IMG/VR virus record: IMGVR_UViG_3300028952_000009
Length of the DNA stretch: 8,388 bases
Reading direction: 5' to 3' (one strand)
Source: a virus
Taxonomy: Duplodnaviria > Heunggongvirae > Uroviricota > Caudoviricetes
The notes under the pieces: model-generated
Databases searched by the model: none
Seen by the model: the letters and a program-made list of their open reading frames with translations, nothing else
What the model was told of the DNA's origin: nothing
Translations under genes and position numbers: made by a program
Shown here: piece after piece, positions 1 to 8,388 of the stretch
Numbering within the stretch: position 1 is the first letter of the stretch
How the letters are laid out: each line of letters begins with the position of its first letter

Positions 1-36
1 TGAACAGGAGGGACAGCTGATAGAAACAGAAGCCAC
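1..36 (-). CDS. insA: IS1 InsA, first 12 codons only (gene runs off the left edge)
   Basis: Minus strand 36 to 1 reads GTG GCT TCT GTT TCT ATC AGC TGT CCC TCC TGT TCA, i.e. (M)ASVSISCPSCS, matching the recalled InsA N-terminus with a GTG start. Too short to be in the ORF track. Confidence 0.65.
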   Translation of the reverse strand, partial: MASVSISCPSCS

Positions 37-91
37 TGGAGCACCTCAAAAACACCATCATACACTAAATCAGTAAGTTGGCAGCATCACC
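1..91 (-). mobile_element. IS1: IS1 insertion sequence, terminal 91 bp; the element continues beyond the left window edge
   Basis: Positions 69-91 read ATCAGTAAGTTGGCAGCATCACC, the reverse complement of the IS1 terminal inverted repeat GGTGATGCTGCCAACTTACTGAT. Positions 1-68 continue as the reverse complement of the adjoining IS1 interior, including the insA start. The match is to recalled IS1 sequence, not a search. The element boundary is at 91/92 and the flanking bases 92-100 are TGATGGTTA. Confidence 0.8.
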
Positions 92-228
92 TGATGGTTA
101 TATCGGGAAAAGGTTACAGAAGGCTGAGGGCATAATTGAAGGGATGTTAATGGCATTAGATATCCGGTTAGAGATGGATATCGTTGTTAATAACTCTAAT
201 TAATATGCCAATTGTTTACTAAAAATTA

Positions 229-254
229 TTAAAAATGGGGCGTTGAGACGCCCC
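229..254 (-). terminator. Rho-independent terminator for the nmpC / IpeX-like transcript
   Basis: GGGGCG (237-242) and CGCCCC (249-254) form a 6-bp GC stem with a 6-nt loop. On the minus strand the stem is followed directly by a U-rich run (complement of 226-236, AUUUUUAAUAAUUUUU). It lies about 140 nt downstream of the nmpC stop. Confidence 0.6.
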
Positions 255-342
255 CAAAAATAAAGGGTAATATATAACAGAAGGTTTATATAGTTAGAAG
301 CAAGGTTGTGCTTCTAAAGGAAGTGGCTTGAGGGAGCCACTT

Positions 343-382
343 ATATGTTGGGGAGGCAAAGCCTCCCGCAACATATCTTTTT
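343..382 (+). terminator. Plus-strand intrinsic-terminator-like hairpin abutting the 3' end of nmpC
   Basis: ATATGTTGGGGAGGC (343-357), loop AAA (358-360), GCCTCCC-g-CAACATAT (361-376, g368 bulged), followed on the plus strand by CTTTTT (377-382). On the minus strand no U-tract follows it, so its terminator polarity is opposite to nmpC. Confidence 0.45.
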
Positions 383-392
383 CGTAATCAGA

Positions 393-1475
393 TTAGAACT
401 GATACACCAGACCTACAGCGACGATGTCGTCGGTATCAATACCAGCTGTTTTGGTAAACTTACTATCGTCAATTAAGTTGATTTTGTAATCAACAAAAGT
501 GGACATGTTTTTATTAAAGTAGTAAGTAGCACCGACATCGACATACTTGACTAAGTCTCGGTCACCATGAACACCAAGGTCTTTACCTTTTGACTGAAGG
601 TAAGCAACAGATGGTCGCAGACCGAAGTCAAACTGATATTGTGCTACTGCTTCAAAGTTTTGTGCTTTGTTTGCAATATGGTTATTACCAAAAACGGTCA
701 TATTCTGAGTTTCAGAATATGTGGTAGCCAGATAGATATTGTTCGCATCATATTTCAGGCCTGCAGCCCATACTTCCGCATTTTTGCCGGAGGCATTGAA
801 TTTGCTCTTACCATAGGCGACCTGACCGTCAGTGCGATCTGATTTAGCATAGGTTGCACCCACGCCGAATCCTTCATACTCATAAGTAGTGGAGAAACCG
901 AAACCATCACCATTGGCTTCAGTTACGTCAGTGCGGTCATTTTTACCCTGATACTGAGCAGCAAAGTTCAGGCCATCGACCAGACCAAAGAAGTCGTTGT
1001 TACGATAGGTTGCAACACCAGTGGTGCGACCAGTCATGAACACATCTGTTTGGGTCCAGGTATCGCCACCGAATTCTGGCAGAACGTCAGTCCACGCACC
1101 GATGTCGTATGCTACACCGTAGTTACGGCCGTAATCGATTGAGCCGTAGTCACCGAATTTCAGGCCTGCAAATGCAAGACGGGTTTTGTCTTTGGAGGAA
1201 CCTTGAGATTCAGCGCGGTTGCCTTTGAATTCATATTCCCACTGACCGAAACCAGTCAGTTGATCGTTGATTTGGGTTTCACCTTTGAAGCCAAGACGGG
1301 CATAAGTAGTATCACCATCATCTGCATCGTTAGAGGAAAAGTAGTGCTTGGCATTAACTTTCCCGTACAGATCCAGCTTGTTACTGTCTTTATTATAAAT
1401 TTCAGCTGCCTGAGCAGACATCGCCATCAGTACTGATGCAGCTACAGCAGAAATTGCCACTGTTAATTTTTTCAT
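393..1475 (-). CDS. nmpC: Outer membrane porin of the OmpC/OmpF/PhoE family; prophage NmpC/Lc-type porin, apparently intact (360 aa)
   Basis: Full ORF from the track. N-terminal signal peptide [23 protein letters not shown] followed by AEIYNKD; porin-typical motifs; C-terminal aromatic ...VGLVYQF. SD-like AAGGG a few nt upstream of the ATG (complement of 1476-1490). Location between the Q region and the lysis cassette matches DLP12 nmpC and PA-2 lc. No IS5 interruption as in K-12. Confidence 0.92.
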
Positions 1476-2063
1476 CGTGAGCCCTTTTTTTTGAACTATT
1501 ATTAAAAAATGATGTCACTGCGCGATAAATATTCATCTAATCAATGTGATTATTTCAAGATGTAAGTTTTAGTTTCTCATTTAATTTGTGAAGTAGATCT
1601 CTATTTTTATCTGAACTTTTTCTATCGAAACCTATTTATGGCTCTTATTTGAACAAAAATAAACCTATTAGCTAATTTATATTAATGGCTGTTATTTATG
1701 GGGGTTCTATAATTCAGTGGTTTAATTTAAATCAGCTAAAAATAACGCCGGAAATTATTTATTGGTTATTTGTTGAGGTTTTCTTATATATTTGTGGTGG
1801 TGTTTTGAACACTCGGTAGCATTCTCATAAATATCATTCAGTGGTTTACGTACGTAAAAAATTGGTTATGCTGTTAAGAGTGGTTACTTCGTCACACAGC
1901 TTAAACCCGCCGTCGAGCTGGTTTTTCCATTTTTTGAGTCTCGATATTAGCTGATAACTCAATACCTGAGTTATTCACTGACTCCGAGTCTGTTACGTTT
2001 CTGCTTTTTTGCGATACGTTGTATTCCCTCAATTTACACCCGCTTTGTCTGCGAGGTGGGGTT

Positions 2064-2279
2064 ATGAAATCCATGGATAAGTTAACAACGGGTGTCGCCT
2101 ATGGCACCTCAGCAGGTAGTGCCGGTTACTGGTTTTTACAGCTGCTCGATAAAGTCACGCCCTCACAGTGGGCAGCAATAGGTGTGCTGGGTAGCCTGGT
2201 ATTTGGCCTGCTGACGTACCTGACAAACCTTTATTTCAAGATTAAAGAAGATAAGCGCAAGGCTGCGAGAGGTGAATAA
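2064..2279 (+). CDS. essD: Class II holin (pinholin), phage 21 S-type, 71 aa with dual-start motif
   Basis: ATG at 2064 is preceded by GAGGTGGGG (2053-2061). The product [26 protein letters not shown]... has two transmembrane segments (a Gly/Ala-rich SAR-like TMD1 and a hydrophobic TMD2) and a charged C-terminus. Met1-Lys-Ser-Met4 is the antiholin/holin dual start known for S21. The track ORF begins at 2019, but no RBS supports that start. Confidence 0.9.
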
Positions 2280-2776
2280 TGCCTCCATCATTACGAAAAG
2301 CCGTTGCTGCTGCTATTGGTGGCGGAGCAATTGCTATAGCATCAGTGTTAATCACTGGCCCAAGTGGTAACGATGGTCTGGAAGGTGTCAGCTACATACC
2401 ATACAAAGATATTGTTGGTGTATGGGCTGTATGTCACGGGCATACAGGAAAAGACATCATGCTCGGTAAAACGTATACCAAAGCAGAATGCAAAGCCCTC
2501 CTGAATAAAGACCTTGCCACGGTCGCCAGACAAATTAACCCGTACATAAAAGTTGATATACCGGAAACAACGCGCGGCGCTCTTTACTCGTTCGTTTACA
2601 ACGTGGGCGCTGGCAATTTCAGAACATCGACGCTTCTTCGCAAAATAAACCAGGGCGATATCAAAGGCGCATGTGATCAGCTACGTCGCTGGACATATGC
2701 TGGCGGTAAGCAATGGAAAGGTCTCATGACTCGTCGTGAGATTGAGCGTGAAATCTGTTTGTGGGGTCAGCAATGA
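2279..2776 (+). CDS. rrrD: SAR (signal-anchor-release) endolysin, T4-lysozyme-like muramidase, phage 21 R-type, 165 aa
   Basis: Start ATG overlaps the holin stop (TAATG at 2277-2281). N-terminal weakly hydrophobic Gly/Ala-rich SAR domain [20 protein letters not shown]. Glu35 (2381-2383) and Asp44 (2408-2410) are at T4L-like spacing. Residue 50 is Ala (gct, 2426-2428); see findings. Confidence 0.9.
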
Positions 2777-3234
2777 ACAGAGTAACCGCGATTATCTCCG
2801 CTCTGGTTATCTGCATCATCGTCTGCCTGTCATGGGCTGTTAATCATTACCGTGATAACGCCATTACCTACAAAGCCCAGCGCGACAAAAATGCCAGAGA
2901 ACTGAAGCTGGCGAACGCGGCAATTACTGACATGCAGATGCGCCAGCGTGATGTTGCTGCACTGGATGAAAAATACACGAAGGAGTTAGCTAATGCGAAA
3001 GCTGAAAATGATGCTCTGCGTGATGATGTTGCCGCTGGTCGTCGTCGGTTGCACATCAAAGCAGTCTGTCAGTCAGTGCGTGAAGCCACCACCGCCTCCG
3101 GCGTGGATAATGCAGCCTCCCCCCGACTGGCAGACACCGCTGAACGGGATTATTTCACCCTCAGAGAGAGGCTGATCACTATGCAAAAACAACTGGAAGG
3201 AACCCAGAAGTATATTAATGAGCAGTGCAGATAG
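2773..3234 (+). CDS. rzpD: Rz i-spanin (inner-membrane spanin subunit), 153 aa
   Basis: ATG at 2773-2775 overlaps the endolysin stop TGA at 2774-2776 (ATGA). N-terminal [23 protein letters not shown], then a coiled-coil-rich periplasmic domain. The track calls a GTG at 2761, which I reject because it lies inside the endolysin and the ATG gives the canonical overlap. Near-identical to recalled lambda Rz. Confidence 0.9.
2993..3175 (+). CDS. rzoD: Rz1 o-spanin lipoprotein, embedded in the +1 frame of Rz, 60 aa
   Basis: ATG at 2993 with AGGAG (2981-2985) 7 nt upstream. Lipoprotein signal [20 protein letters not shown] with lipobox VVG-C20; mature part is proline-rich (PPPPP). Lies wholly inside the Rz ORF in another frame. 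Confidence 0.85.
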
Positions 3235-3259
3235 AGCTGCCCATATCGATGGGCAACTC
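3234..3259. terminator. Stem-loop between convergent Rz and bor; possible weak bidirectional terminator or RNA 3'-end stabiliser
   Basis: TGCCCAT (3238-3244), loop ATCG, ATGGGCA (3249-3255), extendable with one mismatch to GAG/CTC (3234-3236 with 3257-3259). No U-tract on either strand, so termination efficiency is doubtful. Confidence 0.3.
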
Positions 3260-3265
3260 ATGCAA

Positions 3266-3559
3266 TTATTGTGAGCAATACACACGCGCTTCCAGCGGAG
3301 TATAAATGCCTAAAGTAATAAAACCGAGCAATCCATTTACGAATGTTTGCTGGGTTTCTGTTTTAACAACATTTTCTGCGCCGCCACAAATTTTGGCTGC
3401 ATCAACAGTTTTCTCCTGTCCAATTCCCGAAACGAAGAAGTGATGGGTGATGGTTTCCTTTGGTGTTACTGCTGTCGGTTTGTTTCCAACAGTAAACGTC
3501 TGTTGAGCACATCCTGTAATAAGCATTGCCAGAGCGGCAGAAAACAACATTTTTTTCAT
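3266..3559 (-). CDS. borD: Bor lipoprotein (lambda bor family, serum-resistance-associated outer membrane lipoprotein), 97 aa
   Basis: Minus-strand ATG at 3557-3559 with AGGA about 7 nt upstream (complement of 3566-3569). Lipoprotein signal MKKMLFSAALAMLITGC (lipobox ITG-C). The track ORF extends to 3607, but the upstream Mets lack a signal-peptide context. Convergent with Rz, as in lambda. Confidence 0.9.
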   Translation of the reverse strand: MKKMLFSAALAMLITGCAQQTFTVGNKPTAVTPKETITHHFFVSGIGQEKTVDAAKICGGAENVVKTETQQTFVNGLLGFITLGIYTPLEARVYCSQ

Positions 3560-3919
3560 CTTATTATCCTGCATTGTTAAAAACGGCAGAATCCTATGTG
3601 ACAACAATTAAACGATAGTTAAATGGATTGATGAAAATTAAAACTATATAGGTGGATGCTCAGCCTATTGGAGGAGGGGGGGCACTCAGAATCCTGTGGA
3701 ATGAAATAAACCGCTCTTTCTGTCCATTACCCTTTTAGCTGCGCTGTATCGTCGCCGTATTCCCGCATTAACCATGACCGTAGCCCGACGGGGAATTCCT
3801 TCTGCGTGAGTGTGCGGGAATAATCAAAAACGATGCACACCGGGTTTTACTGTGCTGACAGACGCAGGGTTACCCTCATAGTCGCTTTTCCGGTGCGATG
3901 GTGGAAGAAACCGGGATGT

Positions 3920-4114
3920 TTATTCATCATCACTCTGGATTGATGTATATGCTCTCTTTTCTGACGTTAGTCTCCGACGGCAGGCTTCAATGACCCAGGC
4001 TGAGAAATTCCCAGACCCTTTTTGCTCAAGAGCGATGTTAATTTGTTCAATCATTTGGTTAGGAAAGCGGATGTTGCGGGTTGTTGTTCTGCGGGTTCTG
4101 TTCTTAGTTGACAT
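3920..4114 (-). CDS. ylcI: Small YlcI/YnfO-family (DUF3950) protein, 64 aa; predicted ribbon-helix-helix-like DNA-binding fold
   Basis: Full ORF from the track. Basic N-terminus (KNRTRRTTTRNIRF) followed by a strand-helix-G-x-S-helix pattern (NIRFPNQMIEQINIALEQKGSGNFSAWVIEACRRRL) typical of RHH proteins. Position immediately upstream of cos matches ylcI in DLP12 and an equivalent small ORF at the right end of lambda, by recollection. The RHH assignment is inference from sequence pattern. Confidence 0.75.
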   Translation of the reverse strand: MSTKNRTRRTTTRNIRFPNQMIEQINIALEQKGSGNFSAWVIEACRRRLTSEKRAYTSIQSDDE

Positions 4115-4313
4115 GAGGTTGCCCCGTATTCAGTGTCGCTGATTTGTATTGTCTGAAGTTGTTTTTACGTTAAGTTGATGCAGATCAATTAATACGATAC
4201 CTGCGTCATAATTGATTATTTGACGTGGTTTGATGGCGTAGATGCACGTTGTGACATGTAGATGATAATTATTATCATTTTGCGGGTCCTTTCCGGCGAT
4301 CCGACAGGTTACG

Positions 4314-4325
4314 GGGCGGCGACCT
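4314..4325. other. cosN: lambda-type cohesive-end site (12-nt GGGCGGCGACCT); cosQ-like sequence lies about 20-35 bp upstream (about 4280-4296)
   Basis: The sequence ACAGGTTACG|GGGCGGCGACCT|CGCGGGTTTTCGC at 4304-4338 matches the recalled junction of the lambda right and left ends around its 12-nt cohesive end. 4170-4313 resembles the recalled lambda right-end sequence. Confidence 0.8.
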
Positions 4326-4352
4326 CGCGGGTTTTCGCTATTTATGAAAATT

Positions 4353-4478
4353 TTCCGGTTTAAGGCATTTCCGTTCTTCTTCGTCGTAACTTAATGTTTT
4401 TATTTAAAATACCCCCTGAAAAGAAAGGAAACGACAGGTGCTGAAAACGAGCTTTTGGGCCTCTGTCGTTTCCTTTCT
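4353..4478. promoter_or_regulatory. cosB: terminase small-subunit (Nu1) binding sites R3, R2, R1, with an AT-rich IHF-type site between R3 and R2
   Basis: R1 CTGTCGTTTCCTTTCT (4463-4478) and its exact inverted copy AGAAAGGAAACGACAG (4423-4438, R2) are seen directly. A degenerate R3-like AAGGCATTTCCGTTCT is at 4353-4368. The AT-rich stretch 4381-4420 is a plausible IHF site. Spacing to cosN and to the Nu1 start (4503) matches the lambda layout. Confidence 0.65.
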
Positions 4479-4502
4479 CTGTTTTTGGCCGTGGAATGAA
4501 CA

Positions 4503-5078
4503 ATGGAAGTCAACAAAAAGCAGCTGGCTGACATTTTCGGTGCGAGTATCCGTACCATTCAGAACTGGCAGGAACAGGGAATGCCCGTTCTGCGAGGCGG
4601 TGGCAAGGGTAATGAGGTGCTTTATGACTCTGCCGCCGTTATAAGATGGTATGCCGAAAGGGATGCTGAAATTGAGAACGAAAAGCTGCGCCGGGAAGTT
4701 GAAGAACTGCGGCAGGCCAGCGAGACAGATCTCCAGCCAGGGACTATTGAGTACGAACGCCATCGACTTACGCGTGCGCAGGCCGACGCACAGGAGCTGA
4801 AAAATGCCAGAGACTCCGCTGAAGTGGTGGAAACCGCATTCTGTACTTTCGTGCTGTCGCGGATCGCAGGTGAAATTGCCAGTATTCTCGACGGGATCCC
4901 CCTGTCGGTGCAGCGGCGTTTTCCGGAACTGGAAAACCGACATGTTGATTTCCTGAAACGGGATATCATCAAAGCCATGAACAAAGCAGCCGCGCTGGAT
5001 GAACTGATACCCGAACACGGCACTGGTCGGCGTGCAGGTGGACTCGGAGCAGTTCGGCAGCCAGCAGGTGAGCCGTAA
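4503..5078 (+). CDS. nohD: Terminase small subunit Nu1 homolog, C-terminally truncated by a deletion: about 170 Nu1-like residues, then a 21-residue out-of-frame tail read from J-derived DNA
   Basis: ATG at 4503. [54 protein letters not shown]... is the Nu1 winged-HTH DNA-binding N-terminus. Nu1 similarity runs to ...[10 protein letters not shown] (through about 5011); the rest ([21 protein letters not shown]) is unrelated. The gpA-interacting extreme C-terminus is therefore lost. Confidence 0.88.
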
Positions 5079-7854
5079 TTATCATCTTCGCGGGCGCATT
5101 CTGCAGGTGCCGTCGAACTATAACCCGCAGACGCGGCAATACAGCGGTATCTGGGACGGAACGTTTAAGCCGGCATACAGCAACAACCCGGCCTGGTGTC
5201 TGTGGGATATGCTGACCCACCCGCGCTACGGCATGGGGAAACGTCTTGGTGCGGCGGATGTGGATAAATGGGCGCTGTATGTCATCGGCCAGTACTGCGA
5301 CCAGTCAGTGCCGGACGGTTTTGGCGGCACGGAGCCGCGCATCACCTGTAATGCCTACCTGACCACGCAGCGTAAGGCGTGGGATGTGCTCAGTGATTTC
5401 TGCTCGGCGATGCGCTGTATGCCGGTATGGAACGGGCAGACGCTGACGTTCGTGCAGGACCGACCATCAGATAAGGTGTGGACCTATAACCGCAGTAATG
5501 TGGTGATGCCGGATGATGGCGCGCCGTTCCGCTACAGCTTCAGCGCCCTGAAGGACCGCCATAATGCCGTTGAGGTGAACTGGATTGACCCGAATAACGG
5601 CTGGGAGACGGCGACAGAGCTTGTTGAAGATACGCAGGCCATTCTCCGTTACGGTCGTAACGTCACGAAGATGGATGCCTTTGGCTGTACCAGCCGGGGG
5701 CAGGCACACCGCGCCGGGCTGTGGCTGATTAAAACGGAGCTGCTGGAAACGCAGACCGTGGACTTCAGCGTGGGTGCCGAAGGGCTTCGCCATGTACCGG
5801 GCGATGTCATTGAAATCTGCGATGATGACTATGCCGGTATCCGCACCGGCGGGCGCGTGCTGGCGGTAAACAGCCAGACCCGGACGCTGACGCTCGACCG
5901 TGAAATCACGCTGCCATCTTCCGGCACCACGCTGATAAGCCTGGTTGACGGGCAGGGGAGTCCGGTCAGCGTGGAGGTTCAGTCCGTCACCGACGGCGTG
6001 AAGGTGAAAGTGAGCCGTGTTCCTGACGGCGTTGCTGAATACAGCGTATGGGGGCTGAAGCTGCCGACGTTGCGCCAGCGCCTGTTCCGCTGCGTGAGTA
6101 TCCGTGAGAACGACGACGGCACGTATGCCATCACCGCCGTGCAGCATGTACCGGAAAAAGAGGCCATCGTGGATAACGGGGCGCACTTTGACGGCGACCA
6201 GAGCGGCACGGTAAATGGTGTCACGCCGCCAGCGGTGCAGCACCTGACCGCAGAAGTCACCGCAGACAGCGGGGAATACCAGGTGCTGGCCCGCTGGGAT
6301 ACGCCGAAGGTGGTGAAGGGCGTGAGCTTCCTGCTTCGCCTGACCGTGGCAGCGGATGACGGCCGTGAGCGACTGGTCAGCACGGCCCGGACGACGGAAA
6401 CCACTTACCGCTTCACACAACTGGCTCTGGGGAACTACAGGCTGACAGTCCGGGCAGTAAATGCGTGGGGGCAGCAGGGCGAGCCGGCGTCGGTATCGTT
6501 CCGGATTGCCGCACCGGCAGCGCCGTCGCAGATTGAGCTGACACCGGGGTATTTTCAGATAACCGCCACGCCGCATCTTGCGGTTTATGATCCGACGGTA
6601 CAGTTTGAGTTCTGGTTCTCGGAAAAGCGGATTGCGGATATCAGGCAGGTTGAAACCACAGCACGCTATCTTGGCACGGCGCTGTACTGGATAGCCGCCA
6701 GTATCAATATCAAACCGGGCCATGATTATTATTTTTACATCCGCAGTGTGAACACCGTTGGCAAATCGGCATTCGTGGAGGCTGTTGGCCAGCCGAGTGA
6801 TGATGCATCCGGCTATCTGAATTTTTTCAAAGGAGAGATAGGGAAAACCCATCTGGCTCAGGAGTTGTGGACGCAGATTGATAACGGTCAGCTTGCGCCT
6901 GACCTGGCGGAAATCAGAACGTCCATCACGGATGTCAGTAATGAAATCACGCAGACCGTCAATAAGAAACTGGAAGACCAGAGTGCGGCAATCCAGCAGA
7001 TACAGAAGGTTCAGGTTGATACAAATAATAACCTGAACAGCATGTGGGCTGTGAAGCTGCAGCAGATGCAGGACGGACGCCTTTATATCGCGGGTATTGG
7101 TGCCGGTATTGAGAATACCCCTGACGGTATGCAGAGTCAGGTGCTGCTGGCGGCGGACAGGATTGCGATGATTAATCCTGCGAATGGCAACACAAAGCCG
7201 ATGTTTGTTGGTCAGGGCGATCAGATATTCATGAACGAAGTGTTCCTGAAATATCTGACGGCTCCCACCATTACCAGCGGCGGTAATCCTCCGGCATTTT
7301 CCCTGACACCGGACGGGCGGCTGACGGCGAAAAATGCCGATATTAGCGGTAACGTGAATGCGAACTCCGGGACGCTCAACAACGTCACGATTAACGAGAA
7401 CTGCCGGGTTCTGGGAAAACTGTCCGCGAACCAGATTGAAGGCGATCTCGTTAAAACAGTGGGCAAAGCTTTCCCCCGGGACTCCCGTGCACCGGAGCGG
7501 TGGCCATCAGGGACCATTACCGTCAGGGTTTATGACGATCAGCCGTTTGACCGGCAAATTGTTATTCCGGCGGTGGCATTCAGTGGCGCTAAACATGAGC
7601 AAGATCATACTGATATCTACTCCTCATGCCGTCTGATAGTACGAAAAAACGGTGCTGAAATTTATAACCGAACGGCTCTGGATAATACGCTGATATATAC
7701 GGGTGTTATTGATATGCCTGCAGGCAGTGGTGTAATGACACTGGAATTTTCTGTATCGGCATGGCTGGTAAATGGCTGGTATCCCACAGCAAGTATCAGC
7801 GATTTGCTGGTTGTGGTGATGAAGAAAGCCACTGCAGGCATCATGATTAGCTGA
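5008..7854 (+). pseudogene. J: 5'-truncated tail-tip / host-specificity protein J (central fibre); about 948 codons open and in frame, but no native start or promoter
   Basis: From 5008 ([51 protein letters not shown]...) the frame matches recalled lambda J from roughly residue 185 onward and stays open to the stop at 7852-7854. A TGA at 5005-5007 sits just upstream in this frame. The track's 5032 start is a GTG inside J with no SD. The frame is +1 relative to Nu1, so no fusion protein is made. Confidence 0.85.
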
Positions 7855-7872
7855 ATTTTATAACCCATAACG

Positions 7873-7899
7873 GGCGTCAGAAATGACGCCTTTTTTATT
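7873..7899 (+). terminator. Rho-independent terminator immediately after J
   Basis: GGCGTCA (7873-7879), loop GAAA (7880-7883), TGACGCC (7884-7890), then TTTTTTATT (7891-7899). Confidence 0.7.
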
Positions 7900-7920
7900 G
7901 CAGAAAAGCGAGAGGTAATT

Positions 7921-8388
7921 ATGCGTAAACTTTATGCCGCCATTTTGTCCGTAGCCATTTGTCTGGCCGTATCCGGTGCGCCTGCATGGGCGTCTGAACA
8001 TCAGTCCACGCTGAGCGCGGGGTATCTTCATGCCTCGACGAACGTTCCCGGCAGCGATGATCTGAACGGGATTAACGTGAAATACCGTTATGAGTTTACG
8101 GACACGCTGGGGCTGGTGACGTCATTCAGTTATGCCAATGCCAAAGATGAGCAAAAAACGCATTACAGCGATACCCGCTGGCATGAAGATTCCGTGCGTA
8201 ACCGCTGGTTCAGCGTGATGGCGGGGCCGTCTGTGCGCGTGAATGAATGGTTCAGCGCGTATGCGATGGCGGGTATGGCTTACAGCCGTGTGTCGACCTT
8301 CTCCGGGGATTATCTCCGCGTAACTGACAACAAGGGGAAAACGCACGATGTGCTGACCGGAAGTGATGACGGTCGCCACAGCAACACG
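7921..8388 (+). CDS. lom: Lom outer membrane protein (Ail/Lom/OmpX family), 3' partial (first 156 codons; gene runs off the right edge)
   Basis: ATG at 7921 with GAGAGG/GAGG (about 7908-7914) upstream. Signal peptide MRKLYAAILSVAICLAVSGAPAWA followed by SEHQSTLSAGYLHASTN...; near-identical to recalled lambda Lom. Gene order J then lom as in lambda. Confidence 0.9.
   Translation, partial: MRKLYAAILSVAICLAVSGAPAWASEHQSTLSAGYLHASTNVPGSDDLNGINVKYRYEFTDTLGLVTSFSYANAKDEQKTHYSDTRWHEDSVRNRWFSVMAGPSVRVNEWFSAYAMAGMAYSRVSTFSGDYLRVTDNKGKTHDVLTGSDDGRHSNT

What the first reader, a model, noticed from the sequence alone, without database searches (positions are those of the whole stretch)
1..91. IS1 end about 140 bp beyond the porin terminator, in the region where the Q-dependent late promoter would be expected
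The window opens inside an IS1 whose end is at 91. In lambdoid phages the segment between Q and the lysis genes carries pR', the qut site and tR'. An IS1 here, with nmpC in antisense orientation, could uncouple the lysis cassette and downstream morons from Q-dependent late transcription. It could also be one arm of an IS1-mediated rearrangement that shaped this remnant. Only one end is visible, so whether it is a simple insertion (flanked by a target duplication) or a deletion or inversion boundary cannot be decided from this window.
Basis: partly seen in the sequence, partly recalled or inferred. Interest (0 to 1): 0.45.

Follow-up and report, generated by a model that had tools for sequence, protein, structure and literature searches.

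The report
IS1 insertion splitting prophage Q gene
The window opens with the last 91 bases of an ordinary IS1 element that has inserted into the Q antiterminator gene (quuD) of the cryptic prophage DLP12, not into its late promoter, which is routine decay of a prophage remnant.

Summary
Window 1-91 is the exact reverse complement of the first 91 nt of IS1 (left inverted repeat, insA promoter, first 12 insA codons), ending at base 91.

The location was misread. Bases 93-203 are the last 36 codons plus stop of quuD (ybcQ), the Q antiterminator of prophage DLP12, so IS1 sits inside Q, not between Q and the lysis genes.

The nearest complete genome is E. coli TUM10008, 100% identical over window 1-7866. 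That makes it a simple insertion. It creates a stop after Gly93 and removes 34 of 127 residues.

The late-promoter (pR') homologue lies at 1845-1872, between nmpC and essD, 1.75 kb away and intact. Any loss of Q-dependent late transcription would therefore come from truncating the trans-acting factor (inferred), not from cis uncoupling.

This junction occurs in 1 of 5426 complete E. coli genomes. Other lineages carry different IS hits nearby.

It is ordinary and already annotated in RefSeq. Interest is low.

The parts
1..91 (-). Left (IRL) end of IS1: first 91 nt of the element, read on the minus strand. It holds the terminal inverted repeat (about 69-91), the insA promoter-like site (57-84) and the first 12 codons of insA (36..1). 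The rest of the element lies off the window.
   Evidence: 100% identical to IS1 copies in TUM10008. Translation is VASVSISCPSCS. Promoter-like site found. Imperfect terminal inverted repeats of the full element shown (I1).
92..100 (.). Right-hand copy of the 9-bp target-site duplication TGATGGTTA.
   Evidence: In TUM10008 the same 9 bp flank both ends of the 768-bp IS1, with 777-nt spacing (D2). BLR(DE3) has a single copy at the empty site.
93..203 (+). 3' fragment of quuD (ybcQ), the DLP12 Q antiterminator: codons 92-127 plus the stop at 201-203. It is cut off from its 5' part by IS1.
   Evidence: PGAP annotates it as 'quuD, missing N-terminus' in TUM10008. It is identical to intact quuD of BLR(DE3). 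Full-length QuuD matches PF06530 Phage_antitermQ over residues 1-118.
204..392 (.). Convergent terminator region between quuD and nmpC. It has a GC hairpin at 237-254 (nmpC terminator on the minus strand), hairpins at 295-316 and 321-342, and a hairpin at 343-376 followed by a T-run at 378-382 (candidate plus-strand terminator for quuD transcription).
   Evidence: Terminator scan. The RNA fold of the plus strand gives -66.9 kcal/mol, z = -5.87. No Rfam family matched.
393..1475 (-). Intact nmpC-type porin gene (360 aa), a moron lying antisense between Q and the late promoter.
   Evidence: Porin_1 E=1.9e-151. Annotated as a porin in TUM10008. The same Q-porin-holin order is seen in sequenced lambdoid phage genomes in the phage collection.
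1845..1872 (+). Homologue of the lambdoid late promoter pR': -35 TTTACG (1845-1850), 16-nt spacer, -10 TATGCT (1867-1872). It is followed by a conserved initially transcribed stretch and a hairpin plus T-run (about 1898-1936). It is intact and 1.75 kb from the IS1 end.
   Evidence: Window 1844-1926 matches hundreds of phage records, mostly Stx-converting, at or just after their Q gene in the rows listed. It aligns with the feature annotated pR' in phage 06-3462. My relaxed sigma-70 scan picked the same hexamers.
2064..3234 (+). DLP12 lysis cassette essD (holin), rrrD (endolysin) and rzpD (spanin). These are the genes whose read-through expression Q is reported to control.
   Evidence: Pfam hits Phage_holin_2_1, Phage_lysozyme and Phage_lysis. 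PGAP names. Q control is cited in PMC7918800.

Best explanation

Shown:
- A standard 768-bp IS1 has transposed into the coding sequence of quuD, the prophage's Q antiterminator, duplicating the 9-bp target TGATGGTTA.
- Only the IRL end of that element (bases 1-91) is in the window.
- The TA of the target plus the first G of IS1 form a TAG stop directly after Gly93. The gene now encodes QuuD(1-93) and has lost its last 34 residues.
- The cis elements of late transcription are untouched. These are the pR' homologue at 1845-1872 and the lysis cassette.

Inferred:
- The lost segment includes the strongly conserved stretch that, by homology with Q21, should form the DNA-reading helix and the C-terminal RNA polymerase contact. 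The truncated protein most likely cannot load onto RNA polymerase at pR'.
- Transcripts from pR' would then stop at the downstream terminator. The lysis cassette would be left with Q-independent expression only, unless another resident prophage supplies a compatible Q.

This is ordinary insertional decay of a prophage remnant.
For: Identity and end of IS1.

Full element and duplication in TUM10008:
- The IS1 is 768 bp with imperfect terminal inverted repeats and a 9-bp duplication.
- TUM10008 is 100% identical to window 1-7866.
- The empty site with a single TGATGGTTA is seen in BLR(DE3).

Disruption of quuD:
- PGAP annotates quuD as two fragments around an IS1A transposase.
- Translation gives ...HCCSDG*.
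- The Pfam Q domain spans residues 1-118, so truncation at 93 removes part of it.
- Residues 94-120 are nearly identical between QuuD and a 933W-type Stx-phage Q that is 78% identical overall.
- QuuD 8-87 aligns to Q21 20-100 (E=7.6e-8).
- In Q21 the loop of the helix-turn[loop]-helix motif is residues 105-121, the following helix reads the DNA, and the last six residues contact RNA polymerase (bioRxiv 10.1101/651190).

Location of pR': homologue at 1845-1872.

Function of DLP12 Q:
- It is reported to control the lysis cassette (Rueggeberg et al. 2013, as cited in PMC7918800).
- The sequenced phage 434B carries the DLP12 Q-nmpC::IS5 segment as its only full-length Q gene; its lambda-type Q is annotated as an N-terminal fragment.
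Against: - The left side of the IS1 is not in the window. The simple-insertion verdict rests on one other genome, which differs from the window beyond base 7867.
- No expression or activity data exist for the truncated Q.
- The Q21 alignment stops at QuuD residue 87, so assigning the lost segment to the recognition helix is an extrapolation.
- A compatible Q from another prophage could act in trans. quuD-like genes occur up to 5 times per genome.
- A Q-independent promoter reported upstream of essD maps near window 1524. It would still drive some lysis-gene expression.
Confidence: 0.88

Rival explanations
1. One reading: IS1 lies in the Q-to-lysis segment that carries pR', qut and tR', and so cuts the lysis cassette and morons off from the late promoter in cis.
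For: IS1 does lie upstream of nmpC and the lysis genes on the late-transcription strand. In Stx phages with a related Q, pR' directly abuts the Q gene.
Against: The 111 nt to the right of IS1 are quuD coding sequence. The pR' homologue is at 1845-1872, downstream of nmpC and contiguous with essD. No sigma-70-type plus-strand promoter was found in 92-392 at the tool's threshold, and my relaxed scan found only weak 8-of-12 matches there.
Confidence: 0.03
2. In the window's own genome this IS1 is the edge of an IS1-mediated deletion or inversion, or a recombinant between two IS1 copies. The left flank would then not be the 5' part of quuD.
For: The left flank is not visible. TUM10008 has a second IS1 in the same orientation 2.2 kb to the left that lacks a target duplication and marks a rearrangement. 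The two copies could recombine. IS1 copies bound deletions next to Q in strains MB22, O157:H16 and F8. The source genome is not identical to TUM10008 beyond base 7867.
Against: The junction is identical to the base, and the next 7.8 kb are 100% identical, to a genome where the insertion is simple with a perfect 9-bp duplication. The original event was therefore a simple transposition. A later IS1-IS1 deletion is possible, but nothing points to one.
Confidence: 0.07
3. The IS1 fragment is an assembly artefact: a contig end that runs into a multi-copy repeat and is wrongly joined to quuD.
For: The window starts 91 nt inside a repeat present in many copies per genome, as short-read contigs often do. 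Its right end also lies in sequence shared between prophages.
Against: The same junction is present in an independent assembly listed at complete-genome level, with the matching left junction and duplication.
Confidence: 0.02

Closest known systems
IS1 (IS1A-type) insertion sequence of Enterobacteriaceae
   Same: Identical terminal 91 nt. In the sister genome it is 768 bp long, with imperfect terminal inverted repeats of about 23 nt, an insA/insB' transposase with programmed frameshift, and a 9-bp target duplication.
   Different: Nothing differs. Only the insertion site is specific: quuD between codons 93 and 94.
DLP12 (qsr') cryptic lambdoid prophage of E. coli K-12 and B
   Same: Same gene order: quuD, nmpC (antisense), essD-rrrD-rzpD, bor/iss, ylcI, small terminase subunit. 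The prophage sits at the argU tRNA-Arg next to intD in TUM10008 and BLR(DE3). Identity to B strains over window 1-7899 is 99.9%.
   Different: Here nmpC is intact and quuD is hit by IS1. K-12 has nmpC::IS5 (seen in the 434B record) and B strains have nmpC::IS1, each with quuD intact. The right end of the window carries lom after J, unlike TUM10008.
Q antiterminators of the Q21 / 933W family (Pfam PF06530) with their pR' promoters
   Same: QuuD matches the family profile end to end. It is 78% identical to a 933W-type Q and related to Q21, whose structures are solved. A pR' homologue is present.
   Different: In Stx phages pR' overlaps the end of Q. Here about 1.64 kb (terminators, nmpC and its upstream region) lie between Q and pR'. 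In this window Q is truncated at residue 93.
Other IS insertions at the DLP12 Q-nmpC locus
   Same: In strain E100341 an IS1 in the same orientation sits directly after the quuD stop, with a 9-bp duplication corresponding to window 201-209.

Membership tests
IS1 family insertion sequence | Sequence identity to reference IS1 copies at the terminus | tested here: met
   Window 1-91 is 91/91 identical to both IS1 copies of TUM10008, which PGAP names IS1A family.
IS1 family insertion sequence | Element of about 768 bp with imperfect terminal inverted repeats of about 23 bp | tested here: met
   Met in the near-identical genome TUM10008: 768 bp, with 24-nt arms 79% complementary at the two ends. 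In the window only one arm is visible.
IS1 family insertion sequence | insA followed by insB', with transposase made by a programmed -1 frameshift | tested here: inconclusive
   The window holds only the first 12 insA codons. The full copy in TUM10008 is annotated as a transposase with programmed frameshift, but I did not re-derive the frameshift site.
IS1 family insertion sequence | 8-9 bp target-site duplication for a simple insertion | tested here: met
   TGATGGTTA lies on both sides in TUM10008 and once at the empty site in BLR(DE3). The left copy in the window's own genome is not visible.
DLP12 (qsr') prophage | Lambdoid remnant integrated at the argU tRNA-Arg next to intD, with quuD-nmpC-essD-rrrD-rzpD-bor order | tested here: met
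   Gene order in the window. tRNA-Arg and intD adjacency shown in TUM10008 and BLR(DE3).
Q antiterminator, PF06530 (Q21/933W type) | Full-length match to the family profile | tested here: not met
   Intact QuuD matches positions 1-118 of 118 (E=8.5e-54). The allele at this junction ends at residue 93, so it is a truncated pseudogene of the family rather than a full member.
Q antiterminator, PF06530 (Q21/933W type) | Cognate late promoter with Q-binding element and pause site, followed by a terminator | tested here: inconclusive
   A pR' homologue with conserved -35, -10 and early transcribed region is at 1845-1926. The Q-binding element, pause site and effective terminator were not identified.
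Q antiterminator, PF06530 (Q21/933W type) | Antitermination activity | not testable with these tools
   Activity of intact DLP12 Q is known only from the literature (cited in PMC7918800). The 434B record carries the DLP12 Q-nmpC segment as its only full-length Q gene.

The most novel reading that the evidence does not exclude
The quuD-nmpC corner of DLP12 may be a recurrent, possibly selected, target for IS elements. Independent lineages carry quuD::IS1 (this window), IS1 just after the quuD stop, nmpC::IS1 and nmpC::IS5. Knocking out Q would then be an adaptive domestication step. It would silence Q-driven expression of the lysis cassette and alter envelope, biofilm and vesicle phenotypes while keeping the porin and bor/iss morons.
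Probability: 0.12. Interest if true: 0.3.

Novelty: already known. Interest (0 to 1): 0.08.

Why it matters
It matters little beyond correct annotation.
- This DLP12 copy carries a truncated Q gene, so predictions of Q-dependent lysis-cassette expression should not be carried over from K-12 to this strain. In K-12 that expression has been linked to biofilm, peptidoglycan turnover and vesicle phenotypes.
- The late promoter of DLP12-type phages lies beyond the nmpC moron, not next to Q. This is worth knowing when other windows from this prophage family are read.

Tried and rejected
- Exact-match scans for the IS1/quuD junction (34 nt) found nothing in the species-representative genomes or in the JGI metagenome contigs. 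The allele appears confined to one lineage.
- Rfam searches at gathering and at E<=1 thresholds found no RNA family in the window or in 1-2300. No tRNA genes were found.
- I looked for an outward hybrid promoter at the IS1/target junction (TTGGCA at 78-83, then 17 nt, then TATCGG). It lacks the final T of the -10. Neither the tool scan nor my relaxed scan reported it. I dropped the idea.
- I looked for pR' in 204-392, directly after Q. Only weak 8-of-12 hexamer pairs occur there, and no phage pR' homology.
- The two primary papers on DLP12 Q and RpoE control (PubMed 23378572 and 25998262) are not held. I used the citing paper and its primer table to place their reporter fragment at window 1403 to about 2188.
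- A weak-threshold Pfam scan of QuuD for sigma region 4 or HTH families gave nothing beyond PF06530. NCBIfam gave no hit.
- A profile search of the PDB did not extend the Q21 alignment past residue 100.
- I did not run the large protein searches or a structure prediction. Full-length QuuD is not encoded in the window, and the result would not change the verdict.

Full report
**The observation.** Window 1-91 is the reverse complement of the first 91 nt of IS1.
- It is 91/91 identical to both IS1 copies of E. coli TUM10008.
- Its minus strand starts the insA reading frame at base 36 (VASVSISCPSCS).
- The scan found the promoter-like site CTGCCA-16-TATGAT at 84..57 on the minus strand, where the insA promoter inside the left inverted repeat is expected.
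- A 400-nt query whose first 91 nt are this segment hit 75,467 places in 5252 of 5426 complete E. coli genomes. Most of that signal must come from the IS1 part, though the count was not split by segment. Genomes without an IS at this spot align only from base 91/92 onward.
- The porin gene (393-1475, minus strand, Porin_1 E=1.9e-151) and its terminator (hairpin 254..237 plus T-run) are also as described, 146 bp from the IS1 end.

**Where IS1 sits.** That is wrong.
- Window 93-203 is in frame with, and identical to, the last 36 codons and stop of quuD (ybcQ). This is the Q antiterminator of the cryptic prophage DLP12, also called Qsr (name per PMC5811629).
- Intact QuuD is 127 aa and matches Pfam PF06530 (Phage_antitermQ) over residues 1-118.
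- IS1 is therefore inside the Q gene.

**The left side, from a sister genome.** E. coli TUM10008 (NZ_CP135658) is the only one of 5426 complete genomes that carries the same junction in one piece.
- It is 100% identical to window 1-7866. All differences fall in 7867-7886, just before a break at 7899.
- The element there is exactly 768 bp, with imperfect terminal inverted repeats (I1).
- It is flanked by TGATGGTTA on both sides, 777 nt apart (D2).
- BLR(DE3) shows the empty site with one copy.
- quuD codons 1-93 lie directly to the left.
- The event was a simple transposition. By contrast, the second IS1 of TUM10008, 2.2 kb further left, has no duplication and marks a rearrangement.

**Consequence for Q.**
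- The TA of the target plus the first G of IS1 make a TAG stop directly after Gly93 (…HCCSDG*). The allele encodes QuuD(1-93) and lacks 34 residues.
- The lost part is conserved. Residues 94-120 are almost identical between QuuD and the 933W-type Q of Stx phage 06-3462, which is 78% identical overall.
- QuuD 8-87 aligns with Q21 residues 20-100 (E=7.6e-8).
- In Q21 the DNA-binding helix-turn[loop]-helix has its loop at 105-121 and reads DNA with the helix that follows. The last six residues contact RNA polymerase (bioRxiv 10.1101/651190).
- By extrapolation, the truncation removes the DNA-reading helix and the C-terminal polymerase contact, so loss of function is likely. This step is inferred, because the alignment itself stops at QuuD residue 87.

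**Where the late promoter is.**
- Window 1844-1926 matches hundreds of phage records, mostly Stx-converting phages. In the rows listed, the match lies at or just after their Q gene.
- In phage 06-3462 the matching stretch is annotated pR'.
- The alignment conserves -35 TTTACG (1845-1850), a 16-nt spacer, -10 TATGCT (1867-1872), the first ~20 transcribed bases, and a hairpin with a T-run. My relaxed scan picked the same hexamers.
- In Stx phages, PR' is constitutive and closely associated with Q, and its transcript is terminated 258 nt downstream (PMC7547250).
- In DLP12-type elements about 1.64 kb lie between Q and pR': a heavily structured convergent-terminator region (204-392, z = -5.87), nmpC, and its upstream region.
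- The same Q-porin-holin layout occurs in sequenced lambdoid phage genomes such as ev207, 4A7 and Perceval.
- Phage 434B carries the K-12 DLP12 Q-nmpC::IS5 segment as its only full-length Q gene. Its lambda-type Q is annotated as an N-terminal fragment.
- A further promoter was reported for the lysis cassette. The reporter fragment described as -121 to +650 starts at window 1403, which puts that start near 1524.
- Both promoters lie beyond nmpC and are identical to those of IS-free genomes. IS1 does not uncouple anything in cis.

**Likely mechanism.** IS1 inactivates the trans-acting Q.
- pR' transcripts should then end at the terminator before essD.
- The lysis cassette (2064-3234) would keep only Q-independent expression.
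- DLP12 Q has been reported to control this cassette (Rueggeberg et al. 2013, cited in PMC7918800).
- Two caveats apply. Another prophage's Q of the same type could act in trans, since up to 5 quuD-like places occur per genome. No expression data exist for this allele.

**Distribution.**
- quuD-like genes occur in 3435 of 5426 complete genomes. In 3138 of them one place covers at least 80% of the gene.
- This junction is in one genome. It is absent from the species-representative genomes and from the JGI metagenome contigs.
- Other lineages carry different IS events close by:
  - IS1 directly after the quuD stop in E100341, with a duplication corresponding to window 201-209.
  - IS1 at deletion edges next to Q in strains O157:H16, F8 and MB22.
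  - IS1 in nmpC of B strains, with a duplication at window 897-905.
  - IS5 in nmpC of K-12.
- The search query fixed the IS1 orientation, so the shared orientation of these hits is not informative.

**Verdict.** This is a real but ordinary feature: a standard IS1, a standard 9-bp duplication and a cryptic-prophage gene turned into a pseudogene. RefSeq already annotates it that way in TUM10008. Its placement relative to Q and pR' was wrong. Interest is low.

Noticed in passing
window 204-392: The spacer between the convergent quuD and nmpC genes is unusually structured. It has four consecutive hairpins, MFE -66.9 kcal/mol, z = -5.87 against shuffles. One is a GC hairpin that terminates nmpC on the minus strand. 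Another is a 15-bp bulged hairpin with a T-run that looks like a plus-strand terminator. No Rfam family matches.
   Followed up: partly
window 1844-1936: A homologue of the Stx-phage late promoter pR' and its early transcribed region lies here, between nmpC and essD. The region corresponds to the start of the transcript that yields the StxS small RNA in Stx phages. Whether DLP12 makes a comparable short RNA was not examined.
   Followed up: partly
window 1491-1524: A GAACTA…GTCACT motif resembling a sigma-E promoter lies just upstream of the position (about 1524) implied by the published '-121 to +650' lysis-cassette reporter, whose forward primer maps at 1403-1422. The sigma-E resemblance is my own reading. 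The primary paper could not be read.
   Followed up: partly
window 393-1475: The nmpC-type porin gene is intact here (360 aa). It is interrupted by IS1 in E. coli B strains (9-bp duplication at window 897-905) and by IS5 in K-12.
   Followed up: partly
window 4503-7854: The small terminase subunit gene (Nu1 family, 4503-5078) runs straight into an N-terminally truncated tail-tip J gene (ORF 5032-7854). All head genes and most tail genes have been deleted, so this prophage cannot make particles. BLR(DE3) lacks a further ~0.87 kb (window 5178-6043).
   Followed up: partly
window 7867-8388: Identity to TUM10008 and B-strain DLP12 decays at 7867-7886 and ends at 7899. The window then continues into a lom gene (7921 to the window end, Ail_Lom E=2.5e-96), whereas those genomes continue into a tail-fibre gene. 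The stretch 7600-8388 is 100% identical to a different prophage location in REL606, strain C and others. This suggests recombination between prophages within J, or a contig joined across a repeat.
   Followed up: partly
L001 5328-6095 (TUM10008, left of the window): A second IS1 in the same orientation lies 2.2 kb to the left of the quuD copy. It has no target duplication and sits between ren and a truncated ybcM-like gene, where B strains carry emrE-ybcK-ybcL. It looks like an IS1-associated deletion or replacement. The two direct IS1 copies bracket ybcN-rusA-quuD' and could recombine.
   Followed up: partly
L003 1620-2387 (E. coli E100341): An independent IS1 sits immediately after the quuD stop codon, with a 9-bp duplication corresponding to window 201-209 and the same orientation. 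Five other listed genomes show the same spacing of matching pieces.
   Followed up: partly

What the first reader, a model, noticed from the sequence alone, without database searches (positions are those of the whole stretch)
229..392. Highly structured IpeX-like 3' UTR behind an intact nmpC: three tandem perfect hairpins plus a terminator
Hairpins at 343-376, 321-342 and 294-317 are packed back to back, followed by an AU-rich linker and the terminator at 237-254. That is far more structure than a simple 3' end needs. Published work on DLP12 and PA-2 places ipeX, a porin-expression inhibitor acting on OmpC/OmpF, in exactly this nmpC/lc 3' untranslated region. Because nmpC is intact here (in K-12 it is disrupted by IS5), transcription of the porin gene should co-produce this RNA, consistent with a porin-swap lysogenic-conversion module. 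One caveat: I recall that UTR being described as roughly 247 bp, whereas here stop-to-terminator is about 165 nt, so the match is not exact.
Basis: partly seen in the sequence, partly recalled or inferred. Interest (0 to 1): 0.5.

Follow-up and report, generated by a model that had tools for sequence, protein, structure and literature searches.

The report
ipeX: phage porin 3' UTR RNA
This is the already described ipeX RNA that trails a prophage porin gene and shuts down the host porins, but its unstructured AU-rich stretch turns out to be a near-perfect antisense match to the ribosome-binding site of host ompC, which reviews say does not exist.

Summary
On the minus strand, the 165 nt after the porin stop codon (window 392 to 228) fold into hairpins at 343-376, 321-342 and 294-317, a weak AU hairpin, and an intrinsic terminator at 237-254. 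The fold is -62.9 kcal/mol, z = -10.3.

The stretch is ipeX itself, differing by 1 nt (a loop base) from K-12 DLP12 and from phage PA-2. The element is therefore already known. It occurs in 2504 of 5426 complete E. coli genomes.

Added result: the "AU-rich linker" (window 257-290) is complementary to the ompC leader, as 15 contiguous bp over the Shine-Dalgarno sequence plus 9 more bp.
- It covers the site used by MicC.
- The predicted duplex energy equals MicC's (-26.7 against -26.5 kcal/mol).
- None of 2000 shuffles reached a 15-bp run.
- In 639 kb of enterobacterial DNA, the only other runs that long were ompC-type leaders.

Pairing with ompF, at the MicF site, is weaker and not statistically separable from background. 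The non-target ompA and the phage porin's own leader lack a site. Papers I could read state that IpeX has no complementarity to its targets. The primary paper was not available.

The parts
393..1475 (-). Intact nmpC/lc-type phage porin gene (360 aa, stop codon at 393-395). It is the parental mRNA of ipeX.
   Evidence: ORF list. Pfam Porin_1 at 1.9e-151 with full profile coverage. 91% identical to PA-2 Lc.
228..392 (-). ipeX: the 3' UTR RNA running from the base after the stop codon to the first U-run of the terminator (about 165 nt).
   Evidence: One-base difference from K-12 and PA-2. Fold z = -10.3. In E. albertii, homology with the porin locus covers exactly positions 1-165 after the stop and ends at the U-run.
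343..376 (-). Hairpin 1: 15 bp with one bulged C and a 3-nt loop. On the + strand it is followed by CTTTTT (378-382), so it may also terminate quuD transcription.
   Evidence: One compensatory C-G to U-A change at the apical pair in E. albertii, and the bulge is lost or changed in other variants.
321..342 (-). Hairpin 2: 8 bp, 6-nt loop.
   Evidence: The commonest IMG/VR variant shortens it to 6 bp. One variant has a C-to-U change that keeps a G-U pair only in the minus-strand RNA.
294..317 (-). Hairpin 3: 9 bp, 6-nt loop.
   Evidence: Two independent one-sided changes give G-U pairs that work only in the minus-strand RNA. The loop is variable.
257..290 (-). Proposed seed region (ipeX nt 103-136), single-stranded apart from a weak AU hairpin. 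Window 272-286 is a 15-nt antisense match to the ompC leader at -21..-7, including the Shine-Dalgarno sequence. Window 258-266 is a 9-nt match to ompC AAAUAAAGG. An overlapping stretch, 255-284, pairs with ompF from its Shine-Dalgarno sequence to codon 3.
   Evidence: Conservation equals that of the stems.
237..254 (-). Intrinsic terminator stem-loop of the porin/ipeX transcript. The U-run lies at 231-235, with a U-rich stretch just upstream.
   Evidence: The stem is invariant in 16 variants while 3 of 4 loop positions vary.
92..203 (+). 3' remnant of the antiterminator gene quuD, convergent with the porin gene.
   Evidence: Identical to K-12 quuD from nt 272 onward. Matches the end of Pfam Phage_antitermQ.
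1..91 (.). End of an IS1 element that interrupts quuD.
   Evidence: 100% identical to the terminal 91 bp of IS1A in locus L172.

Best explanation
Window 228-392 (minus strand) is ipeX, the 3' untranslated tail of an nmpC/lc-type prophage porin gene in a DLP12-like prophage. It is transcribed with the porin mRNA, ends at the intrinsic terminator 237-254, and, according to the literature, is released by processing as an RNA of about 167 nt.

I propose that it works as an ordinary antisense small RNA. Its only extended unstructured segment (nt 103-136, window 257-290) pairs with the translation-initiation region of host ompC. The pairing is 15 contiguous bp covering the Shine-Dalgarno sequence, then a small internal loop, then 9 further bp. 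This is the MicC target site extended by 8 nt into the ribosome-binding site, so it should block ribosome binding. An overlapping segment pairs more weakly with ompF, from the Shine-Dalgarno sequence to codon 3, which is the MicF site.

The three stable 5' hairpins most likely protect the processed RNA and mark its 5' boundary. Hairpin 1 probably also serves as the + strand terminator for the convergent quuD gene.

The phage porin's own leader has no matching site. A lysogen would therefore replace OmpC and OmpF with the phage porin.

Shown here: identity with ipeX, the structure, the complementarity and its improbability by chance, and conservation of the seed. Inferred: that the pairing occurs in vivo and causes the repression, and the roles assigned to the hairpins.

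The confidence of 0.65 applies to the statement as a whole. Identity as ipeX alone is about 0.97.
For: Identity: there is a 1-nt difference from K-12 and PA-2, and the intergenic length is the same.

Structure: z = -10.3. Variable alignment columns are three times rarer in stems than elsewhere (12/92 against 22/71, p = 0.006). Four one-sided changes keep G-U pairs only on the minus-strand RNA, and there is one compensatory pair.

Pairing with ompC:
- The 15-bp run (one G-U) was reached by 0 of 2000 dinucleotide shuffles.
- In 639 kb of enterobacterial DNA, both strands, the only runs of 15 or more apart from ipeX's own antisense were 12 hits. All were AUAUAACAGAGGGUU immediately upstream of ompC-type porin starts.
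- The full duplex is -26.7 kcal/mol, against -26.5 for the MicC 5' end on the same target.
- Net energy after opening costs is -16.3 kcal/mol.
- Cofold gain is -18.4, against a mean of -4.8, sd 2.4 and minimum -9.6 for 25 unrelated initiation regions.

Specificity agrees with what reviews report. ompA has no accessible site (best net energy +1.5). The porin's own leader has a longest run of 7 and a gain of -3.9 to -5.5.

The seed columns are as conserved as the stems (14% variable against 38% for other unpaired columns, p = 0.026). The seed survives in E. albertii, where its one change keeps a G-U pair.

The layout, with the seed just upstream of a terminator that has U-rich flanks, is that of known 3'-UTR-derived sRNAs. 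From my recollection of the 2006 abstract, repression of ompC was Hfq-independent and repression of ompF was Hfq-dependent. That would fit a long duplex with ompC and a weaker one with ompF.
Against: Papers I could read say that IpeX does not base-pair with its targets or has no complementarity to them (PMC3617542; PMC10690425; PMC12197685). I could not open the primary paper. It may contain deletion or mutation data showing that the AU-rich segment is dispensable.

The ompF pairing is not statistically distinguishable from background. Its 10-bp run was reached by 280 of 2000 shuffles. Its cofold gain of -9.7 on a 141-nt target is close to that of ompA (-8.7) and to the background minimum.

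Part of the seed is sequestered in a weak AU hairpin, with an opening cost of about 3.4-4.6 kcal/mol.

Sequence diversity is low (87-100% identity), so covariation support for the hairpins is not significant.

No expression data are available for this strain.
Confidence: 0.65

Rival explanations
1. IpeX acts indirectly, as the literature states. On this view the stacked hairpins titrate or recruit a protein or RNase that ompC and ompF mRNAs need, and the complementarity to ompC is incidental, for example a relic of a porin leader captured in inverted orientation.
For: Reviews state that there is no base pairing. The hairpins are conserved and unusually stable. The + strand of 257-290 reads like a copy of the ompC leader, so the match could be due to descent.
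Against: A duplex of 24 bp on the Shine-Dalgarno sequence of the one well-established target would repress translation whatever its origin. Its energy equals that of MicC-ompC. The seed is under the same constraint as the stems. The hairpin loops carry no GGA motifs of the kind CsrA binds (sequence). The longest exact complementary word is 10 nt, so a BLAST-type search with 11-nt words would miss the match (inference); that could explain the negative reports.
Confidence: 0.2
2. The structure has only local roles: 3' end formation and stabilisation of the porin mRNA, plus back-to-back terminators separating the convergent quuD and porin genes. At native expression levels it would have no meaningful trans effect.
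For: There is a terminator on the minus strand at 237-254. Hairpin 1 is followed by CTTTTT on the + strand. IMG/VR loci L022 and L274 carry an IS200 between the porin stop and hairpin 1, so the direct porin-ipeX junction can be disrupted. As I recall the primary paper, the ipeX phenotype was found with multicopy clones.
Against: According to my recollection of the 2006 abstract, PA-2 lysogeny lowers OmpC through the lc transcript. [quoted passage not shown] Seed conservation and the target match are not explained by a purely cis role. The + strand T-run is reduced to 4 T in several variants.
Confidence: 0.12
3. The hairpins belong to the + strand late-gene control region downstream of Q, that is, a pR'/qut/tR'-like element.
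For: In lambdoid phages the late promoter follows Q directly. The + strand also folds well (z = -6.2).
Against: No sigma-70-like promoter is predicted in 204-392. Published reporter work places the DLP12 lysis-operon promoter upstream of essD. The G-U-preserving substitutions fit only the minus strand. In E. albertii the block travels with the porin and not with the downstream flank.
Confidence: 0.03

Closest known systems
IpeX (ipeX) of cryptic prophage DLP12 (K-12) and phage PA-2; Castillo-Keller, Vuong and Misra 2006
   Same: Same sequence apart from one loop base. Same position after the nmpC/lc stop codon. Same terminator. Length agrees with the listed 167 nt.
   Different: Here the porin gene is intact, whereas K-12 has IS5 58 bp upstream of the stop. 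Here quuD is cut by IS1. The porin protein is 91% identical to Lc, differing in blocks that I take to be surface loops.
MicC, the chromosomal sRNA that represses ompC (Rfam RF00121)
   Same: It targets the same stretch of the ompC leader. Compare ipeX GUUAUAU[AUUAC]CCUUUAUU with the MicC 5' end GUUAUAU[G]CCUUUAUU. Predicted duplex energies are equal.
   Different: There is no overall homology and no Rfam hit. The ipeX seed is internal, lying near the 3' terminator of a 3' UTR, whereas MicC's is at the 5' end of a free-standing gene. The ipeX duplex also extends 8 nt further, over the Shine-Dalgarno sequence.
MicF, the chromosomal sRNA that represses ompF
   Same: The predicted ipeX-ompF duplex covers the same site, from the Shine-Dalgarno sequence to the early codons.
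   Different: The ipeX duplex is much weaker (-18.8 against -27.4 kcal/mol) and is not statistically separable from background.
3'-UTR-derived, processed sRNAs such as CpxQ, DapZ, SroC and NarS (from my own knowledge of the field; NarS paper PMC7038943 listed)
   Same: It is made from the tail of an mRNA and shares the mRNA's terminator. A conserved single-stranded seed lies just upstream of the terminator, and it acts in trans on other mRNAs.
   Different: ipeX carries three additional stable hairpins 5' of the seed. It is phage-borne and targets host genes that compete with its parental gene's product.

Membership tests
IpeX | Sequence homology to the K-12 DLP12 nmpC-quuD intergenic region and to the PA-2 lc downstream region | tested here: met
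   One mismatch in 189 bp to each.
IpeX | Lies directly 3' of an nmpC/lc-type porin stop codon on the same strand and ends at a Rho-independent terminator | tested here: met
   Stop codon at 393-395, terminator at 237-254 with a U-run.
IpeX | RNA of about 167 nt | tested here: met
   The distance from the stop codon to the U-run is 162-165 nt. The 167-nt figure is from PMC12197685. The RNA itself was not observed.
IpeX | Produced from the porin transcript by processing | not testable with these tools
   This needs a Northern blot or 5'/3' RACE. The promoter region is about 95% identical to lc, with both annotated CRP sites conserved.
IpeX | Lowers OmpC and OmpF post-transcriptionally but not OmpA | not testable with these tools
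   Only predicted pairing is available: strong for ompC, weak for ompF, and no accessible site for ompA.
Base-pairing (MicC/MicF-type) antisense sRNA | Complementarity to the target's translation-initiation region beyond chance | tested here: met
   For ompC: 15 + 9 bp, 0 of 2000 shuffles, the only hits that long in 639 kb, and z of about -5.7 against 25 control initiation regions. For ompF the result is inconclusive.
Base-pairing (MicC/MicF-type) antisense sRNA | Seed accessible and conserved | tested here: met
   Opening cost is 3.4-4.6 kcal/mol. 14% of seed columns vary, against 38% of other unpaired columns.
Base-pairing (MicC/MicF-type) antisense sRNA | Regulation lost by seed mutation and restored by a compensatory target mutation | not testable with these tools
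   Experiment required.
MicC family (Rfam RF00121) | Match to the family covariance model | tested here: not met
   No Rfam 15 family hits the region, even at E <= 1. Only the 15-nt seed resembles MicC. The element works like MicC but is not a member of the family.
Intrinsic (Rho-independent) terminator | GC-rich hairpin followed by a U-run on the transcribed strand | tested here: met
   GGGGCGU-CUCA-ACGCCCC followed by AUUUUU.

The most novel reading that the evidence does not exclude
IpeX has been cited for twenty years as a porin regulator that acts without base pairing. I propose that it is in fact a phage-borne mimic of MicC. Its AU-rich segment forms a 24-bp duplex over the ompC Shine-Dalgarno region, and a weaker MicF-like duplex on ompF, and this pairing is the mechanism by which the prophage porin displaces the host porins. 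As far as the papers I could read show, this complementarity has not been reported.
Probability: 0.5. Interest if true: 0.6.

Novelty: already known. Interest (0 to 1): 0.42.

Why it matters
As a locus, this is a routine re-identification of a known prophage sRNA that about half of sequenced E. coli carry. Its mechanism, however, has stayed open since 2006 and is repeatedly described as not involving base pairing.

A specific, strong and conserved complementarity to the ompC ribosome-binding site turns that question into a one-week experiment with compensatory mutations. If confirmed, IpeX would move from 'unusual mechanism' to a clear case of a phage copying a host sRNA's target site to enforce a porin swap. 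That would bear on phage superinfection exclusion, since OmpC and OmpF are phage receptors, and on antibiotic permeability.

Tried and rejected
(1) Rfam scan of the whole window at E <= 1. It found nothing in the region, only a chance mir-578 hit at 4419-4481.

(2) Covariation test on 16 distinct variants. It gave one compensatory pair and a few G-U changes, not better than shuffles, because diversity is too low. A further 120 IMG/VR loci added only recombinants and singletons.

(3) Search for more distant homologs. Chromosomal OmpD/OmpC-like porins of Salmonella, Citrobacter and Enterobacter (61-81% aa identity) carry no ipeX-like tail. No E. coli genome carries the E. albertii variant.

(4) The idea that the late promoter pR' lies in 204-392. 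I rejected it because no promoter-like site is predicted there and the literature places the lysis-operon promoter near essD.

(5) First interaction calculations. Full-length duplexfold gave meaningless whole-molecule duplexes. With 40-nt windows, ranking by duplex energy lost the ompF site. The energy null from shuffles was uninformative, because shuffled RNAs lose their structure, and one shuffle reached -22.3. I relied instead on run length, a genomic scan and real control initiation regions.

(6) Access to the primary paper and to Altuvia et al. 2018 failed.

(7) The origin of the '247 bp' figure could not be resolved. It is not a property of K-12 DNA as annotated today.

(8) The window is neither BL21 Star nor strain 99-3165, even though both match 92-420 at 100%. 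Both have an intact quuD, and BL21 Star has IS1 inside the porin gene.

Full report
**What is there**

The window carries a DLP12-like prophage segment. An nmpC/lc-type porin ORF lies on the minus strand at 393-1475. It is 360 aa, covers the full Pfam Porin_1 profile, and is 91% identical to Lc of phage PA-2. Convergent with it on the + strand is the last third of the antiterminator gene quuD (92-203). That gene is cut by the end of an IS1 element at 1-91. The 189 bp between the two stop codons (204-392) contain the finding.

**Check of the observation**

Read as minus-strand RNA, the 3' tail folds into five elements:
- hairpin 1 (343-376): 15 bp with one bulged C, so not strictly perfect;
- hairpin 2 (321-342): 8 bp;
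- hairpin 3 (294-317): 9 bp;
- a weak AU-only hairpin (271-292);
- a 7-bp GC-rich stem (237-254) followed by AUUUUUAAUAAUUUUU.

The fold is -62.9 kcal/mol, against -29.6 +/- 3.2 for dinucleotide shuffles (z = -10.3). The consensus scan independently a minus-strand terminator.

**Identity**

Aligned with K-12 MG1655, the whole stretch 92-392 differs at one base: window 360, in the loop of hairpin 1. Phage PA-2 (J02580) has the same sequence as K-12.

In K-12, quuD ends at 574339 and nmpC at 574529. That is a 189-bp gap, exactly as here. A 2025 review tabulates ipeX as 167 nt from DLP12, made as part of the porin transcript and processed. I could not open the 2006 primary paper, so I cannot say where 247 comes from.

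No Rfam 15 family matches the region. The sequence occurs in 2504 of 5426 complete E. coli genomes, usually once per genome, and in 36 deposited lambdoid phages.

The region upstream of the porin gene is about 95% identical to that of lc, and both CRP sites annotated in PA-2 are unchanged. Co-transcription of porin and ipeX is therefore plausible, but it is not shown.

**How far the unit extends, and whether the structure is conserved**

Porin-based retrieval from IMG/VR and from one genome per species gave 16 distinct versions of the tail, at 87-100% identity.

In E. albertii, homology covers positions 1-165 after the stop codon and ends at the terminator's U-run. This delimits the unit as porin plus tail. 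Chromosomal OmpD/OmpC-like porins of Salmonella, Citrobacter and Enterobacter (61-81% aa identity) have no such tail.

Formal covariation is weak because diversity is low. There is one compensatory C-G to U-A change, at the apex of hairpin 1, and the counts are not better than shuffles. Two other signals support structure:
- Variable alignment columns are three times rarer in stems than elsewhere (12/92 against 22/71, p = 0.006).
- Four one-sided substitutions in hairpins 2 and 3 create G-U pairs. These are tolerated only in the minus-strand RNA; on the + strand they would be C-A mismatches.

The commonest IMG/VR variant shortens hairpins 2 and 3 by two pairs each. The bulge in hairpin 1 is moved, changed or deleted in others. 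The hairpins are therefore maintained, but not in detail.

**The unexpected part**

I tested whether ipeX could pair with its reported targets, using K-12 leader sequences. A windowed duplex search with opening costs put one region on top: ipeX nt 107-121, 5'-AACCUUCUGUUAUAU-3' (window 272-286). It pairs without interruption, with 14 Watson-Crick pairs and one G-U pair, with ompC 5'-AUAUAACAGAGGGUU-3' at -21 to -7. That stretch includes the Shine-Dalgarno sequence.

With longer windows the duplex continues across a 5/1-nt internal loop into nine more pairs, CCUUUAUUU with AAAUAAAGG. The duplex energy is -26.7 kcal/mol, or -16.3 after paying for opening both RNAs.

The site is the one used by MicC. 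Taken from the K-12 annotation, the MicC 5' end is GUUAUAU-G-CCUUUAUU, and ipeX reads GUUAUAU-AUUAC-CCUUUAUU preceded by AACCUUCU. In the same calculation the MicC-ompC duplex is -26.5 kcal/mol.

Several controls show that this is not chance:
- None of 2000 dinucleotide shuffles of ipeX reached a 15-bp run against the ompC leader; the maximum was 14 and the mean 8.6.
- I scanned both strands of 79 enterobacterial loci (639 kb). Apart from ipeX's own antisense in E. albertii, the only runs of 15 or more were twelve copies of AUAUAACAGAGGGUU, each immediately upstream of an ompC-type porin start.
- The cofold gain is -18.4 kcal/mol for ompC. For 25 unrelated initiation regions of the same length it averages -4.8 +/- 2.4, with a minimum of -9.6.

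The seed columns vary as little as the strong stems (14% and 12%) and less than other unpaired columns (38%, p = 0.026). E. albertii keeps the seed, and its single change preserves a G-U pair.

**Other targets and non-targets**

For ompF, an overlapping segment (nt 109-138) pairs from the Shine-Dalgarno sequence through the AUG to codon 3. This is the MicF site, but the duplex is only -18.8 kcal/mol, against -27.4 for MicF. By run length (280 of 2000 shuffles) and by cofold gain on an equal-length target (-9.7), it is not separable from background. I regard it as plausible but unproven.

ompA has no accessible site; its best net energy is +1.5. As I recall the 2006 abstract, ompA is not a target. 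The phage porin's own leader has the poorest match of all, with a longest run of 7 and a gain of -3.9 to -5.5. That is what a porin-swap module needs.

**Relation to the literature**

The papers I could read say the opposite about mechanism:
[quoted passage not shown] " (PMC10690425).

Full-text searches for IpeX together with complementarity, base pairing or interactome methods found nothing that reports this duplex. The library is incomplete, however. The primary paper and two 2006 reviews were not readable.

One possible reason for the negative reports is that the longest exact complementary word is 10 nt, below the 11-nt word of a standard BLASTN search. This is my inference.

As I recall the 2006 abstract, repression of ompC did not need Hfq while repression of ompF did. 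That would fit a long duplex with ompC and a marginal one with ompF.

**Most likely mechanism, and rivals**

I conclude that the element is ipeX (near certain). I also conclude that it most likely works as a 3'-UTR-derived antisense RNA whose AU-rich 'linker' occludes the ompC ribosome-binding site (about 0.65).

The 5' hairpins would serve as a protective and processing boundary. Hairpin 1 is followed by CTTTTT on the + strand, so it probably also terminates quuD transcription. Both roles are inferred.

Three rival readings remain:
- An indirect, protein-titrating mechanism, as the literature suggests (0.2).
- A purely local role in 3' end formation, mRNA stability and convergent termination (0.12).
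- A + strand late-control element (0.03). This is disfavoured by the absence of a promoter-like site, by the published position of the lysis-operon promoter, and by the strand-specific G-U changes.

**Verdict**

The follow-up adds a concrete, testable mechanism for an RNA whose mode of action has been described as unexplained. This raises the interest above that of a routine re-identification. It remains subject to checking the primary paper and to compensatory-mutation experiments.

Noticed in passing
window 1-91 and 92-203: The end of an IS1 element (100% identical to IS1A) interrupts the antiterminator gene quuD after nt 271 of 384. The prophage's Q function is therefore broken in this strain. 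The two genomes that match 92-420 at 100% (99-3165 and BL21 Star) both have an intact quuD.
   Followed up: yes
L172 (BL21 Star (DE3), NZ_CM137359.1) 669-2528: In BL21 Star the same prophage porin gene is itself split by an IS1. That strain therefore keeps ipeX behind a broken porin gene, as K-12 does with IS5.
   Followed up: partly
L022 2594-3306 (also L274): An IS200-like element (Pfam Y1_Tnp, 5e-38) is inserted 11 nt after the porin stop codon, between the porin gene and hairpin 1. It brings its own terminator-like hairpin, CCTCCGGCATAGCCGGAGGTTTTT. It would uncouple ipeX from porin transcription.
   Followed up: partly
window 343-383, + strand: Read on the + strand, hairpin 1 is followed by CTTTTT, the form of an intrinsic terminator for the convergent quuD transcript. 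The T-run is only 4 T in several variants.
   Followed up: partly
window 257-290, + strand: The + strand reads AAATAAAGG-GTAAT-ATATAACAGAAGGTT, essentially a copy of the ompC leader AAATAAAGG-C-ATATAACAGAGGGTT. The seed may have arisen by capture of a porin leader in inverted orientation.
   Followed up: no
window 4419-4481, minus strand: A long, nearly perfect hairpin (about 25 bp stem, 5-nt loop) surfaced as a chance Rfam mir-578 hit (E = 0.8). It lies just upstream of the nohD-like packaging gene. Its function was not examined.
   Followed up: no
L084-L162, about 700 nt upstream of ompC-type porin starts (for example L162 783-795): A second conserved 13-nt match to ipeX nt 121-133 (AUAAAGGGUAAUA) recurs in six orthologous loci far upstream of ompC, beyond where micF should lie. 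It is probably a chance match repeated by orthology.
   Followed up: no
E. coli genomes annotations: NCBI's pipeline names this prophage porin 'porin OmpC' in many genomes. That could mislead counts of ompC copies. ipeX itself is not annotated in the NC_000913.3 feature table shown for the region.
   Followed up: no
L163 (E. coli HH45) 1501-2830: Here the porin and ipeX are followed by ybcM/ybcL instead of quuD, and homology ends a few bases after the terminator. This is a deletion or rearrangement with an end point right at the ipeX 3' end, as in E. albertii.
   Followed up: no

What the first reader, a model, noticed from the sequence alone, without database searches (positions are those of the whole stretch)
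2279..2776. SAR endolysin has Ala at the position where the T4-lysozyme-type catalytic Thr is expected
T4-lysozyme-like SAR endolysins (P1 Lyz, phage 21 R) use a Glu-x8-Asp-x5-Thr triad. Here Glu35 and Asp44 are present at the right spacing, but residue 50 is Ala (codon GCT at 2426-2428; local sequence [15 protein letters not shown]). A Thr is usually reported at this position, so this may be an attenuated or inactive endolysin, for example a lysis cassette domesticated for non-lytic functions. It may also be tolerated natural variation. I cannot verify from memory what the phage 21 and K-12 reference proteins carry at this residue.
Basis: partly seen in the sequence, partly recalled or inferred. 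Interest (0 to 1): 0.5.

Follow-up and report, generated by a model that had tools for sequence, protein, structure and literature searches.

The report
Rare Thr50Ala allele of prophage lysozyme RrrD
The lysozyme gene of an old, broken-down prophage (DLP12) in this E. coli carries a real but rare single-letter mutation that replaces one of three active-site residues. It most likely reflects recent decay, or mild weakening, of a gene the virus no longer needs, not a new kind of enzyme.

Summary
ORF 2279-2776 is the SAR endolysin RrrD of cryptic prophage DLP12. It has Glu35 and Asp44 but Ala50 (GCT, 2426-2428), where phage 21 R (3HDE) and K-12 RrrD (4ZPU) have the triad Thr. A profile alignment puts T4 lysozyme Thr26 at residue 50, not at Thr56.

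Thr is close to invariant in the family: 266 of 270 homologues, at least 120 viral contigs against one with Ala, and no Ala among GTDB species representatives or JGI metagenomes.

The allele is real. It is found in two complete genomes and dozens of draft assemblies. It is also rare (2 of 5426 complete E. coli genomes) and very recent: apart from a SNP cluster at the recombination boundary (7868-7886), 2426 is one of only two differences from E. coli B across 7.8 kb.

It arose after the prophage had lost all head and tail genes. In this window the late-gene activator quuD is also cut by IS1. An independent Thr50Ala allele exists in a decayed Shigella flexneri prophage.

Experimental precedents conflict: pesticin T201A is inactive, while Lys68 T35A is about wild type. 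The loss of activity is therefore probable but unmeasured.

The best reading is a recent missense change under relaxed selection, probably hypomorphic. Adaptive detoxification remains possible but has no direct support.

The parts
2279..2776 (+). rrrD, the SAR endolysin (GH24 lysozyme) of cryptic prophage DLP12, Thr50Ala allele, 165 aa
   Evidence: ORF. Pfam PF00959, E 1.7e-44. 163/165 identical to 4zpu and 3hde. Annotated rrrD, WP_098704289.1, in TUM10008 and EC24.
2426..2428 (+). Codon 50, GCT (Ala), where relatives have ACT (Thr). G2426 is the derived base (A in E. coli B REL606).
   Evidence: Sequence. SNP list against REL606. Alignment.
2381..2383 (+). Codon 35, GAA (Glu): the general acid of the triad, retained
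   Evidence: Profile alignment to T4L Glu11. PMC8228626 Table 3.
2408..2410 (+). Codon 44, GAT (Asp): the second triad residue, retained
   Evidence: Profile alignment to T4L Asp20. PMC8228626 Table 3.
2279..2356 (+). N-terminal signal-anchor-release (SAR) segment, residues 1-26 ([26 protein letters not shown]), unchanged from phage 21 R
   Evidence: Identical to residues 1-26 of full-length 3hde. The Gly/Ala-rich weakly hydrophobic stretch is read from the sequence.
2064..2279 (+). essD, phage-21-type pinholin, 71 aa, intact. Its stop overlaps the rrrD start by one base.
   Evidence: Pfam PF04971, E 2e-35. Annotated essD, WP_000839596.1, the same protein as in REL606.
2773..3234 (+). rzpD (Rz-type i-spanin), intact, ATGA overlap with rrrD
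   Evidence: Pfam PF03245, E 4.3e-54. Annotated rzpD.
2993..3175 (+). rzoD (Rz1-type o-spanin lipoprotein) embedded in rzpD in the +1 frame, intact
   Evidence: Pfam PF06085, E 2.9e-20.
1..91 (.). End of an IS1 copy inserted in the late-gene antiterminator gene quuD
   Evidence: Matches IS1 copies in L001. Sequence. TUM10008 annotation shows quuD split by IS1. Loci with intact quuD match the window only from base 91.
93..203 (+). 3' remnant of quuD (C-terminal 36 codons)
   Evidence: Corresponds to the quuD 3' pseudogene piece at L001 9815-9925.
4503..5078 (+). Nu1-type small terminase gene (nohD) whose 3' end is fused to a truncated J gene. The deletion junction is near 5011/5012.
   Evidence: Pfam PF07471. 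Identity with L006 ends at 5011. The junction 44-mer is found in 65-71 complete genomes.
5032..7854 (+). 5'-truncated tail tip gene J. All head and tail genes between Nu1 and J are missing.
   Evidence: Pfam J-domain hits. Annotated as a pseudogene 'missing N-terminus'.

Best explanation
This is the ordinary DLP12 lysis cassette (pinholin EssD, SAR endolysin RrrD, spanins RzpD/RzoD). The endolysin gene has picked up one recent A-to-G transition (ACT to GCT) that replaces triad residue Thr50 with Ala. Shown: the change is real, derived, rare and confined to one E. coli lineage. Shown: it arose after the prophage had lost every head and tail gene through a Nu1-J deletion. Shown: in this window the late-gene antiterminator quuD is also cut by IS1. 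Inferred from T4 lysozyme chemistry: Glu35 (general acid) and Asp44 are intact, but the hydroxyl that helps Asp hold the attacking water is gone. The enzyme should therefore still be exported, released and folded like R21, with lowered turnover, anywhere from mildly to severely reduced. Inferred: because a defective prophage no longer needs timed lysis, the mutation was neutral or slightly favourable to the host and simply persisted. It is decay under relaxed selection, not a designed new function.
For: T50A is the only difference from the common allele P0003. The SNP-centred 55-mer is found in 2 of 5426 complete E. coli genomes. The window differs from E. coli B REL606 over 7.8 kb only at 1735, at 2426 and in a recombination-boundary cluster at 7868-7886. 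The Nu1-J deletion junction is shared by 65-71 genomes, including B, C and ATCC 8739 strains. Only two genomes in the whole collection carry the Ala base, so the rest must have another base there; the B and C strains listed match the gene at 99.8%, one mismatch in 498 nt. The deletion therefore predates the SNP. IS1 lies in quuD here and in TUM10008, and between the porin gene and essD in EC24. Thr is nearly invariant: 266/270 homologues; at least 120 viral contigs with Thr against 1 Ala, 1 Asp and 1 Ser; no Ala in GTDB species representatives or JGI metagenomes. A second, independent Ala50 allele (90% nucleotide identity, flanked by different polymorphisms) sits in a Shigella flexneri prophage remnant whose Rz is cut by an IS. 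So Ala was seen in two prophages that show clear decay; one unresolved contig (L006) joins the window's allele to an apparently intact terminase and portal module. Role of the Thr: with Asp20 it hydrogen-bonds the nucleophilic water (PMC8334348; PMC2976769 Table 2). Pesticin T201A, the structural equivalent, is inactive (PMC3390615).
Against: No activity measurement exists for this allele, and none was found for T4L T26A. Lys68 Thr35Ala, at the homologous T-I-G-Y-G-H motif, has activity similar to wild type (PMC4188523), so the allele could be functionally silent. One of only two point differences in 7.8 kb hits a triad codon. Under uniform mutation that is about 2 in 1000 (my arithmetic: 22 of 23,400 possible changes per SNP). 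Together with the recurrence in Shigella, this could indicate selection and not drift. One contig (L006) joins the Ala50 cassette to an apparently intact terminase and portal module, which, if real, weakens the claim that Ala occurs only in defective prophages.
Confidence: 0.62

Rival explanations
1. Adaptive detoxification or domestication. Weakening the endolysin was selected because the cryptic cassette is a liability (accidental lysis, release of immunostimulatory peptidoglycan), or because a low-activity muramidase serves host wall turnover or vesicle control, as in SpmX.
For: The same Thr-to-Ala change arose independently in E. coli DLP12 and in a S. flexneri prophage. One of two SNPs in 7.8 kb hits the triad. 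SpmX is a GH24 domain that lost D20 and T26 yet keeps attenuated, functional activity (bioRxiv 10.1101/418723). The DLP12 lysis module affects vesiculation and wall maintenance, and its loss in Shigella is described as pathoadaptive (PMC7918800). Some Ala50 strains still have intact quuD (L002, L004, L005, EC24), so the cassette could still be inducible there.
Against: The allele is rare (2/5426 complete genomes, about 3% of genomes with the same deleted prophage) with no sign of a sweep. Asp44 and Tyr42 are unchanged and no other substitution accompanies it. With 4841 distinct sequences in the cluster, I would expect recurrence of a single transition without selection (inference). Within the Ala50 clade, IS1 has hit the cassette's regulation at least twice (quuD; the porin-essD spacer), which looks like continuing decay and not refinement.
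Confidence: 0.13
2. Functionally silent polymorphism. Ala50 RrrD is about as active as Thr50 RrrD, and the change is ordinary tolerated variation.
For: Lys68 Thr35Ala has activity similar to wild type while Glu18Ala is dead (PMC4188523). T4L T26S is neutral, and the T4L substitutions reported as inactive or greatly reduced are bulky or charged (Y, R, K, E), which fits steric blocking as the cause, not loss of the hydroxyl. The other ORFs of the cassette are intact in all Ala50 loci.
Against: Thr is close to invariant across relatives from about 40% to 99% identity, and Ala was not found in any confirmed intact phage or prophage, nor in any species representative or metagenome hit, with this motif. 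That argues for purifying selection on the hydroxyl. Lys68 belongs to a subgroup without the triad Asp, so it is an imperfect model. Pesticin T201A is inactive.
Confidence: 0.22
3. Artefact: a sequencing or assembly error at 2426, or a misregistered alignment in which the real catalytic Thr is Thr56.
For: None found.
Against: The same base is present in two complete genomes and in many independent draft and metagenome assemblies. PDB and profile alignments place T4L Thr26, R21 Thr50 and RrrD Thr50 at residue 50 with no gaps nearby. The literature lists Thr50.
Confidence: 0.01

Closest known systems
RrrD (YbcS), endolysin of cryptic prophage DLP12 of E. coli K-12 (PDB 4ZPU)
   Same: Same gene at the same locus, with the same neighbours (porin, essD, rzpD/rzoD, bor/iss, ylcI, nohD). 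163/165 residues identical, with the same SAR segment, Glu35 and Asp44.
   Different: Ala instead of Thr at 50, and Ile instead of Val at 159. The prophage here carries a different deletion (Nu1 fused to J), an intact porin gene and IS1 in quuD.
Phage 21 endolysin R21 (PDB 3HDE membrane-tethered form, 3HDF active form)
   Same: 163/165 identical. Prototype SAR endolysin paired with the S21 pinholin. Triad Glu35/Asp44/Thr50.
   Different: T50A and M98T. R21 belongs to a viable phage, whereas this copy sits in a prophage without structural genes.
T4 lysozyme Thr26 mutants
   Same: Residue 50 is the profile-aligned equivalent of Thr26, which together with Asp20 holds the attacking water.
   Different: Reported T4L data cover T26S (neutral), T26Y/R/K (inactive), T26E (inactive, covalent adduct) and T26H (retaining transglycosidase). 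T26Q, the inactive T26 mutant behind the Tyr18 second-site revertants mentioned, is identified from memory. I found no T26A data.
Pesticin (Yersinia pestis) T201A
   Same: T4L-fold muramidase. Thr201 is structurally conserved with T4L Thr26, and its Ala mutant gave no lysis zones (PMC3390615).
   Different: A distant homologue (13% identity to T4L) with the Asp in a different position. It is a bacteriocin domain, not a SAR endolysin.
Salmonella phage endolysin Lys68, Thr35Ala
   Same: GH24 endolysin mutated at the same T-I-G-Y-G-H motif threonine. The Ala mutant kept wild-type-like muralytic activity (PMC4188523).
   Different: Lys68 lacks the triad Asp and has no SAR domain.
SpmX muramidase domain (Caulobacterales)
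   Same: A phage GH24 lysozyme that keeps the catalytic Glu, has lost constraint at T26, and retains attenuated activity.
   Different: SpmX also lost D20 and Tyr18, is fused into a host developmental protein, and its changes are conserved across an order. Here there is one SNP in a rare lineage, with no fusion and Asp and Tyr retained.

Membership tests
GH24 T4-type (viral) lysozyme, Pfam PF00959 | Significant match to the family profile over the catalytic domain | tested here: met
   PF00959, E 1.7e-44, 151.6 bits against a cutoff of 22.3, residues 34-156.
GH24 T4-type (viral) lysozyme, Pfam PF00959 | General-acid Glu (T4L Glu11) | tested here: met
   Glu35, profile-aligned to T4L Glu11. 263 of 267 homologues with a residue at this column have Glu.
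GH24 T4-type (viral) lysozyme, Pfam PF00959 | Asp or Cys eight residues after the Glu (T4L Asp20) | tested here: met
   Asp44.
GH24 T4-type (viral) lysozyme, Pfam PF00959 | Thr five residues after the Asp (T4L Thr26), which positions the water | tested here: not met
   Ala50. This is a functional signature and not a homology criterion. At 99% identity the protein is an allele of RrrD, but full catalytic competence cannot be assumed.
GH24 T4-type (viral) lysozyme, Pfam PF00959 | Muramidase activity on peptidoglycan | not testable with these tools
   Needs an enzyme assay.
SAR endolysin with pinholin (phage 21 type) | N-terminal weakly hydrophobic Gly/Ala-rich signal-anchor-release segment | tested here: met
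   Residues 1-26 are identical to full-length R21 in 3hde.
SAR endolysin with pinholin (phage 21 type) | S21-type pinholin gene immediately upstream and Rz/Rz1 spanin genes downstream | tested here: met
   PF04971 (2064-2279), PF03245 (2773-3234) and PF06085 (2993-3175), all intact.
SAR endolysin with pinholin (phage 21 type) | Sec-dependent export and release from the membrane on depolarisation | not testable with these tools
   Experimental property, expected from the identity of the SAR segment.
DLP12 cryptic prophage lysis module | Synteny with DLP12 next to argU and intD, between quuD/porin and bor/ylcI/nohD | tested here: met
   TUM10008 and EC24 annotations. The window is 99.9-100% identical to these loci.
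Domesticated or detoxified GH24 domain (SpmX-like) | Active-site changes that are fixed and conserved across a clade, indicating selection for attenuated activity | tested here: not met
   Found in 2 of 5426 complete genomes and separated from the Thr allele of E. coli B by 0-5 SNPs per 8 kb. No accompanying changes.
Domesticated or detoxified GH24 domain (SpmX-like) | Recruitment into a host gene or host regulation with a demonstrated host function for the altered enzyme | not tested
   Host roles are published for the Thr50 K-12 module (PMC7918800). Nothing is known for the Ala50 allele.

The most novel reading that the evidence does not exclude
Thr50Ala is a recurrent, selected 'detoxifying' mutation. 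By removing the water-positioning hydroxyl it would turn the DLP12-type SAR endolysin into a low-activity muramidase that is safe to keep and useful for wall turnover or for limiting peptidoglycan release. It would have arisen independently in an E. coli lineage and in Shigella flexneri, giving an early, single-step snapshot of the path that produced SpmX.
Probability: 0.1. Interest if true: 0.5.

Novelty: already known. Interest (0 to 1): 0.2.

Why it matters
The significance is modest. The gene, the cassette and the catalytic triad are textbook, and the allele is already in databases under the name RrrD. The added value is threefold. First, it is a natural Thr-to-Ala replacement at a position that is almost never varied in this enzyme family. 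Second, it occurs twice independently, in two prophages that show clear decay, with one unresolved contig (L006) as a possible exception. Third, published alanine mutants at this position disagree (pesticin dead, Lys68 fine). A simple A50T comparison in the well-developed phage 21 lysis system would therefore show how much the canonical triad Thr actually contributes. For annotation, it is a reminder that 'lysozyme RrrD' calls can hide active-site variants.

Tried and rejected
1. Sequencing error: rejected, because the same base appears in many independent assemblies.

2. Catalytic Thr at residue 56: rejected by the PDB and profile alignments.

3. Ala common in the family: rejected by the homologue survey and four collection scans.

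4. Direct T26A data for T4 lysozyme: searched for and not found. Sun et al. 2009, Baase et al. 2010 and Kuroki et al. 1999 are not held.

5. My recollection that Lys68 T35A was nearly inactive was wrong. The paper says activity is similar to wild type.

6. Structure prediction was not run. A point mutant of a protein 99% identical to solved structures would give no discriminating information, and the tool returns no coordinates.

7. I could not count all independent substitutions at triad versus non-triad codons across E. coli, because only 40 cluster members and 60 BLAST rows can be read.

8. The promoter and terminator scan of 1400-3400 gave nothing above shuffled expectation.

Full report
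**What is there.** The ORF at 2279-2776 (+) encodes a 165-residue protein. It matches Pfam Phage_lysozyme PF00959 (E 1.7e-44). It is 163/165 identical to two solved proteins: K-12 RrrD (4ZPU) and phage 21 endolysin R21 (3HDE, 3HDF).

It is preceded by an intact phage-21-type pinholin gene (essD, 2064-2279, PF04971). It is followed by intact spanin genes (rzpD 2773-3234, PF03245; rzoD 2993-3175, PF06085). The wider window is the right half of cryptic prophage DLP12:
- an IS1 end cutting quuD (1-91) and a quuD remnant (93-203);
- an OmpC/NmpC-type porin (393-1475, minus strand);
- the lysis cassette;
- bor/iss (3266-3559, minus strand) and ylcI (3920-4114, minus strand);
- a Nu1-type small terminase gene (4503-5078) fused to a 5'-truncated J gene (5032-7854);
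- the start of a lom-like gene (7921 onward).

Codon 50 is GCT (2426-2428) within [15 protein letters not shown]. Both PDB references have Thr there. T50A is the only difference from the very common allele P0003, carried for example by E. coli B and C. The literature lists Glu35/Asp44/Thr50 as the triad of both the phage 21 and the DLP12 enzymes (PMC8228626 Table 3).

I built a profile from 236 homologues. It aligns T4 lysozyme Glu11, Asp20 and Thr26 with residues 35, 44 and 50.

**How unusual is Ala here?**
- Among 281 relatives, from near-identical down to about 40% identity, 266 of the 270 with a residue at this column have Thr. The exceptions are fragments or frameshifted pieces.
Only three real endolysin frames lacked Thr: one Ala, one Asp and one Ser.
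- Among 185,579 GTDB species representatives, the only genuine non-Thr case was a Ser in a Pantoea. That scan covered codons whose first base is not A.
- A JGI metagenome scan for the Ala version returned seven hits, none in a lysozyme frame.

**Is the allele real, and how old is it?** The exact protein (P0004, WP_098704289.1) is on record from 77 contigs or 181 index blocks. These include human-gut metagenome assemblies and two complete genomes: TUM10008 from Japan and EC24 from a pig in China.

I used a 55-mer centred on the SNP, so that every 28-base seed must contain the derived G. It hits only those two of 5426 complete E. coli genomes, while 3946 genomes carry an R21-type gene.

Over 7.8 kb the window differs from E. 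coli B REL606 only at 1735 (intergenic), at 2426 (T50A), and in a small cluster at 7868-7886 next to a recombination boundary. The mutation is therefore very recent.

The Nu1-J deletion junction is shared by 65-71 complete genomes, including B strains, strain C and ATCC 8739. Only the two genomes named above carry the Ala base anywhere in the collection. The prophage had therefore already lost all head and tail genes when the SNP arose.

Within the Ala50 clade:
- some strains keep an intact quuD (L002, L004, L005, EC24);
- others, including this window, have IS1 in quuD;
- EC24 has IS1 between the porin gene and essD.

**A second origin.** The single Ala hit in IMG/VR (L014) is a different allele, about 90% identical at the nucleotide level across the aligned cassette. 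It carries distinguishing polymorphisms 12 bp upstream and 14 bp downstream of the same ACT-to-GCT change. Its protein (P0283) is named lysozyme of Shigella flexneri and is seen on 53 contigs. It lies in a prophage remnant riddled with IS elements, and its Rz gene is cut after codon 80. No complete E. coli genome carries this allele.

So Thr50Ala has arisen at least twice, each time in a prophage that shows clear decay. One unresolved contig (L006, discussed below) may be an exception.

**Mechanistic expectation.** In T4 lysozyme the attacking water is hydrogen-bonded to Asp20 and Thr26, while Glu11 protonates the leaving group (PMC8334348; PMC2976769 Table 2). Ala50 removes one of the two ligands of that water and leaves Glu35, Asp44 and Tyr42 untouched. 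The SAR segment is unchanged. Export, membrane tethering and release should therefore proceed as for R21 (inference).

Published substitutions at this position give a mixed picture:
- T4L T26S is neutral. T26Y/R/K are inactive. T26E is inactive and forms a covalent adduct. T26H turns the enzyme into a retaining transglycosidase.
- T4L also has inactive T26 mutants whose second-site revertants map to Tyr18. That the original mutant was T26Q is from memory.
- Pesticin T201A, the structural equivalent, gave no lysis at any dilution (PMC3390615).
- Lys68 Thr35Ala, in the same T-I-G-Y-G-H motif but in an enzyme lacking the triad Asp, retained wild-type-like activity (PMC4188523).
- SpmX, a domesticated GH24 domain, has lost D20 and T26 yet keeps attenuated activity.

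I found no T26A measurement. The near-invariance of Thr in viable phages, set against Ala in decayed prophages, is population-level evidence that Ala costs phage fitness. The size of the catalytic defect remains unknown.

**Interpretation.** The best-supported reading is a recent missense mutation in a gene that phage selection no longer maintains. It is probably hypomorphic, and it persisted because it was neutral or mildly helpful to the host.

The adaptive-detoxification reading has some support. The change recurs. One of two SNPs in 7.8 kb hits a triad codon, roughly a 2-in-1000 event under uniform mutation, although the assessment is post hoc. The DLP12 module has host roles and is lost in Shigella (PMC7918800). 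Against it, the allele is rare and unaccompanied by other changes, and the cluster already holds 4841 sequence variants.

The silent-polymorphism reading rests mainly on Lys68, and the conservation data oppose it. Artefact explanations are excluded.

**Comparison with known systems.** By homology and synteny this is RrrD of DLP12, a phage-21-type SAR endolysin with its pinholin and spanins. It fails one functional signature of the GH24 triad, the Thr. Nothing here amounts to a new kind of system, and I rate it as already known, with low interest.

The one thing worth a small experiment is an A50T/T50A comparison in the phage 21 lysis system. It would settle how much the canonical triad Thr contributes.

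**Loose end.** Contig L006, from a fragmented assembly, is 100% identical to window 1-5011, including Ala50. It then continues into an intact terminase, gpW and portal module. That arrangement is common among lambdoid prophages, so this may be a recombinant or a mis-join. I could not resolve it.

Noticed in passing
window 1-203: The window opens with an IS1 end (1-91) inserted in the late-gene antiterminator gene quuD. Only the last 36 codons of quuD remain (93-203). Other Ala50 strains have quuD intact, so the IS1 insertion is later than T50A.
   Followed up: yes
window 4503-7854 (junction near 5011/5012): The small terminase gene is fused to a 5'-truncated J gene, deleting every head and tail gene. 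The same junction is in 65-71 complete E. coli genomes, including B (BL21, REL606), C and ATCC 8739.
   Followed up: yes
window 393-1475 (-): The prophage porin gene (NmpC/OmpC-like, 360 aa) is intact here, whereas it is cut by IS1 in REL606. DLP12 in these lineages has taken IS1 hits at three or more different sites (porin, quuD, porin-essD spacer).
   Followed up: partly
window 1735: An intergenic SNP (G here, A in REL606, EC24, L002, L004 and L005) in the porin-essD spacer travels with the IS1::quuD sublineage. I did not examine whether it touches a promoter of the lysis genes.
   Followed up: no
window 7868-8388: A SNP and indel cluster at 7868-7886 is followed by a lom/ail-like ORF that starts at 7921 and runs off the window. 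REL606 and TUM10008 lose identity after 7899, so this end is a recombination boundary that differs among otherwise near-identical prophages.
   Followed up: partly
L014 7364-7861 (IMG/VR UViG 2874915312_000007): An independent Thr50Ala allele of an R21-type endolysin in a Shigella flexneri prophage remnant. Rz is truncated by an IS3-family element, and IS1 and other IS copies lie nearby. The protein is seen on 53 contigs.
   Followed up: yes
L137 674-696 (IMG/VR 3300020047_006618, 55.7 kb contig): A SAR-type GH24 endolysin with Asp at the triad Thr position (SKDIGGVWDVCYGHTG) in what looks like a full-length viral contig. This may be a more interesting natural active-site variant than the Ala allele.
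   Followed up: no
L139 5541-5563 and L152 2188-2210 (Pantoea sp. 1.19): R21-like endolysins with Ser at the Thr position (GVWSVCYGHTG), the conservative replacement that is neutral in T4 lysozyme.
   Followed up: no
L006 1-8811 (GCA_008932165.1, SKEX01000991.1): A contig 100% identical to window 1-5011 (Ala50 included) that then continues into an intact large terminase, gpW and portal. It is either a recombinant prophage carrying the Ala allele or an assembly mis-join at the Nu1 repeat.
   Followed up: partly
L013 5244-5941 (E. coli EC24): In the other complete genome with Ala50, an IS1 sits between the porin gene and essD, which probably uncouples the lysis genes from upstream late transcription.
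   Followed up: no

What the first reader, a model, noticed from the sequence alone, without database searches (positions are those of the whole stretch)
3758..3822. Ten-bp inverted repeat upstream of bor with an apparent compensatory base-pair change relative to lambda
TATTCCCGCA (3758-3767) is the exact reverse complement of TGCGGGAATA (3813-3822), enclosing 45 nt that contain the palindrome GGAATTCC (3792-3799). From memory, the equivalent lambda right-end segment has TATTCCCGGA ... TCCGGGAATA, i.e. G/C here where lambda has C/G on both arms, which preserves pairing. If that holds, it is covariation evidence for a conserved structured RNA or cruciform in the bor-ylcI intergenic region, for which I know of no described function.
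Basis: partly seen in the sequence, partly recalled or inferred. Interest (0 to 1): 0.45.

Follow-up and report, generated by a model that had tools for sequence, protein, structure and literature searches.

The report
Conserved structured RNA after lambdoid lysis genes
The 10-bp inverted repeat is the central helix of a roughly 175-nt non-coding element that follows the lysis genes of lambda-like phages, is present in about 84% of complete E. coli genomes, keeps its base pairs through many compensatory changes, matches no catalogued RNA family, and has no known function.

Summary
TATTCCCGCA (3758-3767) and TGCGGGAATA (3813-3822) are exact reverse complements. Lambda has TATTCCCGGA/TCCGGGAATA, so the recalled C-G to G-C swap is real.

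A 10-bp repeat alone is not significant: 30% of shuffled windows contain one. Comparison across homologs gives it meaning. The repeat is helix P1b of a conserved element at window ~3740-3916, with helices P1a, P1b, an apical helix, P2 and P3.

On 105 distinct homologs, 96% of cells are paired. Nineteen of 39 pairs change on both sides, against 11.6±1.5 in shuffles and 3-12 in slid controls.

G·U wobbles and consensus energy (-27.6 vs -12.3 kcal/mol) favour the + strand. That is the strand of the lysis genes and the late transcript, antisense to bor.

The element is not tied to bor or ylcI. It always lies downstream of Rz and upstream of cos/terminase, with or without bor. It has no Rfam match, conserved ORF, σ70 promoter or intrinsic terminator.

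Best reading: a cis-acting structured domain of the late polycistronic mRNA. A processing or stability signal is my inferred mechanism. Some common variants tolerate a mismatch, and there are no expression data.

The parts
3740..3916 (+). Whole conserved non-coding element, about 175 nt. The covariance-model hit spans 3738-3929.
   Evidence: BLAST homology boundaries start sharply at about 3737-3740 and end at about 3848 or about 3914. Model R1 scores the window at 202.6 bits on the + strand only. There is no Rfam match.
3745..3752 (+). P1a 5' strand, TGTATCGT
   Evidence: Pairs with 3830-3837. It is in the RNAalifold consensus. It is almost invariant, so it neither supports nor contradicts pairing.
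3758..3768 (+). P1b 5' strand, TATTCCCGCAT.
   Evidence: Six of 11 pairs change on both sides.
3779..3784 (+). Apical helix 5' strand, CGTAGC (A3782 unpaired)
   Evidence: RNAalifold consensus. One to two pairs change on both sides and 97-98% of cells are paired.
3804..3808 (+). Apical helix 3' strand, GCGTG
3812..3822 (+). P1b 3' strand, GTGCGGGAATA.
3830..3837 (+). P1a 3' strand, ACGATGCA. It lies inside the most conserved stretch, AATAATCAAAAACGATGCACAC.
3842..3875 (+). P2, a two-tier hairpin. The outer stem is GGG 3842-3844 / CCC 3873-3875. The inner stem is CTGTG 3850-3854 / CGCAG 3863-3867. The inner stem sequence differs between lineages (CCGCG/CGCGG, CAGCU/GGCUG, CGGCGA/UCGCUG).
   Evidence: Per-type folds. 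In the structure-aware alignment, 4 of 5 inner pairs and 2 of 3 outer pairs change on both sides.
3888..3916 (+). P3 hairpin. The stem is TTCCGGT 3888-3894 / ACCGGGA 3910-3916. The 15-nt loop carries a conserved GGAAGAA.
   Evidence: Six of 7 pairs change on both sides, for example CCGGT/ACCGG, CCTGT/ACAGG, TCGAT/ATCGA and CTCAGA/TCTGAG.

Best explanation
The inverted repeat is the central helix (P1b) of a conserved, structured, non-coding RNA domain of about 175 nt. The domain is encoded on the + strand, the strand of the holin, lysozyme and Rz genes and so of the Q-dependent late transcript from PR'. It is antisense to bor.

It sits at the junction between the lysis module and the cos/packaging module of lambda-like phages. 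In the minimal arrangement the order is Rz stop, about 10 nt, the element, about 120 nt, then cos. In other phages, accessory genes such as bor, ybcV and ylcI are inserted on either side.

Shown here:
- Conservation, fixed synteny and strand.
- The helices and their covariation.
- Absence of coding capacity, of a promoter and of a terminator.

Inferred: because it has no promoter or terminator of its own, it acts in cis as part of the late polycistronic mRNA.

Most speculative step (about 0.3 on its own): P1 is an 8-bp helix, an asymmetric 5/7-nt internal loop, and an 11-bp helix. I propose it serves as an endonuclease processing and/or 3'-end stabilising signal, like RNase III sites between the genes of phage T7. 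That would uncouple the decay of the lysis-gene message from that of the head and tail message.
For: - Repeat and lambda compensation.
- Conserved block with sharp edges: present in 440 phage records and in 4579 of 5426 complete E. coli genomes, up to 11 copies each.
- Synteny: always downstream of Rz on the same strand and upstream of Nu1, with or without bor. In L005, L043, L061 and L174 the Rz stop abuts the element.
- RNAalifold consensus: P1a, P1b, apical helix and P3.
- Pair counts on 59 sequences: 98.2% paired, 10 pairs changed on both sides vs 4.0±1.2 in shuffles, 0/500.
- Pair counts on 131 sequences: 14 pairs vs 8.7±1.3, and 138 cells vs 34.
- Pair counts on the structure-aware alignment: 19 of 39 pairs vs 11.6±1.5 in shuffles and 3-12 in slid controls.
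- Searches selected only on a non-consensus left arm returned matching right-arm changes.
- Strand: consensus energy -27.6 kcal/mol (+) vs -12.3 (-). There are 288 + strand G·U cells against 9 C·A cells. The P1 z-score averages about -2.3 on + and about -1.1 on -.
- Not coding: no shared ORF, no 3-base periodicity, and 1-nt indels.
- No σ70 promoter-like or terminator-like site within P1 or P3; the one promoter-like match in the element (3855-3882, +, 9 of 12) is weak and total matches in the scanned region equal the shuffle expectation. No tRNA. No Rfam hit.
Against: - There are no expression, end-mapping or probing data, so the RNA, its strand and any cleavage are all inferred.
- Thermodynamic support is modest. 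The whole element has a z-score of about -0.7, and the 81-nt hairpin has z = -1.4.
933W has G·G, and L008-type copies have two mismatches. Perfect pairing is therefore not required.
- The sequences are mostly Escherichia prophages related by descent and recombination. Counts are per sequence, not per evolutionary event. I estimate about 7-8 independent double substitutions in P1b.
- P1a never varies.
- Unpaired stretches are as conserved as the stems. That could reflect protein or DNA recognition, or recombinational homogenisation.
- The processing/stability mechanism rests only on hairpin geometry and position.
Confidence: 0.7

Rival explanations
1. The element is a trans-acting small RNA. 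It would either be transcribed on its own or be cut out of the 3' untranslated region of Rz in the late transcript. It would act on host or phage targets by base pairing, or by sequestering a protein such as CsrA or Hfq. GGA motifs occur in the P3 loop and the P1 apex.
For: Lambdoid prophages encode many small RNAs at fixed positions (PMC4104026; bioRxiv 10.64898/2026.05.13.724894). The element is a compact multi-hairpin RNA with conserved loops.
Against: The only σ70-like match in the element is weak (3855-3882, 9 of 12), and the flanks that could hold a promoter differ between lineages. No hairpin is followed by a U tract on either strand (and by reading). At about 175 nt it is far longer than AgvB/AsxR (51-60 nt). 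The Rfam models for the known prophage sRNAs do not match.
Confidence: 0.13
2. The element acts at the DNA level. It could be a shared homology patch (a linker) at which lambdoid phages recombine and exchange lysis, accessory-gene and packaging modules. It could also be a single-stranded DNA hairpin or cruciform, for example a priming or recombination signal. Under this reading, conservation comes from recombinational spread and not from RNA function.
For: Mosaic breakpoints fall at the element's edges and in its middle. The 933W copy is lambda-like on the left and L050-like on the right, with the junction between the arms. Several contigs (L010, L200, L202, L207, L208, L227) carry two copies 0.95-1.8 kb apart, flanking inserted + strand ORFs.
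Against: A homology patch does not explain compensatory changes in four helices. It also does not explain the strong strand asymmetry from G·U pairs. Both roles could coexist.
Confidence: 0.1
3. The element acts as - strand RNA. It would be a leader or regulatory structure for bor (or iss), or a 3' end for ylcI/ybcV transcripts made in lysogens.
For: In the window, in lambda and in 933W it lies 110-290 bp upstream of the bor start on the - strand. It travelled with iss onto ColV-type plasmids. Lambda's P1 folds as well on the - strand, with z = -4.1.
Against: Many phages have the element but no bor, ybcV or ylcI. The plasmid copy is truncated and has decayed.
Confidence: 0.05
4. The repeat is a chance repeat inside a recently shared sequence and has no function of its own.
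For: A 10-bp repeat is expected in 30% of shuffled windows. The sequences are closely related, and some copies carry mismatches.
Against: Distinct double substitutions are seen in at least four lineages at six pairs of this helix, with parallel covariation in P2 and P3. All measures exceed both the shuffle and the slid controls.
Confidence: 0.03

Closest known systems
RNase III processing hairpins between genes of phage T7 (e.g. R1.1), and the lambda sib retroregulator downstream of int
   Same: These are structured hairpins in phage polycistronic transcripts. Two helical segments are separated by an internal loop, placed between functional gene blocks. After cleavage the hairpin sets the stability of the neighbouring message (established knowledge, from memory). 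P1 has a comparable geometry: 8 bp, a 5/7-nt loop, then 11 bp.
   Different: There is no sequence relationship and no evidence of cleavage here. This element has two further hairpins (P2, P3) and long conserved unpaired stretches. The apex of P1 is branched or irregular, not a simple loop.
Prophage-encoded small RNAs of lambdoid phages (AgvB/AsxR anti-sRNAs, StxS, Pas sRNAs, svsR, DicF)
   Same: They are non-coding RNAs at conserved positions in lambdoid prophages, and they are widespread in E. coli.
   Different: They lie elsewhere: AgvB/AsxR and most Pas RNAs are 3' of PR' between Q and the holin, and svsR is at the 3' end of cI. They are short and have their own promoters and terminators. 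Their Rfam models do not match this element.
HK022 put RNAs and the Bacillus EAR element (cis-acting RNAs that make RNA polymerase read through terminators)
   Same: They are multi-hairpin RNA domains inside long phage or operon transcripts, and they act in cis on the transcript that carries them (from memory).
   Different: The put sites lie just after the early promoters and occur only in HK022-type phages. Lambda-type late transcription already relies on protein Q. No sequence or structure match was found or tested.
Enterobacterial intergenic repeated palindromes (REP/BIME, ERIC/IRU)
   Same: They are imperfect palindromes in transcribed intergenic DNA, present in several copies per genome.
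   Different: Those repeats are scattered among unrelated operons. This element has one fixed position, after the lysis cassette of lambdoid prophages. Its copy number simply tracks the number of prophages.

Membership tests
Any Rfam 15 family | Covariance-model match at or near the family's gathering score | tested here: not met
   There was no hit at E<=10 on window 3700-3950, and none over the element in the whole window or in the lambda, 933W, S137, 4A7 and Stx1 loci.
Intrinsic (Rho-independent) terminator | GC-rich hairpin with a short loop, followed immediately by a U tract | tested here: not met
   The scan found none in 3740-3916 on either strand. GGGTTTT(T) at 3842-3848 is 4-7 nt away from any stem. 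P3 has a 15-nt loop and no consistent U tract.
Independently transcribed Hfq-type small RNA | Own promoter conserved with the RNA | tested here: not met
   The only σ70-like match inside the element is weak (3855-3882, 9 of 12), and total matches equal the shuffle expectation. The 5' flanks differ between lineages. Other sigma factors were checked only by eye.
Independently transcribed Hfq-type small RNA | A discrete stable transcript bound by Hfq | not testable with these tools
   No expression or crosslinking data were available.
AgvB/AsxR anti-sRNA family | Location 3' of PR' in the accessory-gene insertion site, length 51-60 nt, conserved 3' 42 nt | tested here: not met
   The location is downstream of Rz and the length is about 175 nt. 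RF02702 and RF02703 do not match.
RNase III processing signal (T7 R1.1 type) | About two turns of coaxial double helix, optionally interrupted by an internal loop | tested here: inconclusive
   P1a (8 bp), a 5/7-nt loop and P1b (11 bp) fit the geometry. Geometry alone is not diagnostic.
RNase III processing signal (T7 R1.1 type) | RNase III-dependent cleavage in vivo or in vitro | not testable with these tools
   This needs end mapping in rnc+ and rnc- cells.
Protein-coding small gene | An ORF shared by homologs, 3-base periodicity of substitutions, and indels in multiples of three | tested here: not met
   ORFs differ between the window, 4A7 and lambda. Entropy by codon phase is 0.29/0.19/0.27. 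There are 1-nt indels.
REP/ERIC-type dispersed repeat or MITE | Copies at many unrelated genomic contexts | tested here: not met
   In all examined loci where Rz or Nu1 was detectable, the element lies downstream of Rz and upstream of Nu1 on the same strand.
cos site (cosQ/cosN/cosB) | Contains or abuts the cohesive-end sequence and the terminase binding sites | tested here: not met
   cosN GGGCGGCGACCT is at 4314-4325, 400 bp downstream. In lambda the element is 1.5 kb from cos.

The most novel reading that the evidence does not exclude
This is a previously uncatalogued family of cis-acting structured RNA that belongs to the late operon of lambda itself and of most E. coli lambdoid prophages. 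It would have a specific, sequence-dependent job at the boundary between lysis and packaging genes. Examples are a dedicated processing or stability switch that sets the ratio or timing of lysis versus head and tail gene expression, or a binding platform for a phage or host protein that acts on the late transcription or translation complex.
Probability: 0.3. Interest if true: 0.8.

Novelty: new member of a known kind. Interest (0 to 1): 0.6.

Why it matters
Lambda is the best-studied temperate phage. Even so, the stretch between Rz/bor and cos carries no annotated feature under the match in the lambda, 933W or K-12 DLP12 records.

A structured RNA supported by covariation sits there. It is shared by lambda, 434, Stx1/Stx2-converting phages, DLP12 of K-12 and some Salmonella phages. 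That would add a new element to the control of the 26-kb late transcript, whose post-transcriptional handling is poorly known.

It is directly testable with existing lambda genetics. It is relevant to Shiga-toxin phages, where late-transcript fate determines toxin release.

It also gives annotators a model (about 195 positions, 39 pairs) that marks the lysis-packaging junction of lambdoid prophages.

Tried and rejected
- **Rfam:** three scans found nothing over the element. The only window hit was a spurious mir-578 match at 4419-4481.
- **Literature:** I searched for prophage sRNAs, for sequence fragments of the element, and for lambda late-RNA processing. Nothing matched this locus. AgvB/AsxR, the Pas RNAs and svsR map elsewhere. 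One search was wasted because 'borD' matched Bordetella.
- **Genome-contig scan:** apart from Escherichia, almost all hits were lambda DNA contamination, as 48.5-kb and about 3.55-kb contigs in unrelated taxa. It added no diversity.
- **Coding hypotheses:** the 36-aa + strand ORF at 3833-3943 and the - strand ORF annotated in phage 4A7 were rejected. Their frames are not conserved.
- **Promoter and terminator hypotheses:** both rejected.
- **Motifs checked by eye only:** IHF site, RfaH ops, boxA, σ54/σE/σ32 promoters, Chi-like octamers in the P3 loop (GGTGGTGG in 933W), and an AAAAAC/GUUUUU alternative hairpin. None is conserved across lineages.
- **GGAATTCC palindrome:** not conserved.
- **P2 on the MAFFT alignment:** columns were misaligned there, so I built a covariance model to realign them.

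Full report
**Observation.** The window has TATTCCCGCA at 3758-3767 and its exact reverse complement TGCGGGAATA at 3813-3822, 45 nt apart. GGAATTCC is at 3792-3799. Lambda (NC_001416, fetched as L001) has TATTCCCGGA and TCCGGGAATA at the aligned positions. A perfect 10-bp inverted repeat with a loop of 60 nt or less is not unusual in itself. Dinucleotide shuffles of the window give 0.46 per window, and 30% of shuffles have at least one. The 81-nt hairpin has a folding z-score of only -1.4. The case therefore rests on comparison with homologs.

**Context in the window.** Pfam assigns the following:
- 393-1475 (-): a porin
- 2019-2279: holin
- 2279-2776: lysozyme
- 2761-3234: Rz
- 3266-3559 (-): Bor
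- 3920-4114 (-): DUF3950 (YlcI)
- 4503-5078: Nu1
- 5032-7854: the C-terminal part of tail tip protein J, not terminase A

The cohesive-end sequence GGGCGGCGACCT is at 4314-4325. The window is therefore a DLP12-like defective lambdoid prophage. Its right end is 99% identical to that of phage ev207.

**The repeat is part of a larger conserved element.**
- BLAST of 3560-3960 against phage records found 440 records. In most, homology starts sharply at about 3737-3740. It runs to about 3848 or about 3914 at 75-88% identity, while the flanks differ.
- The block occurs in 4579 of 5426 complete E. coli genomes, at 11,833 places and up to 11 per genome. There are 695 copies on plasmids, next to iss, a bor homolog. 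The plasmid copy examined (L125) is truncated and has decayed.
- K-12 has one copy, between borD and ybcV in DLP12, with nothing annotated there.
- A scan of one genome per species found true copies only in Escherichia. The other hits were lambda spike-in contamination. A few Salmonella phages (S137, SPN3UB) carry a diverged copy.

**Synteny.** In about 94 viral contigs, wherever Rz was detected it lay upstream of the element on the same strand. Nu1 lay downstream on the same strand. Bor lies between Rz and the element in only some of them. In L005, L043, L061 and Stx1_14744 the Rz stop codon is about 10 nt from the element. In L056, L088, L020 and L103, Nu1 starts about 310 nt after P3, which puts cos about 120 nt downstream. 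The minimal order is therefore Rz, element, cos, Nu1. Accessory genes (bor, ybcV, ybcW, ylcI, other ORFs) are inserted on either side. The feature is not specific to bor or ylcI.

**Structure.** RNAalifold on 59 distinct homologs (A3) predicts these helices:
- P1a: 3745-3752 / 3830-3837
- an apical helix: 3779-3784 / 3804-3808
- P3: 3888-3894 / 3910-3916, with a loop carrying a conserved GGAAGAA

Between P1 and P3, each lineage forms a two-tier hairpin, P2. The outer stem is GGG/CCC. The inner stem differs in sequence: CCGCG/CGCGG, CUGUG/CGCAG in the window, CAGCU/GGCUG in S137, and CGGCGA/UCGCUG in L286.

**Covariation.**

| Alignment | Cells paired | Pairs changed on both sides | Shuffles (0/500 reach it) | Slid controls |
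|---|---|---|---|---|
| A3, 59 sequences | 98.2% | 10 | 4.0±1.2 | 0-5 |
| A4, 131 sequences | 95.9% | 14 (138 cells) | 8.7±1.3 (34 cells) | 3-7 |
| A5, 105 distinct, aligned to model R1 | 96.2% | 19 of 39 (163 cells) | 11.6±1.5 (39 cells) | 3-12 |

The right arms that came back matched:
- TATTTCCGCA/TGCGGAAATA
- TATCATCGCA/TGCAATGATA
- TATCTCCACA/TGTGGAGATA (perfect, three double changes relative to the window)
- CACCTCCACA/TGTGGAGGTA

On A5, P2 inner has 4 of 5. A5 is fitted to the model, so it leans towards the structure; A3 and A4 are plain MAFFT alignments. P1a is invariant and says nothing either way.

**Exceptions.**
- 933W has G·G at pair 9. Its left half equals lambda's and its right half equals the L050 type, so it is probably a recombinant.
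- A very common variant, TATTCCCTCA/TGCGGGGATA, keeps U·C at pair 8.
- L008-type copies have two mismatches.

**Strand.** Single-sided changes are mostly G·U on the + strand: 288 cells, against 9 that would be G·U only on the - strand. The structure was predicted on the + strand, which biases this count. Within the strand-neutral repeat alone the ratio is about 36 to 4. P1 z-scores in ten diverse homologs average about -2.3 on + and about -1.1 on -. The whole element is weak at about -0.7. The + strand is the strand of the lysis genes, and hence of the late transcript.

**What it is not.**
- No Rfam family matches.
- There is no tRNA.
- There is no conserved ORF. ORFs differ between homologs, substitutions show no 3-base periodicity, and there are 1-nt indels.
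- The one σ70-like match in the element (3855-3882, 9 of 12) is weak and matches the shuffle expectation. There is no intrinsic terminator-like site.
- It is not cos.
- The known prophage sRNAs (AgvB/AsxR, Pas, svsR) lie elsewhere.

**Mechanism.**
- *Shown:* a conserved multi-helix fold on the + strand at a fixed place in the late operon.
- *Inferred:* since it has no promoter or terminator of its own and is the first thing after Rz, it works in cis within the late polycistronic RNA.
- *Most speculative:* P1 resembles RNase III processing signals of T7, with two helices and an asymmetric internal loop. The position between two gene blocks suits a processing or 3'-stabilising signal. I give that specific mechanism about 0.3.

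**Rivals.**
- A trans-acting or processed small RNA.
- A DNA-level recombination joint. There is real evidence that recombination happens here: breakpoints at the edges, the 933W chimera, and contigs with two copies flanking inserted ORFs. This does not explain the covariation or the strand asymmetry.
- A - strand bor leader. This is contradicted by bor-less phages and by the wobble pattern.
- Chance.

**Novelty.** I found no description of this element in Rfam 15 or in the searched literature. It appears to be a new family of a familiar kind: a structured intergenic RNA in a phage operon. It is notable for being present in lambda itself and in most E. coli genomes.

Noticed in passing
window 4422-4437 / 4463-4478: There is a perfect 16-bp inverted repeat, AGAAAGGAAACGACAG / CTGTCGTTTCCTTTCT, between cosN (4314-4325) and the Nu1 start (4503). 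Rfam gives it a spurious mir-578 hit (E=0.8). From memory the same sequence is in lambda cosB, as gpNu1 binding (R) sites flanking a terminator-like GC hairpin.
   Followed up: partly
window 5032-7854 (joint about 5032-5078): The long ORF after Nu1 is the C-terminal part of tail tip protein J, not terminase A. Nu1 has an aberrant C-terminus. The prophage has therefore lost everything from A to J and is defective, like DLP12. A porin gene (393-1475, -) precedes the holin, as nmpC does in DLP12.
   Followed up: partly
L010 5055-5249 and 6005-6199; also L200, L202, L207, L208, L227: Some viral contigs carry two full copies of the element 0.95-1.8 kb apart. In L010 the copies bracket a + strand ORF of about 198 aa with no Pfam match, and a DUF4406 gene precedes the first copy. 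This suggests accessory genes are gained by recombination at the element.
   Followed up: partly
L126-L170 (genome-contig hits): Assemblies of unrelated taxa (Pseudomonas, Cohnella, Brevibacillus, Flavobacterium, Shewanella and others) contain contigs of about 3.55 kb or about 48.5 kb that are identical to the right end of lambda. These are almost certainly sequencing control DNA left in public genomes.
   Followed up: no
L125 2501-2604 (plasmid NZ_CP010141, upstream of iss): ColV-type plasmids carry iss with remnants of Rz/Rz1 and a truncated copy of the element. The copy has an inserted C in the left arm and a changed right arm, and it is cut off by IS elements after the P1 domain.
   Followed up: partly
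L002 1502-1696 (phage 933W): The 933W copy is identical to lambda up to the loop of P1 and identical to the L050 type from the right arm onward.
   Followed up: partly
window 4075-4082 / 4090-4097: There is a direct repeat, TGCGGGTT, 15 nt apart, inside the 5' end of ylcI on the opposite strand. The region is G/U-rich on + and CA-rich on -. It is also the only + strand terminator-like hit in the region.
   Followed up: no
window 3750-3756 and 3881-3886: The motif (G)TCGC(C) recurs in two unpaired places in the element: the 5' side of the P1 internal loop and the P2-P3 linker. It is conserved in both places in most homologs and could be a two-part protein binding site.
   Followed up: no

What the first reader, a model, noticed from the sequence alone, without database searches (positions are those of the whole stretch)
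4279..5078. Intact cos (cosQ-cosN-cosB) and Nu1 DNA-binding domain retained in a prophage that cannot build capsids
cosN, the R1/R2 inverted sites and the Nu1 winged-HTH N-terminus all look undamaged, while gpA and every structural gene are gone. Such a remnant cannot package itself. A superinfecting or co-resident lambdoid phage with a compatible terminase could, however, cut at this cos and package the adjacent chromosome rightward (through the J remnant and lom, and beyond), giving cos-dependent helper-mediated transduction. The truncated Nu1 could also bind cosB and interfere with a helper's packaging.
Basis: inference. Interest (0 to 1): 0.45.

Follow-up and report, generated by a model that had tools for sequence, protein, structure and literature searches.

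The report
Lambda cos site in dead prophage
This is the intact DNA-packaging start site (cos) and most of the small terminase gene of a lambda-like virus, left in a decayed DLP12-type prophage of E. coli B-type strains; it is a known kind of viral fossil, and a helper phage could probably cut it but could not finish packaging from it.

Summary
Window 4284-4482 carries a complete lambda-type cos (cosQ, cosN, I2, R3, I1, R2, R1). It is followed by nu1 (4503-5078), which keeps codons 1-170 of 181.

One 15.4-kb deletion at a 4-bp TACC microhomology fused nu1 to J codon ~212. It removed A, all head genes and most tail genes.

Window 4260-5011 is 100% identical to the deposited phage PhiR42_1, which has nu1-A-W and the start of B uninterrupted in the fetched stretch. 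So cos carries no change private to the remnant.

The locus is the B-lineage allele of cryptic prophage DLP12 at argU (REL606, BL21(DE3), ATCC 8739 and wild isolates). K-12 DLP12 also keeps a lambda-type cos and a full-length nohD. Published work shows its nu1 works in lambda and that recombination with lambda clusters at cos.

Cutting by a lambda-specificity helper is plausible but untested. Lambda terminase needs a second cos to finish packaging, and none lies within about 50 kb downstream in five host genomes. In BL21(DE3) the DE3 cos is 220 kb away. Efficient transduction is therefore unlikely; cos-stimulated recombination with incoming phages is the better-supported outcome.

Interference by Nu1' is untested. 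Known kind, low interest.

The parts
4284..4290 (+). cosQ heptamer GGGTCCT (lambda bp 48473-48479), the termination signal
   Evidence: Exact match, single copy in the window. The lambda coordinates of cosQ are from my own knowledge. The 7-bp size and its conservation are stated in PMC4669245.
4308..4329 (+). cosN, the 22-bp nicking site. The 12-nt cohesive end is 4314-4325; nicks are expected at 4313/4314 (top strand) and 4325/4326 (bottom strand).
   Evidence: 22 of 22 identical to lambda, K-12 DLP12 and five phages.
4330..4362 (+). I2 spacer between cosN and cosB (lambda bp 17-49), including the critical bp 30-35 at 4343-4348
   Evidence: No mismatch to lambda. The role of bp 30-35 is from PMC4856287.
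4363..4381 (+). R3, the principal Nu1 binding site (lambda bp 50-65 by Feiss numbering). The core reads CATTTCC, with G54A at 4367.
   Evidence: A54 is also present in phage PhiR42_1 and in 20 of 120 IMG/VR lambda-type R3 matches, several of them upstream of intact Nu1-A-W-B-C-D-E. bp 54 lies outside the NMR contacts (bp 55-63) and the critical bp 56, 58 and 59 (PMC9026076, PMC4669245).
4382..4415 (.). I1 region (IHF bending site between R3 and R2). Its position is inferred from lambda.
   Evidence: Aligned with lambda bp 69-102. The two substitutions (4386, 4415) are shared with PhiR34_1 and PhiR42_1. A simple IHF consensus scan found no exact match. The boundaries are inferred.
4416..4433 (-). 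R2, a Nu1 binding site in inverted orientation
   Evidence: CTGAAAAGAAAGGAAACG, identical to lambda.
4467..4482 (+). R1, the accessory Nu1 binding site
   Evidence: CGTTTCCTTTCTCTGT, identical to lambda. The R2-R1 spacer is 1 bp shorter than in lambda, as in all four phages aligned with lambda (PhiR34_1, PhiR68_2, Turner, mEp332), in K-12 DLP12 and in PhiR42_1.
4503..5078 (+). nu1' (small terminase subunit, truncated and fused). The native part is 4503-5012 (residues 1-170), followed by 21 out-of-frame residues and a stop at 5076-5078.
   Evidence: Pfam PF07471 positions 1-164 of 164, E = 2.9e-101. Residues 1-98 match PDB 6HN7_B and 1-68 match 1J9I. RefSeq WP_000453609.1 'terminase small subunit'. 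The exact protein is listed in 1388 blocks of the public collection.
5008..5011 (+). Deletion junction: the 4-bp microhomology TACC joins lambda ~bp 699 (nu1) to ~bp 16140 (J).
   Evidence: Three-way comparison of window, lambda nu1 and lambda J. About 15.4 kb of lambda-equivalent DNA is missing (A through I, plus J codons 1 to ~211).
5012..7854 (+). J' remnant of the tail-tip protein (lambda J from codon ~212 to the end). The ORF is called from GTG at 5032.
   Evidence: 92-97% identity to lambda J up to 6801, diverged in the receptor-binding part. Pfam Phage-tail_3, Ig_J, Phage_Tail_Tip and Ig_GpJ_C. PGAP marks it as a pseudogene missing its N-terminus.
3920..4114 (-). ylcI (YlcI/YnfO family, DUF3950), the last gene to the left of cos. 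Context only, not part of cos.

Best explanation
This is the cos-nu1 segment of a decayed DLP12-type lambdoid prophage at argU (the E. coli B-lineage allele), kept by descent and not by any demonstrable selection.

One illegitimate deletion at a TACC microhomology removed the last 11 codons of nu1, then A, all head genes, most tail genes and the first ~211 codons of J. The element therefore cannot make terminase or capsids.

cos itself is sequence-identical to that of a circulating phage. It should therefore still be a competent substrate for a lambda-specificity terminase supplied in trans. The expected steps are:
1. [quoted passage not shown]
2. gpA nicks at 4313/4314 and 4325/4326.
3. The complex stays on the cosB side and translocates rightward, into nu1', J' and the chromosome.

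No second cos lies within a capsid length downstream, so such packaging cannot be terminated. It should give dead-end filled heads and a chromosomal double-strand break, not infectious transducing particles.

The realistic biological outcome is cos-stimulated homologous recombination between the remnant and an infecting lambda-like phage. That would exchange the lysis, cos and nu1 alleles, as shown experimentally for the K-12 allele of this locus.

Shown here: anatomy, identity to viable relatives, genomic location, absence of a downstream cos. Inferred: cutting by a helper, abortive packaging, and recombination in B strains.
For: - cos subsites align base for base with lambda.
- Window 4260-5011 is 100% identical to phage PhiR42_1, which carries uninterrupted nu1, A, W and the start of B in the fetched stretch. 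PhiR34_1 differs at only 3 positions and shares the whole porin-lysis-bor-ylcI-cos layout. Phages of the same PhiR series are used in plaque assays (bioRxiv 10.1101/2025.11.03.685801).
- The deletion junction and its microhomology are mapped.
- The locus is DLP12 at argU in REL606, CP029371 and BL21(DE3), and in the nine places returned by the look-up of encoding contigs.
- K-12 DLP12 has the same cosQ and cosN and a full nohD.
- PMC3945230 reports three things. Lambda x DLP12 recombinants are about 100-fold more frequent than with Rac or Qin. Ten of 19 junctions lie next to cos. DLP12 nu1, R and Rz work in lambda.
- A second cos is required for termination (PMC6687093; PMC4856287).
- No second cosN lies within about 50 kb in five genomes.
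- The DLP12-like locus was lost in 10 of 12 LTEE populations, so it is dispensable without phage (PMC4173774).
Against: - No experiment on this allele exists in what I could search. Cutting of a single-copy chromosomal cos by a helper is inferred.
- PMC3945230 only suggests, and does not show, that the DLP12 cos is cut.
- I could not trace the publication describing PhiR42_1, so its viability rests on its deposit as a complete phage genome with a named host.
- The source genome of the window is not in the collections searched, so its downstream sequence beyond lom is unknown.
Confidence: 0.8

Rival explanations
1. A helper phage of lambda specificity cuts this cos and packages the adjacent chromosome rightward into infectious particles. 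This would give cos-dependent, directional (lateral-like) transduction of about 40-50 kb: J', stf, appY, ompT, envY, nfrAB, cus, and pheP through ent/fep.
For: - cos is intact.
- Compatible helpers are common, and one is resident in BL21(DE3).
- The genes that would be carried are listed.
- From my own knowledge, not retrieved here: classical lambda work (Sternberg and Weisberg 1975, docL particles) showed in situ packaging from a prophage cos into host DNA.
Against: - Termination needs a downstream cosQ plus cosN, and none lies within about 50 kb in five genomes.
- The DE3 cos is 220.6 kb away.
- Without a terminal cut, the protruding DNA prevents tail joining (PMC6687093). Packaging that fails to stop at cos is a lethal, unfinished event (PMC4856287).
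- A single-copy, non-replicating chromosomal cos competes with hundreds of phage cos copies.
Confidence: 0.1
2. Nu1' acts as a dominant-negative or decoy. It has an intact winged-HTH and self-association region but an altered C-terminus. It occupies cosB or forms mixed oligomers with helper Nu1 and so lowers helper packaging, which would be a defence-like effect.
For: - Residues 1-170 are native and the Pfam domain is complete.
- The TerL-binding function maps to the TerS C-terminus (PMC4669245 introduction), and the last 11 residues are replaced here.
- PICI Rpp proteins show that TerS-like winged-HTH partners can redirect or block helper TerS (PMC6739421, PMC9026076).
Against: - There is no evidence of expression. 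Promoter-like sites upstream are no more frequent than in shuffled sequence, so transcription would depend on late read-through from the Q/pR' region.
- It is unknown whether loss of 11 residues abolishes gpA binding.
- A full-length, functional nu1 sits in K-12 DLP12 with no reported interference with lambda growth (PMC3945230).
- Lambda and its relatives are routinely grown on B strains (own knowledge).
- The locus is quickly lost in the LTEE (PMC4173774).
Confidence: 0.06
3. cos is functionally dead in its chromosomal context despite its intact sequence, for example because the topology, copy number or IHF occupancy is wrong. The segment would then be a purely inert fossil that no phage ever touches.
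For: - A single chromosomal copy with no replication module: P is truncated and O is absent.
- No direct evidence of cleavage exists.
Against: - The sequence is identical to a phage cos.
- Lambda prophage cos sites are used in situ (own knowledge).
- Junctions cluster at cos in lambda x DLP12 crosses (PMC3945230).
Confidence: 0.1
4. The remnant behaves as a satellite, like a PICI. It excises with intD, and multimers of about 22-25 kb units are packaged from cos to cos by a helper.
For: - intD is intact and the element is roughly half a lambda genome in length.
- cos is present.
Against: - There is no replication module, the xis-like gene is a fragment, and there is no rpp, alpA or primase-type gene.
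- The cosB is the helper's own type, not a PICI-specific site (PMC9026076).
- Nothing would generate concatemers.
Confidence: 0.03

Closest known systems
Cryptic prophage DLP12 of E. coli K-12 (cos plus nohD, at argU)
   Same: - Same chromosomal site (argU).
- Same gene order: quuD, porin (nmpC), essD, rrrD, rzpD, bor, ylcI, cos, nu1 homologue.
- Identical cosQ, cosN, R2 and R1.
- Incapable of capsid production.
   Different: - K-12 keeps ybcV and ybcW, a full-length nohD (178 of 181 residues identical to lambda Nu1) and a fragment of A (aaaD) fused to tail-fibre assembly genes.
- The B-lineage allele ends nu1 at codon 170 and joins it to J codon ~212.
- The R3 variants differ: K-12 has C53T, this allele has G54A.
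- The porin gene is interrupted by IS5 in K-12 and by IS1 in REL606 and BL21. It is intact in the window.
Phage lambda cos (cosQ-cosN-I2-cosB) and Nu1
   Same: - All subsites are present in the same order and spacing.
- cosQ, cosN, I2, R2 and R1 are identical.
- Nu1 residues 1-47, which include the recognition helix, are identical.
   Different: - G54A in R3, two I1 substitutions, three spacer changes including a 1-bp deletion, and T176G. All are shared with phage PhiR42_1.
- There is no gpA partner, and the Nu1 C-terminal 11 residues are replaced.
Phages PhiR42_1 (PV340562) and PhiR34_1 (PV340559)
   Same: - PhiR42_1 is 100% identical over window 4260-5011.
- PhiR34_1 is 99.4% identical over 3600-5011 and has the same porin-holin-endolysin-Rz-bor-ylcI-cos layout.
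   Different: In the stretches fetched, both continue from nu1 into A, W and the start of portal gene B; genes further downstream were not examined. The remnant jumps from nu1 to J.
cos-bearing phage-inducible chromosomal islands (e.g. EcCICFT073, with cos plus rpp)
   Same: A chromosomal element without its own capsid genes carries a lambda-like cosQ/cosN that depends on a helper terminase.
   Different: - PICIs excise, replicate and encode Rpp, which retargets helper TerS to a PICI-specific site that lacks helper-type R sequences (PMC9026076, PMC6739421).
- This remnant has the helper's own cosB, no rpp and no replication module.
Lateral transduction by pac prophages, and lambda in situ packaging (docL particles)
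   Same: Packaging starts at a chromosomally integrated site and proceeds in one direction into host DNA.
   Different: - Lateral transduction relies on headful cutting.
- Lambda terminase needs a second cos, so single-cos packaging is abortive (PMC6687093).

Membership tests
lambda-type cos site | cosQ heptamer GGGTCCT about 17 bp to the left of the cosN core | tested here: met
   4284-4290, exact.
lambda-type cos site | cosN: the 12-nt cohesive-end sequence GGGCGGCGACCT with symmetric flanks | tested here: met
   4308-4329, 22 of 22 identical to lambda.
lambda-type cos site | I2 spacer of correct length with bp 30-35 intact. The cosN-R3 distance is critical. | tested here: met
   No mismatch or indel between lambda bp 1 and 53. 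The requirement is from PMC4856287 and PMC4669245.
lambda-type cos site | cosB with R3, an IHF site, inverted R2 and R1, of lambda specificity (T at bp 56, C at bp 58 and 59) | tested here: met
   R3 is CATTTCCGTTCTTCTT, with bp 56, 58 and 59 unchanged. R2 and R1 are identical to lambda. G54A is also present in phage PhiR42_1.
lambda-type cos site | Is actually bound and nicked by terminase | not testable with these tools
   Needs an in vitro cos-cleavage assay or in vivo break mapping.
Nu1 / lambda small terminase (Pfam PF07471) | Full-length match to the family profile with an N-terminal winged HTH | tested here: met
   Profile positions 1-164 of 164, 336 bits. Residues 1-68 match PDB 1J9I.
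Nu1 / lambda small terminase (Pfam PF07471) | Native C-terminal end that contributes to binding of the large subunit | tested here: not met
   Residues 171-181 (GLLSEYIEQSG) are replaced by 21 out-of-frame residues. The functional consequence is unknown.
DLP12 cryptic prophage | Integrated at tRNA-Arg argU, with intD and the quuD-porin-essD-rrrD-rzpD-bor-ylcI order | tested here: met
   Shown in REL606, CP029371, BL21(DE3) and nine further contexts that carry the identical Nu1'. The window itself shows only the porin-to-J' part.
Phage-inducible chromosomal island (cos type) | rpp gene next to cos, its own replication module, and no helper-type R sequences | tested here: not met
   Helper-type R3, R2 and R1 are present. 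The gene next to cos is nu1 itself. No replication gene is intact.
Chromosomal platform for cos-dependent transduction | A second co-oriented cosQ/cosN within one capsid length (about 38-51 kb) downstream | tested here: not met
   No cosN-like site (up to 5 of 22 mismatches) within about 50 kb in REL606, B771, E4, GF4 or TUM10008. In BL21(DE3) the distance is 220.6 kb.

The most novel reading that the evidence does not exclude
In B-lineage strains that also carry or meet a lambda-specificity phage, terminase cuts this chromosomal cos and fills heads with the 40-50 kb to its right (J', stf, appY/ompT where present, cus, ent/fep). BL21(DE3), with its non-excising DE3 prophage, is the clearest case. 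Some non-canonical end processing would then yield transfer-competent particles. That would be cos-initiated, lateral-like transduction from a prophage fossil in a widely used laboratory strain.
Probability: 0.07. Interest if true: 0.55.

Novelty: already known. Interest (0 to 1): 0.18.

Why it matters
As it stands, this is an ordinary and well-understood kind of prophage fossil. It has three modest practical points.

- E. coli B strains, including BL21(DE3) and the LTEE ancestor REL606, carry a sequence-perfect lambda cos flanked by about 0.4 kb of lambda homology on the left and 0.7 kb on the right. Experiments with lambda cos mutants or cosmids on B hosts can be confounded by marker rescue, as the Feiss laboratory notes for K-12. 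The true laboratory strain C lacks the locus.
- BL21(DE3) holds both this cos and a lambda terminase source. It is therefore a ready-made system to test whether a single chromosomal cos is cut and what happens to the DNA.
- The remnant is a reservoir of lysis, cos and nu1 alleles for recombination with incoming lambdoid phages.

Tried and rejected
1. I first took G54A in R3 for a private, possibly inactivating mutation, because lambda and four phages have G. I rejected this. A54 occurs in 20 of 120 IMG/VR matches, several with intact head modules, and in phage PhiR42_1. It lies outside the known contact bases.

2. I thought I had found a conflict with the statement in PMC4669245 that E. coli C has no lambda cosN, because 'E. 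coli strain C' CP029371 carries this cos. I rejected this. PMC6805351 says CP029371 is unrelated to laboratory strain C. The true C genome, CP020543, has an empty argU site (envY-argU-fimZ).

3. A scan of GTDB species-representative genomes for the exact nu1-J junction found nothing. The source genome of the window stays unidentified.

4. A promoter and terminator scan around nu1' gave no more sites than shuffled sequence.

5. A full-text search for 'docL' returned only irrelevant papers. The classical docL work is cited from memory only.

6. I could not find the paper describing the PhiR phage panel. Only a preprint that uses sister phages in plaque assays turned up.

7. I considered a PICI-like satellite reading and rejected it. 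There is no rpp and no replication module, and the cosB is the helper's own type.
Full report
**What is there**

The window reads, from left to right:
- the outer 90 bp of an IS1 element (1-90);
- an intact porin gene on the minus strand (393-1475);
- a phage-21-type holin, endolysin and Rz/Rz1 (2064-3234);
- bor/iss (3266-3559, minus strand);
- ylcI (3920-4114, minus strand);
- a non-coding stretch;
- an ORF of 191 codons (4503-5078);
- a 940-codon ORF (5032-7854);
- the start of lom (7921 onward).

I aligned 3700-5030 with the joined ends of reference lambda, NC_001416. This gives a simple offset: window position = lambda bp + 4313.

On that frame the subsites are as follows.
- cosQ (GGGTCCT) is at 4284-4290.
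- The 22-bp cosN core is at 4308-4329, with the cohesive end at 4314-4325.
- I2 is 4330-4362.
- R3 is 4363-4381.
- R2 is 4416-4433, inverted.
- R1 is 4467-4482.

cosQ, cosN, I2, R2 and R1 are identical to lambda. The differences in cos are:
- G54A in R3 (4367);
- A73G and T102C in the I1 region;
- three changes in the R2-R1 spacer, including a 1-bp deletion;
- T176G.

**The ORF and the deletion**

The ORF at 4503 is nu1. Residues 1-170 are native, with K48R, A75T and L132I against lambda. The reading frame then runs out of frame into J sequence for 21 codons.

It covers the whole Pfam Phage_Nu1 profile (positions 1-164 of 164, E = 2.9e-101). It also matches the solved Nu1 DNA-binding domain (1J9I, 6HN7_B).

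The junction is at a 4-bp microhomology. Lambda nu1 reads ...GATACC|GGGG and lambda J reads ...GCTACC|CGAACACGG. The window reads GATACCCGAACACGG.

Lambda-equivalent bp ~700-16139 are missing.

**Is cos damaged?**

The only cos difference not seen in my first set of viable relatives was G54A in R3. That set was lambda, PhiR34_1, PhiR68_2, Turner and mEp332.

R3 is the most important Nu1 site. According to the Feiss laboratory it spans bp 50-65, the NMR contacts cover bp 55-63, and bp 56, 58 and 59 are the critical bases (PMC9026076; PMC4669245). So bp 54 lies inside R3 but outside the mapped contacts.

I scanned IMG/VR for the R3 sequence with that base left free. It returned 120 loci: 99 with G, 20 with A and 1 with T. 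Of the A54 loci:
- ten continue into a full-length lambda-type nu1;
- three (L124, L019, L053) show uninterrupted Nu1-A-W-B-C-D-E;
- a fourth (L051) is intact as far as the locus reaches.

A BLAST of the cosN-I2-R3 segment against cultured phage genomes found one perfect match, PhiR42_1. Direct alignment shows that PhiR42_1 is identical to the window over 4260-5011. That is the whole of cos plus nu1 codons 1-170. PhiR42_1 carries nu1, A, W and the start of B uninterrupted in the fetched stretch.

The remnant's cos therefore has no private change. That test comes out negative.

Caveat: I could not find the paper describing PhiR42_1. A preprint uses sister phages of the same PhiR panel in plaque assays.

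**Where it comes from**

The cos-nu1'-J' segment is 100% identical to the following:
- E. coli B REL606;
- other B derivatives, including BL21, BL21(DE3), C41/C43 and NEBExpress;
- ATCC 8739;
- an isolate named 'strain C' (CP029371);
- various wild isolates.

In the genomes whose full flank I inspected, the element sits at tRNA-Arg argU in the DLP12 order: intD ... quuD, porin, essD, rrrD, rzpD, bor, ylcI, cos, nu1', J', stf ... appY, ompT (partial flanks). There are no head genes.

K-12 DLP12 has the same layout with identical cosQ, cosN, R2 and R1. Its nohD is full-length (178 of 181 residues identical to lambda Nu1) and is followed by a fragment of A. So the window holds the B-lineage allele of a long-known cryptic prophage, with a different internal deletion.

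Lambda-type cos plus nu1 is commonplace. In 3899 of 5426 complete E. coli genomes, one place covers at least 80% of window 4250-5100.

**What it can and cannot do**

The packaging model is established for lambda (PMC4669245).
1. [quoted passage not shown]
2. gpA nicks cosN.
3. The complex remains on the cosB end, docks on a prohead and translocates toward nu1, which is rightward here.
4. Termination needs cosQ and cosN of the next cos.

Without proper termination the event is dead-end (PMC4856287). Uncut protruding DNA blocks tail attachment, which is why cos phages are not expected to transduce from a single site (PMC6687093).

I looked for a second cos downstream.
- In REL606 there is no cosN-like sequence (up to 6 of 22 mismatches) within 55 kb. 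The only 12-mers with two mismatches lack a cosQ.
- In four wild genomes that carry further lambda-type cos sites elsewhere, the 50 kb downstream is plain chromosome: appY/ompT, nfrAB, cus, pheP, ent/fep. There is no cosN-like site.
- In BL21(DE3) the resident DE3 prophage supplies intact nu1, A and head genes in the same orientation. Its cos lies 220.6 kb to the right.

So initiation by a helper is plausible, but productive transduction is not expected.

**The better-supported outcome**

For the K-12 allele, De Paepe et al. (PMC3945230) reported three relevant results.
- Lambda acquires DLP12 DNA about 100-fold more often than Rac or Qin DNA.
- Ten of 19 sequenced junctions lie right next to cos. 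The authors attribute this to cos breaks stimulating recombination.
- Recombinants carrying DLP12 nu1, R or Rz are viable.

Phage 434B carries about 5.5 kb of DLP12 (PMC9119081). The Feiss laboratory avoids K-12 hosts for some crosses because of recombination with defective-prophage cos (PMC4669245).

By sequence, the B allele offers about 0.4 kb of 97-100% homology to the left of cosN and 0.7 kb to the right.

The locus has no detectable value to the host without phage. The DLP12-like region was deleted in 10 of 12 LTEE populations (PMC4173774).

**Nu1' interference**

Nu1' keeps the DNA-binding and self-association regions and loses only the last 11 residues. The TerS C-terminus carries the TerL-binding function (PMC4669245).

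A poisoning effect is conceivable, and PICI Rpp proteins provide a precedent for TerS-like partners. There is no sign of an own promoter and no data. I rate it at a few per cent.

**A lead that dissolved**

CP029371 is named 'strain C' and carries this cos. That seemed to contradict the statement that E. coli C has no lambda cosN. However, Krol et al. say CP029371 is unrelated to laboratory strain C (PMC6805351). The true C genome, CP020543, has envY-argU-fimZ with no prophage. There is no conflict.

**The ends of the window**

No complete E. coli genome holds the window end to end. Coverage stops at 7899.

The last 889 bp (the J 3' end plus lom) match, at 100%, the Qin-type remnant of REL606. 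That remnant lies 1.05 Mb away on the opposite strand. The window therefore joins DLP12-left to Qin-right inside J. The cause is either a real recombinant or inversion in an unsampled strain, or an assembly join across the repeated J segment.

**Verdict**

The site is intact and helper-cuttable in principle. Transduction and interference are unsupported.
- The kind of feature is already known: the DLP12 cos/nohD.
- Interest is low. The one useful angle is that BL21(DE3) is a natural test bed for what happens at a lone chromosomal cos.

Noticed in passing
window 7500-8388 (and the coverage break at 7899): The J 3' end plus lom is not contiguous with this DLP12-type remnant in any of 5,426 complete E. 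coli genomes. In REL606 the identical segment belongs to the Qin-type remnant at 1,606,079-1,606,967, on the opposite strand. The window therefore looks like a DLP12/Qin recombinant joined inside J. It is either a roughly 1-Mb inversion or exchange in an unsampled strain, or an assembly join across the repeat.
   Followed up: partly
window 1-90: These bases are the terminal 90 bp of IS1 (reverse complement of its left end), abutting the 3' flank of an intact porin gene. In REL606 and BL21 an IS1 sits inside the porin gene instead. In K-12 an IS5 interrupts nmpC. Strain CP029371 has no IS here. These are independent IS hits on the same small region.
   Followed up: partly
window 393-1475 (minus strand): An intact 360-aa OmpC/NmpC-type porin gene lies antisense between the Q/late-promoter region and the lysis genes. 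The same arrangement is seen in phage PhiR34_1. It is a moron that is a pseudogene in both K-12 and the B laboratory strains but is whole here.
   Followed up: no
window 3920-4114 (minus strand): A 64-aa YlcI/YnfO (DUF3950) ORF ends about 170 bp to the left of cosQ and is almost identical in lambda (lambda bp ~48,109-48,303). The reference lambda record NC_001416 does not annotate it, while PGAP and newer phage records do. Its function is unknown, and it is conserved right next to cos.
   Followed up: no
L143/L144 (NZ_CP020543.1) compared with L129 (NZ_CP029371.1): The genome deposited as 'E. coli strain C' (CP029371, cow's milk, Germany) carries the full DLP12-type remnant. True laboratory strain C (CP020543) has an empty argU site with envY next to argU. 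The shared name could mislead anyone choosing a cos-free host from database records.
   Followed up: yes
L130 (BL21(DE3), NC_012971.2 548,587-550,491) compared with L001 (REL606): The BL21 lineage has about 0.87 kb less DNA inside J' than REL606. Its tail-fibre genes run straight into the deletion that removes appY and ompT up to cusS. cos and nu1' are untouched.
   Followed up: partly
IMG/VR loci L062, L070, L065, L067, L111: Other lambda-type cos sites carrying A54 are followed by a nu1 that matches lambda Nu1 over only 43%, 77% or 93% of its length. One of them (L111) is followed by part of the capsid gene E. Some of this may reflect where the stored sequence ends. If real, prophage decay has repeatedly left cos in place with different right-hand deletion end points. 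I did not test whether this reflects position or selection.
   Followed up: no
window 2993-3175 (+): An embedded 60-aa ORF with a lipoprotein signal ([20 protein letters not shown]...) lies in the +1 frame inside Rz. It is the Rz1 o-spanin, intact, so the whole lysis cassette of this dead prophage looks functional.
   Followed up: no

What the first reader, a model, noticed from the sequence alone, without database searches (positions are those of the whole stretch)
4503..7854. Single deletion junction fuses Nu1 codon ~170 to J codon ~185, removing the entire head and tail morphogenesis block
Nu1-like sequence runs through ...GAACTGATACC (to about 5011) and J-like coding sequence begins at TAC CCG AAC ACG (5008 onward). 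The two share TACC at 5008-5011, so the join looks like a microhomology-mediated illegitimate deletion. By lambda gene order it removed everything from the Nu1 3' end through A, W, B, C, Nu3, D, E, FI, FII, Z, U, V, G, T, H, M, L, K, I and the J N-terminus. The J remnant still has about 948 codons without a single stop, which is unexpected for non-coding DNA of that length. That suggests a recent deletion, or that the fragment is expressed or selected.
Basis: partly seen in the sequence, partly recalled or inferred. Interest (0 to 1): 0.6.

Follow-up and report, generated by a model that had tools for sequence, protein, structure and literature searches.

The report
Cryptic prophage deletion scar, recurrent breakpoint
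This is the already annotated internal deletion of a DLP12-type dead prophage of E. coli, in which a truncated packaging gene abuts a truncated tail-tip gene; it is ordinary, except that its left breakpoint is a spot where dozens of independent prophage deletions start.

Summary
Window 4314-5011 matches lambda nt 1-699 (cos plus Nu1 codons 1-169/170). Window 5005-6871 matches lambda J from nt 16135. The two share TACC at 5008-5011 with nothing in between. The J breakpoint is codon 212, not ~185. About 15.44 kb (A through I plus the first 211 J codons) is missing.

This is the DLP12-like cryptic prophage of E. coli B, C and Crooks. 65 of 5,426 complete genomes carry the same junction. RefSeq annotates a 191-aa Nu1 fusion and a J pseudogene "missing N-terminus". 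In REL606 the remnant fits the published coordinates of ECB_00512, shown to donate sequence to infecting lambda.

The open 948-codon frame is not evidence of selection. It differs from an intact J gene elsewhere by one synonymous base.

One thing was unexpected. The left end (…GAACTGATA|, lambda nt 697) is a nucleotide-precise hot spot. At least 20 other deletions in other prophages start there and end at different places. Every right end that could be traced lies at a TA. No mirror-image junctions were found. The mechanism is unknown. The window's 3' end (from 7868) follows the Qin-like prophage, implying an inversion or misassembly through a 1.3-kb J repeat.

The parts
1..91 (.). End of an IS1 element abutting the interior of quuD
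   Evidence: 100% match to the IS1A end in REL606. The join at window 91 lies inside quuD of E. coli C.
393..1475 (-). Intact nmpC/OmpC-family porin gene of DLP12
   Evidence: 360-aa ORF, annotated as porin OmpC in E. coli C. It is interrupted by IS1 in B and by IS5 in K-12.
2064..3234 (+). Lysis cassette essD-rrrD-rzpD
   Evidence: Coordinates transferred from the E. coli C annotation. 94% identity to lambda Rz and neighbouring sequence.
3266..3559 (-). bor/iss lipoprotein gene
   Evidence: Annotation of E. coli C and REL606.
3920..4114 (-). ylcI
   Evidence: Annotation.
4280..4490 (+). Intact cos region. cosN has lambda nt 1 at window 4314, cosQ lies upstream and cosB downstream.
   Evidence: Window 3903-4313 matches lambda 48092-48502 and window 4314 onward matches lambda nt 1 onward, without a break.
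4503..5009 (+). Nu1 (terminase small subunit, nohD-like), codons 1-169
   Evidence: 98% identity to lambda Nu1.
4503..5078 (+). 191-aa fusion ORF: Nu1 1-169 plus 22 residues read from J DNA in the wrong frame
   Evidence: It is RefSeq protein WP_000453609.1, 'terminase small subunit'.
5008..5011 (.). Junction microhomology TACC. TA at 5008-5009 corresponds to lambda nt 696-697, the recurrent deletion start point.
5008..7854 (+). J (tail tip) remnant, codons 212-1159 of a 1159-codon J type. It is an open frame and an annotated pseudogene, and it fits the published coordinates of REL606 ECB_00512.
6551..7867 (+). Part of the J remnant that is base-for-base identical to the J fragment of the Qin-like prophage of the same strains (a 1,317-bp repeat, inverted in REL606)
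7872..7897 (+). Terminator-like hairpin plus T run after the J stop (Qin-type sequence variant)
7921..8388 (+). 5' part of a lom (Ail/Lom) gene. In B and C strains it belongs to the Qin-like prophage, not to DLP12.

Best explanation
The feature is the internal deletion scar of a DLP12-type cryptic lambdoid prophage.

An ancestor with lambda gene order lost 15.44 kb. The loss covers the last 12 Nu1 codons, genes A through I, and J codons 1-211. It occurred by illegitimate joining at a 2-4-base match (TA, or TACC). What remains is a truncated Nu1 fused out of frame to J DNA, followed by a promoterless J pseudogene.

The J frame is open only because the copy is young, or is kept fresh by recombination with live J genes. 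The only demonstrated biological role of the remnant (assuming, as the published coordinates indicate, that it is REL606 ECB_00512) is passive: it is a homologous donor from which infecting lambda can copy host-range sequence.

The left breakpoint is not random. Lambda nt 697 (…GAACTGATA|CC) behaves as a fixed DNA end. It has been joined, always rightward and always at a TA, to many different downstream positions in independent prophages.

Inferred, not shown: a site-determined 3' end on the top strand, ending …GATA-3', is rejoined or re-primed downstream through terminal microhomology of 2-4 nt. Such an end could come from a nick, from replication run-off at a nick, or from an abortive transposition or recombination reaction. 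What makes the end is unknown.
For: Junction and deletion size.

DLP12 identity and existing annotation. 65 genomes share the junction.

Youth of the remnant:
- 24 of the 26 records that contain the whole probe are listed at 100.0% identity.
- It shows one synonymous difference from an intact 1159-aa gpJ.
- The divergent copy carries a clustered recombination patch and is still open.

Donor role: Borin et al. report recombination between lambda J 1545-2796 and ECB_00512 882-2217, which doubled phage fitness on resistant cells. Both coordinate offsets (663 and 579) fit a start at GTG 5038 and the 84-nt insertion.

Hot spot:
- About 20 different right ends follow GATGAACTGATA at the DNA level. 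They lie in A, Z, J, lom and stf/tfa, and sit in prophages at the DLP12, Qin and bioA-ybhB loci.
- All 17 right ends with a traceable parent end in TA, with upstream extension to ATA or GATA.
- 42 of the 120 best Nu1 homologues diverge right after I169, with 24 distinct tail starts, a few of them allelic variants. No neighbouring residue has more than 5 proteins or 4 tails.
- In unbiased samples, 4 of ~23 junction types over 2.4 kb sit on this TA.
- No mirror-image junction was found among the ~180 loci that carry the right-hand sequence.
- No junction was found in 64 loci with the GAAAT[ACT]ATA allele, against 13 of 126 for the CTGATA allele, Fisher p = 0.004.
Against: - No enzyme or structure that would create a fixed end at nt 697 was identified.
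- Minor left ends occur 1-5 nt away (residues 165-176), so the end is not absolutely fixed.
- A few right ends are also reused with different left ends: Z nt 8064 and an stf site. This fits a set of preferred TA sites as well as a single fixed end.
- The allele comparison is confounded by phage lineage and host.
- Whether the window's junction arose in one step is unknowable from the sequence.
Confidence: 0.85

Rival explanations
1. The J remnant is a domesticated, expressed gene. An N-terminally truncated tail-tip protein would be made from GTG 5032/5038 or a downstream ATG and kept open by selection, for example as a receptor-blocking or anti-phage factor.
For: - The 940-948-codon frame is open in all copies examined, including the 99.1% copy.
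- Late read-through transcription from the DLP12 Q/pR' region could reach it (inference).
- A terminator-like hairpin follows the stop.
Against: - It shows one synonymous difference from an intact J, so there has been no time for decay and openness carries no information.
- Variation comes as a recombination patch, not as point mutations.
- No promoter-like site above chance and no convincing ribosome-binding site lies at the candidate starts.
- The Qin-like copy of the same segment is cut by IS3 in REL606.
- The DLP12-like locus was lost in 10 of 12 long-term evolution populations.
- RefSeq marks it as a pseudogene.
Confidence: 0.05
2. The recurrent breakpoint is the footprint of abortive transposition. 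An insertion sequence of the copy-out-paste-in type sat just right of nt 697. The 3'-OH left in the flanking DNA primed synthesis that switched to a downstream microhomology, as proposed for IS-excision-enhancer events. This removed the IS together with variable flanking DNA.
For: - The geometry matches the published model: a fixed flank 3'-OH, 2-4-nt microhomology, and one direction only.
- IS elements are abundant in these prophages (IS1, IS3, IS5, IS903).
Against: - No locus among ~300 fetched and no fusion tail among 120 proteins shows an IS at or next to nt 697.
- The events lie in prophages at several chromosomal sites, so repeated insertion at one base pair would be needed.
- The known IS30 hot spot of lambda is at 33244-33498.
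Confidence: 0.1
3. A site-specific DNA enzyme uses the Nu1 site as a primary or pseudo-site and TA-containing secondary sites as partners. It could be a serine recombinase or a TA-targeting transposase. It could also be a Tn3-family transposase acting on the terminal-repeat-like sequence at lambda 700-737.
For: - The crossover is always within TA.
- Right sites show modest extra biases against all TA sites of lambda: G at +4 (p = 7e-5) and A at -10 (p = 1e-4).
- Lambda 700-737 is the best match in the 24-kb left arm to the gamma-delta terminal repeat (23/38) and a joint best match to the Tn3 repeat (22/38). Its GGGG outer end lies 3 nt right of the TA and points the right way for polarity.
Against: - Known Tn3-family reactions keep the repeat and delete outward, the opposite of what is seen.
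- The mirror-image products expected from a recombinase are absent.
- The 23/38 match is only slightly above the chance maximum for 48,000 positions (other sites reach 21) and was noticed post hoc.
- No candidate enzyme is linked to the carriers.
Confidence: 0.12
4. There is no special end. The junctions are ordinary slipped-strand or short-repeat deletions, and nt 697 is favoured because its surroundings form quasi-repeats with many downstream sites, or a hairpin that stalls replication.
For: - Some right ends are good quasi-repeats: J 17306 GGATAACGGGG and Z 8064 TTAACCGCGTTGCT, against GATACCGGGGTTGCT.
- Weak hairpins GCAGCC/GGTTGC and GCAAC/GTTGC span the two recurrent left ends.
- The motif TA-N4-5-GTTGC occurs 6 times in the left arm, and 3 of those are recurrent end points.
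Against: - The used right TA sites are not more similar to the left site than the other 640 TA sites (p = 0.2). The best quasi-repeats of lambda are not used.
- The hairpins fold no better than shuffled sequence (z = 0.19 and -0.25).
- The GTTGC motif was derived from the same sites. Its other three occurrences were not seen among the right ends joined to nt 697 that were examined.
- Slippage over 15-20 kb is not expected.
Confidence: 0.2

Closest known systems
DLP12 cryptic prophage of E. coli K-12 (nohD-aaaD'-'tfaD region)
   Same: - Same prophage backbone and gene order: quuD, nmpC, essD, rrrD, rzpD, bor, ylcI, cos, Nu1 homologue.
- 91-98% DNA identity.
- The morphogenesis block is also lost by an internal deletion that starts just right of cos.
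   Different: - K-12 keeps all of Nu1 and about 100 codons of A. Its deletion runs from lambda nt 1018 into a tail-fibre assembly gene.
- It is therefore an independent deletion. Neither form can be derived from the other.
- K-12 also has ybcV and ybcW between bor and ylcI, and an IS5 in nmpC.
ECB_00512 of E. coli B REL606 (Borin et al., bioRxiv 10.1101/2020.11.02.365361)
   Same: - The same sequence: 100.0% identity over window 4800-7867.
- The published alignment coordinates fit the window.
- The paper describes it as a relict of a past phage infection that recombines with lambda J.
   Different: - The passages of that paper retrieved here do not mention the Nu1 junction, its breakpoint or its recurrence.
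- In the window the DNA after the J stop is of the Qin type, not the REL606 DLP12 type.
Nu1-J junction in the Qin prophage of E. coli 17MR471, and the other junctions at lambda nt 697
   Same: The identical left end, …GATGAACTGATA|, and a TA at the right-end parent.
   Different: - The right end is J codon 61 rather than codon 212.
- It sits in a different prophage and chromosomal site.
- Other members end in A, Z, J, lom or tail-fibre genes.
Int-promoted deletions of lambda, and nick-site deletions of rolling-circle replicons (own knowledge: Parkinson and Davis 1971; Michel and Ehrlich 1986)
   Same: One fixed end point set by a site-specific DNA enzyme, with variable partner end points.
   Different: - No att core, no known nick site and no responsible enzyme was found at nt 697.
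- The resemblance is recalled from memory, not tested.

Membership tests
DLP12-type cryptic lambdoid prophage | Gene order quuD-nmpC-essD-rrrD-rzpD-bor-ylcI-cos-nohD, with high identity to the K-12 element | tested here: met
   the same order, and 91-98% identity to MG1655 DLP12.
DLP12-type cryptic lambdoid prophage | Chromosomal position next to appY-ompT, with integration at argU | not testable with these tools
   The window does not reach either prophage end. In E. coli C, REL606 and F1022 the same junction lies upstream of appY-ompT. The window's own right flank is Qin-type.
Lambda Nu1 terminase small subunit (Pfam PF07471) | Full-length 181-aa protein including the C-terminal segment after residue 169 | tested here: not met
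   Residues 1-169 are 98% lambda-like at the DNA level. Residues 170-191 are out-of-frame J sequence. Homologues carry PF07471.
Lambda J / TipJ tail-tip protein | Complete gene with its N-terminal 211 codons and a start signal | tested here: not met
   Homology starts at J codon 212. The intact relative has 1159 codons. RefSeq notes 'missing N-terminus'.
Microhomology-mediated illegitimate deletion | Both flanks are contiguous with the deleted block in an intact relative, a short shared sequence lies at the join, and no filler DNA or mobile element is present | tested here: met
   TACC is shared, nothing is inserted, and 15,439 bp is present in L006.
Gene under purifying selection (domesticated remnant) | Excess of synonymous over non-synonymous change accumulated after the truncation | tested here: inconclusive
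   There is almost no post-deletion variation. The 18 synonymous and 7 non-synonymous differences in F1022 lie mostly in one imported patch.
IS-excision-enhancer type IS-plus-flank deletion | An IS of a copy-out-paste-in family at the fixed end before the event | tested here: not met
   No IS-occupied allele was seen among ~300 loci and 120 proteins. The survey is not exhaustive.

The most novel reading that the evidence does not exclude
Lambda-type Nu1 contains a nucleotide-precise, one-directional deletion start point, the TA at nt 696-697 and 14 bp upstream of the A start codon. Some site-specific process there creates a DNA end that is healed at downstream TA dinucleotides. This process, rather than random decay, would be a major route by which E. 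coli lambdoid prophages lose their terminase and morphogenesis genes and become cryptic. The DLP12 junctions of E. coli B and C would be products of it. The K-12 DLP12 junction, at a second recurrent site (nt 1017/1018), may be a related case.
Probability: 0.5. Interest if true: 0.65.

Novelty: already known. Interest (0 to 1): 0.4.

Why it matters
The junction and the J remnant themselves add little. They are annotated, and if the remnant is ECB_00512, as the published coordinates indicate, its role as a recombination donor for lambda J is published.

The recurrence of the left breakpoint could matter. Prophage inactivation is usually pictured as random mutational decay filtered by selection. 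A defined sequence at which many independent deletions begin, all running toward the structural genes, would mean that part of prophage 'domestication' is mechanistically directed. It would also give a simple, testable model: a 200-bp lambda segment in a deletion reporter.

The 1.3-kb identical J repeat shared by the DLP12-like and Qin-like prophages is also a substrate for megabase inversions. The window itself appears to be such a recombinant.

Tried and rejected
- **Restriction cut at ↓CCNGG/CCSGG (698).** Rejected. It is the second or third such site from cos, and one of 84-114 in the left arm.
- **Chi-limited RecBCD resection.** There is no Chi in the window or in lambda's left arm. The nearby GCTGGATG has two mismatches.
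- **Hairpin-induced stalling.** The local folds are no better than shuffles.
- **IS30 hot spot.** The lambda hot spot LHS is at 33244-33498.
- **Mirror-image junctions** (variable left end joined to TA|CCGGGGTTGC). None were found. The 65 hits were allelic Nu1 variants.
- **Left end 719 followed by a non-T base in IMG/VR.** No hits.
- **Quasi-repeat guidance of right-end choice.** Not supported.
- **TA-N4-5-GTTGC motif.** It is post hoc. Its other three sites were not seen among the right ends joined to nt 697 that were examined.
- **Tn3/gamma-delta terminal-repeat likeness of lambda 700-737.** The match is real, but the geometry of known reactions does not fit.
- **lambda Int core site, Cre/lox, Hin/Gin sites, resolvase site I, RusA (↓CC), EcoBI, FokI.** Compared by eye from memory. 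None fits both partners or the cut position.
- **dN/dS across carriers.** Not feasible, because the copies are identical.
- **Literature searches for a described Nu1 deletion hot spot.** Nothing was found in the held library.
Full report
**What the window is.** The 8,388-bp window matches the DLP12-like cryptic prophage of E. coli B, C and relatives at 99.9% over positions 1-7899. 64 of 5,426 complete genomes hold at least 80% of it. The gene order is:
- an IS1 end and a quuD fragment;
- an intact nmpC porin gene;
- essD-rrrD-rzpD, bor/iss and ylcI;
- cos, a Nu1 homologue and a J fragment.

RefSeq already annotates the two parts of the finding. One is a 191-aa 'terminase small subunit' (WP_000453609.1, window 4503-5078). 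The other is a 'phage tail tip protein, incomplete, missing N-terminus' pseudogene (window 5008-7854).

**The observation.**
- Against lambda, window 4314-5011 aligns to nt 1-699 at 97.9%, and window 5005-6871 aligns to nt 16135-18002 at 94%.
- Window 3903-4313 matches lambda 48092-48502, so cos is intact and continuous.
- Nu1 reads …GAT GAA CTG ATA CC|GGGG and J reads …GTG C TAC C|CGAAC. The product …CTGATACCCGAAC shares only TACC (5008-5011).
- Nu1 is cut within codon 170.
- J is cut at codon 212 of lambda, not ~185. This J type has 1159 codons, because of a 28-residue insertion and a divergent C-terminal domain.
- The frames differ by one base. Nu1 therefore runs on for 22 codons to a stop at 5076-5078, and the J frame has no start of its own.
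- An intact lambda-like prophage in strain 2021CK-00607 (L006) carries both flanks with the complete A-to-J block between them. It also carries the same tail-fibre proteins downstream. The deletion measures 15,439 bp there.

**Is the open frame meaningful? No.**
- A 3,068-bp probe across the junction and the J remnant is contained whole in 26 listed records, and 24 of them are listed at 100.0% identity.
- The remnant differs from the intact gpJ of L006 by a single synonymous base, T/C at 6300.
- The most divergent carrier (F1022, 99.1%) differs at 25 codons, 18 synonymous and 7 non-synonymous. 23 of the 25 lie in 5950-6433. This is the signature of a patch copied from another functional J allele, and that copy is still open.
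- There has therefore been no time for stops to arise, and a dN/dS test has no power.
- No promoter-like site above chance lies upstream. The only clear signal is a terminator-like hairpin at 7872-7891.

**What is already known.**
- The remnant appears to be ECB_00512 of REL606. Borin et al. report that lambda J (1545-2796) recombined with ECB_00512 (882-2217) during coevolution. The exchange raised phage fitness, doubling it on malT- ompF- cells. The two offsets, 663 and 579, fit a start at GTG 5038 and the 84-nt insertion in this J type.
- De Paepe et al. showed the same kind of exchange for the K-12 DLP12 cos-nohD region.
- The DLP12-like locus was lost in 10 of 12 long-term evolution populations.
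- K-12 DLP12 carries a different deletion. Full Nu1 and about 100 codons of A are joined at lambda nt 1018 to a tail-fibre assembly gene. The K-12 and B/C forms are therefore independent derivatives of a more complete ancestor.

**The unexpected part: a recurrent left breakpoint.** While comparing junctions I found the same left end, …GATGAACTGATA| (lambda nt 697), joined to different right ends:
- J codon 61 in the Qin prophage of strain 17MR471;
- a tail-fibre gene in a prophage at the bioA-ybhB locus;
- the 3' end of A in the DLP12 of strain C1.

Targeted scans of IMG/VR and of metagenomes raised the count to about 20 distinct right ends, in A, Z, J, lom and stf/tfa. For all 17 with an identifiable uninterrupted parent, the deleted side ends in TA. 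The match with the left site extends only upstream, to ATA or GATA, except for two chance CC extensions, one of which is the window's TACC.

Two less biased samples agree:
- IMG/VR loci were collected with anchors inside Nu1. 4 of ~23 distinct junction types over lambda 220-2600 sit on this TA.
- Among the 120 best protein homologues of Nu1, 52 are full length. 42 diverge immediately after I169, with 24 distinct tail starts, a few of them allelic variants. The tails derive from portal, E, FI, U, V, J, lom, stf, tfa and even an integrase gene. No neighbouring residue has more than 5 proteins or 4 tails.

The process is polar. Among ~180 loci that carry TA|CCGGGGTTGCTGAG, none has a foreign left flank.

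It also appears allele-specific. Nu1 alleles reading GAAAT[ACT]ATA show 0 junctions in 64 loci, against 13 of 126 for CTGATA (p = 0.004). This comparison is confounded by lineage.

A second recurrent left end exists at nt 1017/1018, with three right ends including the K-12 DLP12 junction. A few right ends (Z nt 8064 and one stf site) are reused with different left ends.

**Mechanism.**
- Shown: a fixed left end, an obligatory TA at the partner, 2-4 nt of upstream-only microhomology, and one direction.
- Inferred: a top-strand 3' end …GATA-3' is generated at this site and is joined or extended at a downstream TA. This is the geometry proposed for microhomology-primed strand switching.
- Not identified: what makes the end.

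Candidate sources of the end that I tested:
- A restriction cut does not fit.
- Chi is absent.
- Local hairpins fold no better than shuffled sequence.
- The IS30 hot spot of lambda lies elsewhere, at 33244-33498.
- No IS-occupied allele was seen.
- Guidance by quasi-repeats is not supported. The used TA sites are no more similar to the left site than other TA sites, p = 0.2.
- Compared with all 651 TA sites of the lambda late region, the right sites show modest extra biases: G at +4 and A at -10.
- Lambda 700-737 is the best match in the 24-kb left arm to the gamma-delta terminal repeat (23/38), with its GGGG end 3 nt right of the TA. However, known Tn3-family reactions would keep that repeat rather than delete it. 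I found nothing in the papers read that changes this.

I therefore leave the enzyme open and rank the alternatives in the rival list.

**Single deletion or not.** The window's junction could have arisen directly from an intact prophage. It could also have arisen by a second deletion from the 17MR471-type junction (…CTGATA|TCTCC…GTGCTA|CCCGAAC), which gives the identical sequence. The data cannot decide between these.

**Side observation on the window itself.**
- From 6551 to 8388 the window is 100% identical to the Qin-like prophage of REL606: the J 3' end behind an IS3, followed by lom.
- In B and C strains the DLP12-like and Qin-like J fragments are identical over 1,317 bp. They differ only after the J stop, and there the window follows Qin.
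- No complete genome in the collection holds the window's arrangement; best coverage is 94%.
- In REL606 the two copies are inverted and about 1.05 Mb apart. The window therefore comes either from a genome with an inversion through this repeat or from an assembly join within it.

**Verdict.** The reported junction is real, ordinary in kind and already annotated. Its codon assignment needed correction, and the suggestion of expression or selection has no support. The added value is the recurrent, TA-anchored, one-directional breakpoint at Nu1 nt 697. I could not find it described, and it deserves a systematic census and a simple genetic test.

Noticed in passing
window 6551-8388; L004 8152-9989; L002: The 3' 1,317 bp of the J remnant is identical to the J fragment of the Qin-like prophage of B and C strains. 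After the J stop the window continues with Qin-type sequence and lom, not with the DLP12-type tail-fibre gene. This implies an inversion of about 1 Mb, or a misassembly, through the repeat. No complete genome in the collection has this arrangement.
   Followed up: partly
window 1-91: An IS1 end abuts the interior of quuD (the DLP12 Q antiterminator gene), so quuD is truncated in the source genome. nmpC, which is interrupted by IS1 in E. coli B and by IS5 in K-12, is intact here.
   Followed up: partly
L005 9341-9663 (K-12 DLP12); L052; L278: The K-12 DLP12 junction (lambda nt 1018, …CCCTTAT|) is a second recurrent left end. Three different right ends were found, each with a TAT match in the parent.
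   Followed up: partly
L003 (lambda) 700-737: GGGGTTGCTGAGTGAATATATCGAACAGTCAGGTTAAC is the best match in lambda's 24-kb left arm to the gamma-delta terminal inverted repeat (23/38). It is a joint best match to the Tn3 repeat (22/38). It starts 3 nt right of the deletion hot spot. Its significance is unknown.
   Followed up: partly
L003 697, 1017, 8064 (also 5882, 15313, 18980): The motif TA-N4-5-GTTGC occurs six times on the top strand of lambda's left arm. Three of these are the recurrent junction end points. This is a post hoc observation. The other three were not seen among the right ends joined to nt 697 that were examined.
   Followed up: partly
L010 7438-11681 (E. coli strain C1 DLP12): An integrase-bearing, satellite-like element (integrase, BRO-N, Icd-like and primase genes) sits between a truncated portal gene and a truncated J gene, inside a DLP12 that also carries a junction of Nu1 nt 697 to the 3' end of A.
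   Followed up: no
L011 5060-5130 (Qin nohA): The K-12-type Qin nohA is itself a fusion. Nu1 homology stops at lambda nt 719 (…GAATATA|) and joins a tail-fibre-region sequence. That same sequence is also found joined to nt 697 (L173) and to nt 880 (L305).
   Followed up: partly
window 6808-7854: From about J residue 810 onward the remnant diverges from lambda J, with a 28-residue insertion and 30-60% identity. Its receptor-binding end is therefore of a different specificity type. That type is shared with intact phages such as PhiR46_1 (96.6% DNA identity).
   Followed up: partly
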